From NCBI RefSeq assembly GCF_004010195.1, contig NC_057754.1, positions 12,183,356-12,247,355 on the forward strand: a DNA stretch of 64,000 nt. Direction: 5' to 3'. The stretch comes from Chiloscyllium plagiosum. Lineage: Eukaryota. The notes beneath the pieces were generated by a model. It had not been told where the DNA came from and made no database searches. It saw nothing but the letters and a program-made list of their open reading frames with translations. The translations under genes were made by a program, and so were the position numbers. Shown here piece after piece: positions 1 to 64,000 of this stretch (positions within the stretch are counted from its first letter, which is position 1; each line of letters opens with the position of its first letter).

Positions 1-355
1 TTTCTCCAGTTTCCTCATTCCCCCTCCCCCCACCTTGTCTCAGTCCCAACCCTCGAACTCAGCACCACCTTCCTAACCTGCAATCTTCTTCCTGACCTCT
101 CCGCCCCCACCCCACTCCGGCCTATCACCCTCACCTTGACCTCCTTCCACCTATCGCATTTCCAACGCCCCTCCCCCAAGTCCCTCCTCCCTACCTTTTA
201 TCTTAGCCTGCTGGACACACTTTCCTCATCCCTGAAGAAGGGCTTATGCCCGAAATGTCAATTCTCCTTTTCCTTGGATGCTGCCTGACCTGCTGCGCTT
301 TTCCAGCAACACATTTTCAGCTCTGATCTCCAGCATCTGCAGTCCTCACTTTCTT
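1..355 (+). mobile_element. Penelope-like element 3' end/pLTR remnant
   Basis: C-rich 3' region followed by a hammerhead-like core and the GATGCTGCCTGACCTGCTGCGCTTTTCCAGCA tail. The tail recurs degenerate at about 14530 (-), 21050, 39890, 42965 and 59735. Confidence 0.7.
226..263 (+). ncRNA. Minimal type I hammerhead ribozyme motif (PLE-associated)
   Basis: CTGAAGA(232-238)-A-GGGC-TTAT-GCCC-GAAA(252-255)-TGTC: CUGANGA core, perfect 4-bp stem II, GAAA and a GUC triplet. Stem I/III show probable CpG decay. Confidence 0.65.
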
Positions 356-857
356 CTAGTGTATTAGACCAATCACTTACAAGACAGGCAAGACACACGG
401 GGGAATAAAGCATCTTTTCCAGTCCTCTCTGCTTATGGGTGGAAACCAAAAGAATCGACAGTTTAAAAAAGGAAATTAAACAAGAATTTAAGGCAAATAA
501 TCTTGCAGAGCTTTGGAAAGGGAGCAGGGGAATTAAATTTTTGCAATACCCTGCTCTTAATATGATCCAGGGATTAATTGGGTATATTTGTGCTTTTCCC
601 TTGCCTTTCCTTCCACAGGTGAGGTGCCCAGACCTGGACAACCTCCTGCGCCGGCTGTTAAATCTGAGTTTTTGGGGTGACACTAACCCCGGAAATCTTT
701 TCGCACACACCCTTTTATCTTGCACAGTGAAAGGCCGATGATATTGAGGAGTTAAAGAATGGGGAGTGACTTTATTTGATATTGCTTGATATCTGTTTGA
801 AATTGACGATCTGGAAATGCTTCCATTAAATGTGCTGCAGAAACAGTGAGAAAAAGC

Positions 858-1430
858 AGCCCCGCCTCTCCCGTCAGTCCAGGACAATGTTCTGGCTCCA
901 GGCCCGCCTCCTCATTCACGATTTGCAGATGCCGGTGTTGGACTGGGGTATACTAAGTTAAAAATCACACACCACCAGGTTATAGTCCAACAGGTTTACT
1001 TGGAAGCACTAGCATTCTGAGCCCCGCTCGTTCATCAGGATACTCCACAACTACCTGATAAAGGAGCAGCGCTGTCAAAGCTAGTGCTTCCAAGTTAACC
1101 GGTTGGACTCTCGCCTTGGTTGTGTGATGTTTAACTCCTCATTCACGGATTGGTTGGAGAACTAATCCCGCCCCTCACACCCTTCGATAGGTTAAGACTG
1201 CAGCCCGCCCACTATCTCTGATTGGGCAAGTGTCACCTGATGTTTACTCTGATTGGATGGCTGGCAGCTACTATCACGCCTTCTGCTTCCTATTTGCCCT
1301 GAGGCGTTGTCAATCATGCGGGAGGAAGAGCGACGCATGCGCACAGTTGGTTGGGATATTGAATATGCGTGTGCCGGGAGTGACGGTTGGAAGTGAATGT
1401 TTGTTTATCACATCCACGGGCGGTAAGTAA
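858..1430 (+). promoter_or_regulatory. CpG-rich promoter and non-coding first exon (probably of the ZNF gene)
   Basis: Several GC boxes (CCCGCC), inverted CCAAT boxes (GATTGG at about 1148, 1220, 1251), NRF1-like GCATGCGCA (1335-1343), and splice donor CG|GTAAGT at 1423. CpGs are retained to about 1760. Confidence 0.7.
921..1134. mobile_element. Palindromic Penelope-derived non-autonomous insert with two inverted degenerate hammerhead motifs and a 13-bp TSD
   Basis: Arms of about 83 bp (956-1039 and 1054-1136) are imperfect reverse complements. CTCCTCATTCACG is present at both 908-920 and 1135-1147. Confidence 0.8.
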
Positions 1431-1976
1431 AGGTTAAAAAGGCCAGTGCTCGGAGAAACATTCTGAAAAGAAGAATTCACGATTGCGAAGTTTAGGTCGC
1501 AATGCTCAAATCGGGTGTTCCGGTGCCGCAGAGAGTCTCAGGCCTCTTCCTGCCATAGGCCCCCGTTGAAGGCCAGTAGTATTTGTTTTGGTCGGGTTGG
1601 GGGGGTCTGCAGGCGCCGTTAGCGCGGTGATGTCACCGTGAGTGGGCGGAGCCGTGTGTAGCCTTTCCATTCTCCCCCTCCTTCCTTTACATCTGAGCCA
1701 ATGACTCCATCTGGGGCCCTTCTGGTTTGTTTGGTTTCTCCCCGTCGGAGGGCGGGCTTACGAAGGGGAGATGTAGCTGGCTGGGATTTAAAAAAGCAGC
1801 AATCCCACCAGAATCTAACCACTGTCGTCCCCCTGAAAACTTTACAAGGCTTTCAGCAGCTGGATGTCTGACTGAGTCCTTCCTGCACATGGAGCAGGGG
1901 AATGTGACTGCACCATTGGGTGGGCAACTCAGATGGGTAACTGAGTGTCTCTGTCATTATCCTGATATTTCCACAG

Positions 1977-2011
1977 GACATCAATAGTGTCTCTGCTGGC
2001 CGGATAGTCAG
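1977..2011 (+). other. Candidate 35-bp 5'UTR exon
   Basis: TTTCCACAG acceptor (AG 1975-1976) and CAG|GTAAAT donor (2012). Confidence 0.3.
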
Positions 2012-2064
2012 GTAAATTCTAACTGAGTGGACAGAACATCCATATAATTTCTCTTTCAGTCTAG

Positions 2065-2740
2065 GTTAACATAAGAAAGATGAACAGGAGTAGGCCATCT
2101 GACTCACTGAGCCTGCTCTGCCGTTCAATATCAGCCTGGCTAATCTTTTCATGAACTCAGCACTACTTACGCACCTGCTCACCACAATCTTTAATTCCTT
2201 TACAGTTCACAAGTCTATCTTTGCCTCAAAAACATTCAAAGAGGTAGTGTCAACTGCTTCACTGGGCAGTGAATTCCATAGGTGCTAATGAGCTCTTAAA
2301 GCTCTTTCTGCAGTCGGTTCCCTGGTATACTTTTACTCATGCTGTGTAACTCAGTTATTTCTAAGTCCACTGGAAGACCATATGTAATCAGAACATTTGG
2401 CCCCTCAAGCCAGTTACATCATTCAATAGGATTGTGGCTGATCAAATATTCCTCATGTCGTCTTTCCAGCATTTTCTTGGAATCTTTGTTTCCCCTACTG
2501 ATCAAGAATCTGTCTATCTCAGCCTTAAAGGTACAAACAGACTCTGCCCCCACAGCACTGTGGCAAAGAGTTCCAACAAGGAGAAATTCCTCCTCTCATT
2601 TTTGATATCCCTTCATTCTGAGATTATACTTTCTAGTCTTGTATTCTTGCATGAATGGGAATATCCTCTCACACCCTGTCTAGATAATTCAAAATCTGAA
2701 TTGCTTCAATGAGATCTATCATTGTTCTAAACTCTAATGT
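2065..2740 (-). mobile_element. Degenerate CR1 LINE 3' ends (two fragments)
   Basis: Reverse-complement CR1 3'UTR motifs (AACATAAGAA...GGAGTAGGCCAT; AAGAATCTGTCTATCTCAGCCTTAAA). Confidence 0.6.
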
Positions 2741-3102
2741 GTTGTGTTTTATTCACTTAATCACTGGTTAAAGTTCTTTCCACAGTCAGTACACTGTGAG
2801 AGAACTTTTGCTGAATTTTAAAATCATTTTTGTTTTGAAAATGAGGTCAATGGTGGACCTCTGGATTGTGAGCAGTAGCTTGTTTTGAAAAGAGTAAACC
2901 AGCTGGTGTTTGTTGTTAAGGCTGAGCCTGGATGTTAATTGCAGGTTGTTTCTTGATTTAAAAACTCTGTAGACACTAGAGGATGGCAGTGTGCTTAACC
3001 AGACAGGAGATGTTTGACTATTAATGAGGTTAGTGTCTGGGAACTGGTGCCAGCAAGTCTGGGAGAGGATGTGATCAAACAGAAGCAAGCTGGAGATTTT
3101 TG

Positions 3103-3133
3103 TTTCCACACTGTAAGTAATCTAATCTAATCT
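3103..3133 (+). mobile_element. Extremely 5'-truncated HE1-type SINE tail with 7-bp TSD
   Basis: TTTCCACACTGTAAGTAATCTAATCTAATCT matches the tail of the full SINE at 63226-63250. It is flanked by ATTTTTG at 3096-3102 and 3134-3140. Confidence 0.75.
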
Positions 3134-3511
3134 ATTTTTGACCTTTTGGTTTTTTGAGAGAAGAATTTTGTCTATTGATGCGACAGTCTGAGGATTTGGC
3201 AACGTTAGTATCTGTGAAATAATGCATCATGGAAACTACTGAAGTATTCTGGCCAGTTTTGTAATTTTTGAACTTTTTCTAATTTATCCCTTAAACCTCA
3301 AGAAGATATTAGTACGCTTCCTTCATTGCTCAGACCATCGAGTGTAGGCATTGGGACATTATATTGAGGTCATACAGGATGTTGGTGAGGCCTCTTCTGG
3401 TGTGCTGTGTCCAGTTCTGGTTGCTGTGCTACAGGAAGAATGCCATTAAATTAGAGAGGGTTCAGCAGATATTTACCAAGATGTTGCCAGGATATGGAAT
3501 GTTTGAATTTA

Positions 3512-3782
3512 CAGTAGCGTCTCGACTTACGAACTTAATCCGTTCCGGGACCCGGTTCGTGAACCGAAAAGTTCGCGAACTGAATCAATTTTCCCATTGT
3601 TCGGATATTCAAAGCGCACGTAGCAAAGCAGAACAATGACAATGAAGCCACTGGCTTTTTGCATTTGTACCTTCGTTCGTACCTTGAATTTTGTACGTAC
3701 GTTGAAGCAAAGTTTTACAAACAATCCTGTTCGTAAACGGATTTGTTCGTGAACGGGGTCGTTCGTATGTCGAGGCGCTACG
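3512..3782. mobile_element. Tigger/pogo-like (Tc1/mariner) MITE
   Basis: TIRs CAGTAGCGTCTCGACTTACGAAC and GTTCGTATGTCGAGGCGCTAC(-)G, TA TSD at 3510-3511 and 3783-3784, no transposase ORF. Confidence 0.85.
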
Positions 3783-3903
3783 TATAAGGATAGGCTGGAA
3801 AGGCTAGGCCTTTTTTCACTGGAGTGTAGTAGGTTGAAAGTTGACCGTATGGAGGTTTATAAAATCATAAGGGGTATAGATAAGGTGAATGGCAGGTGGT
3901 GGG

Positions 3904-4485
3904 TGTGAGAAACAAAAGCTCACTCACTTTAATAATTTCAGTCCGAGACGAATATCTGAATAACAGCTTCTTTTTTATTTATACACCAAAAGGTGGGTGC
4001 CTTGTCTAATTACCAGGTAAGGTAATTACAGAATGCACACTATATCCAAAAAACCCTCGCAATTTATACCATATGTTTTCCTTATTCCATTGTCTGTTCC
4101 CTGCTTCGCTTACGTCACTCATTTCCTTAAGACTTATCCCACAACTTCTGTTTATCCTGTTTTGTCCGTGACAAACTCTTATCTCTGACTCCCATAAGGG
4201 TGTTTGACGTCAGTCTATTATAGATTATTGATTGGGCATATCTTTTCTTCTATCAGCATCTATTTCCATCCAGAGGCCACTTTGACCTCTTTGATTAGGG
4301 TTAGTTCCTGTGACTTGAGGAGGGGAAACAGATGCTTTCCTGTTTGCCCATATATCCACCATTGTTCTGTATTCATGTCTCATGCTCACATATCCTTTCT
4401 TTTTGCTGAATATGTATTTTCTCATTCCTATTCTGTATCAGAATTTATACTTGCAGAAATAACATTAATTCATTTATATCCCACA
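3904..4485 (-). mobile_element. Solo LTR (582 bp) with 5-bp TSD
   Basis: TG...CA ends (TGTGAGA / TCCCACA), GTGGG TSD at 3899-3903 and 4486-4490. On the minus strand there is a TATAAAT (about 4065) upstream of AATAAA (about 3977). Confidence 0.8.
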
Positions 4486-4859
4486 GTGGGTGATTTCTAG
4501 ATGAGGGATGTAGTTTTAACGTGAGAGGAGAAAGATTTTAATAAGGTGAGGGACACTTCTTTTTCACAGAGAGGTGAAAATGGTTTGTGTGTGGAATGAA
4601 GTTTCAGAGGGAAGTGGTGGAGGCAGATACAGTTACAACGTTTAAAAGACATTTGGATAAGTACATGAATAAGATATGTTTCAAGGGATATGGGCCAAGC
4701 AGACACTGGTGGGATTAGTATAGTTTGACATTATGGTCAGCATGAAGTGGTTGGATCAAGGGGTCTGTTTCCATGCTAGATTACTCAATGACTGTTTGTC
4801 TGTCTTTGGTATGAATAGGGCTTTAAACAAATGATTGAATTCAATCATTGCAGTGATCC

Positions 4860-5197
4860 TAGAATACCTACAGTGTGGAAAAAGGCTATTCAGCCCATCT
4901 AGTCCACAATGATTCTCGGAAGAGCATCGCACCCAGCCTCACCTTTTTACTGTAACCCTGAATTTCTCATGGTTAACCCACCCACCCTGAAAAATCCTGG
5001 ACACAATGGGGCAATTATTTTGGGCAACTCACCGAATCTGCACATCTTTGAACTGTGGGAGGAAACCGGAGCATCTGGAGGAGGCTTGTGCAGTCACGGG
5101 GAGAACATGCAAACTCCACACCGACAGTCAACCATGGGAGGACTCTAACCCAGATCCCTGGGACTGTGAGGCAGCAGTACTACCCACTGAGCCACAT
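4860..5197 (-). mobile_element. HE1-type tRNA-derived SINE
   Basis: Minus strand begins GTGGCTCAGTGGGTAGTACTGCTGCCTCACAG and contains the GTGTGGAGTTTGCA core and TTCCACACTGTAG tail. Confidence 0.85.
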
Positions 5198-5461
5198 TTG
5201 CTGAGGAGTATATGCAGTATGGTGTTGGGAGGCACTTGTGTATGTGCGATTGATTGAAAAGTGACCACTTACAAAACTGTTTCACTGAACTGGTTGCCAA
5301 TTAGGAGGAGACTTTGAGAGCAGACCAGGGAGTGACAGGGAGAAAATTGAGCGGTGTGGGCCCTTCGGACGTTGGGGTTATTGTCAGTTCACCACTTCTC
5401 TCACCCCCCCACTCCCCGCCACTGACTCCTTCTTTCCTCACATCCCCCCTGTCCCTTACTC

Positions 5462-5742
5462 CCCCTGGACTGAGGACACAGCCTTACAGTACAGGGAATA
5501 CCCTTTTAGAATGGAGACGAGGAGGAGTTTCTTCACTCAGAAGGTGGTGAATCTGTGGAATGCTTTGCCGCAGAAGACTGTGAAGGCCTAGTCTATGAGT
5601 GTATTTGATTTGTGAGGGGATCAAGGGTTAAAGGGAGAAGGCAGGAGAATGGGCTTGAGAAACAAATCAGCCATGATCGAATGGTGGAGCAGACTCAATG
5701 GGCAGAGTGGCCTGTTTCTGCTGCGATATCTTATAGTCTTAT
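5462..5742 (+). mobile_element. CR1 3' end
   Basis: TTCTTCACTCAGAAGGTGGTGAATCTGTGGAAT...ATCAGCCATGATCGAATGG...TCTTATAGTCTT tail. Confidence 0.75.
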
Positions 5743-5873
5743 TTGGCTCATTGAGCTCATGGTTGATCTGATTCTGACCTCAATTCCACTTTCCTTTCAA
5801 TTCCCTGTAACCCTATCTTTGCTACATTTCTAACCTCACTGGAACTTCTGATTTCTGTCATCTCCTTTCCCAG

Positions 5874-5980
5874 GGATTTATAAGATTTGAAGGCAGCAAG
5901 AATTTCTTTTCTTTGCTTCTGATATCTTTCCAGCTCCAGGCTCCAGCAGGATATTTGAAAATAGTGGGATTCTTTGGCAG
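5874..5980 (+). other. Candidate 5'UTR exon
   Basis: Pyrimidine tract TCTCCTTTCCCAG acceptor and consensus CAG|GTGAGT donor at 5981. Confidence 0.4.
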
Positions 5981-7044
5981 GTGAGTATTTTTGAGCATTC
6001 ATCTACAATTTCAATCTTGTTGTGCACTGTCGTGCTTCCATAGTCCTGGGGTTGATGTGGCACCTTTCCTGTGGATCTGAATCTGTATCCCATCTAGTGC
6101 TCTCTTATACCTCTCCACATCATCTCTCTGTCTCTAATTCCAGGATTATTTGAACCTTTATTAGTATTTTGTTGTTATTTCTGCTGACTGTGTGCAAATG
6201 AGGTTTCTATTGCTGCCCATCTCCCAGTATATGTTGTGATTTCCCAGCTTTATCTTCCCATGGTCAGGAATTGTTTGTCCTGCACTGGAGATCATTTCTT
6301 TTTCTGAGCTAATATTGACCATCACTTTTTATGACACAAGGATAGCAGCCCAAAGCAAACCAGCTTCACTAACACTGGATTCACAACACAGTGAAATTAA
6401 AACATTGAATGACCACATTGCCCAAACATTCTTAACTAGTCTTTGAGTAACAGATCTTGGACACTGAGTTTATAGAAAGAAGAAATAATAACTTGAGCAA
6501 AACAAATATAAGCAACTAATCTCATCAATATCTGTGATTTAAACACATTTTTTTTCTTCATTCACAACCTCCACTCTCACTGACTGACAGACACGTAGGG
6601 ATAGATGAAACAGAAATTGAAATTAATATAAATTGTCAGTTCAAGTAAATACTTGTCAACAATGGATGCCAAGCCTTTGTGCAATTCTTGGATAATGAAA
6701 TTTTCACAGGCACGTAAACTTTATCTAATTTCCAAGGCAGCAGTCAATGGAAACAGTTTCAGCAAACTCCTGTAAATATTTACTTTGATCTATATACTTT
6801 GTTCTTGCTTTTCTCAGAACATTGAAAAATTTGAGAGCTGGGTAGAAAACGAGAGACAGAGCAGCCAGTTCAGAACTCACTCTGCACCTTCTTGACCCTC
6901 TTGAACCATTTCAGTCTGTGTTGCAAAGCTGCGCCCACATTGCTGTTCAGTAAGGAGTTACAGAATTTTCATCCAGTAGTGAAAATGTAGTGCAGATATT
7001 TGTGTCAGTTACAATCATTTTGTTTTTATATCCCACCTTTAACA

Positions 7045-7800
7045 CAATAGAAACATAGAAAATAGGAACAGGAGTACACTGTTGTGGCATTCGATCTTGC
7101 TCCTCTATTCAGTATGATGATGGCTGATCATTCTACTCAGTAGCTTGTTCCCTTTAGACTATATCCTTTGATCCCTTTAGCCCTCAGAACTATATCTATC
7201 TTCAATTTGGAAACATTGTGTTTGGGCCTAAATTGCTTTGTGTTGCAGCGAATTCTGCAGACCACCAGACTCTGAGAAAATAAATATTTCCTCATCTCAG
7301 TCCTAAATGGCCTACCCCATATCCTTAACCTTTGACTACCCACTCATTAGAAGATCCTTCCTGTATTTACCTTGTTAGTCCTGTCAGAATGTTTTAGGGT
7401 TTCTGTGAGATTCTCTTTCCTTCCAGTGGGTTTCACCCGAACCAATTCGTTTTGTCCTTATCCATCAGTGCTGCCAACCCAGCAATCAGTCTGGTAAACC
7501 TTTGTTGTACACCCTCCATTAAGCAAGCATCCTTCATCAGGTAAGATTTCAAAACCTGCACACAATGTGGAATAACCAAGACTGTACAATTGAAACAAGA
7601 CATCCCTGCTTCTCGCCAATACACCGTTTGCCACTTTCACCTCCTGCTACACCTGCGTGCTTACTTTCAGCGACTCGTGGACAAGAACACTAGATCTTAT
7701 TTCACCTCCTCTTTTTCCAGCCTCTTGCCATTCAGAAATTAATCTGCCTTAATGTTTTGTGATCAAACTGGATAATCTCCCATTTATCTACATTATCCTT
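7045..7800 (-). mobile_element. CR1 3' fragment
   Basis: TAGAAACATAGAAA tail; ORFs GRPFRTEMRK and MEGVQQRFTRLIAG. Confidence 0.8.
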
Positions 7801-7805
7801 CATCT

Positions 7806-8368
7806 GGTGTTAGCTTCTTGAATGTTGTTGGAGCTGCACCCATCCAGGCAAGTGGGGAGTATTCCATTATATTCCTAACCCCCAAGATGTTGGTAGTGGG
7901 GGATTCCGTGATGGTAACACAGTTGAATGCCAAAGGGCAGTGGTTAGATTGTCTCATTGGTGGTGGTCGTAGCTTGGCATTTGTGTAGCGTGAATGTTAC
8001 TTGCACTTGTCAGCCCAAGTCTAAATACTGTTCAGATCTTGTTGCATTTGAACACGGACTGCTTCAGTATCTGAGAAGTGGCGAATGGTGCTGAACATTG
8101 CACAATCATTGGTGAACATCCCTACTTCTGACTTTATGATAGAGTTTGCCCCCTTATTCCCATGGATTCCAGTTTCGTGAGGGCTCCTTGATGCCACAGT
8201 TGGTTGAATGCAACCTTGATGTCAAGGACTGTCACTCTCCCCTCTGGAAATCACCTTTTTTGTCCATGTTTGAACCAAGGCTGCAATGAGTTCAGGAGCT
8301 GAGCAGGTTATTGCTGAGCAGGAGCTGTTTGATGGCACTGTTGATGACACCTTCTATCACTTTGCTGA
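7806..8368 (-). mobile_element. LINE fragment (second L2/CR1-clade family)
   Basis: Reverse complement aligns with RT-region segments of the element at 34290-35850 (e.g. TGAACCAAGGCTG, GACAAGTG-CAAGTAACATT). Confidence 0.65.
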
Positions 8369-8467
8369 CAACACTGAAGCATATCTGCATCCTGCTCACA
8401 GTTCACTGTCCAACCCAGCTTCATGTCATCTACAACTTTGGAGCAAAGAGATTTGAGTTTCCTCGTG

Positions 8468-9595
8468 AATCATAGATACGTTCGTACAGAATGGAAACAG
8501 ATCCTGCAGTCCATCCAGTTCATGCCAACCGTAATCCCAAACTAAATTCATCCCACCTGCTTGCCTTTGGCCCATGTCCCTCCAAACATTCCATATTCAT
8601 GTACTTAATCAAATATCTTTTAGAAACATTATAACCCAGATCCACCATTTCCTCTGGAAGTCTATTCTCGGTATGAAACATCTCCACCCGAAGGGAAAAG
8701 ATCTTGTCTATTCACCCTGTCCATGCCCCTCATCTCTTTTTTTTTTAAATCGTTCTCCTCTCACCTTTAAAATATGCCTCCTAGTCTTAAGGTTTTCCAC
8801 TCTATGGGAAGGACACCTGCCATTCACCTTATGTAAGTCCCTCGTGATTTTACAAACCTATATAAGGTCACCCTTCAATCCCCTACTGTCCACTAAAAAA
8901 GATTCCAGCCTGTTTTTTTAGAAAGCAAACCTCCGTTCCCTGCAGCACCCTGCTAGATCTCTTCTGAACCATCTCCAGCTTAATGATATCTTTCCTACAA
9001 CAGGCTGATCAGAAGTGAACATAGTATTCCAGAAGAGGCCTCATCAACAACCTGCATAACCTCAACAATGATATCCTAACTCCGATGCTCAAAGGTCTGA
9101 GCAATAAGGTTAGCCTATTGAATGCTGCCTTAACCACCCTCTCTACATGTGACACAAACTTCAAAGAATTTTGTACCTGAACCCCAAGGTCTTTCTGTTG
9201 ACAGCACTATCTGAGACTCTACTTTTAATTGTATAAGTTCCACCCTTGTTTGTTTTACAAAATGCAATACCTTGCATTTATTCAATTTAAACTCTGCCAT
9301 TCCTCAGCCCATTGATCCAATTGATCAAGATCGCTTTGTAATCTTAGACAACCTTCTTTCCTGTCCAATATACCACCAATTTTGGTGTCATCCGCTAACT
9401 CAGTAACCATGCCTTCTAATGAAGGCTTATCCTTTTCCATAACTACTTTGAAACTAATAGAATTATGATCACTCGACTCAAAGTGTTCCCCAACTATCAT
9501 TTCAGTCACTTGCCCTGCCTTATTAAACAAGAGAAGGTCACATTTTCTTCTTTCTGTAGTAGGAACATTTACATTGATGAAGAAAATGTTCTTGA
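8468..9595 (-). mobile_element. Degenerate CR1 fragments
   Basis: CR1 tail at about 8470; ORF containing ADDTKIGG...LQSDLDQLDQWAEEWQ. Confidence 0.75.
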
Positions 9596-12500
9596 ACATA
9601 GAGTCATAGAGATGTACAGCACAGAAACAGATCCTTTGGTCCAACTTGTCCACACTGACCAGATATCCTCAATAAATCTAGTCCCTTTTGCCAGCACTTG
9701 GCCCATATCCCTCTTAACCCTTCCTATTCATATATCCATCCAGATGCCTTTTAAATGTTGTGATTATACGAGCCTCCACCACTTTTTCTGGCAGCTCATA
9801 GGTCCCTTTTAAATCTTGCCCCTCTCACCCTAAACGATGCCCTGTACGTTTGGACTTCTCCACCCAAAGGGAAAAGATCTTGTCTATTCACCCTGTCCAT
9901 GCCCCTCATGATTTTATAAACCTCTATAAGGTCACCCCTCAGCTTCCGATACTCCAGGGAAAACAGCCCCAGCCTATTCAGCCTCACCCTGCAGCTGAAA
10001 CCTTCCAATCCTGACAACGTCCTTGTAAATCTTTTCTGAACCATTTCAAGTTTCACAACATCCTTCTGATAGGAGGGAGATCAGAATTACACGCAGTATT
10101 CCAAAAGTGGCCGAACCAATGTCCTGTACAACTGCAACACACACAATGACCAACAAGGGAAAGCATACCAAATACCTTAGCTACCCTATCTACCTGGGAT
10201 TCTACTTTCAAGAAACTATGAACCTGCATTCTAAGGTCTCTTTTGTTCAGCAACACACCCATGCCTTGCTATTCAGTGGATAAATCCTGCCCTGATTTGC
10301 ATTTCCAAACTACAGCGCTTCACATTTATCTAAATTGAACTCCAAATGCCCATCTGATCAAGATTCTGGCCTTGTCTTAGGGTATCTTCTGTGCTGTCCA
10401 CTGCCTCAAATTTTGGTGTCATCTGCAAACTTACTAACTATACCTCTTATGCTCACATCCAAATTATTTATATAAATGATGAAAAGTAGTCGACCCAGCA
10501 CCTATCCTTGTGGCACTCCACTTGTAACAGGCCTCCAGTCTGAAAAGCAACCCTCCACCACCACCCTTCTACCTTTTGAGCCAGTTCTGTATCCAAATGG
10601 CTAGTTCTCCCTGGATTCTATGTAACCTTGCTCACCAGTCTCCTATGAGGAACCTTGGGAATGCCTTACTGAATTCCACATAGATCACGTCCACTGCTCT
10701 GCCCTTTTTTTTTGTTACTTCTTCAAAAAATGCAATCCAGTTGGTGAGACATGATTTTCCATACACAAAACCATACTGACTATCCCGAACCAGTCCTTGC
10801 CTTTCCAAATACATGTGAATCCTGTCCCTCAGGGTTCCTCCAACAACTTGCCCACCACCGAGGTCAGGCTCACCAGTCTGTAGTTGCCTGACTTTTCCTT
10901 ACCAACTTTCTCAAATAGTGGCATCACGTTAGTCAACCTCCAGTCTTCCGGCATCTCACCTGTGACTATCGGTGATACAAATATCTCAGCAAGTGGCTCA
11001 GCAATCAGTTCCCTAGCTTTCCGCATAGTTCTAGGGTGCACCTGGTCAGGTCCTGAGGATTTATCCACCTTTATGCGTTGTAAGACGTTCAGCACCGCCA
11101 CTTCTGTAATTTTGACATTTTCCAAGATGTTGCTGTTTATTTCCCTATGTTCTATATCTCCCACATCCTTTTCCACAGTAAACCCTCATGCAAAATACTT
11201 GTTTAGGTTCTTTCCCGCCCCCCCAATCTCCTGTGGTTCCACACAAAGGTTGCCTTGTTGATCTTTAAGGGGCCCTATTCTCTCCCTATTCCCTTTTTGT
11301 CCTTAATGTCTTTATAAGATCCCTTTGAATTCTCCTTAACCCTTCTTGCCAAAGCAATCTCAGTCCCCTTTTTGCCCCCCTGATTTCCCTCTTAAGTACA
11401 CTGCTACTGCTTTTATACTCTCCTAAGGATTCACTCAGTCTCTGCTGTCCATACCTGACATATGCTTCCTTTTTTTTTGACCAAAATCTCAATTTCTCTA
11501 GTCCCAGCATTCCCACCACCTACCAGCCTTCCCTTTCACCCTAACAGGAACATATTGTCTCTGGACTATCAATATCTTATTTTTGAAAGTTTCCGATTTT
11601 CCAGCCATCACTTTACCTGCGAACATCAGCCCCCCCCCCCCCCAATCAGCTTTTACAAGATCTTGCCTCGTACCGTCAAAATTAGCCTTTGTTCAATTTA
11701 GAACTTCAACTCTTAAATCCAGTCTCTCCTTTTCCCTCACTGCTTTGAAACTAATAGAATTACAGGAGCTGGCCCCAAAGTGCTCCCCCACTGACACCTT
11801 AGTCACCTACCCTGCCTTATTTCCCAAGAGTAGATCATGTTTTCCACCTTCTCTAGTAGATACATCCACATACTGAATCAGAAAATGTTCCTGTATTCAT
11901 GTCTGTATAAAAGACCTTAACACTATGGCAGTCTATGTTTGGAAAGTTAAAATCCCCTACCATAACCACCCTATTATTCTCACAGTTAACTGAGATCTCC
12001 TTAGAAATTTGTTTCTCAACTTCCTGATGACTATCCCTTTCTTTTTTTCTCCGTATCACCCAAATAATTTCCCTGGATGTATTCCCAGGAATATCCTGCT
12101 GAAGTATAGTCATAACGTTAAACATTAGTCAAAAACATCACTCCTCCTCTCTTTCCCTCTAATCTATCAGAAGGATAGAAGGATGTTGTAGGATACAAAT
12201 ACTGTCAGTCCAATCCATCCCTGAGCCACGCCTCTGTAATCGATGTGATATTCCATTCCCATGTTCCCAACCATACCATGAGTTCATCTCCTTTCCCTGT
12301 TTGACCTCTTGCATTGAAATAAATGAGTTTGTCAGTCCTATCTTGTTCACTATTTTGTTCCTGCCTGCCTTAACTGTTCGACTTTTCTTAATACTATCAA
12401 TCTCAGACTGATTTCTTACCTCGTTATCTCCCTGGGTGCCCCTCCTGTCCCATAGTTTAAATCCTCTCAAGCAGGTCTAGCAAATCATCTTGCCAGTGTA

Positions 12501-13580
12501 CTAGTACCCTTCCAATTCAGATGCAATCTGAGCTTCTTGCACAGGTCACTTCCCCCTGAGAAGCAATTCCAATGATCTAAAAATGTGAACCCTTCTCCCC
12601 TGCACCAGCTCCTCAGCCACACATTCATCTGCTCTATCCTCCATTTCATACCCTCACTAGCTCTAAGCACCAAGGTAATCCAGGTATTAGTACCCTCGAG
12701 GACCTCCTTTTTTAAGTTCCTGCCTAACTTTCTATGTTCTCTCCTCAGAATCTCGTCCTTTTCTCTTCCCATGTTTCTAGCTCCATTGTGTACAATGGCT
12801 TCCTGGTAGTCCCTCTCCCTGTTGAGAATATTCTGTACCCTCTCCAAAATATCCTTGATCCTGGCACCAGGGAGGCAGTACCCTATTCTGATGTCTCCTT
12901 GTCGGCGGTAGAAACCTCTGTCTGTGCCTCTGACTAGAGAGTCCCCTATCTCAGTCAATCATTTGGAACCTGTGATATCCCTTGTTACATTAGTGCCAGT
13001 GTCGGCATCAGAAACCTGGCTGTCAATACTGCATTCCCCTTAAAGTCCATCACCCTCTACATTTTCCAAAACAGCATACTTGTTTCAGATGGGGATAGCC
13101 ACAGGAGACTCCTGCACAACCTGTCTACCCCTTCTACCTTTTCTGAAGGTCACCCATCTACCTGACTGTATCTGTAGTTTTTCTCCCTTCCTATAAATAC
13201 TATCCATCATACCCCCAGCTCCAGTAAATACCTCATTGCCTCTCCAACCAATCTATGTGATCCGATAGGATTTCCAATGAGCACACTTCCTGCAGACATA
13301 ATCATCAGTAACATGGAAACTCTCCCTAACCTCCCACGTCTGACAGGAAGAGCATGCCACTCTACTAAGGGCCATCTTAGCAGTCTACAAACCCAGAAAA
13401 CAGCAGTCTTACTGCTCTTAAAAAAACACTGCTCCAGATTAAATTAGTACCAATGTTTTATAGTTTTTAAGTTTAATTAAGAGACAAATCTAAATAAAAC
13501 TTTCCATCAAAAAGGAGCCCAGTCTACTCACTAGTGTAAATTTACAAAGGAAAGGTAAGGTTACACTTTAAAAAGCCACT
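9596..13580 (-). mobile_element. Near full-length but disabled CR1 LINE (ORF1 SGNH-esterase-like, APE endonuclease, RT)
   Basis: In order on the minus strand: IGDSLVRGTDR...LPGARIKD...LHLN (12485-12958), VMVGDFNFPNID, DKSSGPDQVHPR, GKSCLTN, VQKRFTRTL, then the CTCTATGA tail. Many frameshifts. Confidence 0.9.
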
Positions 13581-14521
13581 TAGCTAACAAAGGTGGCTAA
13601 CATGGTCAGCTATGAATTTCACTGTTGGTTAATTTTTTTTCAATGATTCTGGTGGTTTGGAGATACTTGAAATCAAACAGCAGAACAGTTAGCTTTGTGG
13701 ATTCACTGCTGGGTAAGACAGTGTATTTTGCTGTTTGAACCAATTCCCATGTAGTCATTGGCCTTTGTTTTGGAAGAAGGAAGATAGACAATGCAACAGC
13801 TTATCAAACTGTAATTACCACTCATAGAATTGACGAAAATACATCAAAAAAAAGCAGCCACAATTTTTCCCATCCTCTATCTTGGATTACCCAGCAAAGG
13901 AAACTGAGTATTTTGTGAACTCAGCCCACCTGCCCCCTACTGCCTCCCCCGAAGTGATTGATTGATTCCATTTTGTAGTCCAGATGCTGCTTCTTGTTTT
14001 TCCTGGTGCACTTTGCGGGTCTTAGCGAAGGTGCAAACAGTTTTCTGAAATCTCTGCTTTCACTACTCAGCTGCTTTTGCTGTTCACTGAGAGTTTGAGC
14101 CCTGGAGAATCCAGCAATGACTGTTTCTCTTTACTTGTGAAAGGCCCAACACATCTACTGTGGGACAAGGTATTGTGGTTGGAATAGAAGTAGTGTGACA
14201 GGTACGCGTTTGGTTTTGGGGGTGAAAATAGTAAGAAGAGGGGAGAGCTTTGTATGGAGCCCCCTGTTACCTATCCCTTTTCACTTAGCAGCATCATACC
14301 CCAACTCTACCTCAGAGCAGATTGCTGGTGATCAGTAACATTTTATAAGCCCACGGATACAAGATCTGTCATTCTGTATAAAGCAGCAGAAATCTCCTGT
14401 CCCACTGTGGTCAGGGCTTGCACTGCCATACTTCAAGCTCCGTGAGGCAACCCTCCTGCCTATCACAGACAGTATCTGGAACCTTTGCCAACTTTAAAAC
14501 CCAATTCACTCCTTGCCTTTC

Positions 14522-14682
14522 TACACAAAAACAGAAATTGCTGGAAAAGCACAGCAAGTCTGGCAGCATTTGTGGAGAGAAATCGGAGTTAATGTTTCAG
14601 GTCGAGTGACCCTTCCTCTGAACTCAGCAGATACTTCTATTTTTGTCTCTGATTTACAGCATCCACAGTTCTTAGTTTTTAT
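14522..14682 (-). mobile_element. Penelope-derived repeat with degenerate hammerhead motif
   Basis: Minus strand 14620-14588 reads CAGAGGA-AGGGTC-ACTC-GACCT-GAAAC-ATTA, followed by the ATGCTGCCAGACTTGCTG...TTTTCCAGCAA tail. Confidence 0.65.
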
Positions 14683-14954
14683 TCCCCTTTCCAAATAGCC
14701 TTTCTCACTCACCCCACTTACATCACTCCAGGCTTTGAGCTGCCTACAATACAAGTTCCAGAATTTCCTCCTTAGACATCTCTCTCATTCAAGATAGTGT
14801 GTCATTAAAATCGATATCTTTAATCAGCATGTTCATCACCTGTGAGGAATCTTAGGAGAGTGACAATGTGACAGGTTCCATAAACTGTACGTTGTTGTTG
14901 TAATAGCCTTACATTGGGAGAATCAGGAATGACATACTGCTTCCCCATCTCACA

Positions 14955-16589
14955 ATACAGAGGGTGGTGGTGGAGGACGGTTGCTTTTCAGAGTGGAGGC
15001 CTGTGACCAATGCTGTGCCAAGGATTGTTTCTAAGTCCACTGCTTTTCGTCATTTATAAAAATGATTTGGATGTGAGCATAGGGGTGTGACGATACTGCT
15101 CCTTTAACAAGGTTATGCTGTCCTTGGATTTTTTTCAGAGAGATCGTAAAAGACAGACTCTGAAAAGTTTAAGTTGAAGGGTTTTAGGGCCAGTTTGATT
15201 ATAGCTTACAGATACTGCCTCAGGCATGTTTAAAAAAAAAACTTGTAAAATGACCAGTTCTCCCGGGCTGAGGTTTGGTTTGGGTTTTAGCAGTGAAGCT
15301 TTGTAGCTGCTGGACCCAAAGAAGCAGGTCCATGCTGATCCTCCCTCTCTCCTGTAAGACCCTGTGTTTGATTTTACCTTTTGTGCCAAGGGGTGTTTGT
15401 GGGGATTGTTGCAAGTATCGGGAATAGCATCATGCTAATCTGTTGGGGTTTCAGATAGTTTAGGTTATTCTGTATTTTGTTTTCTGTTGTTTATATTTCT
15501 TTCAGTAATCTTGCAAATAAATTCTGTTTTGTTTAAAACAAAGTGGTCTGACCAACTGCATCACTTCTGGAATATTCACTGTACACCTGCTTAAAGCAAC
15601 TAACAAAATTTGGGTGACTTTCTTGAAATGTTTTTGAGTCTGGCCTGTTCCTTAACAGGAAGTATGGTTAGTAAGTTTGCAGATGATACCAAAATTGAAG
15701 GTGGTGTGGATGTGCAGAAGGTTACCTCAGAGTACAGTGGAAACTTGATCAGATTGATCAATGAGCTGAAGAGTGGCTAATGGAGTTTAATTTAGATAAA
15801 TCTGAGGTGTTGCATTTTGGAAAGGCGAATCAGAGCAGGACTTATGCGCTTAATGGTAAGGCCTCTGGGCAGTGTTGCTGAACAAAGAGACCTTGGAGTG
15901 CAGCTTTACAGTTCCTTGAAAGTGCAGACTCAGGTTGATAGGATAGTGAAGAAGGCATTTTGTACACTAGCTGTTGGTCAGAGCATTGAGTATAGGAGTT
16001 GGGAGGTCATGTTGCAGCTGTACAGGACATTGGTGCGGCCACTTTTGGAATATTGTGTGCAGTTCTGGTCCCCCTCCTATAGGAAGGATGTTATGAAACT
16101 TGAAAAGGTTCAGAAAAGATCTACAAGGATTTTGCCAGGATTGGAGGGTTTGAGCTATTGGGAGAGGCTGAATAGGCTGAGGCTGTTTTCCCTAGAGCAT
16201 TGGAGGCTGAGGGGTGACCTTACAGAGGTTTGTAAAATCATGAGGGGCATGGATAGGGTAAATAGACAAGGTCTTTTCCCTGGGGTGGAGGAGTCCAGAA
16301 ATAGAGGGAATAGGTTCAACGTGAGAGGAGCAAGATATAAAAGGGACCTAAGGGGCAATGTTTTCACACAGAAGGTGGTGCGTGTATGGAATGGGCTGCC
16401 AGAGGAAGTGGTGGAGGCTGGTACAATTACAGTATTTAAAAGGCATCTGGATGGTATATGAATAGGAAGGGTTTAAAGGGGTATGGGCCAAGGGCTGACA
16501 AATGGGACTAGATTAGGTTAGGGTATCTGGTCGGCATGAACGAATTGAACGAGTCTGTTTCCTTGCTGTACATCTCTATGACTCTATGA
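14955..16589 (+). mobile_element. CR1 RT/3' fragment interrupted by a solo LTR
   Basis: ORF 15817-16461 is the CR1 ORF2 C-terminus (LYRTLVRPLLEYCVQFWSP); CTCTATGACTCTATG tail. Confidence 0.9.
15086..15657 (+). mobile_element. Solo LTR (572 bp)
   Basis: TGTGACG...TTAACA ends, AATAAA at about 15515. It splits CR1 GATGTGAGCATAGG|...|GTATGGTTAGTAAGTTTGCAGATG. The 4-bp TSD is degenerate (GGGG/GGAA). Confidence 0.7.
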
Positions 16590-16591
16590 AC

Positions 16592-16765
16592 TCTCACCGT
16601 CACTCCGAGCTGATGAACAGCAGCAAAAACAGAAAGCATTGCGCATGCTTCAGCTCTCAGTGGTAGCCCATGTGATTGACGTAAGCTCTGGTCCATTAGG
16701 AGGGTAGAGGGTGGGCCTGGAGGACTGAGCGGAAGCACTGCTCCTCCATCCAATCAGAGTGAGTG
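16592..16765 (-). promoter_or_regulatory. Decayed inverted paralog of the 1.2-1.4 kb promoter
   Basis: Minus strand has ACTCTGATTGGATGG, GTCAATCA, GCATGCGCA and GGAGTGACGGT in the same order as 1246-1387. Confidence 0.65.
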
Positions 16766-17379
16766 ACAGAAGGAATAGTGGATGTCACGTAACTTGTCGT
16801 TGTCTGCACTATTGCTTTGTGTGAGGCTCGAGCACTTACAGAAAGATGCAAGGCACAGTAAAGGAACAGGGGGGGGTGTGTTGATGCTGGCGGAATACTT
16901 GCTTTAGGTAGCATCACTGCTGCTGTTACACTTTAGGTACTTAGTGGAGGAGCATTGCGTGTAAACCGGTTACAGCTCCGTGTTACCTATGGCAGACTCA
17001 ATGTAGGAAGCCCTGCTTTAAACATTATGATCTGTCAAAGCATATCCATTTGTTCAGTGTTCATCCAATTGGGATTGGAACACTGGAAAAGCTCTCATTC
17101 ACTTCTGTGCTACTTGATCAACTCTTTGTCAATATCTGACTTCCTCAATCTCTCATCATGGGTGTATTTTCACTCTGCATCTTTCTGGTGGGGGAGTAGG
17201 GTAATTTGAAGAGGAGGATTTACACACTGCAAACTGAAACCAAAATAAATGTTTGTCATTTCTAGACAATCTGAGAGGTTTGTAAAATCATGAGGGGCAT
17301 GGATGGGGTGTTTCGAGGGTGTTGCAAGATTTCTATCCTGGGCTGACAGTGACTTTTCTTTTGTGAATTTGTTTTGCAG

Positions 17380-17520
17380 GAAAATAATTGAAAATAAATT
17401 GCAGACCAGGATCCCAAAACCAGTTCTGACAGTAAGTGGAGTCATAAGGATCTGAATATCACTGGCATTTAACTGTGGAAGGAAAGAGGTTTGTCTATTC
17501 TGTCTGTGGGAAAATATTTC
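17380..17520 (+). pseudogene. Relic of a ZNF terminal-exon 5' end
   Basis: Acceptor TTTTGCAG, then CTGACAG...ATCTGAATATCAC...GTGGAAGGAAAG, similar to 21373-21465 and 31270-31325. Translates VEGKRFVYSVCGKIF. Confidence 0.6.
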
Positions 17521-17819
17521 TGATATGTTTGTAATTTGGATATTCAGATTTTTGTTTAGATTACCCTTGGTTGTGTGCTCAGTTCTGGGCCCTGCAGCTG
17601 AGGAAAGAGAAGGGGAGCACAGATTTATCCAAATTACACCTCGTCTCTTTGAAGGCACTGTCATATTTAGTCCCAATCATCCACTTCCTGATTTTAACCC
17701 ATAAATTCCTCATTCTCAAATACCTGCAAATTTCTTTTAAAGTTCATTCTGCACTCAAATTCCAACACCCCTTCAGGTGGGATATTCCAGATCCTGACAA
17801 CTCTCTGTTGATCCAAAAA

Positions 17820-18060
17820 CTGCTGAAGTCCACGTTGAGTCTGGGGTTATAAAGGGCTGAATTGAAAGGTGAGATGTTGTTCCCTGAGCTCTCATTGAGC
17901 TGCATTGGAACAGCACAGGAGGCTGAGGGCAGTGTGGATGTGAACAGCCAATTAGCTGACAAGGCTGCACTGTGAGTGCCTCCTGGCTCAATGAGAGTGC
18001 TTTGGAATTGGGTGAAACCAGAGAGTGAGGTGAGACAGGGAGAAGTTAAAGCTGAAAGAC
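17820..18060 (-). mobile_element. Penelope-like GIY-YIG C-terminal remnant
   Basis: Minus strand gives LLCCSNAAQ*ELREQHLTFQF, resembling the PLE motif LLQC..EAQRKLEEQHLIFRL. Confidence 0.5.
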
Positions 18061-18229
18061 TCTTTGGTGTTCAGTCTCCGTTCAGGCTGTTCAGAAAGTC
18101 ACATGGTCCTAATGAAAACAGCCAATCGGTAAGTGATACCTGTAGAGAACTTTCTTAGGGTTTAAATTATATATCAACTTAAATAAAGTCAGGCACTTTT
18201 GATTACAATAGAAGTGTTTGAAATGAAGG

Positions 18230-20465
18230 GGCAGGTCCCAGCTTAATTAAAATTTCTTAAAGGGAGTAACTAGCTGAACCTGGAGAGAAGTTTTTTGACC
18301 GGAGACCTCAGACCCATGGTGTGCTCTCCTTGCAAAATGTGGGAAATAAGGGATGCTTCCAATGTCCCTGCTGGCTACATGTGCCTGAGGTGTGTCCATC
18401 TGCAGCTACTGGGTAACTGCTTTTCACAGCTGGAGCTGTAGATGGAATCACTGCGGAGCATCTGTGAGACTGAGAATGTTATGGACAGCACAGTTAGTGC
18501 ATTGCTTACACTGCAGGTGAGGATTTCACAGGCAGAAAGGGAATGGGTGACCATCAGATAAAGTAAAAGGCTTAGGAAGGAAGTGCAGAAGACCCCAGTG
18601 GTCATCCCCTTCTGCTTTGGGTACTGTTTGGAGTGAGGTGGTGAGGGGTGGGATAGCAGCATCAGCCAAGTTCATGGCCCCACTGGTGGCTCTGTTGTAC
18701 AGAAGCGGAGGAAAACAAGCAGCAGGACTATAGTGGCAGGGGATCCAACAGACAGACGTGAATCCAAGATGGTATGTTGGAGCAGCTGCAGGACCGTCAG
18801 GAGTGGGAGGGTGAACAACTACACCTAGCTACCAATGACATAGGAAAATAATGGGGTGAGGACCTGAAAGCCGAAGAAAAATATTAAAATACAAGACCTC
18901 ACAATCTAGTAATGTCAGACTTACAGTCAGTGCTACGTTGTTGTAGGGAGAAATATTGAAGAGGAGTGTTGAGCTGTGTGTTCAGCTGTACAAGCGACCT
19001 TTATTCAGAGCGCTTTTACCACACATGGAAGTGACCAGAGCCCTGTCTGAATCTGGCTTTCACATGGGGGCTGTCTGATTTACACTTCAGATTGGAGGAG
19101 AGGTTAATGATACTCAAACCTCCCTGGCTGAATACAACATTTTTGTACCTTTTAGGTGACAATATTTACATGCAATATTGATGTCATAGTTAGATACACA
19201 CCCCTAACTAATGCATTCAATCCAGTACACATACAATCGTAGATAATACTATGGATAGCCCTAGGTCCTCCCATAATCTCATGATATTTACCAGAAATTT
19301 TCTTCATCTGTCTTTGGGATGTTGCAATCAACCCTATTATGAAGTGACTACAATTCTGCGACACAGCTGAGACATTCAGAACAGCCCTTTCTCACGTCAG
19401 TCTGAGAGATCAAACAAACAATCCTTCTGATTTGTAGCTGCAGTTTACAATTCCTGCTGTACGCACACTGTAAGTAAATTTTAAACTAAACTTTCATTTT
19501 TAAATAAATCTTTACTGTTACTACTCTAAATACTTTCCATTATTACTTTCTTTTAAAAAAAACATCTATTCAAATTCCAGTGTTTTGTTTAATTCTGTTA
19601 AACAATATTTGTTTTTGACTCCATAAATAACTACTTTGTATTTTGTAATCTATCTGTCTCTCTTCCCTTGATCTTTGCATGTAAGAACTTGTTCAAATTA
19701 TCCACATCTGCACTTGAGCTTTGATTGTTTTTGTCTCCTGCTATCCTGACCCCTCTCATTTTACAAGCTTTCTTTCCCATCTTCCTGTGCTGATGATCTT
19801 TTCAGGGTTGTGTTTACACCATTTATTGCTTTGTCTTCCCTAATGATGCCTTCAAACATTTGCTCAATGAATGCAACTAACCCTTTCACATTAATTTGTT
19901 GTTTGCATTTCTAGCTTACCACTACCCAAACAGTTCAGAATGCTGTGGGATCCTTCTACTCTTTAATTAACAACAAACTTTGGACTGGGGCTTAACTAGG
20001 CCTTTCAAAAATGCTTGTTATTAAAAATGCTGATGTGTTTTGAACTGTCTGCTTACAGAAACCAAAGTAAATTCCCTAATGTTTCTTCTCACCAGGACTC
20101 TTTTATGACCCCCACAGGACCTTTCATTATCTATTCCAGTAGCTTTGTATGGAGAGCACAAGTCTGACTGAACAGCTGCTTTCTGTAGCTGCCAACCCTT
20201 TTGGCCATGTTTAGTCATGGACAGCTATAACACGTGTTGCTCAGAGCACAAAGAAGGGAATAGATCAGCTGAATGTGTGGCTGGAGAAATGGTGTACCAG
20301 AGAGAGTTTAGATTCCTGAGGCATTGGGACTCTTTCTGGAGAAGGTCTAACATGTATAGGCCTGACCACTTGCTCCCAGGCAAAGCTGGGAGAATATTCT
20401 TGTGGATGCTTTCGCTAGTTCGATTGTGAGGGTTTAAACTAGTCTGTCAGGGGGGATGAGAACCA
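18230..20465 (+). mobile_element. CR1 ORF1 region split by an LTR-type insertion
   Basis: CR1 ORF1 zinc-knuckle/esterase remnants at 18300-18938 resume at 20233 (EFRFLRHWDSFW). Confidence 0.65.
18939..20232 (-). mobile_element. LTR-type composite insertion
   Basis: Outer ends TGTTGTAG...CTATAACA (7/8 inverted repeat). An internal 201-bp unit 18939-19139 has TGTTGTA...TACAACA and a minus-strand AATAAA. The TSD is ambiguous (CGT). Confidence 0.5.
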
Positions 20466-21533
20466 AAGTGTAGGCTTGGACTTATCAGACTCTGATCAGG
20501 AATTTGGAAGTAGAATATTAGTTGGTGATGCAGTCAGTGGCTCAGAAAGACAAAAGAAAGGAAGATTTAATAAGGATAGAGTCTCTCTTCATACATCAGT
20601 CCTGACATCCCAGAAATCAGTCTGGTGATCCTTTATTATTCTGTCTCAGTAGCCAGGGCATCCTTCCTTGGGAAGGAATAACAAAGGTGTCCACAAGATT
20701 CCAGGTGTGGTCTCACCAAAGCCCTTCCAGAAAGATATCCCTGCTTCTGTACTCGAATACTCAAACTATGAAGGCCAACGTATCATTTGCATTCTTCACT
20801 GCTTGCTGCTCCTGCCTGCTTCCTAAAAGAGAGAGTCACAGAGAAACATGAGACTAAATGTGGTCAGAGTCTCTGATATAATACTGTTGAACTCAATGTT
20901 CTTATCTTGTCCATGTTGGTCATCAAGCACCTATTTACACTAATCCCATTTTCCAGCAGTGAGCGTGCAACCTATATTGCAGTGCAATGGGTGACCATTT
21001 AAACATTTTGTAAAGATAACAATAGTTCCTGAATTCGTCACCCTTTTGGATGCTTCAAGACCTGCTGTGTATCTCCATCTTTTTCTGCTTTTATTTCAGG
21101 TATTTTGTTTCTTATTCTTAGTCCTTCAAATGGATCAAAAGGTATGGAGAGAAATAGGAATTGGTTTGAGCTGCAGATGTATAAAACGTCTCTGCTCCGT
21201 ACCTGTCTTTTCCACCTCTCTCTATTTCAGTAGTTTTGTGCAGACACTAACTTGTTCCCTTCCCTGAAGGATATTTATGAACCAGTTCAGTTTTATCTCT
21301 CTCTCTCTGTCTTTTTTTCCTCTTTCTTTCTGTCTCTCTAACTTTTTTTTCTGTTTGAAATTTTGATTGCAGTTAGAGAAATCGACCAAAACAATATCCG
21401 GATCTGACAGTCACTCTGTTTGCAATGACCTCAGTATCTCAGGATTTTGAACATTGAAGGAAAAAACCCTGTTCGCACCAGGGAGAAACACGTACTGTTT
21501 GTGTGTGAAAGGGTCTGTGGCGATTCATCTGAA

Positions 21534-22577
21534 ATGTCCAAACGCCACCGCAGTCACACTGGGGAGAGACAGTGGAAATGTGGGGATTGTGGGAAGGGAT
21601 TTCTTTACCCGTCCCAGCTGGAAATGCACCAGCGAGTTCACACTGGGGAGAAGCCATTCACCTGCTCTGTGTGTGGGAAAGGGTTCACTCAGTCATCCAA
21701 CCTGCAGATACACCAGCGAGTTCACACTGGGGAGAAGCCATTCACCTGCTCTGTGTGTGGGAAAGGATTTATGTTGACTTCTCACCTGCTTAAACATCAG
21801 CGAGTTCACACTGCGGAGAAGCCATTCACCTGCTCTGTGTGTGGGAAAGGATTTATGCTGACTTCTTACCTGCTCAAACATCAGCGAGTTCACACTGGGG
21901 AGAAGCCATTCACCTGCTCTGTGTGTGGGAAAAGATTCAGTCAGTCATCAAACCTGCAGGTACACCAACGACTTCACACTGCAGAGAGACCTTTCACCTG
22001 CTCTGTGTGTGGGAAAGGATTCATGCTGACTTCTTACCTGTTCAAACATCAGCGAGTTCATACTGCAGAGAGACTGTTCACCTGCTCTGTGTGTGGGAAA
22101 GGATTCAGTCAGTCGTCCTACCTGCTAAAACATCAACGAGTTCACACTGGGGAGAGACCGTTCACCTGTTCTGTTTGTGGGAAAGGATTCGGTCAATCAT
22201 TCTACCTACTAGAACACCAGCAAGTTCACACTGGGAAGAGAACATTCTACTGTTCTGTGTGTGGGAAAGGATTCACTCGCTCATCTAAACTATTGGTACA
22301 CCAACGAGTTCACACTGGGGAAAAGCCATTCACCTGTTCCGAGTGTGGGAAGGGATTTACTGAATCATCTAACCTGCTGAGGCACCAGCGAGTTCACAGT
22401 GGGGAGAAGCCATTCACCTGTTCCGAGTGTGGGAAAGCATTCACTCAGAGAATGCAGCTGCTGATACACCAGCGAGTTCACACTGGGGAGAGACCATTCA
22501 CTTGCTCTGTGTGTGGGAAGGGATTCACTCAGTCATGCAACCTGCTGAGACACCAGCAGGTTCACCAAAAACCATAA
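21534..22577 (+). CDS. C2H2 (Kruppel-type) zinc-finger protein, 12 tandem fingers, no effector domain visible
   Basis: Open frame 21447-22577 with 12 intact CxxC-x12-HxxxH fingers, most joined by TGEKPF-type linkers. First in-frame ATG at 21534. Splice acceptor at 21372 after a long CT tract; in-frame TGA at 21426. Confidence 0.9.
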   Translation: MSKRHRSHTGERQWKCGDCGKGFLYPSQLEMHQRVHTGEKPFTCSVCGKGFTQSSNLQIHQRVHTGEKPFTCSVCGKGFMLTSHLLKHQRVHTAEKPFTCSVCGKGFMLTSYLLKHQRVHTGEKPFTCSVCGKRFSQSSNLQVHQRLHTAERPFTCSVCGKGFMLTSYLFKHQRVHTAERLFTCSVCGKGFSQSSYLLKHQRVHTGERPFTCSVCGKGFGQSFYLLEHQQVHTGKRTFYCSVCGKGFTRSSKLLVHQRVHTGEKPFTCSECGKGFTESSNLLRHQRVHSGEKPFTCSECGKAFTQRMQLLIHQRVHTGERPFTCSVCGKGFTQSCNLLRHQQVHQKP

Positions 22578-22833
22578 TTGAACGGTTTTGCTCTTACTCA
22601 CATCAAGGAATGAACTGAAATCTTTGGGCTGTTTGTACTCATGTTCATCCCTGCACAAAATTTTCCCTTCTCTTGGAAATTAAGGCCAGACGTTTGACAG
22701 AGTTGTCAGTGGGTGAATACTTTGGGGCCAGTGATCATAATTCTATTAGTTTTAAACAGTTGTAGAAAAGGATAGACCTCATCTAAAAGTTAAAATTCTA
22801 AATTGGGGTAAGGTCAATTTTGACACAGTCATT

Positions 22834-23179
22834 GGGCGGCACAGTGGCTCAGTGGTTAGCATGCTGCTTACAGTGCCAGGGACCTGGGTTTGATTCCAGC
22901 CTCTGGCGACTTTCTGCGTGGAGTTTGCACATTCACCCGTGTCTGTATGGGTTTCCTCCAGGTGCCCCGGTTTCCTCCCATAATCCAAAGATGTGCTGGT
23001 TAGGTGAATTGGCCATGCTAAATTGCCAATAGTGTGCAGGGATGTGTAGGTTAGGTGCATTAGTCAAGGGTGAAAGTAGAGTAATAGGTGAATGGGTTTG
23101 GGTGGGCTACTCCTCAGAAGTTAGTGTGGACTTGTTGGGCTGAAGGGCCTGCTTCCACACTGTAGGGATTCTATGATTC
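22834..23179 (+). mobile_element. HE1-type SINE
   Basis: GGGCGGCACAGTGGCTCAGTGGTTAGCA A-box, B-box-like TTTGATTCC, and CCACACTGTAGGGATTCTATGATTC tail. Confidence 0.9.
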
Positions 23180-24091
23180 CAAACCTGTTAAAAATCAGCA
23201 AGGCTGCTTAGAAGTGGAAATGCAGGAAATGGCTGAGATGCTAAACAGGTATTTCACATCTGTACTTACGGTGGGGAAAAAAATATGGGAGCTAAAAAAC
23301 TTGGGAGAAAAAATATGGGAGAAATAAATAGCGATAACTTTAAAAATGGCCATATTGCAGAGGAGCAGGTGATGGATGCCTTAAAAAGCATAAAGGTGGA
23401 TAAATCACCAGGGCCTGTATCGTAGAACTTTGGGTAAGCTAGGGAAGTCATTGCTGGGTCCCTTGCTGAGATATTTATCCCATTGATAGCCAGCAGTGAG
23501 GTGCTAGAAAATTGAAGGTTAGCATTGTTTAAGAAATGTGGTGAGGAAAAGGCAAGGAACTATAGACCGGTGATCTTGACGTCAGTTATAGGTATTTTGT
23601 TGGAGGGGATTCTGAGGGACAGGATTTACAACTGAATTTGAAAACTGATGAGGACCGATTTAGGGATAGTCAACATTGATTTGAATGTGAGAGTTTGCAC
23701 CTCATGAACTTTATTGAGTTGTTTGAAGAAATGACAAATAAAATTGACTGCAGAGTGGTGGATGTTATCTGTATGGATTTCAGTAAGGTTTTTGATCAGT
23801 TTCCACATGATTAGCAAGGTTAGATCACATGGAATTCAGGGAGAGTTATCCATTGAGATACAAAAAGTAAGAGACAGGTTAACGAATTGGTCACAGGTCT
23901 GTTTTTCAGCTAGAGACCTGTGACCAATGGTGTGCCACAAGGATCGGTGCTGAGTCCACTGCTTTTTGTCATTTTATATAAATGATTTAAACATTGGAGG
24001 AATGGTTTCTCAGTTTGCAGATAGTAGACAGTGAGGAAGGTTATCTCTGAATAGAATGGGACCTTAATAAAATAGGCCAGGGAGTGGCAGA

Positions 24092-24401
24092 TTAAGATTA
24101 CATTACAGTGTGGAAACAGGCCCTTCGGCCCAACAAGTCCACACCGACCCACCGAAGCGCAACCCACCCATACCCCTACATTTACCCCTATACCTAACAC
24201 TACGGGCAATTTAGCATGGCCAATTCACCTGACCTGCACATCTTTGGACTGTGGGAGGAACCCAGAGCACCCGGAGGAAACCCACGCAGACAATGGGAGA
24301 ACGTGCAAACTCCACACAGTCAGTCGCCTGAGGCGGGAATTGAACCCGGGTCTCTGGCGCTGTAAGGGAACAGTGCTAACCACTGTGCCACCATGCCGCC
24401 C
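24092..24401 (-). mobile_element. HE1-type SINE (young)
   Basis: Closely similar to 59780-60100; GGTTCAATTCC B-box. Confidence 0.9.
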
Positions 24402-24767
24402 ACAAAGTTTAATTAAGATAAATGTGAGGTGCTGCATTTTGGAAAGACCAATCAGAGCAGGACTTCTACACTTAATGGTAGGCTCCTGCAGAGTGTTGCT
24501 GAATAAAGAGACTATGGGGAACTCATAATTCTTCCAAGGTGGAGTCGCAGAGGTCTATGGAATGAACTGCCAGAGGAAGTGGTGGAGGCTGGTACAATTA
24601 CAACATTTTAAAAGGCATCTGAGTGGGTATATGAATAAGAAGGGTTTAGAGGGATATGGGCCAAGTGCTGTCAAATGGGATTCTATTGATTTAGGACATC
24701 TGGTCAGTATGGACTAGTTTGACAGAAGGGTCTGTTTCCGTGCTGTATGTCTCTGAGAGTATTATAG

Positions 24768-27500
24768 ATAACATAGAGTCATAGAAATGTACAGCACAGA
24801 AACAGACCCTTCAGTCCAACTTGACCATGCTAACCAGATATCCGAGATAAATCCAGTCCCATTTGCCAGCTGTACACATACAACTCTCTGTGTGAAAAAG
24901 GTGCCCCTTAGGTTCCTTTTAAATCTTTCCTCTTTCACTTTAAACCTGTGCTCTATACCTTTTGGATTTTCCCACCCAAGGGAAAAGACCTTGTCTATTC
25001 ACCCTCTCCATGTCCCTTATGATTTTATAAACCTCTATACAGTCACCCCTCACCCTCTGATGCTCCAGGGCAAACAGCCCCAGCCTATCCAGCTCCTCCT
25101 ATAGCTCAAATCTTCCAACCCTGGCAACACACTTGTAAAACTTTTCTGAACCCTTTCAAATTTCACAACATCCTTCCTATACGAGGGAGACCAGAATTGC
25201 GCACAATATTCCAAAAGTGGCCTAACCAAAGTCCTGTACAGCCGCAACATGACCCGCCAACTCCTATAATAACACAGTAACCAATAAAGGCAAGCATACC
25301 AAACAGCTTCACTATCCTCCTTACCTTCCACTTTCAAGGAACTTTGAATCTGCACTCAAAGGTCTCTTTGTTCAGCAACACTCCCCATGACCTTACTGTT
25401 AAGTGTGTAAGCCCTGATTTGTCTTTCCAAAATGCAATATCTAAATCAAACTCCATCTGCCACCCATTGGCCCATCTGATCAAGATCCCATTGTACTCTA
25501 AAGTAATCATTTTCACTGTCCACTTTAGCTCCAATTTTGGTGTCATCTGTAACTTACTAACCATAACTCCGGTGTTCACATCCAAGTATATAAAATAATG
25601 AAAACCAGTGGACCCAGCACCGATCCTTGTGGCACTTCACTGGTCACAGGCCTCTAGCCTGAAAAGCAGCCCTCCACCACCACCCTCTGCTTTCTACCTT
25701 TGAACCAGTTCTGTATCCAAATGGCTAGTTCTCCCTGTATTCCATGTAACCTTGCTAACCAGCCTCCCATGAGGAACCTTGACGAATGCCTTACTGCAGT
25801 CCTTTTGAGATGATGTTTACTGCTCTGCCTGCATCAATCCTCTGCGTTACGTTTTGAGAAAAAAAATTAATCAAGTTAGTGAGACATGATTTGCAACGTG
25901 CAAAGCCATGTTGACTGATCCTAATCAGTCTTGCCTTTCCAAATACATGTAAATCCTGTCCCATAGGTTTTCCTCCAACAACTTGCCCACCACCAATGTC
26001 AGGCTCACCAGTCCATAGTTCCCTGGCTTTTCCTTAAATAGTGGCACCATGTTAGCTAACCTTAAGTCTTTTGGCACCTCATCTGGGACTATCAATGATA
26101 CAAATATCTCAGCAAGGGGTCCTCCAATCAGTTCCCTAACCTCTCATAGTTCTAGGGTACACCTGGGAATTTATCCACCTTTATGCATTGTAAGACGTCC
26201 AGCACCATCACCTCAGTAATTCCGATGTTTTTCCGTATTTTGCTATTTCTTTACTTTTTTTTATCTTCCATGTTCTTCTCCCCAGTAAGCACTGATGTTT
26301 AGTATCTCCCCCATCTCCTGTGATTCCACACATAGGCAGCCTTACTGATCTTTGAGGGGTCCTATTCTCTTCCTAGTTCCCCTTTTGTCTTTAATGTCTT
26401 TATAAAATCCAGTTGGATTCTCTTTAATCCTATTTACAAAAATTATCTCTTGTCCCAATTTTGCACTTGTGATTTCCCTTTTAAGTATACTCCCACAGCC
26501 TTTATACTCTTCTAAAATTCACTGGATCCCTGTTGTATATACCTGACATATGCTTCCTTCATTATAGAGTCATAGAGATGTACAGCATAGAAACAGACCC
26601 TTCGGTCCAACCAAACCGCGATTTCGTTAGTCCCAGCATTCCCTGCACCTACCAACCTTGCCTTTCACCCTAAGAGGAACACATTGTCTTTGGACTCTCA
26701 TTATTCACATTTTCCAGCCATCACTTTACCAGCAAATATCCACATCTAACCAATTTTTGGAAATTCTTGCCTAGTACCATCAAAATAGGCCTTCCTCCAA
26801 TTTTGAATTTTAACCTTTAGATCTGGTATATCCTTCTCCATCACTATTTTAAAACTAATAGAATTGTGGGCACCTTACCAAAGTGCCCCCCCACTGACAC
26901 CTCAGTCACCTGCCCTGCCTTAGTTCCCACAAGTAGGTCAAGTTTTGCACCTTCTTTCGTTGGTACATCCATATATTGAATCAGAAAATTTTCTTGTACA
27001 CTTAACAAATTCCTCCCCATCTCAACCTTAACACAATGGCAGACCCAGTCTGCGTTTGGAAAGTTAAAATCCCCTACCATAACCACCCTATCGTCCTTAC
27101 AGATAATGGCGATCTCCTTTACAAATTTGTTTCTCAATTTTCCGTTGACTATTATATGGTGTTTAGCACAATCCTAATAAAGTGATCATCCATTTCTTAT
27201 TTCTTGGTTTCACCCAGTTTTTATGAATATCACTCTGAAGTCCAGCCGTAATGTTAACAGTAATCAAAATGTTACTCCCCCTCCTCTTTTCTCCCCCCCC
27301 CCCCCCCCTCACCCTTTTATCCTTCCTATAGCATCTATAATCTGGAACATTAAGCTGTCAGCCCTGTCTCTGAGCAACATCTCTGTCATTTCTGTGATAT
27401 CCCAGTCCCATGTTCCCAACCATGTCCGGAGTTCATCTGCCTTACTTGTTGAGCTCTTGCATTGAAATAAATGCAGTTTAATTGGTCAGTCCTACCTCGT
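24768..27500 (-). mobile_element. CR1 ORF2 (EN-RT) with internal deletions
   Basis: VMVGDFNFPNADW and LYRTLVRPLLEYCAQFWSP; tail at 24773; a second short tail at about 26565. Confidence 0.85.
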
Positions 27501-27939
27501 CAATGCTAATAATAATTGTGTATCTGTAGGGTAAGTATTGGAAATGATCACATTATTGCTGTATATCAACATGTTCACATTGCGTAAATACTATCCACCT
27601 GCATAGTGTTTGGAAAGGGATTTTCTGGTTCCTCAGGACTGATAAACCACCAGTCAGTTCCCAAGAATCAGTAGGAATTGTTTTTCTGATGCTCTTATTA
27701 ATCTGTATCTAAGGCATGTTATTTGGCCTGTTTCTGATGATGTCTGTAAAAACCACATGTCTGGCTACCCACTGGGATGGAAAATCATATAAATCAGCTT
27801 TCTGTTAAAGCTGTGCACATCAAATCTTTATCTTATCTGTAAAGTAGACTGATTTATTTTGAAAGATTTTCCATCTCTCCTATCTCCTCCAAGCTTCCCT
27901 CCAACAAGTGTGAGGAACCCGTGTAGTTGATTTGTCACA

Positions 27940-29160
27940 CTGAATGAAACAATCCGTACGTTTCACATGATCAGTTGGGAGCAGGAACATCCCATAATGC
28001 TGGACATTTTGTGCGCCATTGGGATTGTGTGCATGGGGAAGAAGTCTTTTTCTGCTTGTGCGCAGTTTGTTCACGGTGCACGGAGTTGCACCTGAACCTG
28101 AACCAGAATGGAAGCTGCATCCTGGTGGGGGTAGCTTTCAAGTGTTTTTGGGGGCCGTGTAAGTAACTTTGCAGTGGGTAGAGAATGTTCCAAATGGCAT
28201 GAAGGGCCAAAAAGTGAATAAAAAAGTCAGTAAGGCATTGTCACAGGCACACAAGGTATGAGAGAGTTTGTCACAGGTGGACGGTATTTCTTTTAATGCT
28301 TGGGAGCCTGATGAAGAAGGCAGATAAGTTGAGGATAAGAATTAAAATAAGGGGTTGTGAAGACACTGCTGTCACTTAGACATATTTAGCAGCTTAATAT
28401 TCCAGGATACAGGGTCTTAATGCTAGACAATCTATTACAGCTATAAGGAGGCATGACATCTTAAAAACTCCTCAAATAAACTGTATGGGTAGAACGATAA
28501 GAGCAGGAAATGATGTAAATTTCAGGGAAGTGTAAACGTAATTGAGTTGTGATAGCTAGGGCTTTCGATTTCCCCGACATTAACTGTAGTTGTCATAGGG
28601 TGAAAGATTATCACAATTTTTAACGTAGATTTGGGACAGCTTTTGAATCCTGTATATAATAGTCCCAACAAGGAAGTGAGAAGGTCCTGGAATTGCTTTT
28701 AGATAACAAAGCTGGGCAAATGGTTGAAGTGTCAGTGAGGGAACATTTTGCAGACAGTTATTATAACACTTTTCTGTTCAGGATTGTAATGGAAACTGTC
28801 AAGAATAGGACTAGGCTCCTAAACTCGTGTTGCAAATTATGAAGAAAGAAAATGGGTTCTTGGCCTGAGTTGCCAGGTGTTGGAGTTTAAACATTGGGGG
28901 AATCTTGTAAGAACTGTACAGAATGTTGGTGAAGCCATTCCTGATGTATCATATATCATGTTGTCCTGGTATTTAAGAAACAGATATGTTGGCATTGAAT
29001 GCAGTGCAAAAGAGATTCGTTAAGCTGTTAGTTGGGATGAAGAGTTTGGCCTATCAACAGTAGCTGGAGGAAGGGGATTTACTGAGAGGGATTACCAAAT
29101 CATTAAACAGACTGGACCCAGTGTGGAGCTCTCAACCACAACCCTGCACTTTAGTAGTGT
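27940..29160 (+). mobile_element. Highly degenerate CR1
   Basis: Esterase remnant ELHLN..G, EN and RT C-terminal remnants. Confidence 0.5.
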
Positions 29161-29167
29161 ATAAAAA

Positions 29168-30455
29168 ATAAAGAACAAAGAAAATTTACTACCCAGGAAC
29201 ACACCGTTCAGCCATCCAAGCCTGAGCTGATCCAAATCCATGTCCAGACCTGTTGCTCAATTCCTAAACATCTATATCCCTCTGCTCTCAACCTACTCAT
29301 GCATCTGTCCAGACGCATATTAAATGAATCTACCGTGCCTGCCTCTACTACCTCTGCTGGCAACGCATTCCAGGCAGCAACCACACTTAAACTTTTCACC
29401 TGTCATCTTGAAAGCGTGACCTCATTATTGAATCCTTCAGCCTGGGAAAAAGCTTATCTCTATCTACCCTGTCTATACACTTCATGATTTTGTACACCTC
29501 AATCAGGTCCTCCCTTAATCTCCTTTTTCCTAATGAACACAAACCTAACCTATTCAACTTCTCCATAGTTAGCACCTTGCATACCAGGCAATATCCTCGT
29601 AAACCTTCTCTGCATCCTCTCCAAAGCATCCATGTCCTTTTGGTAATGTGGCCACCAGAACTGTACACAGTATTCTAAATGTGGCCGAACCAATGTGTAT
29701 AATTTTAACATGACCTGGCAGCTCTTATACTCAATACCCCATCCACTGAAGGTAAGCGTACCATATGCCTTCTTGACCACTCTATCCACCTGTGCAGCAA
29801 CATTCAGGGTACAATGGACCTGAACTCCCAGATCTGTTTGCTCATCAACTTTTCTCAAGGCTCTTCCATTTACTGTATAATGTGCTCCAGAATTAGACTT
29901 CCCAAAATGCATCACCTCACATTTGCCTAGATTGAACTCTGCCACTTCTCCACCCAACTCTCCAGTCTATCTATATTCTCCGGTATTATTTGACAGTTCC
30001 TTATGCTTTCTGCTACTGCATCAACCGTCGTGTCATCTGCAAATTTGCTGATCATACCAACAGTGCCCTCTTCCAGATCATTTATGTATATCACAAACAA
30101 CAGTGGCCCCAGCACTGATCCCACTGGTCACCTTTGTCCATTTCAAGAAACTCACTTCAACTACTACTACTCTCTGTCTCCTGTTGCTCAACCAGTTATT
30201 TATCCACCTAGCTAGAACAACCTGCACACCATGTGACTTCACTATGAGGAATCTTATCAAACGCCTTACTAAAGTCCATGTTTATGACATTTACAGCCTT
30301 TCCTTCATCTATCAACTCAAAAAACTCTATGTTGGTAAGGCATGATCTTCCCTGCACAAAACCATGTTGACTACTGATCAGCCCATTCTTTTCCAAAGAT
30401 AAATAACTCCTATCCTTCAGTACCTTCTCCAACAACTTTCCCAGCACTGACGTTA
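29168..30455 (-). mobile_element. CR1 RT-3' end
   Basis: QHGFVQGRSCLTN, GSVLGPLLFVIYINDL, KFADD; AAAGAACAAAGAA tail. Confidence 0.9.
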
Positions 30456-30667
30456 GGAAGCTTTCCCAATGTTTAATTGAAGGAAATTTCTGTGCATCCT
30501 GCACTGAATGTCAAACAGGTCAGGCTGGAATGTGATTTGGAACACCATTACCACGAGAACCCTCTCCATGTAGATCTTCCACACTGGTGAAGATTGAAGG
30601 TTGGGTTATTTGGTCTAAGTTGTAGATTTGTTCTATTCCTGTATTTCTCCTTTTTTAAATTAGGCTC

Positions 30668-30968
30668 TCTACAGTATGAAAGCAGGTCCTTTAGCTCAAC
30701 AGATCCACACCAACCTTCTAAGGAGGAACCCACCCAGATCTATTCCTCCACCCTATGTTTATGCCTGACTAATGTACCTAGCACTGTGGGCAATTTAGCA
30801 TGGCCAATTCCCCTAACCTGCAGATCTTTGGACTGTGGGAGGAAATTCACATGGCCCTGAGTGGGGGGAGAAATGTGCAAACTCCACATAGTTGCCTGAG
30901 GCAAGAATTGAACCTGGGTCCCTGATGCTGTGAGGCAGCAGTGCTCATTACTGACCCACCACACTGTG
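30668..30968 (-). mobile_element. HE1-type SINE
   Basis: tRNA-like head at 30900-30968 on the minus strand and HE1 core. Confidence 0.85.
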
Positions 30969-31854
30969 CTTTCTCCCTGTTTTCTTACTTGGTCTGTCCA
31001 CTCACATAGAGGCTAGAGTTTGGTGTAGGACCAGACAAGGTAAAATGTTCCATTCCCTGATTAACATTTGGGTTTTATGACAATCCAGCAGATTCCGTGG
31101 TCACTTTCTCATTGTGCATCATAAATCCTAACAATTACCACATTGATTACCAGCTGAATTTCACAGCAGCCTGGTGTTTGTGTGGGGCTCAATCTCACTC
31201 ACATTGTCGTGTCTTCAACCAATTTCACAGGTAAACTGACACCAGTCATCATCCCAGGGTTTGATAGCCCCCCAGTTTAGCGTAATCTGAATATCACCAG
31301 ACTTTGAACATGGAAGGAGAAAGTACTGTTCATAGTGTGGAGAAACCGTACATGTGTTCTGTGTTTGCACGTGGGTTTAGACAACTATCTCGCCTGACAC
31401 AACACAAACCTTGATCATGGGAGGGAATTCACTTGGTTATCCACAGTGTTGACACACAAGCTGGTTCACACTGACTGGAGACTTTTTAATGTTCAAACTG
31501 TGGGAAGTGCTTCAAAGGTTCTGGACAACTGTCATGAAGCTGGTGTGCAAAAATGGCAAAACTGTAAAAAGAATTGAAAAGCTGTGATCCCTTTAGGAAA
31601 TTATGCTTTGTTTGTGTATGGAAGTTTGCGAGCATTAGGAATGAGTCCCAACACGTGTATCAAAAGACTTTTCATTTAGCAGGCCCAAGTTTAAATTCAG
31701 CCAATTCATTTTTTAAAAAGCGCTTTGAGATTAAGGAGCAATTAAATTCTAATCTCTTCGTGTTGACTACCTTGAACCAATCATTTTATGTGAAATTGTT
31801 TTTGCATTTTTGGTATTTAAGGAAGTGTGTTTTGAAAATCGAGACAGAGAGAGT

Positions 31855-33430
31855 CCCTCACCCCCAGAACACAGAGCCGCCCGGTCCCAGAACATAAACC
31901 CCCCACCCCTGAACACCACTCCCAGAACTCAGAGCCACCCGCTGCCTCAATACAGAGCCCCCCACCCCCACAGCCCCCAAACACAGAGCCACCATGCCAG
32001 CAAGGCATTTGATAAGGTTCCCCATGGTAGGCTCGTTCAGAAGGTCAGAAGGAATGGGATACAGGGAAATTTAGCTGTCTGGATACAGAATTGGCTGGTC
32101 GACAGAAGACAACGAGTGGTAGTGGAAGGAAATTATCCTGTCTGGAAGTCAATGGTGAGTGGTGTTTCGCAGGGCTCTGGTCTTGGGCCTCTACTCTTTG
32201 TAATTTTTATTAATGACTTGGATGAGGAGATTGAAGGATGGGTTAACAAAGTTTGCAGATGACACAAAGGTTGGAGGTGTCGTTGACAGTATAGAGGACT
32301 GTTGTAGGCGGCAGAGTGACATTGACAGGATGCAGAGATGGGCTGAGAGGTGATAGATGGAGTTCAACCTGGATAAATGAGAAGTGATGCATTTTGGAAG
32401 GTTGAACTTGAAAGTTGAGTACAGGATTCTTGGCAGTATGGAGGAAGAGTGGGATTTTGGTGTGCAGGTACATCGATCCCTTAAAATTGCTACCCAAGTG
32501 GACAGGGTTGTTAAGAAAGCATATGGTGTTTTGGCTTTCATTAACAGGGGGATTCAGTTTAAGAGCCGTGAGATCTTGTTGCAGCTCTATAAAACTTTGG
32601 TTAGACCGCACTTGGAATACTGTATCCAGTTCTGTTCACCCTATTATAGGAAAGATGTGGATGCTTTGGAGAGGGTTCAGAGGAGGTTTTCCAGGATGCT
32701 GCCTGGAATGGAGGGCTTATCTTAGGAAGAGAGGTTGACTGAGCTCGGACGCTTTTCATTGGAAAAAAGAAGGAAGAGTGGGGACCTAATTGAGGTGTAC
32801 AAGATAATGAGAGGTATAGATAGTGTTGATGGCCAGAGACTATTTCCCAGGGCAGAAATTGTTAACACGAGGGGTCATAGTTTTAAGCTGTTTGGCGGAA
32901 AGTATAGAGGAGATGTCAGAGGTGGGTTCTTTACGCAGAGAGTTGTGAGAGCATGGAATACGTTGCCAGCAGCAGTTGTGGAAGCGAGGTCATTGGGGAT
33001 ATTTAAGAGACTGCTGGACATACATATGGTCACAGAAATTTGAGGGTTCGTACATTAGGTTTACCTTACATGAGGATCAATGGTTGGCACAGCATGGTGG
33101 GTTGAAGAGCCTGTTCTGTGCTGTACTGTTCTATGTTCTATGACACACAGCGCTCTGCCCTAGGTCATAGAGCCCTTCCGGCCCCTGAACACAGAGCTCT
33201 CTGCCCCCAAACACAGCTACCCATCCCCTGAACCCATCGCGCATTGAGCACAGAGCCCCTCTCCCCCAAAACACAGAGCTCCACCCTTTGAACAGAGAGC
33301 CCCCAGAACTCCCAGCCCCGAACACAGCAACCCACCTCTGAGCACAGAGCCCCGCCCCCTGAACATAGAGCCTCATTGTCAACCTGAACACAAAGTGCCT
33401 CGCCCCCGGACACAGAGCCCCCTGCTGACT
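31855..33430 (+). repeat. C-rich minisatellite (about 20-25 bp, CCCC..AACACAGAGC) split by CR1
   Basis: Repeated ACACAGAGC/CCCCTGAAC units at 31855-31995 and 33143-33430. Confidence 0.75.
31998..33142 (+). mobile_element. 5'-truncated CR1 (RT-3' end)
   Basis: SKAFDKVPHGRL...GPLLFVIFINDL...LYKTLVRPHLEYC; TTCTATGTTCTATG tail. Confidence 0.9.
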
Positions 33431-34289
33431 GAAGGGGGAGCCAAGTTGAAGCCGCAGCAAAAGCAAGTCTGCAATCTGAGAGGAAAAAAAAATCTGGGTT
33501 TTAGACAAAAATGGTTCAATTCTCTTAAAAAAGCACATCAAAGGACTCAGTATTTGCATCTCAAGATCCTGATACAGCAATCATGGGAAGGAAAGGTTTT
33601 GTGACGTGAGATCAGCAGAAGGAAGATTGGAGATAAAGCCAAGAAGACATAGACTGCGTGAACTTGGAGAGATTAAATTTTAATTGACTGTTTTCTTATT
33701 AATTGGGTTTATATAAATGGGACTTGTGTTAATTTGAACAACTTTCATTCCAGTAGAATTTTGTTCAGTTAGGGAATATTTAGTGCTTAGGGAAAATTTG
33801 TCAGTAATTCTGTCAATTTGTTCACTGTTAGATAAATAAATTGTTAATTATAGTATGGGTGAAAGGATTCTATTTCATTTAACCACTTCTTTCTAACAGA
33901 TTGGGTGTAAGAGGTAGGTTATACCCCTTGTAACACTTCTCTATCAGATTACGAAACAAAACTATCTCTGGGTGTTTTGGTTTTAATTATTAGGGGGGAG
34001 TGGATTCCACTTTGTAGCACAACTGATGAGATATCAGCATATTCACACTGCTGACATGTGGGACTGGGTTCAGACGATCAGGCAGTATCTGAGGAGCAGG
34101 AAATTTGATGTTTTAGGCAAGAGCTGTGCTCTTCCAGCACCACTCTCGCCTCTGATAATGCCATGAGAATTAGTGGAGTTGAGAATAGTGGGGAAGGTTG
34201 TCAAACAATACATCAGGATATAGATCATGCTCACAGAACCATACCTTACAGATAATGTCCCAGAACACTACTATCACTGTCTCTCGATA

Positions 34290-36312
34290 TGTGCTGTTCA
34301 CTGACATGGCAGACCCAGCAGAGGTGGTGGAACAGTGGGATGCAGCCAGGAGTGAGTTGCTGTCATTGTTCTCAACATTGACTGCGGACCCCCTGAGGTC
34401 TTATGGCTTCCGGTTAAACGTGGGTACAGAATCTTCCTACAGATTACAACGTTCCATCCTCCCTCGGCTGATTAATCGGCCCATCTTCATGTTGAATAAA
34501 ACTTGAATGAAGCACTGAGGATGACAAGGGCACAGAATATCCACTGGGTGGGGATTTCACTGTCCACTACCAAGAGTGACTTGGCAGCAGTGTGACTGAC
34601 TGAGCTGTTCAGGTCCTAAAGGACACAGCTGCCAGACTGGATCTGCGGCAGGCAGTAAGGGAACCAACAAGAACACACTTGACCTCATGCTTATAGGTTG
34701 CAGATATATCTGTCCATGACAGTATTGGTAAAAGTGACTATCTGAGCATTCTCCAGTGTTTCAAGAATTACCGATACTAGTCTTCAGCCAATTCGATGCA
34801 CTCCATGTGATATCAAGAAACAGTTGAAGGCAAAAGCTGTAGTTCCTGACAACATTCCAGTAAAACAGACTGAGGAGGCACTCCAGGACTTCCTGTTTCC
34901 CTGGCTATGCTCCTCCAGTCTAATGATGACATTGGCATTTACCCAACAGTGTGCAACACTGTCCAGGTATGTCCTGTTCACAAACACCACGGATCCAACT
35001 CAGCCGATTACCGTCCCATCAGTCGACTGTCGATCATCAGGGAAATCATGGAAGGAGTCATCAACAATGCTATCAAGCAGCAGCTGCTCAGCAATAACAT
35101 GCTCAGTGATGCCCAGATTGGGTTCTCTCAGGGCCACTCAGCTCCTGACCTCATTATAGCCTTGGTTCAAGCATGGACAAAAGAGCTGAATTGCAGAAGG
35201 GAAGGGAGAATGCATCAAGGCTGCATTTGACCTAGTGTGGCATCAAGGAGCTGTGGCAAAACTGGAATCAATGGGTACTGGGGGCAAATCCTCCACTGGT
35301 TGGAGTCATACCTAGCACACAGAAAGATGGTCATCTTTGTTGTAGGGTCAATCATCTGAGCTCCAAGACATGTCTGCAGGAGTCCCTCAGAGGAGTATCC
35401 TGGGCTCAACCATCTTCAGCTGCTTCATCAATGATCTTCGTTCCGTCATAAGGTCAGAATTGGCGATGTTCGCCAATGATTGTACAATGCTTAGCACCAT
35501 TCACAACTCAGATACTGTAGCAGTCCATGCTTAAATGCAACAAGGTTGGATAATATCAGAGCTTGGACTGACAAGTGGCAAGTAACATTTGTGCCACACA
35601 AATGCCAGGCTATGACCATCACCAATAAGAGACAATCTAACTACCGCCCCTTGCTATTCAACTGTATTACCATCACGGAAAACCCCACTACCAGCATCCT
35701 GAGGGTTACCATTGACTAGGAATGCAACTGGATTTGCCATATAAGCACAGTGGCTACAAGAACAGGTCAGAAGTTAGGAATACTGCAGTGAGCAACTCAC
35801 CTCCTGATTCCTCAAAACCTGTCCACCATATGCAAGGCACAGGTCAGGTCAAGAAGGAGTAGTGGCTCAGTGGTTAGTGTTACTCACTCAGATTGCCAGG
35901 GACCTGGGTTTCAATTCCAGCCTCACATAACCATCTGTGTGGAGTTTGTGCATTCTTCCCATGTCTGCATGGGGTTTCTTCTGGGTGCATCGGTTTCCTC
36001 CTATAGTCTAAAGATGTGCAGGTTAGGTGGATTGGATAACCTAATTACCCATGGTGTCCAGGCATGTGCAGGTTAGGTTGGTTAGCCATGGGAAGTGCAG
36101 CATTAGGGGGATGGGTCAGAGTCTGCGTGGCATGCTCTTCAGAGGGTTGGTCAGGAAATATTGGGTGGAATGGCCTGCTTCCACACTGGTGGGATTCTCT
36201 ATATAAGGCAGCTCACTACCATCTTCTCAAGTGTAACCCAGGATGGGAAATAAATGCAGACCCAGCCAGTGATGCCCACATTCCACAAATGAACAATTTT
36301 TAAAAAAAATTA
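34290..36312 (+). mobile_element. L2/CR1-clade LINE (second family), degenerate, with nested SINE
   Basis: ADYRPISRLSII...Q.GFSQGHSAPDL RT motifs; 3' tail CCAGCCAGTGATGCCCACATTCC...AAAAAAAA. Confidence 0.75.
35858..36200 (+). mobile_element. HE1-type SINE
   Basis: GTGGCTCAGTGGTTAG head and CCTGCTTCCACACTG tail. Confidence 0.8.
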
Positions 36313-36716
36313 AATGCCTTCACATTAACAGATCAAAGCGTAAAGATGCTAGTTCAAAATCCAAACTCTAAAATAGATAATTTATATATATGTATAAATA
36401 ATATCTACATATATAACATCTATAATATAGACATTAGACCAAAATTGCTCTCAGTCCTCTGTTTTCCAATTCCAGACAACAAGGTTCTGAGAGCACAGAC
36501 CTCAGAAAGCAACATGCTCAGAGTCGGGGCGTGGTTATTCTATGTAGAACTCAAGGGGACAGCCAAAGGTGATCCCTGCTTTCCCAGCATGTGTACTGAG
36601 TTCTGCTGTAGGAAACAGGTTAGGTCACGACAGTCTCAAAGTCACAGAAGGATGGTCTTTACCCTGATCCAAGTGTGGATCTGTTATGTTTAAACATAGG
36701 ACAGATGAATAATTGA

Positions 36717-36817
36717 ACATAGAACATAGAAGAATACAGCGCAGTACAGGCCCTTCGGCCCTCGATGTTGCACCGATCCAAGCCCACCTAACCTACACTA
36801 GCCCACTATCCTCCATA
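36717..36817 (-). mobile_element. 100-bp CR1 3' tail
   Basis: Nearly identical to 40277-40379 (TAGAACATAGAA...GCCCACTATCCTCCATA). Confidence 0.8.
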
Positions 36818-37013
36818 GAATGAGATGTCGTGTCTACTTTAACTTCAATCCTCAATACCCTCTCTATCTCTGTCGCCATAGCATTCCAATAAACATGGAG
36901 CCTGTGGCATGTCCAGAAGCAATGGGTAAGAGTACCTACAATTATTTAATATTTGGGGCACGTTGGAGGTTCGCCTTTTTAAAAACTTCACCAGATGGTC
37001 TGGTGCCAAATGA
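36816..37013 (-). repeat. 198-bp inverted copy of 41537-41734 (L1-like segment)
   Basis: ORFs 36820(+) and 41524-41784(-) give the same peptide MRCRVYFNF...DGLVPN. The copy runs into the N gap. Confidence 0.85.
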
Positions 37014-37639
37014 NNNNNNNNNNNNNNNNNNNNNNNNNNNNNNNNNNNNNNNNNNNNNNNNNNNNNNNNNNNNNNNNNNNNNNNNNNNNNNNNNNNNNNN
37101 NNNNNNNNNNNNNNNNNNNNNNNNNNNNNNNNNNNNNNNNNNNNNNNNNNNNNNNNNNNNNNNNNNNNNNNNNNNNNNNNNNNNNNNNNNNNNNNNNNNN
37201 NNNNNNNNNNNNNNNNNNNNNNNNNNNNNNNNNNNNNNNNNNNNNNNNNNNNNNNNNNNNNNNNNNNNNNNNNNNNNNNNNNNNNNNNNNNNNNNNNNNN
37301 NNNNNNNNNNNNNNNNNNNNNNNNNNNNNNNNNNNNNNNNNNNNNNNNNNNNNNNNNNNNNNNNNNNNNNNNNNNNNNNNNNNNNNNNNNNNNNNNNNNN
37401 NNNNNNNNNNNNNNNNNNNNNNNNNNNNNNNNNNNNNNNNNNNNNNNNNNNNNNNNNNNNNNNNNNNNNNNNNNNNNNNNNNNNNNNNNNNNNNNNNNNN
37501 NNNNNNNNNNNNNNNNNNNNNNNNNNNNNNNNNNNNNNNNNNNNNNNNNNNNNNNNNNNNNNNNNNNNNNNNNNNNNNNNNNNNNNNNNNNNNNNNNNNN
37601 NNNNNNNNNNNNNNNNNNNNNNNNNNNNNNNNNNNNNNN

Positions 37640-37975
37640 GCTTTCCCCTTGTCCACCTCCTTAGTCACCTTCTCAAGGAATTGAATAAGGTTTGTGAGGC
37701 ACGACCTGCCCTTCACAAAACTATGCTGACTATCCTTGATCACATTATTCCTATCCAGATGTTCATAAATCCTATCCCTTACAATTCTCTCTTAGACTTT
37801 GCCCACAACAGAAGTGAGACTCACCGGCCTATAGTTACTAGGATTATCCCTACTCCCCTTCTTGAACAAGGGAACCACATTTGCTAGCCTCCAATCTTCT
37901 GGCACTACTCCTGTAGACAACGAGGACAAAAAAAATCAAGGCCAATGGCTCTGCAATCTCCTCCCTTGCTTGCTT
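37640..37975 (-). mobile_element. CR1 RT fragment
   Basis: SQHSFVKGRSCLTNL; closely similar to 40397-40552. Confidence 0.8.
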
Positions 37976-38613
37976 CCATGCTTCCCAGAAAAATTGATCT
38001 ACAATTGATTCATTGTAGATCAGTTTGTGAGAGTGATCAGTGCACTGTCGACGGTGTAAGGTAGAGGAATTCTCTGACTAAATACATGCTTTATTTTTGT
38101 CTTTGTTTTCAGTCTGGATTGATTGTAGAGTTGACTTCTGACCTGGTATTCAAGTAATTTCCCCACATCAGTGGAGAATGCCAAAGTGAAGAGAATGGAG
38201 AATGTATTGGAAAACCAAGTGGGGGCTCCGATACAGCTCGATTTCACTTCATTCTTCATCCAGTTCCTATCACAAATTATGATGCTGTCAATCTGCGCAA
38301 TAGAGGGCAATGAACAGAGCAGTTGGCCCTGGGAGCTTTGTTAGATAAAGCGTTTTTGGTGATCTCCTTTGTCAGCTTTCTGTTGGAATATTGATGATTT
38401 TGTTTTTCCCTTCCACAGAATATGTGTTCCTCTCTCCAAACACAGATCTCGAATCCAGGATCAACATTGGTGCTTTTAAAAAGGGACACTGCAGTCCCAA
38501 AAATCAGCAACATATCCAGGTTACCAAACTCTAGCGAGTTATAGTTGTGGTAACATCAAATTGAAACAAATCAGTCAGACTGTCAATCTTGGAAGTGATC
38601 AACAACAGCAAGA

Positions 38614-38910
38614 GCAGCAGGTGGCGCAGTGGTTAGCACTGCTGCCTCACAGGGACCTAAGTTCAATTCCTACCTCAGGCAACTGTCTGTGTGGAATTTG
38701 TACATTCTCCTTGTGTCTGTGTGGGTTTCCTCTGGTTTCCTCTCACAGTCCAAAGATGTGCAGGTTAGGTGAATTGGCTGAGCTAAATTGCTTATAGTGT
38801 TAGGTGAAGGGGTAAATGTAGGGGAATAGGTCTGGGTGGATTGCTCTTTGGAGGGTTGGTGTGGATCTGTTGGGCTGAAGGGCCTGTTTCCACACTGTAG
38901 GGAGTCTAAT
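38614..38910 (+). mobile_element. HE1-type SINE
   Basis: GGTGGCGCAGTGGTTAGCACTGCTGCCTCACAG head and HE1 tail. Confidence 0.85.
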
Positions 38911-39119
38911 CTCTTTTCCCCATTCCCAGTTTTCTATCCTGATCCTGGATTCAGTTCTCCAGCTTCTGGCTGCAAACTGAAAATTAAAGCACTGAGTGTG
39001 ATTGGGGTTTGGGGTTTCCAAGTGGTGTTGGTAAATCCTCCCACTGGCCTACCTACCTCGAGGGTTTCCTTCTTGATCACAGCCTCATGGATTTTCGCAA
39101 AAGTCAGACACGCCTTTTC

Positions 39120-39445
39120 CTCATACCGAGTTGCCGGACAGTTACCCGATAAGAATTCCTGCCCTCACCAAGATGATGGCCAGTTCACCCCACTGCAGCC
39201 TCAGGTCTCCCGCTCGAGTTTATAACCTCCTTGAGCCCCCTCCTCCTCCTATCCCCCGTCCAGTTTACCTTCCCATCTTGTCTCACAAACCCTTCCAGGG
39301 TGTAGGTGCGGGATGCCCTCTCCCGCCCAGCCACCGGTTCCATTCCTCTCCCACACCCGGTGGCTCCACCTCTGTCCTGCTCCATGCTACCAAGTGTACT
39401 GGCGGCCTGACGTCAGTCTGTTCCTAGAGGCTCTGGGCGTGGCTG
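39120..39445 (-). promoter_or_regulatory. Putative minus-strand promoter / first exon
   Basis: CpG-retaining; GC box GGGCGTGGC (about 39435), CRE TGACGTCA (39408-39415), TATA-like TTATAAA (about 39218-39224), donor-like CG|GTATGA (about 39126). Confidence 0.35.
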
Positions 39446-39554
39446 GAAGACCTAACAGGAATGGATGGTCTTCTGACAATGGGAGACAATGAGGAATGGG
39501 GCAATGAATTGGCAAGCCCCCATGAGCTTGTATTGTTTCTTTCCCAGGAGTCTG

Positions 39555-39657
39555 TTGGGTGATGTTGTTCCAAATCTCTGGGACAGCTGGCAGTTGTACC
39601 TAGGCCTCTCAATTCAGGGTCAGGTACACTACCAATGCCACTGCACCACAACAGGCT
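39555..39657 (-). mobile_element. tRNA-derived short SINE-like unit
   Basis: Minus strand TGTGGTGCAGTGG..TAGTGT A-box and degenerate B-box (GGTACAACT). Confidence 0.45.
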
Positions 39658-39674
39658 CCTAAAAATGCTGCACT

Positions 39675-39746
39675 CTCCCTGGTTGGGAATTAAATCCCAG
39701 TCTCCCTTGTGACAGGTGGGAATATTGAGCATGCTCCTACTGAGGA
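39675..39746 (-). pseudogene. tRNA-Asp(GTC) pseudogene
   Basis: 72 nt TCCTCAGTAGGAGCATGCTCAATATTCCCACCTGTCACAAGGGAGACTGGGATTTAATTCCCAACCAGGGAG is collinear with vertebrate tRNA-Asp (TCCTCGTTAG...CCTGTCACGCGGGAGACCGGGGTTCGATTCCCCGACGGGGAG), with many CpG and other substitutions. Confidence 0.75.
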
Positions 39747-39771
39747 CCCTGACCAACACTGAGTCATATCC

Positions 39772-39942
39772 AATAAAACCTGAAAGAATTTCAGGTGCTG
39801 GAAATCAGAAACAAAAGCAGAAATTGCCGGAAAAACTTCCTCAGAGGAAGGCTAATTGCATCTAAAACATTAACTCTCATTTCTCTTCAATGCTGCCAGA
39901 CCTGCTGAGCTTTTCCAGCAATTTCCATTTTTGTTTCTGAGG
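39772..39942. mobile_element. Penelope-derived inverted-arm repeat
   Basis: TCAGAAACAAAAGCAGAAATTGCCGGAAAA and TTTTCCAGCAATTTCCATTTTTGTTTCTGA are inverted arms around a decayed hammerhead-like core. Confidence 0.55.
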
Positions 39943-40274
39943 CATATCTGTTGCCAATACTTGGTGTTGCCTGTGTATGACTCCAGACCCACACCAATGT
40001 GATTGAATCTTAACTGACCTCTCTGAGAACTTCTCAACATACCTGAAGCATAGGGCCAAAACATGGAGGTTGCATTCTACAGAGATTTCACTGAAACGTC
40101 AGGGAGATTCATGCCACCTATTTCAGAACCATGGTTAGATGTCAATTGAGTTCACTGCTGTCCTTTGTTGTTTGATTGGGCAGGTAACGATCCAGGTTTA
40201 ATGTGACTGGATATTGAGGTTTCTCAGAAAAAGAGCTCTCTCATTAACCTGTTGTTCATGGATAAGGAGAGTTA

Positions 40275-40992
40275 TAGAACATAGAACATAGAAAAATACA
40301 GCGCAGTACAGGCCCTTTGGCCCTCGATGTTGCACCGATCCAAGCCCACCTAACCTACACTAGCCCACTATCCTCCATATGCCTATCCAATGCCCGTGAG
40401 ACTCACCGGCCTATAGTTACTAGGGTTATCCCTACTCCCACTCTTGAACAAGGGAACCACATTTGCTGTCCTCCAGTCTTCTGGCACTATTCCTGTAGAC
40501 AACGAGGACATAAAAATCAAGGCCAATGGCTCTGCAATCTCCTCCCTTGCTTCACAGAGAATCCTAGGATAAATGCCACCAGGCCCAGGGGTCTTATCTA
40601 TTTTCACCCTTTCCAGAATTTCCAACACCTCTTCCCTACATACCTCAAAGCCATCCATTCTAATTAATTGTGACTCAGTATTCACATCGGCAACAATGTC
40701 CTGTTCCTGAGTGAATACTGACGAAAAGTATTCATTCAGTGTCTCCCCAATCTCTTCAGCCTCCACACTCAACTTCCCACTACTATCCTTGACTGGACCT
40801 ATTCCTACCCTAGTCATTATTTTATTCCTGTCATACCTATAGAAAGCCTTAGGGTTTTCCCTAATCCGACCAACTAAGGACTTTTCATGTCCCCTCCTTG
40901 CTGCTCTTAGTTCTCTCTTCAGATCCTTCCTGTCTACCTTATAACTCTCAATCGCCCCAATTGAACCTTCATGCCTCATCTTTACATAGGCC
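40275..40992 (-). mobile_element. CR1 with large internal deletion (RT missing)
   Basis: ORF 40383-41045 (RENPKAFYRY...NYRPVSLT) is joined directly to the 3' tail. Confidence 0.85.
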
Positions 40993-42316
40993 ATTGCCAG
41001 AACCCTATTGTTATTAGGACGATCAAGGCATGGAGGGCAATGCATCAGAGTGAAGATTGTTTATCCAAGCCTTTGCCACTCACCCCCATGGTTGGTATGT
41101 TAGGGTCCCGACCAGGGATGATGGACTCAGGGTTCAAACTATGGGTAGAGAGAGGGATTTCTAGTTTGGAGACTTTTTTGAGAGGGAGGTTATGGTGTCC
41201 TTCAAGCAATTGAGCCACAAATACGGACTGCCCAGTAGAGTTATTTTCATTTTTTTTAGGTAAGGGATTTGATCCAGAAGAAGACTACGCTTCTTGTTAA
41301 TCCCTATAAGCCAGATACAGAGAGATTGTTGTTATGTGCCACAAGTTGGTTAATGCTCTCTATCGCCCGCTGGGTGGTAGGGCCTGCCAAGATATTAATC
41401 AGCTATGTAAGTCTGGGATCAAGAGCCACGAGTGGAGATCTCTTCTGAAACGTAGGAGGACATATGGAAGAACACACAAAAGATCTCAATCTGTAATAAG
41501 ACATAATGCTATGCAGTTAAAAGTTATACACAAGGTTCATTTGGCACCAGACCATCTGGTGAAGTTTTTAAAAAGGCGAACCTCCAACGTGCCCCAAATA
41601 TTAAATAATTGTAGGTACTCTTACCCATTGCTTCTGGACATGCCACAGGCTCCATGTTTATTGGAATGCTATGGCGACAGAGATAGAGAGGGTATTGAGG
41701 ATTGAAGTTAAAGTAGACACGACATCTCATTCTAGGTCTACCAAATTTATCATCTTTAGACGGGCATGGGAAGAAACTATTCAATATTCTTACTTACTGT
41801 ACACGGAAGAATATTCCTGATGAATTGGGTGTATGAGAACCAGTCGGGCTTGCTGGGATGGCAAAAGGTAATTATGGAGCAAATTCCCTTGGATTGTTTC
41901 ACGAATATGGTGCACCACAAAACAAAGCTTTTTTTATAAGACATTGCGGCCATTTTTGAGTTATTTGGATACAGATTTGTCTGCTACCTCAACTAGGGCG
42001 TTTGTTTAAATCGGATGGTTAGGTTTGCTGAGCTCTGGGCCCTGGAAGGGCGACTCCTGAGTGAATATAGGTATATGTACAATGCTCCCATTTTTTGTTT
42101 GGGAGCTACGTGCCAAACATTGTTATTCTGAGTTGTGTGCTCTCTTTTTTTTCTGTCACTCACGTAATTATTAGTGTTATTTTGCACATTGTTTGGTTTT
42201 GTTTCATTTTGTAGGGTAGATTAATAGTTAATAGTTGGGTTGAAATTTACGTTTTTGTTTCTTATACTTGCATTTGTCTTTTAAAATAACTTTATATATT
42301 TTTAAAGTAAAAAAAG
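40993..42316 (+). mobile_element. 5'-truncated L1/Tx1-clade LINE (ORF2 C-terminus, 3'UTR, poly-A)
   Basis: NPIVIRTIKAWR...QLKVIHKVHLAP...GTLTHCFWTC (zf-RVT-like), T-rich 3'UTR, A-tail at about 42309-42316. Confidence 0.75.
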
Positions 42317-42629
42317 CCTGAATGGTTAAGCCTTTTTAGTTCCCATCAGCACCAGTTTGTAATGTTTGATATCTGTCGTTTTCTTCATGATTTAATAAAA
42401 TGTTCCACTACTCCTGCCACAGAATCAGCTCTTGTGTTGCTCTGCAAATCATTACCTCGTGTTGACCAAGAGCCCAATGGGTGAACGTGGCCATGAGAAT
42501 AAACAAAGATGTAAAAGCTAGAATAAAGCTCCAACAGTCAGTAATAATACGATGAGTTGAATGGCCATCTTCTGTACCATAAAAAGTCTGTCATACAAAA
42601 GTTTCAGATCGGAAATAATCTTAACTAAT

Positions 42630-43120
42630 GATGTGGTGTTAATGTTCAGTGGTTCCACGTTTATCTCTGTGTCAGGATGTTGTGAGCTCAAACACCCCAT
42701 CCAGAATCTTCACTGTAAAATCCCGGCTGATATTGTGCTGCAGGACTGAGGAAGAACTGCATTGTCAGAGATCCTATCTTTCGGAGGGAACCTTTAGTTG
42801 GACCCACATCTGCCCTCACAGGTGGATTTGAAAGATCCAATGAAGCTATTTCAAAGAGCAGAGCAGGTCTGTCAGTTTTGCTACTCAATGTGCATCCCTC
42901 AATAATCACCCCTGAACAGAGTGCGTGTCATAGTCATTTTTCTGTTATCAACTGTGCTCCCTACACATGCTGCCTGACCTGCTGATTATTTCTAGCATGT
43001 TTTTCTTTCTGTTTGCAAGAGTTTGTTGCACAAAATTTAGCTGCTGTATCTCCCACAACAGTGACTGCACTTCACAAGGTCAGTAGCAACATATCTCTCA
43101 GTCTCCTCTAATCTGAGAGA
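42630..43120 (+). mobile_element. Deu-domain SINE (SacSINE1/AmnSINE1-like) with nested PLE fragment
   Basis: GCTGCAGGACTGAGGAAGAACTGCATTGTCAGAG...TCTGCCCTCACAGGTGGATTTGAAAGATCCAATG..CTATTTCAAAGAGCAG resembles the Deu core as recalled; not database-checked. Confidence 0.6.
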
Positions 43121-43283
43121 AATCAGTGACACAAACTCTGTGTATCTGATGAGGTTGATAGCAGGACAATTCAACACAGGTCCAATTAAACAGAATATTC
43201 ATATCCGCTGCAATAAACCCCAGCGATCAGAGTGAACTCCAGCTATCAGGATTCAGTCCTGGGTGTAGTACCAGCCGAATATA

Positions 43284-43459
43284 ATCACGTGACCTCGCTG
43301 GTGTCGCAGACGTATGGAAGAAACATTGAATCCCTTACCCACACACAGAGCATGTGAATAGACTCTCCCGAGAATGAGTTTGCTGGTGTTTCATCAAATC
43401 ATTGCTGCTTCTAAAGTTCTTCTCACATTCACAACACTTAAATGCTCTGTCATCGGTGT
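43284..43459 (-). pseudogene. C2H2 ZNF 3' end, frameshifted, truncated by N gap
   Basis: TDDRAFKCCECEKNFRSSNDLMKHQQTHSRESLFTCSVCG*. Removing one base restores KGFNVSSIRLRHQRGH. Confidence 0.75.
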
Positions 43460-43959
43460 NNNNNNNNNNNNNNNNNNNNNNNNNNNNNNNNNNNNNNNNN
43501 NNNNNNNNNNNNNNNNNNNNNNNNNNNNNNNNNNNNNNNNNNNNNNNNNNNNNNNNNNNNNNNNNNNNNNNNNNNNNNNNNNNNNNNNNNNNNNNNNNNN
43601 NNNNNNNNNNNNNNNNNNNNNNNNNNNNNNNNNNNNNNNNNNNNNNNNNNNNNNNNNNNNNNNNNNNNNNNNNNNNNNNNNNNNNNNNNNNNNNNNNNNN
43701 NNNNNNNNNNNNNNNNNNNNNNNNNNNNNNNNNNNNNNNNNNNNNNNNNNNNNNNNNNNNNNNNNNNNNNNNNNNNNNNNNNNNNNNNNNNNNNNNNNNN
43801 NNNNNNNNNNNNNNNNNNNNNNNNNNNNNNNNNNNNNNNNNNNNNNNNNNNNNNNNNNNNNNNNNNNNNNNNNNNNNNNNNNNNNNNNNNNNNNNNNNNN
43901 NNNNNNNNNNNNNNNNNNNNNNNNNNNNNNNNNNNNNNNNNNNNNNNNNNNNNNNNNNN

Positions 43960-45880
43960 AATGAAAGCTGCAGACGGCATGATGTCAATCGACTACATAA
44001 AAGGGAAGAAACTTGGCTAATGGAATTCATTCTGGAGATAAGGAATCTGGGACGAGAGCGGCTAACAGGGAAAGGAAATGTACAATAAATAGTAGGAAAC
44101 TATGAAGTTTAGAGGAAGTGCCAGCACTCCGAATGATGTCCACACATCCCCAAAAGGAGGTCAGTGAGGGGTTTGGTTGACCCTGGAACATAAAAGCATG
44201 GAGATTATGCTAGAGAATTAGAAAACATGAGTTAGAACGCAGCTGGAGTACAGAGGGCAGTTCTGTTCATCACATTAATGAACTACAAAGTGAGACTGGA
44301 TTAATTATAATAAAACTCAAGTTATTTTGATACTTCATTAAAATCAGTGTTCAATTCATCAAATGTCTCTAAAAACGATCAAGCTAATTGACAAAATAAT
44401 TATAACAGTGAAGACATCTGATTTGGCAGAAACTGAAATTCTGTAGTGTTTCAATAATAATAAAGAAAAAATATTTTGATTAACTTACTATAAAAAGGTG
44501 ACTTCTGTATAATGGAAGAAGTTGATTAGTGAGTAGCTAACGAATTGATCTTTATTTTAATCTGAAGGTTGGTTTGGCTTAGTTAATAAATAAACACAAG
44601 GTAGACCCATGGACTGCACATTGAGTTCCATGTGAGAAAACCAAGATAATTACAGTCACAGAGTCATGCAGCACTGAAAAAGGCCCTTCAGCCCAACTCA
44701 ATCATATCGACCAGATCGATTAAACTGAGCTAGTCAAATTTGCCTGCGTTTGGCTTATATTGCTATAAACCATTCCTAACATTAAACCTCTCCAAATGTC
44801 TTTTCAATGTTGTAATTGTTTCTGCCTTTATCACTTCCTCTGTCAGCTCATTTCATATGTGCACCACTCTCTGTGTGAAATCGTTGCTCCTGAAGACCCT
44901 ATTAAAGCTTTCCCCTCTTACCTCAAACCTGTATCCTCTAATTCTGGACTCCTCTACACTGGGAAACAGTAGCTTGGCTATTCATCTTATCTGTGCCCTT
45001 CATAATTTTAAAGACTTCTGTAATGTCACCCCTCAGCTTCCTATACTCCAGGGGAAAGAAAAGTCCCAGCCTCTGCAGTCTCTCGTTATAACACAAACCT
45101 TCCAGTCTTCGTCACATCCTTTTTGCACCCTTTCTAGTTTAATAACATCCTCCCTATACATGGGTGACCAGAACTGTACAAGATGCTCCAAATGTGGCCT
45201 CACCAATGTCTTGTTCGGCTTTAACATGACATCCCAACTCCTGCACTCAGTGCGTGCCAGATACCTCTCCATCAGCCTGTCTGCCAGGGGTACAACTCCT
45301 GTGATTGATGAGAACACCTATTTGACCACAGCTAAAATATGATACTCAGTTCTGACCCTACATTCCAGGATAGATGTGGTCACACTAGAGATGGTGCAGT
45401 GGAAATTGATGGGAATGTTTCCAGAATTGGAGAATTAAAGCTCTCAGGATTGGATAGGTTGGATATAGATTGGATAGGTTGAGATGGTTTTCTGTGGAAG
45501 AGAAGCAGACCAACGTGAGATTTTATTGAATTGGTAAGATAATGAGGAGTACAGATAGAGTGGATTTGATTGAGCTATTCATGAACAGAGAGGTCGATAA
45601 CTGGAGGTTTTAGAAAAAAAAAAAAAATTCACGGAAAGAAGGGGAAGGGAGAAATCATTTCTCCCAGACATGGTGGGGATGTGGAACGCTCTGTCTGATA
45701 GAGGCAGTAATCCTCATTGCATTAAAATAAAAGGACATGAATACACTTGAAATATAGAATGTACAGGTCTATTTACTAAGATCAATAAAATGAGATCGGC
45801 CTGGATAGTTCTATTTCATCCACACAATCACAATGGACCAAGTGGTCTCCATCTGTGCTGTGAGTTTCAGATGACTTTAT
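43960..45880. mobile_element. Three CR1 fragments (43960-44280 +, 44655-45250 -, 45330-45880 +)
   Basis: RT C-terminal motifs such as KTLVRPHLEHLVQFWSP, and tails. Confidence 0.7.
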
Positions 45881-46079
45881 TCTGACCTTTGGAGGTTTTT
45901 TTTCTGATGATGTTCATAACTTCTCAAATTGAACTGGAGTTTACTATTCTGGAGAAATGTCAAATGCATCAGATTTGCTTCAGTATGTCACTGTTGATTG
46001 TTGTACTTCTTCCACGAGTGTTTCGTATCACCTGGAGCTCAGAAAGGACAGTCTCATGCGAGGATTGTATGACAACAAT

Positions 46080-48950
46080 ATAACTTACTCTGCAGTTTGA
46101 GAGGGAGACGGTGGAATCAGATGTAATGGTATTACAGTTGACTAAAGGCAACTGCGGAGACATGAGGGGGGAGCTGACCAGACTTGATTGGGAGAAGAAC
46201 CGAACACGAAAGACAGTGAAACAGCAATATTTCTGGAAGTAATTCGAGAGACACAACAGCAATTTATCCCAAGGCAAAAAAAGCGTGGCACAGGGCGGAT
46301 GAGGCAGCCATGGCTGATTAGGGAAGTCTGGGATATTATAATAGCAAAAGATAAAACATCTAATGTGATGAGGGCCAATGGGAGTCCAGGGGATTAGGAA
46401 CAGACAAAACCAACAGAGGACAATGAAGAAGAAAATAAGGAGGGAGAAGATTAAATGTGAAGCTAAGCTAGCCAGTAATATTACGAAAGATTGTAAGAAT
46501 TTGTTAAGATATATAAAGGGCAAAAGAAAGGCAAAAATGGACATTGGGCCATTGGGAAATGGTGCTGGAGAAGTAGTAATCAGAACAATGAAATGGCTGA
46601 GGAAAGAAATAAATATTTTGCATCAGTTTTTATGGTGGAAGACACAAGTAATATCCCAAAACCTCAAGAGAGTCAGAGGAATAGAGATGGATGTGGCGGC
46701 CATCAGCGAGGAGAAGGTGCCAGAAAAATTGAATGGCCTGAAGGTGGATAAACCGTTTGGAAGAGATGGACTGCACCCTGAATTCTGAAGGAGTTGGTGA
46801 AGAGATAATAATGGTTTTAGTGTGATCTTTCAGGTATTATTGTAGTCAGGGAGGGTTTCAGAGAACTAGGAAATCACTAATGTAACCCTCCTGTTTAAGA
46901 AGGGAGTAAGGCAAAAGATGGGAAAGTATAGGGCGATTAGCCTGACCTCAGTAGTTGGTAAGATTTTGGAGTCCATTATGAAGAATGAGATTTCTGAATA
47001 CTTGGAAGTGCCTGGTAAAATAGGGCAACGTCTAAATGGTTTTATCAACAGGAGGTCTTGCCTAACAATCTGTTCGAATTATTTGAGAAGGTAATGGTTC
47101 TTAGTTCCTTGAAAGTGGAGTCGCAGGTAGATAGGATAGTGGAAAAAAAGTTTGGTATAATTTCCTCTATTAGTCAGAGTATTGAGTACAAGAGTTGTGA
47201 CGTCATGTTGTGGCTGTACAGGACATTGGTTAGGCAACTGTTAGAATATTGCATGCAATTCTGGTCTCCTTCGTACTGGAAAGATGTTGTGAAACTTGAA
47301 AGGGTTCAGAAAAGATTTCCAAGGATGTTGCCAGGGTTGGAGGATTTGAGCTATAGGGAGAGGTTGAATAGGCTGGGACTATTTTCCTTGGAGCATTGGA
47401 GATTGAGGGGTTTGTAAAATTATGAGAGGCATGGATAGGACAAATAGACAGTCTTTTCCCTGGGGTGGGGGATTTCAGAACTAGAGGCCATAGGTTTAGG
47501 GTGAGAGGGGAAAGATATAAAAGAGACTTAAGGGACATTTTTTTTCACACAGAGGGTGGTACATGTATAACATGAGCTGCCAGAGGAAGTGGTGGAAGCT
47601 GGTACAATTGCAACATTTAAAAGGCATCTGGATGAATATATCAATAAGAAAGTTTTGGAGGGATATGGCCTGGGTGCTGGCACGTGGGAGTAGATTGGGT
47701 TGGGATATCTGGTCGGTATGGACAAGTTGCACTGAAGAGCATATTTCCGTGCTGCACATCTCTATGACTCTATGACTCTATGAACAGGTTAGACCAAGGA
47801 GACCCAATGGTTGTTGTCTGTCTGGACTTCAAGAAGACCTTTGACAAGGTGCCACACAGGCGTCTGCTGAGTAAGATAAGGGCCTATGGTGTCAGATGCA
47901 TGGTGGTAATATGGATAGGGGATTGCTTTCTGCCGACAGCCAGAGAGTCGGGACAAAAGTGTCCTTGTCAGCATGGCAGCCGGGGCCAGTTGCACTTTAT
48001 ATATGAACAATCTAGCTGAAGGAACTAAGGGCATTCTGGCAAGGTTTGCAGATGGTTCAAAGATAGGTGGAGGGGGAGGTAATATTGAGGAGGCGGGGAG
48101 GCTGTATAAAGATTTAGATAAGTTAAGAGAGTGGGCAAAGAAGTGGCAGGTGGAGTACAATGTGGGAAAATGTGAGGTTATGCACTTTGGTTGGAAGATT
48201 GGAAGCACGGACGATTTTCTAAATGGAGAGAAAAGTTCAGAAATCTGGACCGCATAGGGACTTGGGAGTTCTTGTCTAAGGTAATCCTGCAGGGTGAGTT
48301 AGCAGTTGGGAAGGCAAATACAATGTTGTCATTCACTTAGAGAGGACTAGAATATAAAAGCAGGGATGTACTTCTGAGGCTTTCTGAAGGTCTAGGCAGA
48401 CCACATGTAGAATATTGTGAGCAATTTTGAGCCACATCCCTCAAGAAAACTGTATTGGCCCTGGATTGGGTCCAGGGACGTTCACAAGAATAATCCCAGG
48501 AATGAAAGGCTTAACATAAAAGGATCGTTTGAGGACTCTGGGATTATACTCAATGAAGTTTAGAAGAATGGGGGCGCAGGAAGATTTGATTGAAACTTGC
48601 ATAATACTCAATGGTGTGGACAGGGTGGACATTGGGAAGATGTTACCATTGGTAGGGGAGACTAGGACCCGAGGGAACAGCCTTAGAGTAAAGGGAAGAC
48701 CTTTTAAAACGGGGGTGAGGAGGAACTTCTTCAGCCAAAGAGTGGTGAATCTTTGGAATTCATTGCCATTGAAGGCTGTGGAGGCCAGTTCATTGACTAT
48801 ACTTAAAACAGAGATCGATAAGTTCTTGATTGCCAAGGGGACAAAGGTTATGGGAGAAAGCGGGAAAATGAGTTTGAAAAACCGATCAGCCATGATTGAA
48901 TCGTGGAGCAGACTTGATAAGCCGAATGGCCTATTCAGCGAGGACACATC
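46080..48950 (+). mobile_element. CR1 ORF2 with a nested second CR1 (about 47095-47782)
   Basis: LKVDKPFGRDGLHP; SCLTI|...|NRLDQGDPMVVVCLDFKKTFDKVPH resumes after the nested tail; ARFADGSKIGG. Confidence 0.85.
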
Positions 48951-49487
48951 TTTCTGGGTCACGCTGAGGGGGACAAATGGCAGTTTGATCTTTCTTGTGT
49001 CTCTTCATTGACGGCAAAGCCCTGGTGTTGGTTTATTGTGCAGTGAAGAAGAAATGTGTCCCAGCCACTGTCTCCCATGGCTCAGACTCCTAGATACCGA
49101 ACAGAATCTTGTTTTCAACTTACATTCAGAGGAAGAAACGTTGAATGCTGGAAATGTGCTGAAGCTAAGTAGAAAACTATCATGTGTTCTTGACTGGAAG
49201 TGAACCTGCAGGTTTAGGTTTTATGTACAATCCAAGCAGAGATGGAAATTGTGATTCACCAAGAGTGTGACCATGGGGCAGATTGACAAAATACTAAGTT
49301 TCATTTTTAAATAACCGTGCATCGATTGGTCAATATGGGATATAATAGGATTTAGTTTTTGGTGGTGGAAATTGTTCAGTGCTGAAGTCTTATCTGAAAC
49401 TATTTTCTTCAAGAAAACACACAATCTGTCAGCAGTCAATATTTTTTATAATCCATGTGACTTTTTATAAATTCCTACTTTGGAAAT

Positions 49488-49823
49488 AGAACCAAAATTT
49501 CACCATTACTGTATTGTCTGAGCTGAGATGTCACGTTTTTTACAAAGCCTTAAGTTATCTCGGGAATGTGACTTGAAAAAGGTTGTGGGAATACATATTA
49601 ATGAATCAAAACATGCTAGTCATTCTAAAAGATGAAGGACTTAACAACAATCCAGGTTTGTTCAAAATATCACATCAGTGTATGACACCATGATCTTATA
49701 CGATAAGTTGTGTGCCCTATGATCCTACTCCACAGCTATCTGGCGAAGGAGCAGCGCTCCAAAAGCTAGTACTTCCAAATAAACCTGTTGAATTATAATC
49801 TGGTGTCGTGTGATTTTTGAGTT
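49488..49823 (+). mobile_element. Penelope-like 3' end, same family as the promoter insert
   Basis: 49726-49823 aligns with 1041-1136, including CTGGCGA-AGGAGCAGCGCTCC-AAAAGCTA. Confidence 0.7.
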
Positions 49824-50050
49824 CTCACTCGTATGAATAATCTGAGGCCCCTTGTACACTGCCAAACAAATTTTAAAAATCCTATCCTTGTTTTGAAATT
49901 CCTCCATGATCTTCCCTCTCTATTTCCACATGCTCCATATCTTTCCCCACAGAGAGAGCAGAGAAACTTGAAACTGACAAAACAGTCAAACGCTGGTCAT
50001 ATTCACCTTCTGATTCTTCAATTGTGACAGGACAGAGGGGAGAGGGGCAG

Positions 50051-50490
50051 CTCACCGACAGTTGTCGCGCTGGCCCCAGTCCCCAGTTGGTTTCCCTGGA
50101 AACCTTGGCTCCAGCAGGGGGAAGGACAAGAATGTTTGGGGGAGGGGCACTCGTGTCCACGTTCCTTGAACCCATAGACTTCACTGCCGAGCTCAGCGAT
50201 TCATACTGGCTTTGTTAGGCAATCCACACCCCTCCATTGTGAGTGCAAAACGCAGATGTTGCATTTCAGATTAAGCCTTCTTCCTCTGGACAACATCTGG
50301 AAGCAAAGCAATGTCTCCCTTGTCCATTGCTTATCTCATCCCAGGAGGGAGAGACTGTGCAACATCTGGGAGCGACGCAACGCCACGCCCCTTCCATTCC
50401 TTTTCTCATACTGGGAGGGAAAGAAGGGGAGAAAGCGTTCACTTGCAGGAATGGAAGAAAGTGGAAGTGAATCCAGGGAGGGGGCGTAAT
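50051..50490 (-). promoter_or_regulatory. Putative promoter / first exon for a minus-strand transcript
   Basis: Local CpG retention, CCACGCCCC GC box (about 50382), donor CG|GTGAG at 50055. Confidence 0.3.
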
Positions 50491-50899
50491 CTGGAAATAT
50501 TGTTTCAATATGTCTCTTTAAGTTGTTGTCATTATTTGTTCTCTCATCTTCACACATTTATTTGCCTGGCAAAAAGTTTGGCCTCTTTCCTCATTTTCAT
50601 GATTGTAGGATTTCAATCGGAGATGGTCAACATTTAAGAGGCAGTGAAATATTAGAAATAAAGCCAAAATTCCATTTTCTTTCTTTATAATTTGCAGCAC
50701 CGTGCATTAGGTATTGTTATTTGAGGTCTAACTGTGAAACGAGCAACATTTGGCAAAATAGTCTTGCTGCTAAAATCCCCATTGACAATCCAGGACTGTG
50801 TCACAGAATATGCTGATGGGAAAAATAAGTAACCTTCCTTACATGGCTTGTGCACGAACCACAAACCTTATAGTTAACAGTTGAATGTAAAGATGAGTT

Positions 50900-52700
50900 G
50901 TCCATTCCAAATATGTCGCTTCTTACTGATCCAGACTGACTTTCATTTCTCACCGATCAGCCAATCTGACCAGCCTGTCTATATCCTCCTCAACATTTAC
51001 CACCCATTACGCATGCATCATCTGCAAACTAACTGATCAAGCCTCCTACATTCAACATTTATACAAACTATAAGCAGCAAGGGCGCAACACTGGCCAACG
51101 TGGGAACCCAATGGACACAGACATACAGCCAGAAAAATAAAAATCAACCATCACCCTCTGCTTCCTGCCACTCAGCCGATTGTGGTTCCAATTTGCAAAA
51201 TTGCAATCGATTCCTTTGCTATCAGTCTCCCATGCAATACCTTATCAAAAGCCTCACAGATGTCCAAAGAGGCAACATCAAAAGTATTGCCCTCACTGAC
51301 ACAGCTGGATACCTCATCAAAACATTGAATCAAGTTGGTCAGGCGTGAACTCCACTCAAAATAAAACGCATGCTGATTGTTATTGATTAACCCTGCCTCT
51401 CCAAATACAAATTAGCTTTATCCCTCAGACTTACTTCCAAAAGTCTGCCCACTACCAAGATGTGACTGACTGGCTTGCAGTTTCTTGGTTTCTCCCTTGC
51501 TCCCTTCTTGAATGAAAGGTCCACTTTGACTGTCCTTAGTCCTCTAGCACCTTTCCTGTGGTCATTGGGGACTCTAACTCTCATCTCACACACTCACTCA
51601 CTCTTTGCTAATTTCTTTACATTCTAGCACAGGAATCTCTCTATCATCTTTGTCACTTGTGAACACTGACACATAGTATTAATTTAGAACCAGACCTAAA
51701 TCCTCTTCTCCCATACACAGATTGCCATTGTGATCCTTACTGATTCCTCCATTATCCTTTAACAATTAATGTACCTGTAAAACAACTGAACATTTTCCTT
51801 TATTTTACCTGGCAGTATCAATTCCTGTTCCCGTTATAGCTCGTCTTATCTCATCACTTAATTTTCCTTTTGCAAATTGAATGTATCTGCTCCCAGTTTT
51901 CAATCTGGCCAAAACAGATCGGGTCTGATTAAAATCACCTAATTTAAAACTTTGATTGCAGGCCCATCCTTGTCTATTTCTATGACAATCCCGAATCCTT
52001 TCAAAAAGAGTTCTGATAATTGTCTGCAAAATTCTCCTTCACTGATACTTACTCCATTTGTTTGCCTTGGTTACCTAAAGTTAAGTCCAAGACCTCCTCC
52101 TTCCTTACTGGCACTTCTACATCCTGGCTGGAAAAGCTGTACGGGATCATTTTTCTTTAAAATCCTCTATGACGACCACAGATAATGTTGGGAAAGTTGA
52201 AGTTCCCCACTATCATGAACCTAGTACAGTCACACTTCCCTGAAAGTTGGGTCCTTTTACATGCTCTTCTAGTTACATCCAATCGGCTTTAGTTAAGGGG
52301 TTTTCTAAACTGTAATAAACTCCCTGAACATAATTGTGACACCTCTTCCTCATCCCTCACTGTCTTGCACGAAGACGCTGTATCCTGGAGTATTAAGCTT
52401 CCAATTCTGCCTCTCTCTTAGTTATGCTTCAGTGACAGCAATGTCATCATACTCCCAGGTTTTAATTTGTATCCCCAATTCATCTGCCTTGTTCATCAAA
52501 CTCATAGCATTAAAATCAATGCAATTCAAGCAGATCAAACTCCCTTGAACCTTAACTGGTCTGTAATGTTGATGACTTCCCCACTCACTTGTTGATTCTT
52601 CTTTTTTCTTCTTAACATTTTGGACATTCTCTCTGGACCCCATCCCCTTGCCAACTTAGGTTGCTCGCGGCCCAACGGCACTAGTAACTAAATTTGCAGG
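50900..52700 (-). mobile_element. Degenerate CR1 ORF2
   Basis: FNAMSLMNKADEL...YDDIAVTE (EN N-terminus) and FKKGAREKPRNCKPVS. Confidence 0.75.
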
Positions 52701-53224
52701 CTATATCTCACTCTGGATATGCCTTCTCCCAACTGCTCATCTGAAGGGGGACACATGATTATCTTATGTCTAAGGCATTCAGAATGAGGCAGACTGGATG
52801 CAACATAGTTTTAACAAATAAAAATAATTTGTATTATTTTAATCCCAAATAAGTCACTGAACCTGTATTATTTATAAACATTAGAAACATATCCAGAGAA
52901 CATGATGTGGATATAGATAACAATAGCATTAAAATGCAACTCTGGTAGTTACCAGGGAACTCATTGCTGTTTAACTAGTTCTGATGAACCACAAAATCAC
53001 TTTACAAACAAAATGCAGGTGGACAGTCTTTACCCAGTGTAATGGTGTTGATGTACAGCAACAGTGATCATTTTCGAAACCTACTATACAGATACATATT
53101 GTATCAACGTGTTATCTACAAAATCAGTACCTTTAATAGAGCAGGGTTTAATAATATCAATGCAAATGATCCAATGACAAAGATTCATTGCCTGATGTAA
53201 GGAAAAGCAAAACACTTCACTTGC

Positions 53225-53416
53225 GGTTCTTTGTAAATTTCCTGATGCGTTTGCAAACAACAAATCCTTTTACACAAACAGAGCAGGAGAATGGGATCCA
53301 CGCAGTGCTACTTCACCGCTGTGTTAGAAGTTTGGATGGCAGAGTGACTCCCTTCCCACATACGGGATAGGCGAATGGTCTGTCCCCAGACTAAACATGC
53401 TGATGTGTCAGCAGGT
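53225..53416 (-). pseudogene. Degenerate C2H2 ZNF 3' end
   Basis: Minus strand LLTHQHV*SGDRPFAYPVCGKGVTLPSKLLTQR*SSTAWIPFSCSVCVKGF../LQTHQEIYKEP; cut upstream by CR1. Confidence 0.7.
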
Positions 53417-53419
53417 GAG

Positions 53420-56400
53420 TTCGGAAATAGGGCTGGACAGGTGATGGAGGTGACAGTGGGGGATCACTTTGGGACCAGTTACCATACCTCGATTAATTAT
53501 AAAACAATTATGGAGAGGGACAAAGCAGATTCAAGTTATTGATTAGGACAAGGTGAACTTTGATGGAATTAGACAGGAGTTTTCAGAGGTTGATTGGAGT
53601 AGTTAAATTGCAGTCAAGGGACTGCTGGCAAGTGGGAAGCCTTCAAAAGTGAGATAGCTGGAATTCAAGGTATATATGTTCCTGTGAGGGTGAAAGACAA
53701 GATTGACAACAATAGGGATCTTTGGATGACAAGAGGCATTGAGGCTTTGACCAGAAAAAGAAAGGTATGGCTCAGGTACAGGCAGTTGGCATCAAGATAA
53801 TCCCTGGAGGTATATGGGGATATAGGAGTTTACTGAAGAAGGAAATCAGGAGGGCAAAAAGGGGCAAGAGTTGGCATAAGTAGTGAAGATGTGTTGGGTA
53901 TGATGGAGGTTATTAAGGTGGACAAATGCCCAGGACCGGATTGGATATACCCCAGGTTGCTGAGGGAGGCGAGAGAGGAAATAGCTCGGGCCCTGACAGA
54001 TATTTTTGTAGCATCCTTAAATACAGGTGAGGTGCCGGAGTACTGGAGGGTTGTTCATGTTGTCCCCCTGTACAAGATGGGTAGTAGGGAAATTCCGGGT
54101 AACTACAGACCAGTGAACCTGACGTCGGTGGTGGGGAAGTTGCTGGAAAGGGTACTAAGAGATAGGATCTATTTCTATTTAGAGAAGAATGAGCTTATCA
54201 GTGATAGACAACATGGTTTTGTGCGGGGGAGATCGTGTCTTACCAACTCAGTAGAGTTCTTCGAGGAAGTGACGAAGTTGTTAGATGAAGGAAGGGCTGT
54301 TGATGTCATATACATGGACTTTAGTAAGGCATTAAATAATGTTCCCCATTGTAGACTAATGGAGAAAGTGAAGTTACATGATGTGCATAGTGTTCTAGCT
54401 AGGTGGAAAAAGAATTGGTTGAGCAACAGGAGACAGAGAGTAGTAGTTGAAGGGAGTTTCTCAAAATGGAGAAAGGTGGCCAGTGGTGTTCCACAGGGGT
54501 CAGTATTGGGGCCATTGTTGTTTGTAATAGACATAAATGATCTAGAAGAGGGCACTGCTGGTATGATCAGCAAGTTTGCAGTTGACACAAAAATTGGTGG
54601 AGTAGCAGAAAGCATAAGGGACTGTCAGAGAATACAGGAAGATAAAGATAGACTGGAGAGTTGTGCGGAAAAGTGGCAGATGGATTTCAATCCAGACAAA
54701 TGTAAGGTGATGTATTTAGGCAAGTCTAATTCTAGAGCGAATTATACAATGAATGGAAGGTCCATTGTATCCTGAAGGTTGCTGCATAGGTGGATAGAGT
54801 GGTCAAGAGGGCATATAGTATGCCTGCCTTCATTGGACAGAGTTTTGAGTATAAGAGCTGGCAAGTCATGTTAAAATCGTACAAGACATTGGTTCGGCCA
54901 CATTTAGAATATGGTGTACAGTTCTGGTCGCCACATTACCAAAAGGATGTGGATGCTTTGGAGAGGGTGCAGAGAAGGTTTATGAGGATGTTGCCTGGTA
55001 TGGAAGTTGCTAGCTATGAAGAGAGAGGTTGAATAGGTTAGGTTTATTTTCACAAGAGAAAAAAGAGATTGGGGGGGACCTGATTAAGGCTTACAAAATC
55101 ATGAAGGGTGGATAGAGACAAGCTTTTTTCCCAGGGTGAAGGATTCAACAACGAGAGGTCATGCTTTCAAGGTGAGAGGTGGAAAGTTTAAGGGAGTGCA
55201 CGCGGCAGGTACTTCATACAAAGTGTGGTGGGCGTTTGGAACGCGTTGCCACAGAGGTGGTCGAGGCAGGTACGGTAGATTCATTTAAGATGCGTCTGGA
55301 CAGATGCATGAGTAGGTGGGGAGCAAAGGGATACAAATGCTTAGGAACTGACTGACATGTTTAAACATTACAGTTGGATCGGTTCAGGCTTGAAGGGCCG
55401 AAGGGCCTGTTCCTGGGCTGTTTTCTTTGTTCTTTGTTCTAGATAGACTTGGCTGAGAAGATTAAGGTGAATTCCAAAAGATTATTTCAGTATTTTAAAG
55501 GCAAAAAAAACTCGGGAGAGAATATGACTCCTCAAGAACCAAAGTGGACATGTATGTATAGAACCATAGGAAGTGGGTGAGGTTCCCAATGAATATTTCT
55601 CCTCTGTGTTTACCACTAATTTCTTGTGGAAATTAGTGATGATATCTTTGGAACACGCCATATCACAGTAGATGAGGTGTTAGATGTATTCAAATGTATG
55701 AAGTTAGATAAATCTACTGGTCCTGATCAGATATATCCAAGGACACTGCAAGAGTCTCGAGAAGAACTTAAGGGGGCTCTGGCTGATATTTTTGCATCAT
55801 CATTGTGAGGTCCTTGAAGACTGGAGGGTAGCAAATATTTTGCCCTTATTCAAGAAGGGCTGCTTATAAATACCTGGCCTCTAGAGATCTGTAAGCTTAA
55901 CATTCCCTGGTACGTAAGTTACTTGAGAAGATTCTGAGGGATAAGATATACATGAATTTGGAAAGACAGAGTTTGATTAGGAGTAATCAGCATGAATTTG
56001 TGTGTTATAGATTATGCCTCACAAATTTGTTCGAGTACTTTGACGAAGTGACCAGAATGGTTACAAGGGCAGGGCGGTAGGTGAAGTCTACATGGATTTC
56101 AGTAAGGCCTCTGATAAGATTCCACATGGTCAGCTGGTCTGGAAGGTTAGATCGCATGGAATCCAGGTACATCTGGCAAATGAACACACAATTGGCTTGA
56201 TTTTAGAAAGCAGAGGATAACGGTGGAAGGATGCTTGTCAGACTGGAGGCCTGCGACTAGTGGAGTGCCTCATGGGTCGGTGCTGAGCCCATTACTATTT
56301 GTTATCTACATCAATAATTTGGATGAGAATGAACAAGGCATGATTAGTAAGTATCCAGATGATATTAAAATAGGACGGTATCTTGGACAGTAAGGAAGGT

Positions 56401-57260
56401 TGTCAGAAATTCCAGCAGGACCTTGATCAGCTGGGGAAGTGGGTTTAGAAATGGTACACGGAGTTGAATATAATAAGTGTCAGGTCTTTTGCATTTTGGA
56501 AAGTCAAATCAAGGCAGGAATTTCATGATGAATGGCACGGAGTATAGTGGAACAGAGGCACCTTGAAGTTCAGGTGCACGGTTCTCTGAAAGTGGAGTCA
56601 CAGGTAGACAGGGCAGTGAAGAAGGCTTTGGGTACACTGGCCTTCATCAGTCGGGGCATTGAGTATAGAAGTTGGAAAGTTATGTTGGAGTTGTACAGGA
56701 CGTTGGTGAGGCTGCACTTGGAACATTATGCTCAGTTTTGGTCACCTTGGCTTAGGACAGATGTTATTACACTGGAAAGAGTGCAGAATAAATTTACGAC
56801 GAAGTTGCCAGGACGCAAGGGACCGAGTTATAGGGACAAGATAGGACATTTTCCTTTAGAGTGTAGGAGGCTGAGGGAGAGACCTTGTAGAAGTGCATAA
56901 ATCATGAGAGCGTGGATAGGATGAATGCACTCGGTATCTTTCACAGGGTTGGGAAACAAGGACTAGAGGACATCAGTTTAGGTTTACAAGGGAAAGAATA
57001 AAAGGGAGCCTGAGGGGCAATTTGTTTACACAGCGCGTAATACATATGGCACACATATGGAATGAGCCGCTAGTGAAAGTGGTTGAGGTGCATGACAACA
57101 TTTAAAAGGCATTTAGATAAATGCATGGATAGGAAAGGATTAGAAGCATATGGGCCACATGATGGGAAATGGCGTTAGCGTGGACAGGCATTTTGGTTGA
57201 CATGGGCCAGTTTGGGTCAAAGGGCCTGTCTCTGTGCTTATAGACTGTATGACTCTATGA
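53420..57260 (+). mobile_element. CR1 ORF2 with nested younger CR1 (about 53882-55440)
   Basis: Outer element AGGAGGGCAAAAAGGGG...|AGATAGACTTGGCTGAGAAGATTAAGG resumes after the TCTTTGTTCT tail. Inner RT ORF 53891-54775. Confidence 0.9.
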
Positions 57261-57589
57261 GTGAATGTTTTTTTCCCAGTGTGAGACAATTAGATTATTA
57301 CAGAGTGACTGTCATATCTGGATGTGGTTTCGTTTGAAATCTCTCATTGCAAAACAACCTGTCAAACAGAAAACAAATGTATTAGGAGAAACCATAAAAA
57401 CACATAGGGTGTGAAACTAAGAGAAATTAATCTGGTCACTTGTGGAGATGATACTTAAGGAAACTAGTGGATGATCATTAAAACTGAATAGGCTCATAAA
57501 TGACATTCAGGGAGGGAAACGTGAATGTTTTCACAAAACTACTGAAGGAGGTAGAGGAATGTTCCACCCACAGAATGTAGGAGGTAAGG

Positions 57590-57835
57590 GTCACCAGCAG
57601 TGTTCCTGCTGACTGTATCTATGGGAAGTGCAGATGCACTTAAACTCTTCGGAAACCGCGTTAGGGAATGGAAGCTGGAGCTGAATGAACTTCAGATCAT
57701 TAGGGAGACGGAGGGAGGCTTTGAGAGGAGTTACAGGGACGTCGCCACACCACAGGCAAAACATAAAGGTAGATGGGTTACCATCAGGGAACGGAAAGGG
57801 AACCGGAAGGCAGTGCAGGGATCCCCCAGTGCAGT
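57590..57835 (+). mobile_element. CR1 ORF1 fragment
   Basis: RVREWKLELNELQIIRETEG..ERSYRDVATP...WVTIR. Confidence 0.7.
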
Positions 57836-58654
57836 GCATAATTAATCCTGGGATTAAATTATGAGTTTCTTTCCTGCCGAAAAGACTGTTTCCACACTGT
57901 ATGGATTCTGAAATTTAGGGATGGAAAACTTGAATTCTAATTAGTAAAAATGCCTCGATTTACAGCAGTACAAGGTGTGAATGTAAAATTATTGAAAATA
58001 AAAATCTTATAGAAATTATGAAACTTTTTCTCGTGGAAGAATAGAACACGATACCACACGGCCATCTGGGAAGTGTAACCATTGCAGTTTAAGTCAAAGT
58101 AACGGAATATATTCAATTACTATGTAAAATGTACAGACTTGTGGAGAGAACAAAAAAAAACCTTGAGGAATCCTTTCAGGTGAATTACCCTGTACAAGGA
58201 CGCTACATGTTAGACAGAGGTGATGACAACGTAATTCCATTTTCATAATTCATTTCCCCAGTAATGTTCGCTTTTCTTGTTCAACAGGGCACATCTGGCA
58301 GCGAGGGCTGGCCAAAGCTTATGCTAACTCAATGATCAATTCTATTGGGTTTTCATGGTTTGATAATGTTTGCAGACAAAAGAAACAGTACCCCTCCTCT
58401 CTCATTCTGCTGTCATTACATATCATGATATTGAACAAACGCCAGGCAACATGGCCGTCATCAAAGTGTCTGTCCTCAGAACATGACCTGGTCACAATGG
58501 CAATGAGATTGTAAAGTGACCCCCATTTGCTAATGGAGAAAAGCCTCACAAGTACGTTTGCTTCACCACATGCACAATACCATGGCAATTTCCAACTCAA
58601 TGTCACACAACGTGAAATGAAATGAAAATAACTTCTAAATGTTCAATTGTTCAG

Positions 58655-59557
58655 TTACTTGCATCGTCGAATGAAATCCAGAAGTGTCGAAAATGGATAC
58701 ATAAGCATATTCTTCAAATGTCCTCTGAATTGTGGTTGGATGACAGTATAAACACAAGCGTTTGTGCAGCAGGCCGATATTTGTAGAATGAAGCCTGCTT
58801 CAAGTACAACGAAAGGTATATTTATCATGTTGCTATTCAACTTGTATATTCGTTTCCACAAACAGAACAGCGTTGTCAAAGCACTGAGCAGAACGAAAGT
58901 TCCTGAGATAACAAATAGGAAAATAATATCTTTCCTTCGACTTTTCCCCTCTGAATCTCCATAAGCCTCCAAAATTCTATGAGCCTGCAGCCTTTTGCGG
59001 TTTTGTCTGCTCATTAAAACCTGTCTGATAGTGAAAACGTAGAGCAGTGCAATAAGCACGAATGGAACTACCAGTGATAGAACGTGATGCAAGAACTCTA
59101 TTGCTGCCCAAACGAAAGAGAATTGGACTTCCTTTTTCATGACACAAAACAACGGTGTATTCCACGTTTTGTAGGAACCCGTTAGCATGAAATATCAGCT
59201 GACGTTTTTTAAACAGCATAGTACTCCAAGTGTTCCAAGAACGATATCTGCCGTCTTTATGGTGCAATATTTACTTCTCCACTTCCTGGAAGAGATGGTA
59301 ACAAATCGATCGAAAGTAAAAGCAACAGTAAACCAGACAGATGCATCTGTGGCCGTATTTATCAATGTAGCATGTATATTACACATGGGGATGTTCCGTA
59401 GGAAAAGGAAATGTTCAATATAGACAAGTACAATATGTCTTAATATCAAGTCCAAGATAATAATAAGTAGGTCCGCCGCTGCCATAGCCACGATATATGG
59501 TACATTTGGAGAGACCACATTTTCGCCGACTCAGTATCACAACTGTTAGTATATTAA
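58655..59557 (-). pseudogene. Class A GPCR, GPR139/GPR142-like, terminal coding exon (disabled)
   Basis: Acceptor CCCCTAACAG| then VNILTVVILSRRKCGLSKC..YIVAMAAADLL...SVWFTVAFTFDRFVTI...SACCTNACVY. Net 5-bp deletion at about 59495 relative to the duplicate copy; in-frame TGA at 59195-59197. Exon 1 was not found in the window. Confidence 0.85.
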
Positions 59558-59779
59558 CTGTTAGGGGAGAAAAAAGAGGAATTGTGCGTTACTTTGCATC
59601 GTCTTTCATCTGTTTGAATACCATGATAGTTTCACTTCTTTCATGTGTAAATCACAAAACCTTTTTTTAAAAAGTCGCATTCTCAGGTTAGCTGTTAACA
59701 ATGGTGATAGCTAGACAATCACTTCTGCTCTTTGGATGCTGTCTGACCTGATGTGCTTTTCCAGCTCTACATGTTTTTT

Positions 59780-60100
59780 TTAGATTAGATTAGATTACTT
59801 ACAGTGTGGAAACAGGCCCTTCGGCCCAACAAGTCCACACCGACCCGCCGAAGCGCAACCCATCCATACCCCTATCTTTACCCCTTTAACCTAACACTAC
59901 GGGCAATTTAGCATGGCCAATTCACCTGACCCGCACATCTTTTGGACTGTGGGAGGAAACCGGAGCACCCGGAGGAAACCCACGCAGACACGGGGAGAAT
60001 GTGCAAACTCCACACAGTCAGTCGCCTGAGTCGGGAATTGAACCCGGGTCTACAGGCGCTGTGAGGCAGCAGTGCTAACCACTGGGCCACCGTGCCGCCC
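59780..60100 (-). mobile_element. HE1-type SINE (young, CpG-intact)
   Basis: GGGCGGCACGGTGGCCCAGTGGTTAGCACTGCTGCCTCACAGCGCC head and (TAATC)n tail. Confidence 0.92.
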
Positions 60101-60107
60101 ACTATAT

Positions 60108-60301
60108 TGTTCAATATAGACAAGTACAATATGTCTTAATATCAAGTCCAAGATAATAATAAGTAGGTCCGCCGCTGCCATAGCCACGATGTATCGTATG
60201 GTACATTTGGAGAGACCACATTTTCGCCGATTCAGTATCACAACTGTTAGTATATTAACTGTTAGGGGAGAAAAAAGAGGAATTGTACGTTACTTTGCAT
60301 C
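60108..60301 (-). repeat. Partial duplicate of the GPCR intron/exon junction (copy of 59412-59600)
   Basis: Near-identical sequence; keeps the uninterrupted frame VNILTVVILNRRKCGLSKCTIRYIVAMAAADLL...VYIEQ. Confidence 0.9.
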
Positions 60302-62838
60302 AACTTTGATTCACTATTTCTTGGTATCACTACATTTGCTCCTGTTTTATATCGTGCGATAAAATAATTTTGTCTGGGACTATTTCTATAAAGTAATATG
60401 TTGGGATGTAAAATAGAACACTTTCTTTTAAACAGAGTCATAGTGAAATTTGTCAACCACATATTGGGTCATTTCGAATTATTCCCTCTTCCAAAGCATG
60501 GTTCAGTCACAGTCAAACTCTCAACATTCTGAATTGAATGCATCACAATAATTGGTGTTTGGGCATCATACCTTTAATTTAGGATATTACAAAGGAGGCA
60601 ACGATTTCGCTAACATTACCCTATTTCAGGTGGAACATGTGGGACATACGACAGACAGTGCAGTCCCTCAGATAATGACGGACTTATTTACTGCTAGCCG
60701 ATAGTCACAATGTCAAGAAGAACAACAAAACAGAGAAGGTCCTTTGGCCAACTGCGTCTGCGCTGAGCAGAAGAAACGCATTTAGACGTCTACAATACAT
60801 TTTCGAGGATAATTTCACACATTTGCCTGTTGCCATCAGCATGGAATATGGGACAATACTTTGGGCACCACACATTGTTGCTGATTTCTTTCTAGTTGAA
60901 ACGAAATTTTCGTTCTGGACGACAATTTCAATTTACTGGGAGTGATGCCTACCTAACTGAACAGATGCCTCAACGGTGGCAAAATTATGCATTTAAAATG
61001 CGTAATTAATCCTGGATTTAAATTATGAGTTTCCTTCCTGCATGCAGTAGTCATATTGCCAAATAAGATGTAGCAGCTCAAGGTAAACGTGGATGCATAA
61101 TAGTCAGGAGCAATCAAGAGTAAGAGATCCTCTTCTCTGAATTCTTGTGGGGTCTTAAGATGAACCTAGAGCACATCAGGTAGGAAACTTTCAATCCTTC
61201 CAATTTCTCTTTCAAGTCCTCTTCATTGCTGAAGCTTCTATGAAGGACTCTATGATGCTCTATGACTCTATTCTTGCACTTTTTTTGTTTTGCTTCAGAC
61301 AAAGATACTGTGTAATTACAACCCTCAATACACACACTGAAATAGCTCACCAAGTCTAATGACTACCAAGAATGCATGCTGTCGCTGCAAACGCAGCAGC
61401 TGGAAAGATTTTGTACATCGCCTCCCCTAACACTGCTATGACTAAATTACATACCATACTACACAATAATAAATCACATTCAAGACTGTGCTGGAACATG
61501 GTGACATTTTGTGAGCTGACTAGGGAAGATCGTTTACGTCCATGCTTTAAACTATTTTATAATTATTTAAAGTAATTATTCAAATTGATTCTAAAGCGTA
61601 ATTCCTTGTCTGTCTGAATTACTATCAATGTTCTCTTAAATCTGCCTTAAGGTTTAAAGTTTCCATGAGCTACAAACTCGACTCCTGTTGGTGGAAACAA
61701 ACACAAGCCCACCACACCTAAGGGTCTACCAACGTCCTGCAAGTCTAACCTACTCGTGGAATCCTAGAACCGAATCCCGTCCAGCCTGGAAGCAAGACCT
61801 GATCCCATACTGACGGACGTCAAGAAGGCCGACTTGAAAATGGCAAGACTTCCATGAGCGAGAGTCGCTCCTGGGATCCAGTGTAATTCAGTTAATCTAT
61901 CTGAGCTATAGACGTCTGTGTTGTTATCTAGCTGCTCTTGGGTTGTGCTAAAGATTCGTTCTATTGGTGTTATATTCAATTTTCTCTCCCAGATACTGAC
62001 CTCCCGTCTTACTCTCTCTCGATTCGCAGGTTGCTCGAAGTGATAATTGATTGAGAGAAATCACTTATTAATGGAAGTTGCAAAGCCTCCAGAGTGACAA
62101 TTAACATTCTTGGAAGCTGACGGTAAATCCATAAGCGAGACAATAGTTAGTATTCGAGCAAACAGATTCAGTTAACCATTCCCACTCCAACACCTATTGT
62201 ACCACGATGACTTGTGCATTCTAGAAGAGACGCAACCGGTTTGATTAACAGCTGCGAAATTTAAGCAGGAAGGAATAACACTAAACCTGCATCATTGGGC
62301 ATAGAATTCGAGCCTTCTAAAGCATAAGCTGGTAACAGATTTGTAAATGCTCATCAATGATAAATGCAGCCTAAAGAAGGTCAAGGCATAAAAAATATAC
62401 CACGGAATAATAATGTAATTGGTGGGACACGTCTAGAATGGTTCCTCGTGTAAAATCTTTCAATGTTTGAAATAGCTTTGAATAATTTAAGATACTACAT
62501 GGAATTTGTCAACAGGAATATATGAATGTGAGATTGTGATTCACTGAAAAAGTTCGCTGAAGGTGGAACGATTGAAGTTATATATAACGACTGCCAAAAT
62601 AAATCCTTTGTTCAAACGAAATCAGTCAGATGTTACAATCGATATGAACATATGTATGCAAATTGACATGGAACATCTTTTCTCTCGTCCAAAAATATTA
62701 TGTCTGATTTGATTGTCACAGAATTTTATTGCTGTGCTACTGGTCCACATATCTCTTGACCGCCCTGAATAGCACAGATCAGTCTCTCTCAGCCTTGAAT
62801 GAATTCAACAACATAGCGTTTGCATGTCATCTTCCTGC

Positions 62839-62909
62839 TGTAATTCAGTTAATCTATCTGAGCTATAGACGTCTGTGTTGTTATCTAGCTGCTCTTGGGT
62901 TGTGCTAAA
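62839..62909 (+). repeat. 71-bp exact direct duplicate of 61882-61952
   Basis: TGTAATTCAGTTAATCTATCTGAGCTATAGACGTCTGTGTTGTTATCTAGCTGCTCTTGGGTTGTGCTAAA occurs twice. Confidence 0.9.
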
Positions 62910-62952
62910 TACCTTATCATACAGGATCTCTGTTAATTCCACTTCAACTTGT

Positions 62953-63252
62953 GGGCGGCACAGTGGCACAGTGGTCAGCACTGCTGTCTCACAGCGCCAG
63001 AGACCCACGTTCAATTCCAGCCTCAGGCTACTGACTGTGTGGAGTTTGCGTATTCTCCCCGTGTCTGCCTGGGTTTCCTCCCACAGTCCAAAAATGTGTA
63101 GATTAGGTGAATTGACCATGCTAAATTGCCTGTAGTGTTAGGGGCAGGGGTGAATGTAGGAGAATGGGTCTGGGTGGGTTGCGCTTCGGCGGGTCAGTGT
63201 GGACTTATTGGGCCGAAGGGCCTGTTTCCACACTGTAAGTAATCTAATCTAA
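62953..63252 (+). mobile_element. HE1-type SINE
   Basis: GGGCGGCACAGTGGCACAGTGGTCAGCACTG head and TAATCTAATCTAA tail. Confidence 0.92.
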
Positions 63253-64000
63253 ACTTTCCTAGCTGTACCCTTTGGTCTCTCCTGTAACAACTTTATGACC
63301 TCGGTACCACACAGTCAGGAAAAATTCCAGGATATGTTTCCTGCAATAGTTCAGTTGCCTGATTTTGCACTGGCTTTTCAAACACACTAGGCAGCACTTC
63401 TACCGGTGAGTCAGCTATATCATTAGCAAGGACAAATTCCTGGAGCTGTGAGTTTGTCCAGTACTCCTATCACAAATTCTCCATTCTTCGCTGGACACAT
63501 GAACTGACTGTACATAATTGGGCGCTTTTTATCTCATCGTGAATTCCTGTCACTCGTACCTTTTGTGGCAATAGTCATTCAGAAGTACATCTCTCCTTAT
63601 CAATCAGCATCATAGACTTACAGTATCCTGTGCCTCTTAATATTGTCACATCTTTACCAGCTGCTCCTGCCCTATGAGAATAAACTTTAGATCCATAGGT
63701 ATTTAGTTGATGAAGATCTGTCACTTCCTCCTTAATCAGCTTCCAACAAAGTTGTAGTCTGATGCATCTTTCTAGCCTCCACTGTGCTTTATGTTACCAC
63801 TCCAACAAAATTCACTGGTTCATCCTGTTTTCCTACATCAGACTCCCCAGTGTTTTTCCTTACCCATTAGTGCTGTGTTTTCATGTGGCCTACTTTGTTG
63901 CAGTGGAAACTGCGGAGCATTTTAATTTCGCTTTCCCCTTTAAGGGTTTGCTTTTTACCTTATGGTAAGTTATCCTTATAGTCTTCACCCACTTCTACTT

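Follow-up and report, generated by a model that had tools for sequence, protein, structure and literature searches.

The feature analysed here is a 214-bp insert near the start of a 64,000-nucleotide stretch of DNA (the window), enclosed by two plus-strand copies of a 13-bp direct repeat at 908-920 and 1135-1147. The copies are identical at 13 of 13 positions, and the identity extends in neither direction. The 13-mer occurs only these two times within the 64-kb window, has a chance probability of about 2e-6 over 121 registers, and gives a repeat score of 13, compared with at most 8 among 145 random position pairs. The repeat is most likely a target-site duplication (TSD). The initial annotation had described a retro-insertion of 214 bp between perfect direct repeats, and both the repeat and the head-to-head, 5′-truncated ends within it bear this out. 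At the left copy, the last one to five bases also match the continuation of the element beyond its tail, with the majority base of the family found at 919 and the family ending at 920, and at the right copy the first two bases also fit the element's own continuation or end, leaving the junctions ambiguous by one to five and by two bases, respectively.

Within the TSD lie two 5′-truncated copies of one element end, arranged head to head. The left arm (921-1039, minus strand) is an element 3′ end truncated one base before its hammerhead core, and the right arm (1040-1136, plus strand) is a 3′ end truncated about 14 bases before its core. The inverted segments 956-1039 and 1054-1136 are identical at 67 of 84 positions, and the predicted RNA fold of 908-1147 has an energy of -103.8 kcal/mol (z -8.9), with 0 of 200 shuffled sequences equally stable. 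The insert had been called palindromic, which holds for these arms but not for the whole, as 921-955 is unpaired and has no counterpart in the right arm. This 35-bp segment (minus strand), present in the left arm only and bounded by loose ends at 920 and 955-958, is the "tail", or 3′ extension, of a Penelope-like element (PLE). The 14 nucleotides at the centre (1040-1053), which appear as the loop of the hairpin, are additional 5′ sequence of the right arm and also occur in a third family copy at 49.7 kb. The AATAAA poly(A) signal position of the family (995-1000, minus strand) has one base changed in the left arm, and the hexamer is intact in the 49.7-kb copy.

The insert sits at the upstream edge of what looks like a promoter. 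The promoter-like region to its right (1149-1424, plus strand), which is outside the element and orthologous in two other organisms (B and C), is CpG-rich (observed/expected up to 0.92) and contains CCAAT boxes at 1149, 1221 and 1252, GC boxes at 1168 and 1205, and a GT splice donor at 1423. Bin depths in the public run X5 appear to imply one contig at about 1341-1423 that ends at the donor, as spliced RNA would. The insert had been thought to separate a GC box from a CCAAT box. A CCAAT box does adjoin it on the right, but the left box is a CCCGCC variant, with the strict GC boxes and all three CCAAT boxes lying to the right. Elsewhere in the window are a C2H2 zinc-finger exon or array at 21429-22577 (plus strand; 12 fingers by Pfam), a second such array at about 43300-44100 (minus strand) broken by an assembly gap, reverse transcriptase (RT) remnants of CR1/L2 type, and two open frames at 58655-59530 (minus strand) that by eye resemble parts of a gene for a seven-transmembrane receptor. 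The zinc-finger gene at 21429-22577 may be the one served by the promoter at 1150-1700.

Each arm carries a minimal hammerhead core. The left core (1010-1038, minus strand), of type I, is changed at A15.1, 10.1 and 11.1, losing A15.1 and the base of helix II; the 5′ strand of helix I is truncated, so that most of this helix is missing, and the core differs from the family majority at 1014 and 1030. The right core (1055-1083, plus strand) is changed at G8 and G12, with the base of helix II broken, and the core of the third copy (49740-49768, plus strand) is changed at A6 and G12. An invariant base is broken in all three window cores, and both arm cores are probably dead, in agreement with the original description of two outward-pointing, mutated and probably inactive cores, each of which reads as first stated. 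Neither arm core matches a strict or one-mismatch minimal-hammerhead descriptor. Rfam gives 0 matches in 600-1500 up to an E value of 10, and over the whole window it gives two sub-threshold, unrelated matches and no hammerhead for any natural copy. Read ends do not pile up at the cleavage site in a poly(A) single-cell run, a library uninformative for cleavage.

The initial annotation had also held that a minimal-hammerhead consensus could be reconstructed with the copy at 49740, and consensus rows of loose ends in public data support this. With the exception of G12, retained in one window copy, every core base survives in two or more of the three; among the best 24 of 822 loose-end rows, G12 appears in one consensus row (X10, at 998) and A in three rows at 1013, as CpG decay predicts. 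The family consensus has the core CUGANGA / GAAA / UH, a bulge between 9 and 10.1 and a palindromic 15.2-16.2. Judged by its sequence, the family majority fits the minimal hammerheads portrayed in excerpts of PMC4209133, with which it has in common the core, the type I order, the extra base between 9 and 10.1 before helix II, G10.1-C11.1, a palindromic 15.1-16.1 (AGCU), the absence of loop 3 and a short helix I. Helix II has 5 bp here versus 7-8 bp in the schistosome families of the same excerpts, and helix I has 3 bp before a mismatch. Pairing in helices I and II reaches 83% of 24 cells, compared with 25-54% when the strands are slid, with 0 two-sided changes in three sequences and with 160 of 500 shuffles as high.

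Because it lacks loop 3, the family hammerhead would need a same-sense dimer; dimer cleavage is credited to Lunse et al. in a passage of the review PMC6765202. A transcript of the insert would contain one core and its antisense, so no dimer could form in cis and the term "double hammerhead" is functionally meaningless in cis. In addition, the whole core is contained in the arms, and the 5′ ends of the arms are therefore not hammerhead cleavage sites. The sole exact match to the minimal-hammerhead descriptor in the window lies elsewhere, at 232-259 (plus strand) in a repeat spanning about 1-355, with one match observed against a mean of 0.1 over 100 shuffles, of which 8 gave a match. This core belongs to a PLE-like family other than that of the insert, in the end that bears the tail, and its position 16.2 breaks the palindrome.

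The third family copy (49726-49818, plus strand), recognized by similarity to the arms, is single and tail-less and probably extends further 5′. The search for an inverted partner or TSD found nothing better than distant 8-mers, and a profile built from the three copies recovers only those three across the window. The sequence upstream, at 49540-49725 (plus strand), may belong to the element as well. It includes a 38-aa frame (49577-49690) with a GLN motif of the kind found in PLE endonuclease ends; the frame has 0 Pfam families and 0 matches in 1.84 billion proteins, and was rejected as evidence of such an end for want of a database match. The 3′ flank of the third copy (49821-49833) matches 1135-1147 at 7 of 13 positions in one of seven registers, which we treat as chance, a weak target preference being the alternative.

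Two further fold-backs in the window belong to another family. The first, at 39771-39940, is a head-to-head structure with a short tail-bearing arm (minus strand) and a long tail-less arm (plus strand) that starts at a decayed hammerhead; an 11/12 direct repeat lies at 39759-39770 and 39937-39948, its first four bases also fitting the element end. The other, at 14525-14683, has the opposite orientation and aligns with the first (74.6% over 169 columns), the gaps falling at the centre or junction; its best TSD candidate matches at 7 of 8 positions, no better than background, since 7 of 145 random pairs equal it. In all three window fold-backs, the insert at 908-1147 included, the arm with the tail is the more truncated of the two, an outcome expected by chance once in four. 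The inverted 88-bp arms (80%) at 24553-24870 are at the end of a LINE-like copy and probably reflect an inversion at insertion.

Public sequence data place the insert within a large dispersed family. Four of 24 listed public runs were aligned to 701-1600 at 80% likeness, namely X5 (organism A, of unrecorded library type), X10 (organism B), X17 (organism C) and X21 (organism A, poly(A) single-cell RNA, about 2% of the run read); no RNA run was listed as containing the stretch itself. The aligned contigs number 23,447 in X5, 40,083 in X10 and 32,631 in X17, and summed depth reaches millions on 911-1030 versus tens on the flanks. Among the best 24 of 822 rows, outer loose ends fall at 920 (603 contigs in X10, 519 in X17 and 191 RNA reads) and others at 956-958 (228, 210 and 173 in X5; 571 and 500 in X10; 437 and 375 in X17). 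Flanks at both places are AT-rich and unrelated, with an agreement of 0.35-0.38, and the rows at 955 partly resemble the tail and include alignment breaks rather than true ends. The two 3′ ends are 35-38 bp apart, which identifies the interval as a PLE tail. At our locus, one arm ends at the family's outer 3′ end, with the tail, and the other stops 35 bp short of it, at the inner 3′ end. Outer ends shared family-wide are what the two PLE priming sites would give.

The RNA reads come largely from these other copies. Of the 2,253 aligned RNA reads, 480 have a poly(T) loose end at 980 and 287 have one at 983; nearly all of these derive from other copies, the two positions lie 11-15 nt past the AATAAA position, and family copies elsewhere act as poly(A) sites for many transcripts (767 of 2,253 aligned RNA reads). 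Only 3 of the 2,253 X21 reads have at least 99% likeness and 0 lie on the flanks, a sample uninformative on expression of the 5′ region. Exact-pattern scans of bacterial, viral and metagenome collections gave 0 matches each, as expected of an animal repeat. The site is filled in organisms A, B and C, indicating that the insertion predates these species, and an empty site was seen neither in the three species nor as a paralogous site within the window. In organism B, one match covers the flank and left arm at 727-984 (13 differences) and another the right end and flank at 1120-1597 (19 differences), and in organism C a single contig carries both 988-1100, which spans the junction, and 1144-1597.

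Taken together, we consider it very probable that 908-1147 arose in one insertion event, now old and fixed, of a highly abundant Penelope-like family and retains only two 3′ ends. The Penelope-like origin proposed at the outset is well founded, as the tail, the two preferred 3′ ends, the inverted 5′-truncated copy, the TSD and the terminal hammerhead are all present. For the mechanism, we propose a form of twin priming, to which we assign roughly even chances. The PLE endonuclease would nick both target strands, 13 nt apart, and each 3′-OH would prime reverse transcription at one of the two internal start sites that bound the tail, the top strand at the outer site to give the tail arm and the bottom strand at the inner site to give the tail-less arm. 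Both cDNAs would stop early near the hammerhead and be joined end to end, and gap filling would create the TSD. The mirror half would thus be made during insertion, not inherited. If both primings occurred on one RNA, the outer primer would trail, and the more truncated arm would be expected to carry the tail. The hammerhead would be the element's ordinary dimer-type motif, passively carried, and in any transcript of the insert it would be hidden by pairing between the two arms. In L1 twin-priming inversions, two cDNAs primed from both target strands end up head to head in one TSD, each copied from its own stretch of the RNA. The pieces here instead overlap, producing a hairpin.

Several published observations accord with parts of this scheme. 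In vitro, as described in part of PMC11167929, a PLE protein predicted to be dimeric cuts and extends both strands and prefers AT-rich sites, and the tail is the interval between two internal RT start sites. The target at our locus is not AT-rich, unlike the family-level flanks. Sections of PMC8557442 give a 30-40 bp tail at one end with an inverted 5′-truncated copy as typical of PLEs, and the same architecture is drawn as typical in a portion of PMC8969392. Two-ended PLE priming in vivo was not found in the portions of the literature examined, and a search of titles and abstract starts, with repeat databases outside its scope, returned no description of the hammerhead-stub family at 908-1147 or of twin priming in PLEs.

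The mirror arm may alternatively have been made by snap-back, that is, by self-priming on one strand followed by an off-centre cut that leaves the tail. This would replace one step of the mechanism and keep the PLE origin, and we regard it as possible though doubtful. Snap-back is proposed for rotifer Penelope in a section of PMC3846280 on the basis of palindromes at inverted junctions, and a section of PMC8557442 ascribes the tail to endonuclease resolution, but there is no palindrome or microhomology at 1039/1040, and the loop is oriented with the tail-less arm, such that an extra trimming step would be needed to template the tail. One non-majority base is common to both arms (999/1094), as copying would give, yet we estimate that one shared change in 84 sites is expected by chance about a third of the time. 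It is highly unlikely that the arms record two separate events, with a later copy inserting into or at a stub already present and only one of the two accounting for the 13-bp repeat. PLEs are reported in part of PMC6765202 to insert into or beside existing copies, but here one TSD encloses both arms with no second duplication at the centre, the left and right arms are about equally distant from the 49.7-kb copy (67/84 and 73/97), and the same build recurs in the two other window fold-backs.

The original proposal was a retrozyme-like family that moves as a fold-back unit. Put in PLE terms, the insert would be a non-autonomous fold-back mini-element, transcribed and re-inserted whole by PLE proteins, with clades sharing the inner junction as in a MITE-like subset. 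The outer ends (920; 955-958) are indeed common family-wide, short fold-backs recur (three in the window), long arms tend to begin at the hammerhead 5′ edge, and the inserts at 14.5 kb and 39.8 kb align over their whole length, though gaps at the junction set these two apart. Moreover, pLTRs alone can mobilise sequence in trans according to part of PMC3846280, and a contig that is not orthologous (X10 record 7, 980-1100, 8 gap letters) reads through a comparable junction elsewhere. The inner junctions, in contrast, are heterogeneous, and the expectation of many copies sharing both ends stands only for the outer ones. Among the best 15 of 93 joint rows, the left arms of other fold-backs end at 949, 967, 978, 990, 996, 998, 1003, 1004, 1005, 1010 and 1012, each junction with at most two contigs per run. 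Centre-bin depth is about 200-fold below the arm peak, 113 contigs in X5 and 353 reads in X21 continue past 1039 into further element sequence instead of the mirror arm, the longest non-orthologous pieces, of about 120 letters, cover one arm only (best 24 of 97,339 pieces), and the 49.7-kb copy is single. Detection of fold-backs is limited by contigs that break in repeats, by the diverged right arm of the window and by the 80% cut-off; right-arm starts can be detected only within 1041-1136, and alignment of one arm to the other may have produced some of the joints artificially. With junctions this varied and copies running past 1039, movement as a fold-back unit is very unlikely. There is even less reason to believe that the insert is retained as a promoter element of the downstream gene, whether as a cruciform, a hairpin or a spacer. 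Its position beside a CCAAT box, in promoter-like sequence rich in CpG, and its occurrence in three species speak for such a role, but in organism C it is no better conserved than its flank (8 differences in 113 positions inside versus 26 in 454 outside), and a 43-bp deletion there has removed the right end of the insert together with most of the right TSD. In organism B, the two GC-like boxes upstream both carry mutations (864, 865, 903 and 904), one organism A contig has a 19-bp deletion at 885, and no differences fall in the right-hand boxes among the best 40 of 125 difference rows. Cruciform extrusion is unlikely for arms only about 80% alike with a 14-nt spacer, and neither the suggested cruciform nor the suggested promoter effect found support.

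We thus retain a single PLE insertion reduced to two 3′ ends, whose features can be set beside those of known systems insofar as the consulted parts of the sources describe them. With the inverted-pLTR insertions of endonuclease-positive PLEs (Arkhipova et al. 2013, PMC3846280; Craig et al. 2021, PMC8557442; Frangieh et al. 2024, PMC11167929), it has in common head-to-head 5′-truncated ends, a one-sided tail of 30-40 bp, a short TSD, two preferred 3′ ends and family-level AT-rich flanks. It differs in having no ORF between its ends, and no RT or GIY-YIG ORF was tied to the family, which we assign from these ends; its TSD is 13 bp compared with the 8-10 bp TSDs around inverted pLTRs in rotifers (PMC3846280). 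Opposite-strand minimal-hammerhead pairs in Schistosoma are 100-700 bp apart (PMC4209133), whereas only 16 bases separate the starts of the two cores here. Metazoan non-LTR retrozymes (Cervera and de la Pena 2020, PMC7229834; Li et al. bioRxiv 10.64898/2026.07.22.740005) are likewise small, non-coding and PLE-related, with a type I hammerhead and a TSD of more than 4 bp, but these sources present them as same-sense tandem repeats with at least two complete hammerheads. The window holds one inverted pair with broken minimal cores and one solo copy, and we rejected retrozyme identity because no same-sense tandem repeat with two complete hammerheads is present. Families of one cartilaginous fish are contained in the supplements of Li et al. 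and, from what the preprint says of them, may bear on the family at 908-1147.

The insert at 908-1147 is real and ordinary for its class, with an architecture already published for PLEs, and as a dead stub of a known class it matters little by itself. The family population could matter, as the formation of PLE inverted ends and tails is still called undefined in sections of PMC8557442 and PMC11167929. Its tens of thousands of short, TSD-bounded copies would provide a natural read-out of PLE insertion, in which three properties may be counted genome-wide: the position of the tail on the more truncated arm, as in three of three fold-backs here; the overlap of 2-4 bases between the TSD and the tail-less end (2 at the insert and 4 at 39937); and 5′ truncation near the 5′ edge of the hammerhead rather than at its cleavage site.
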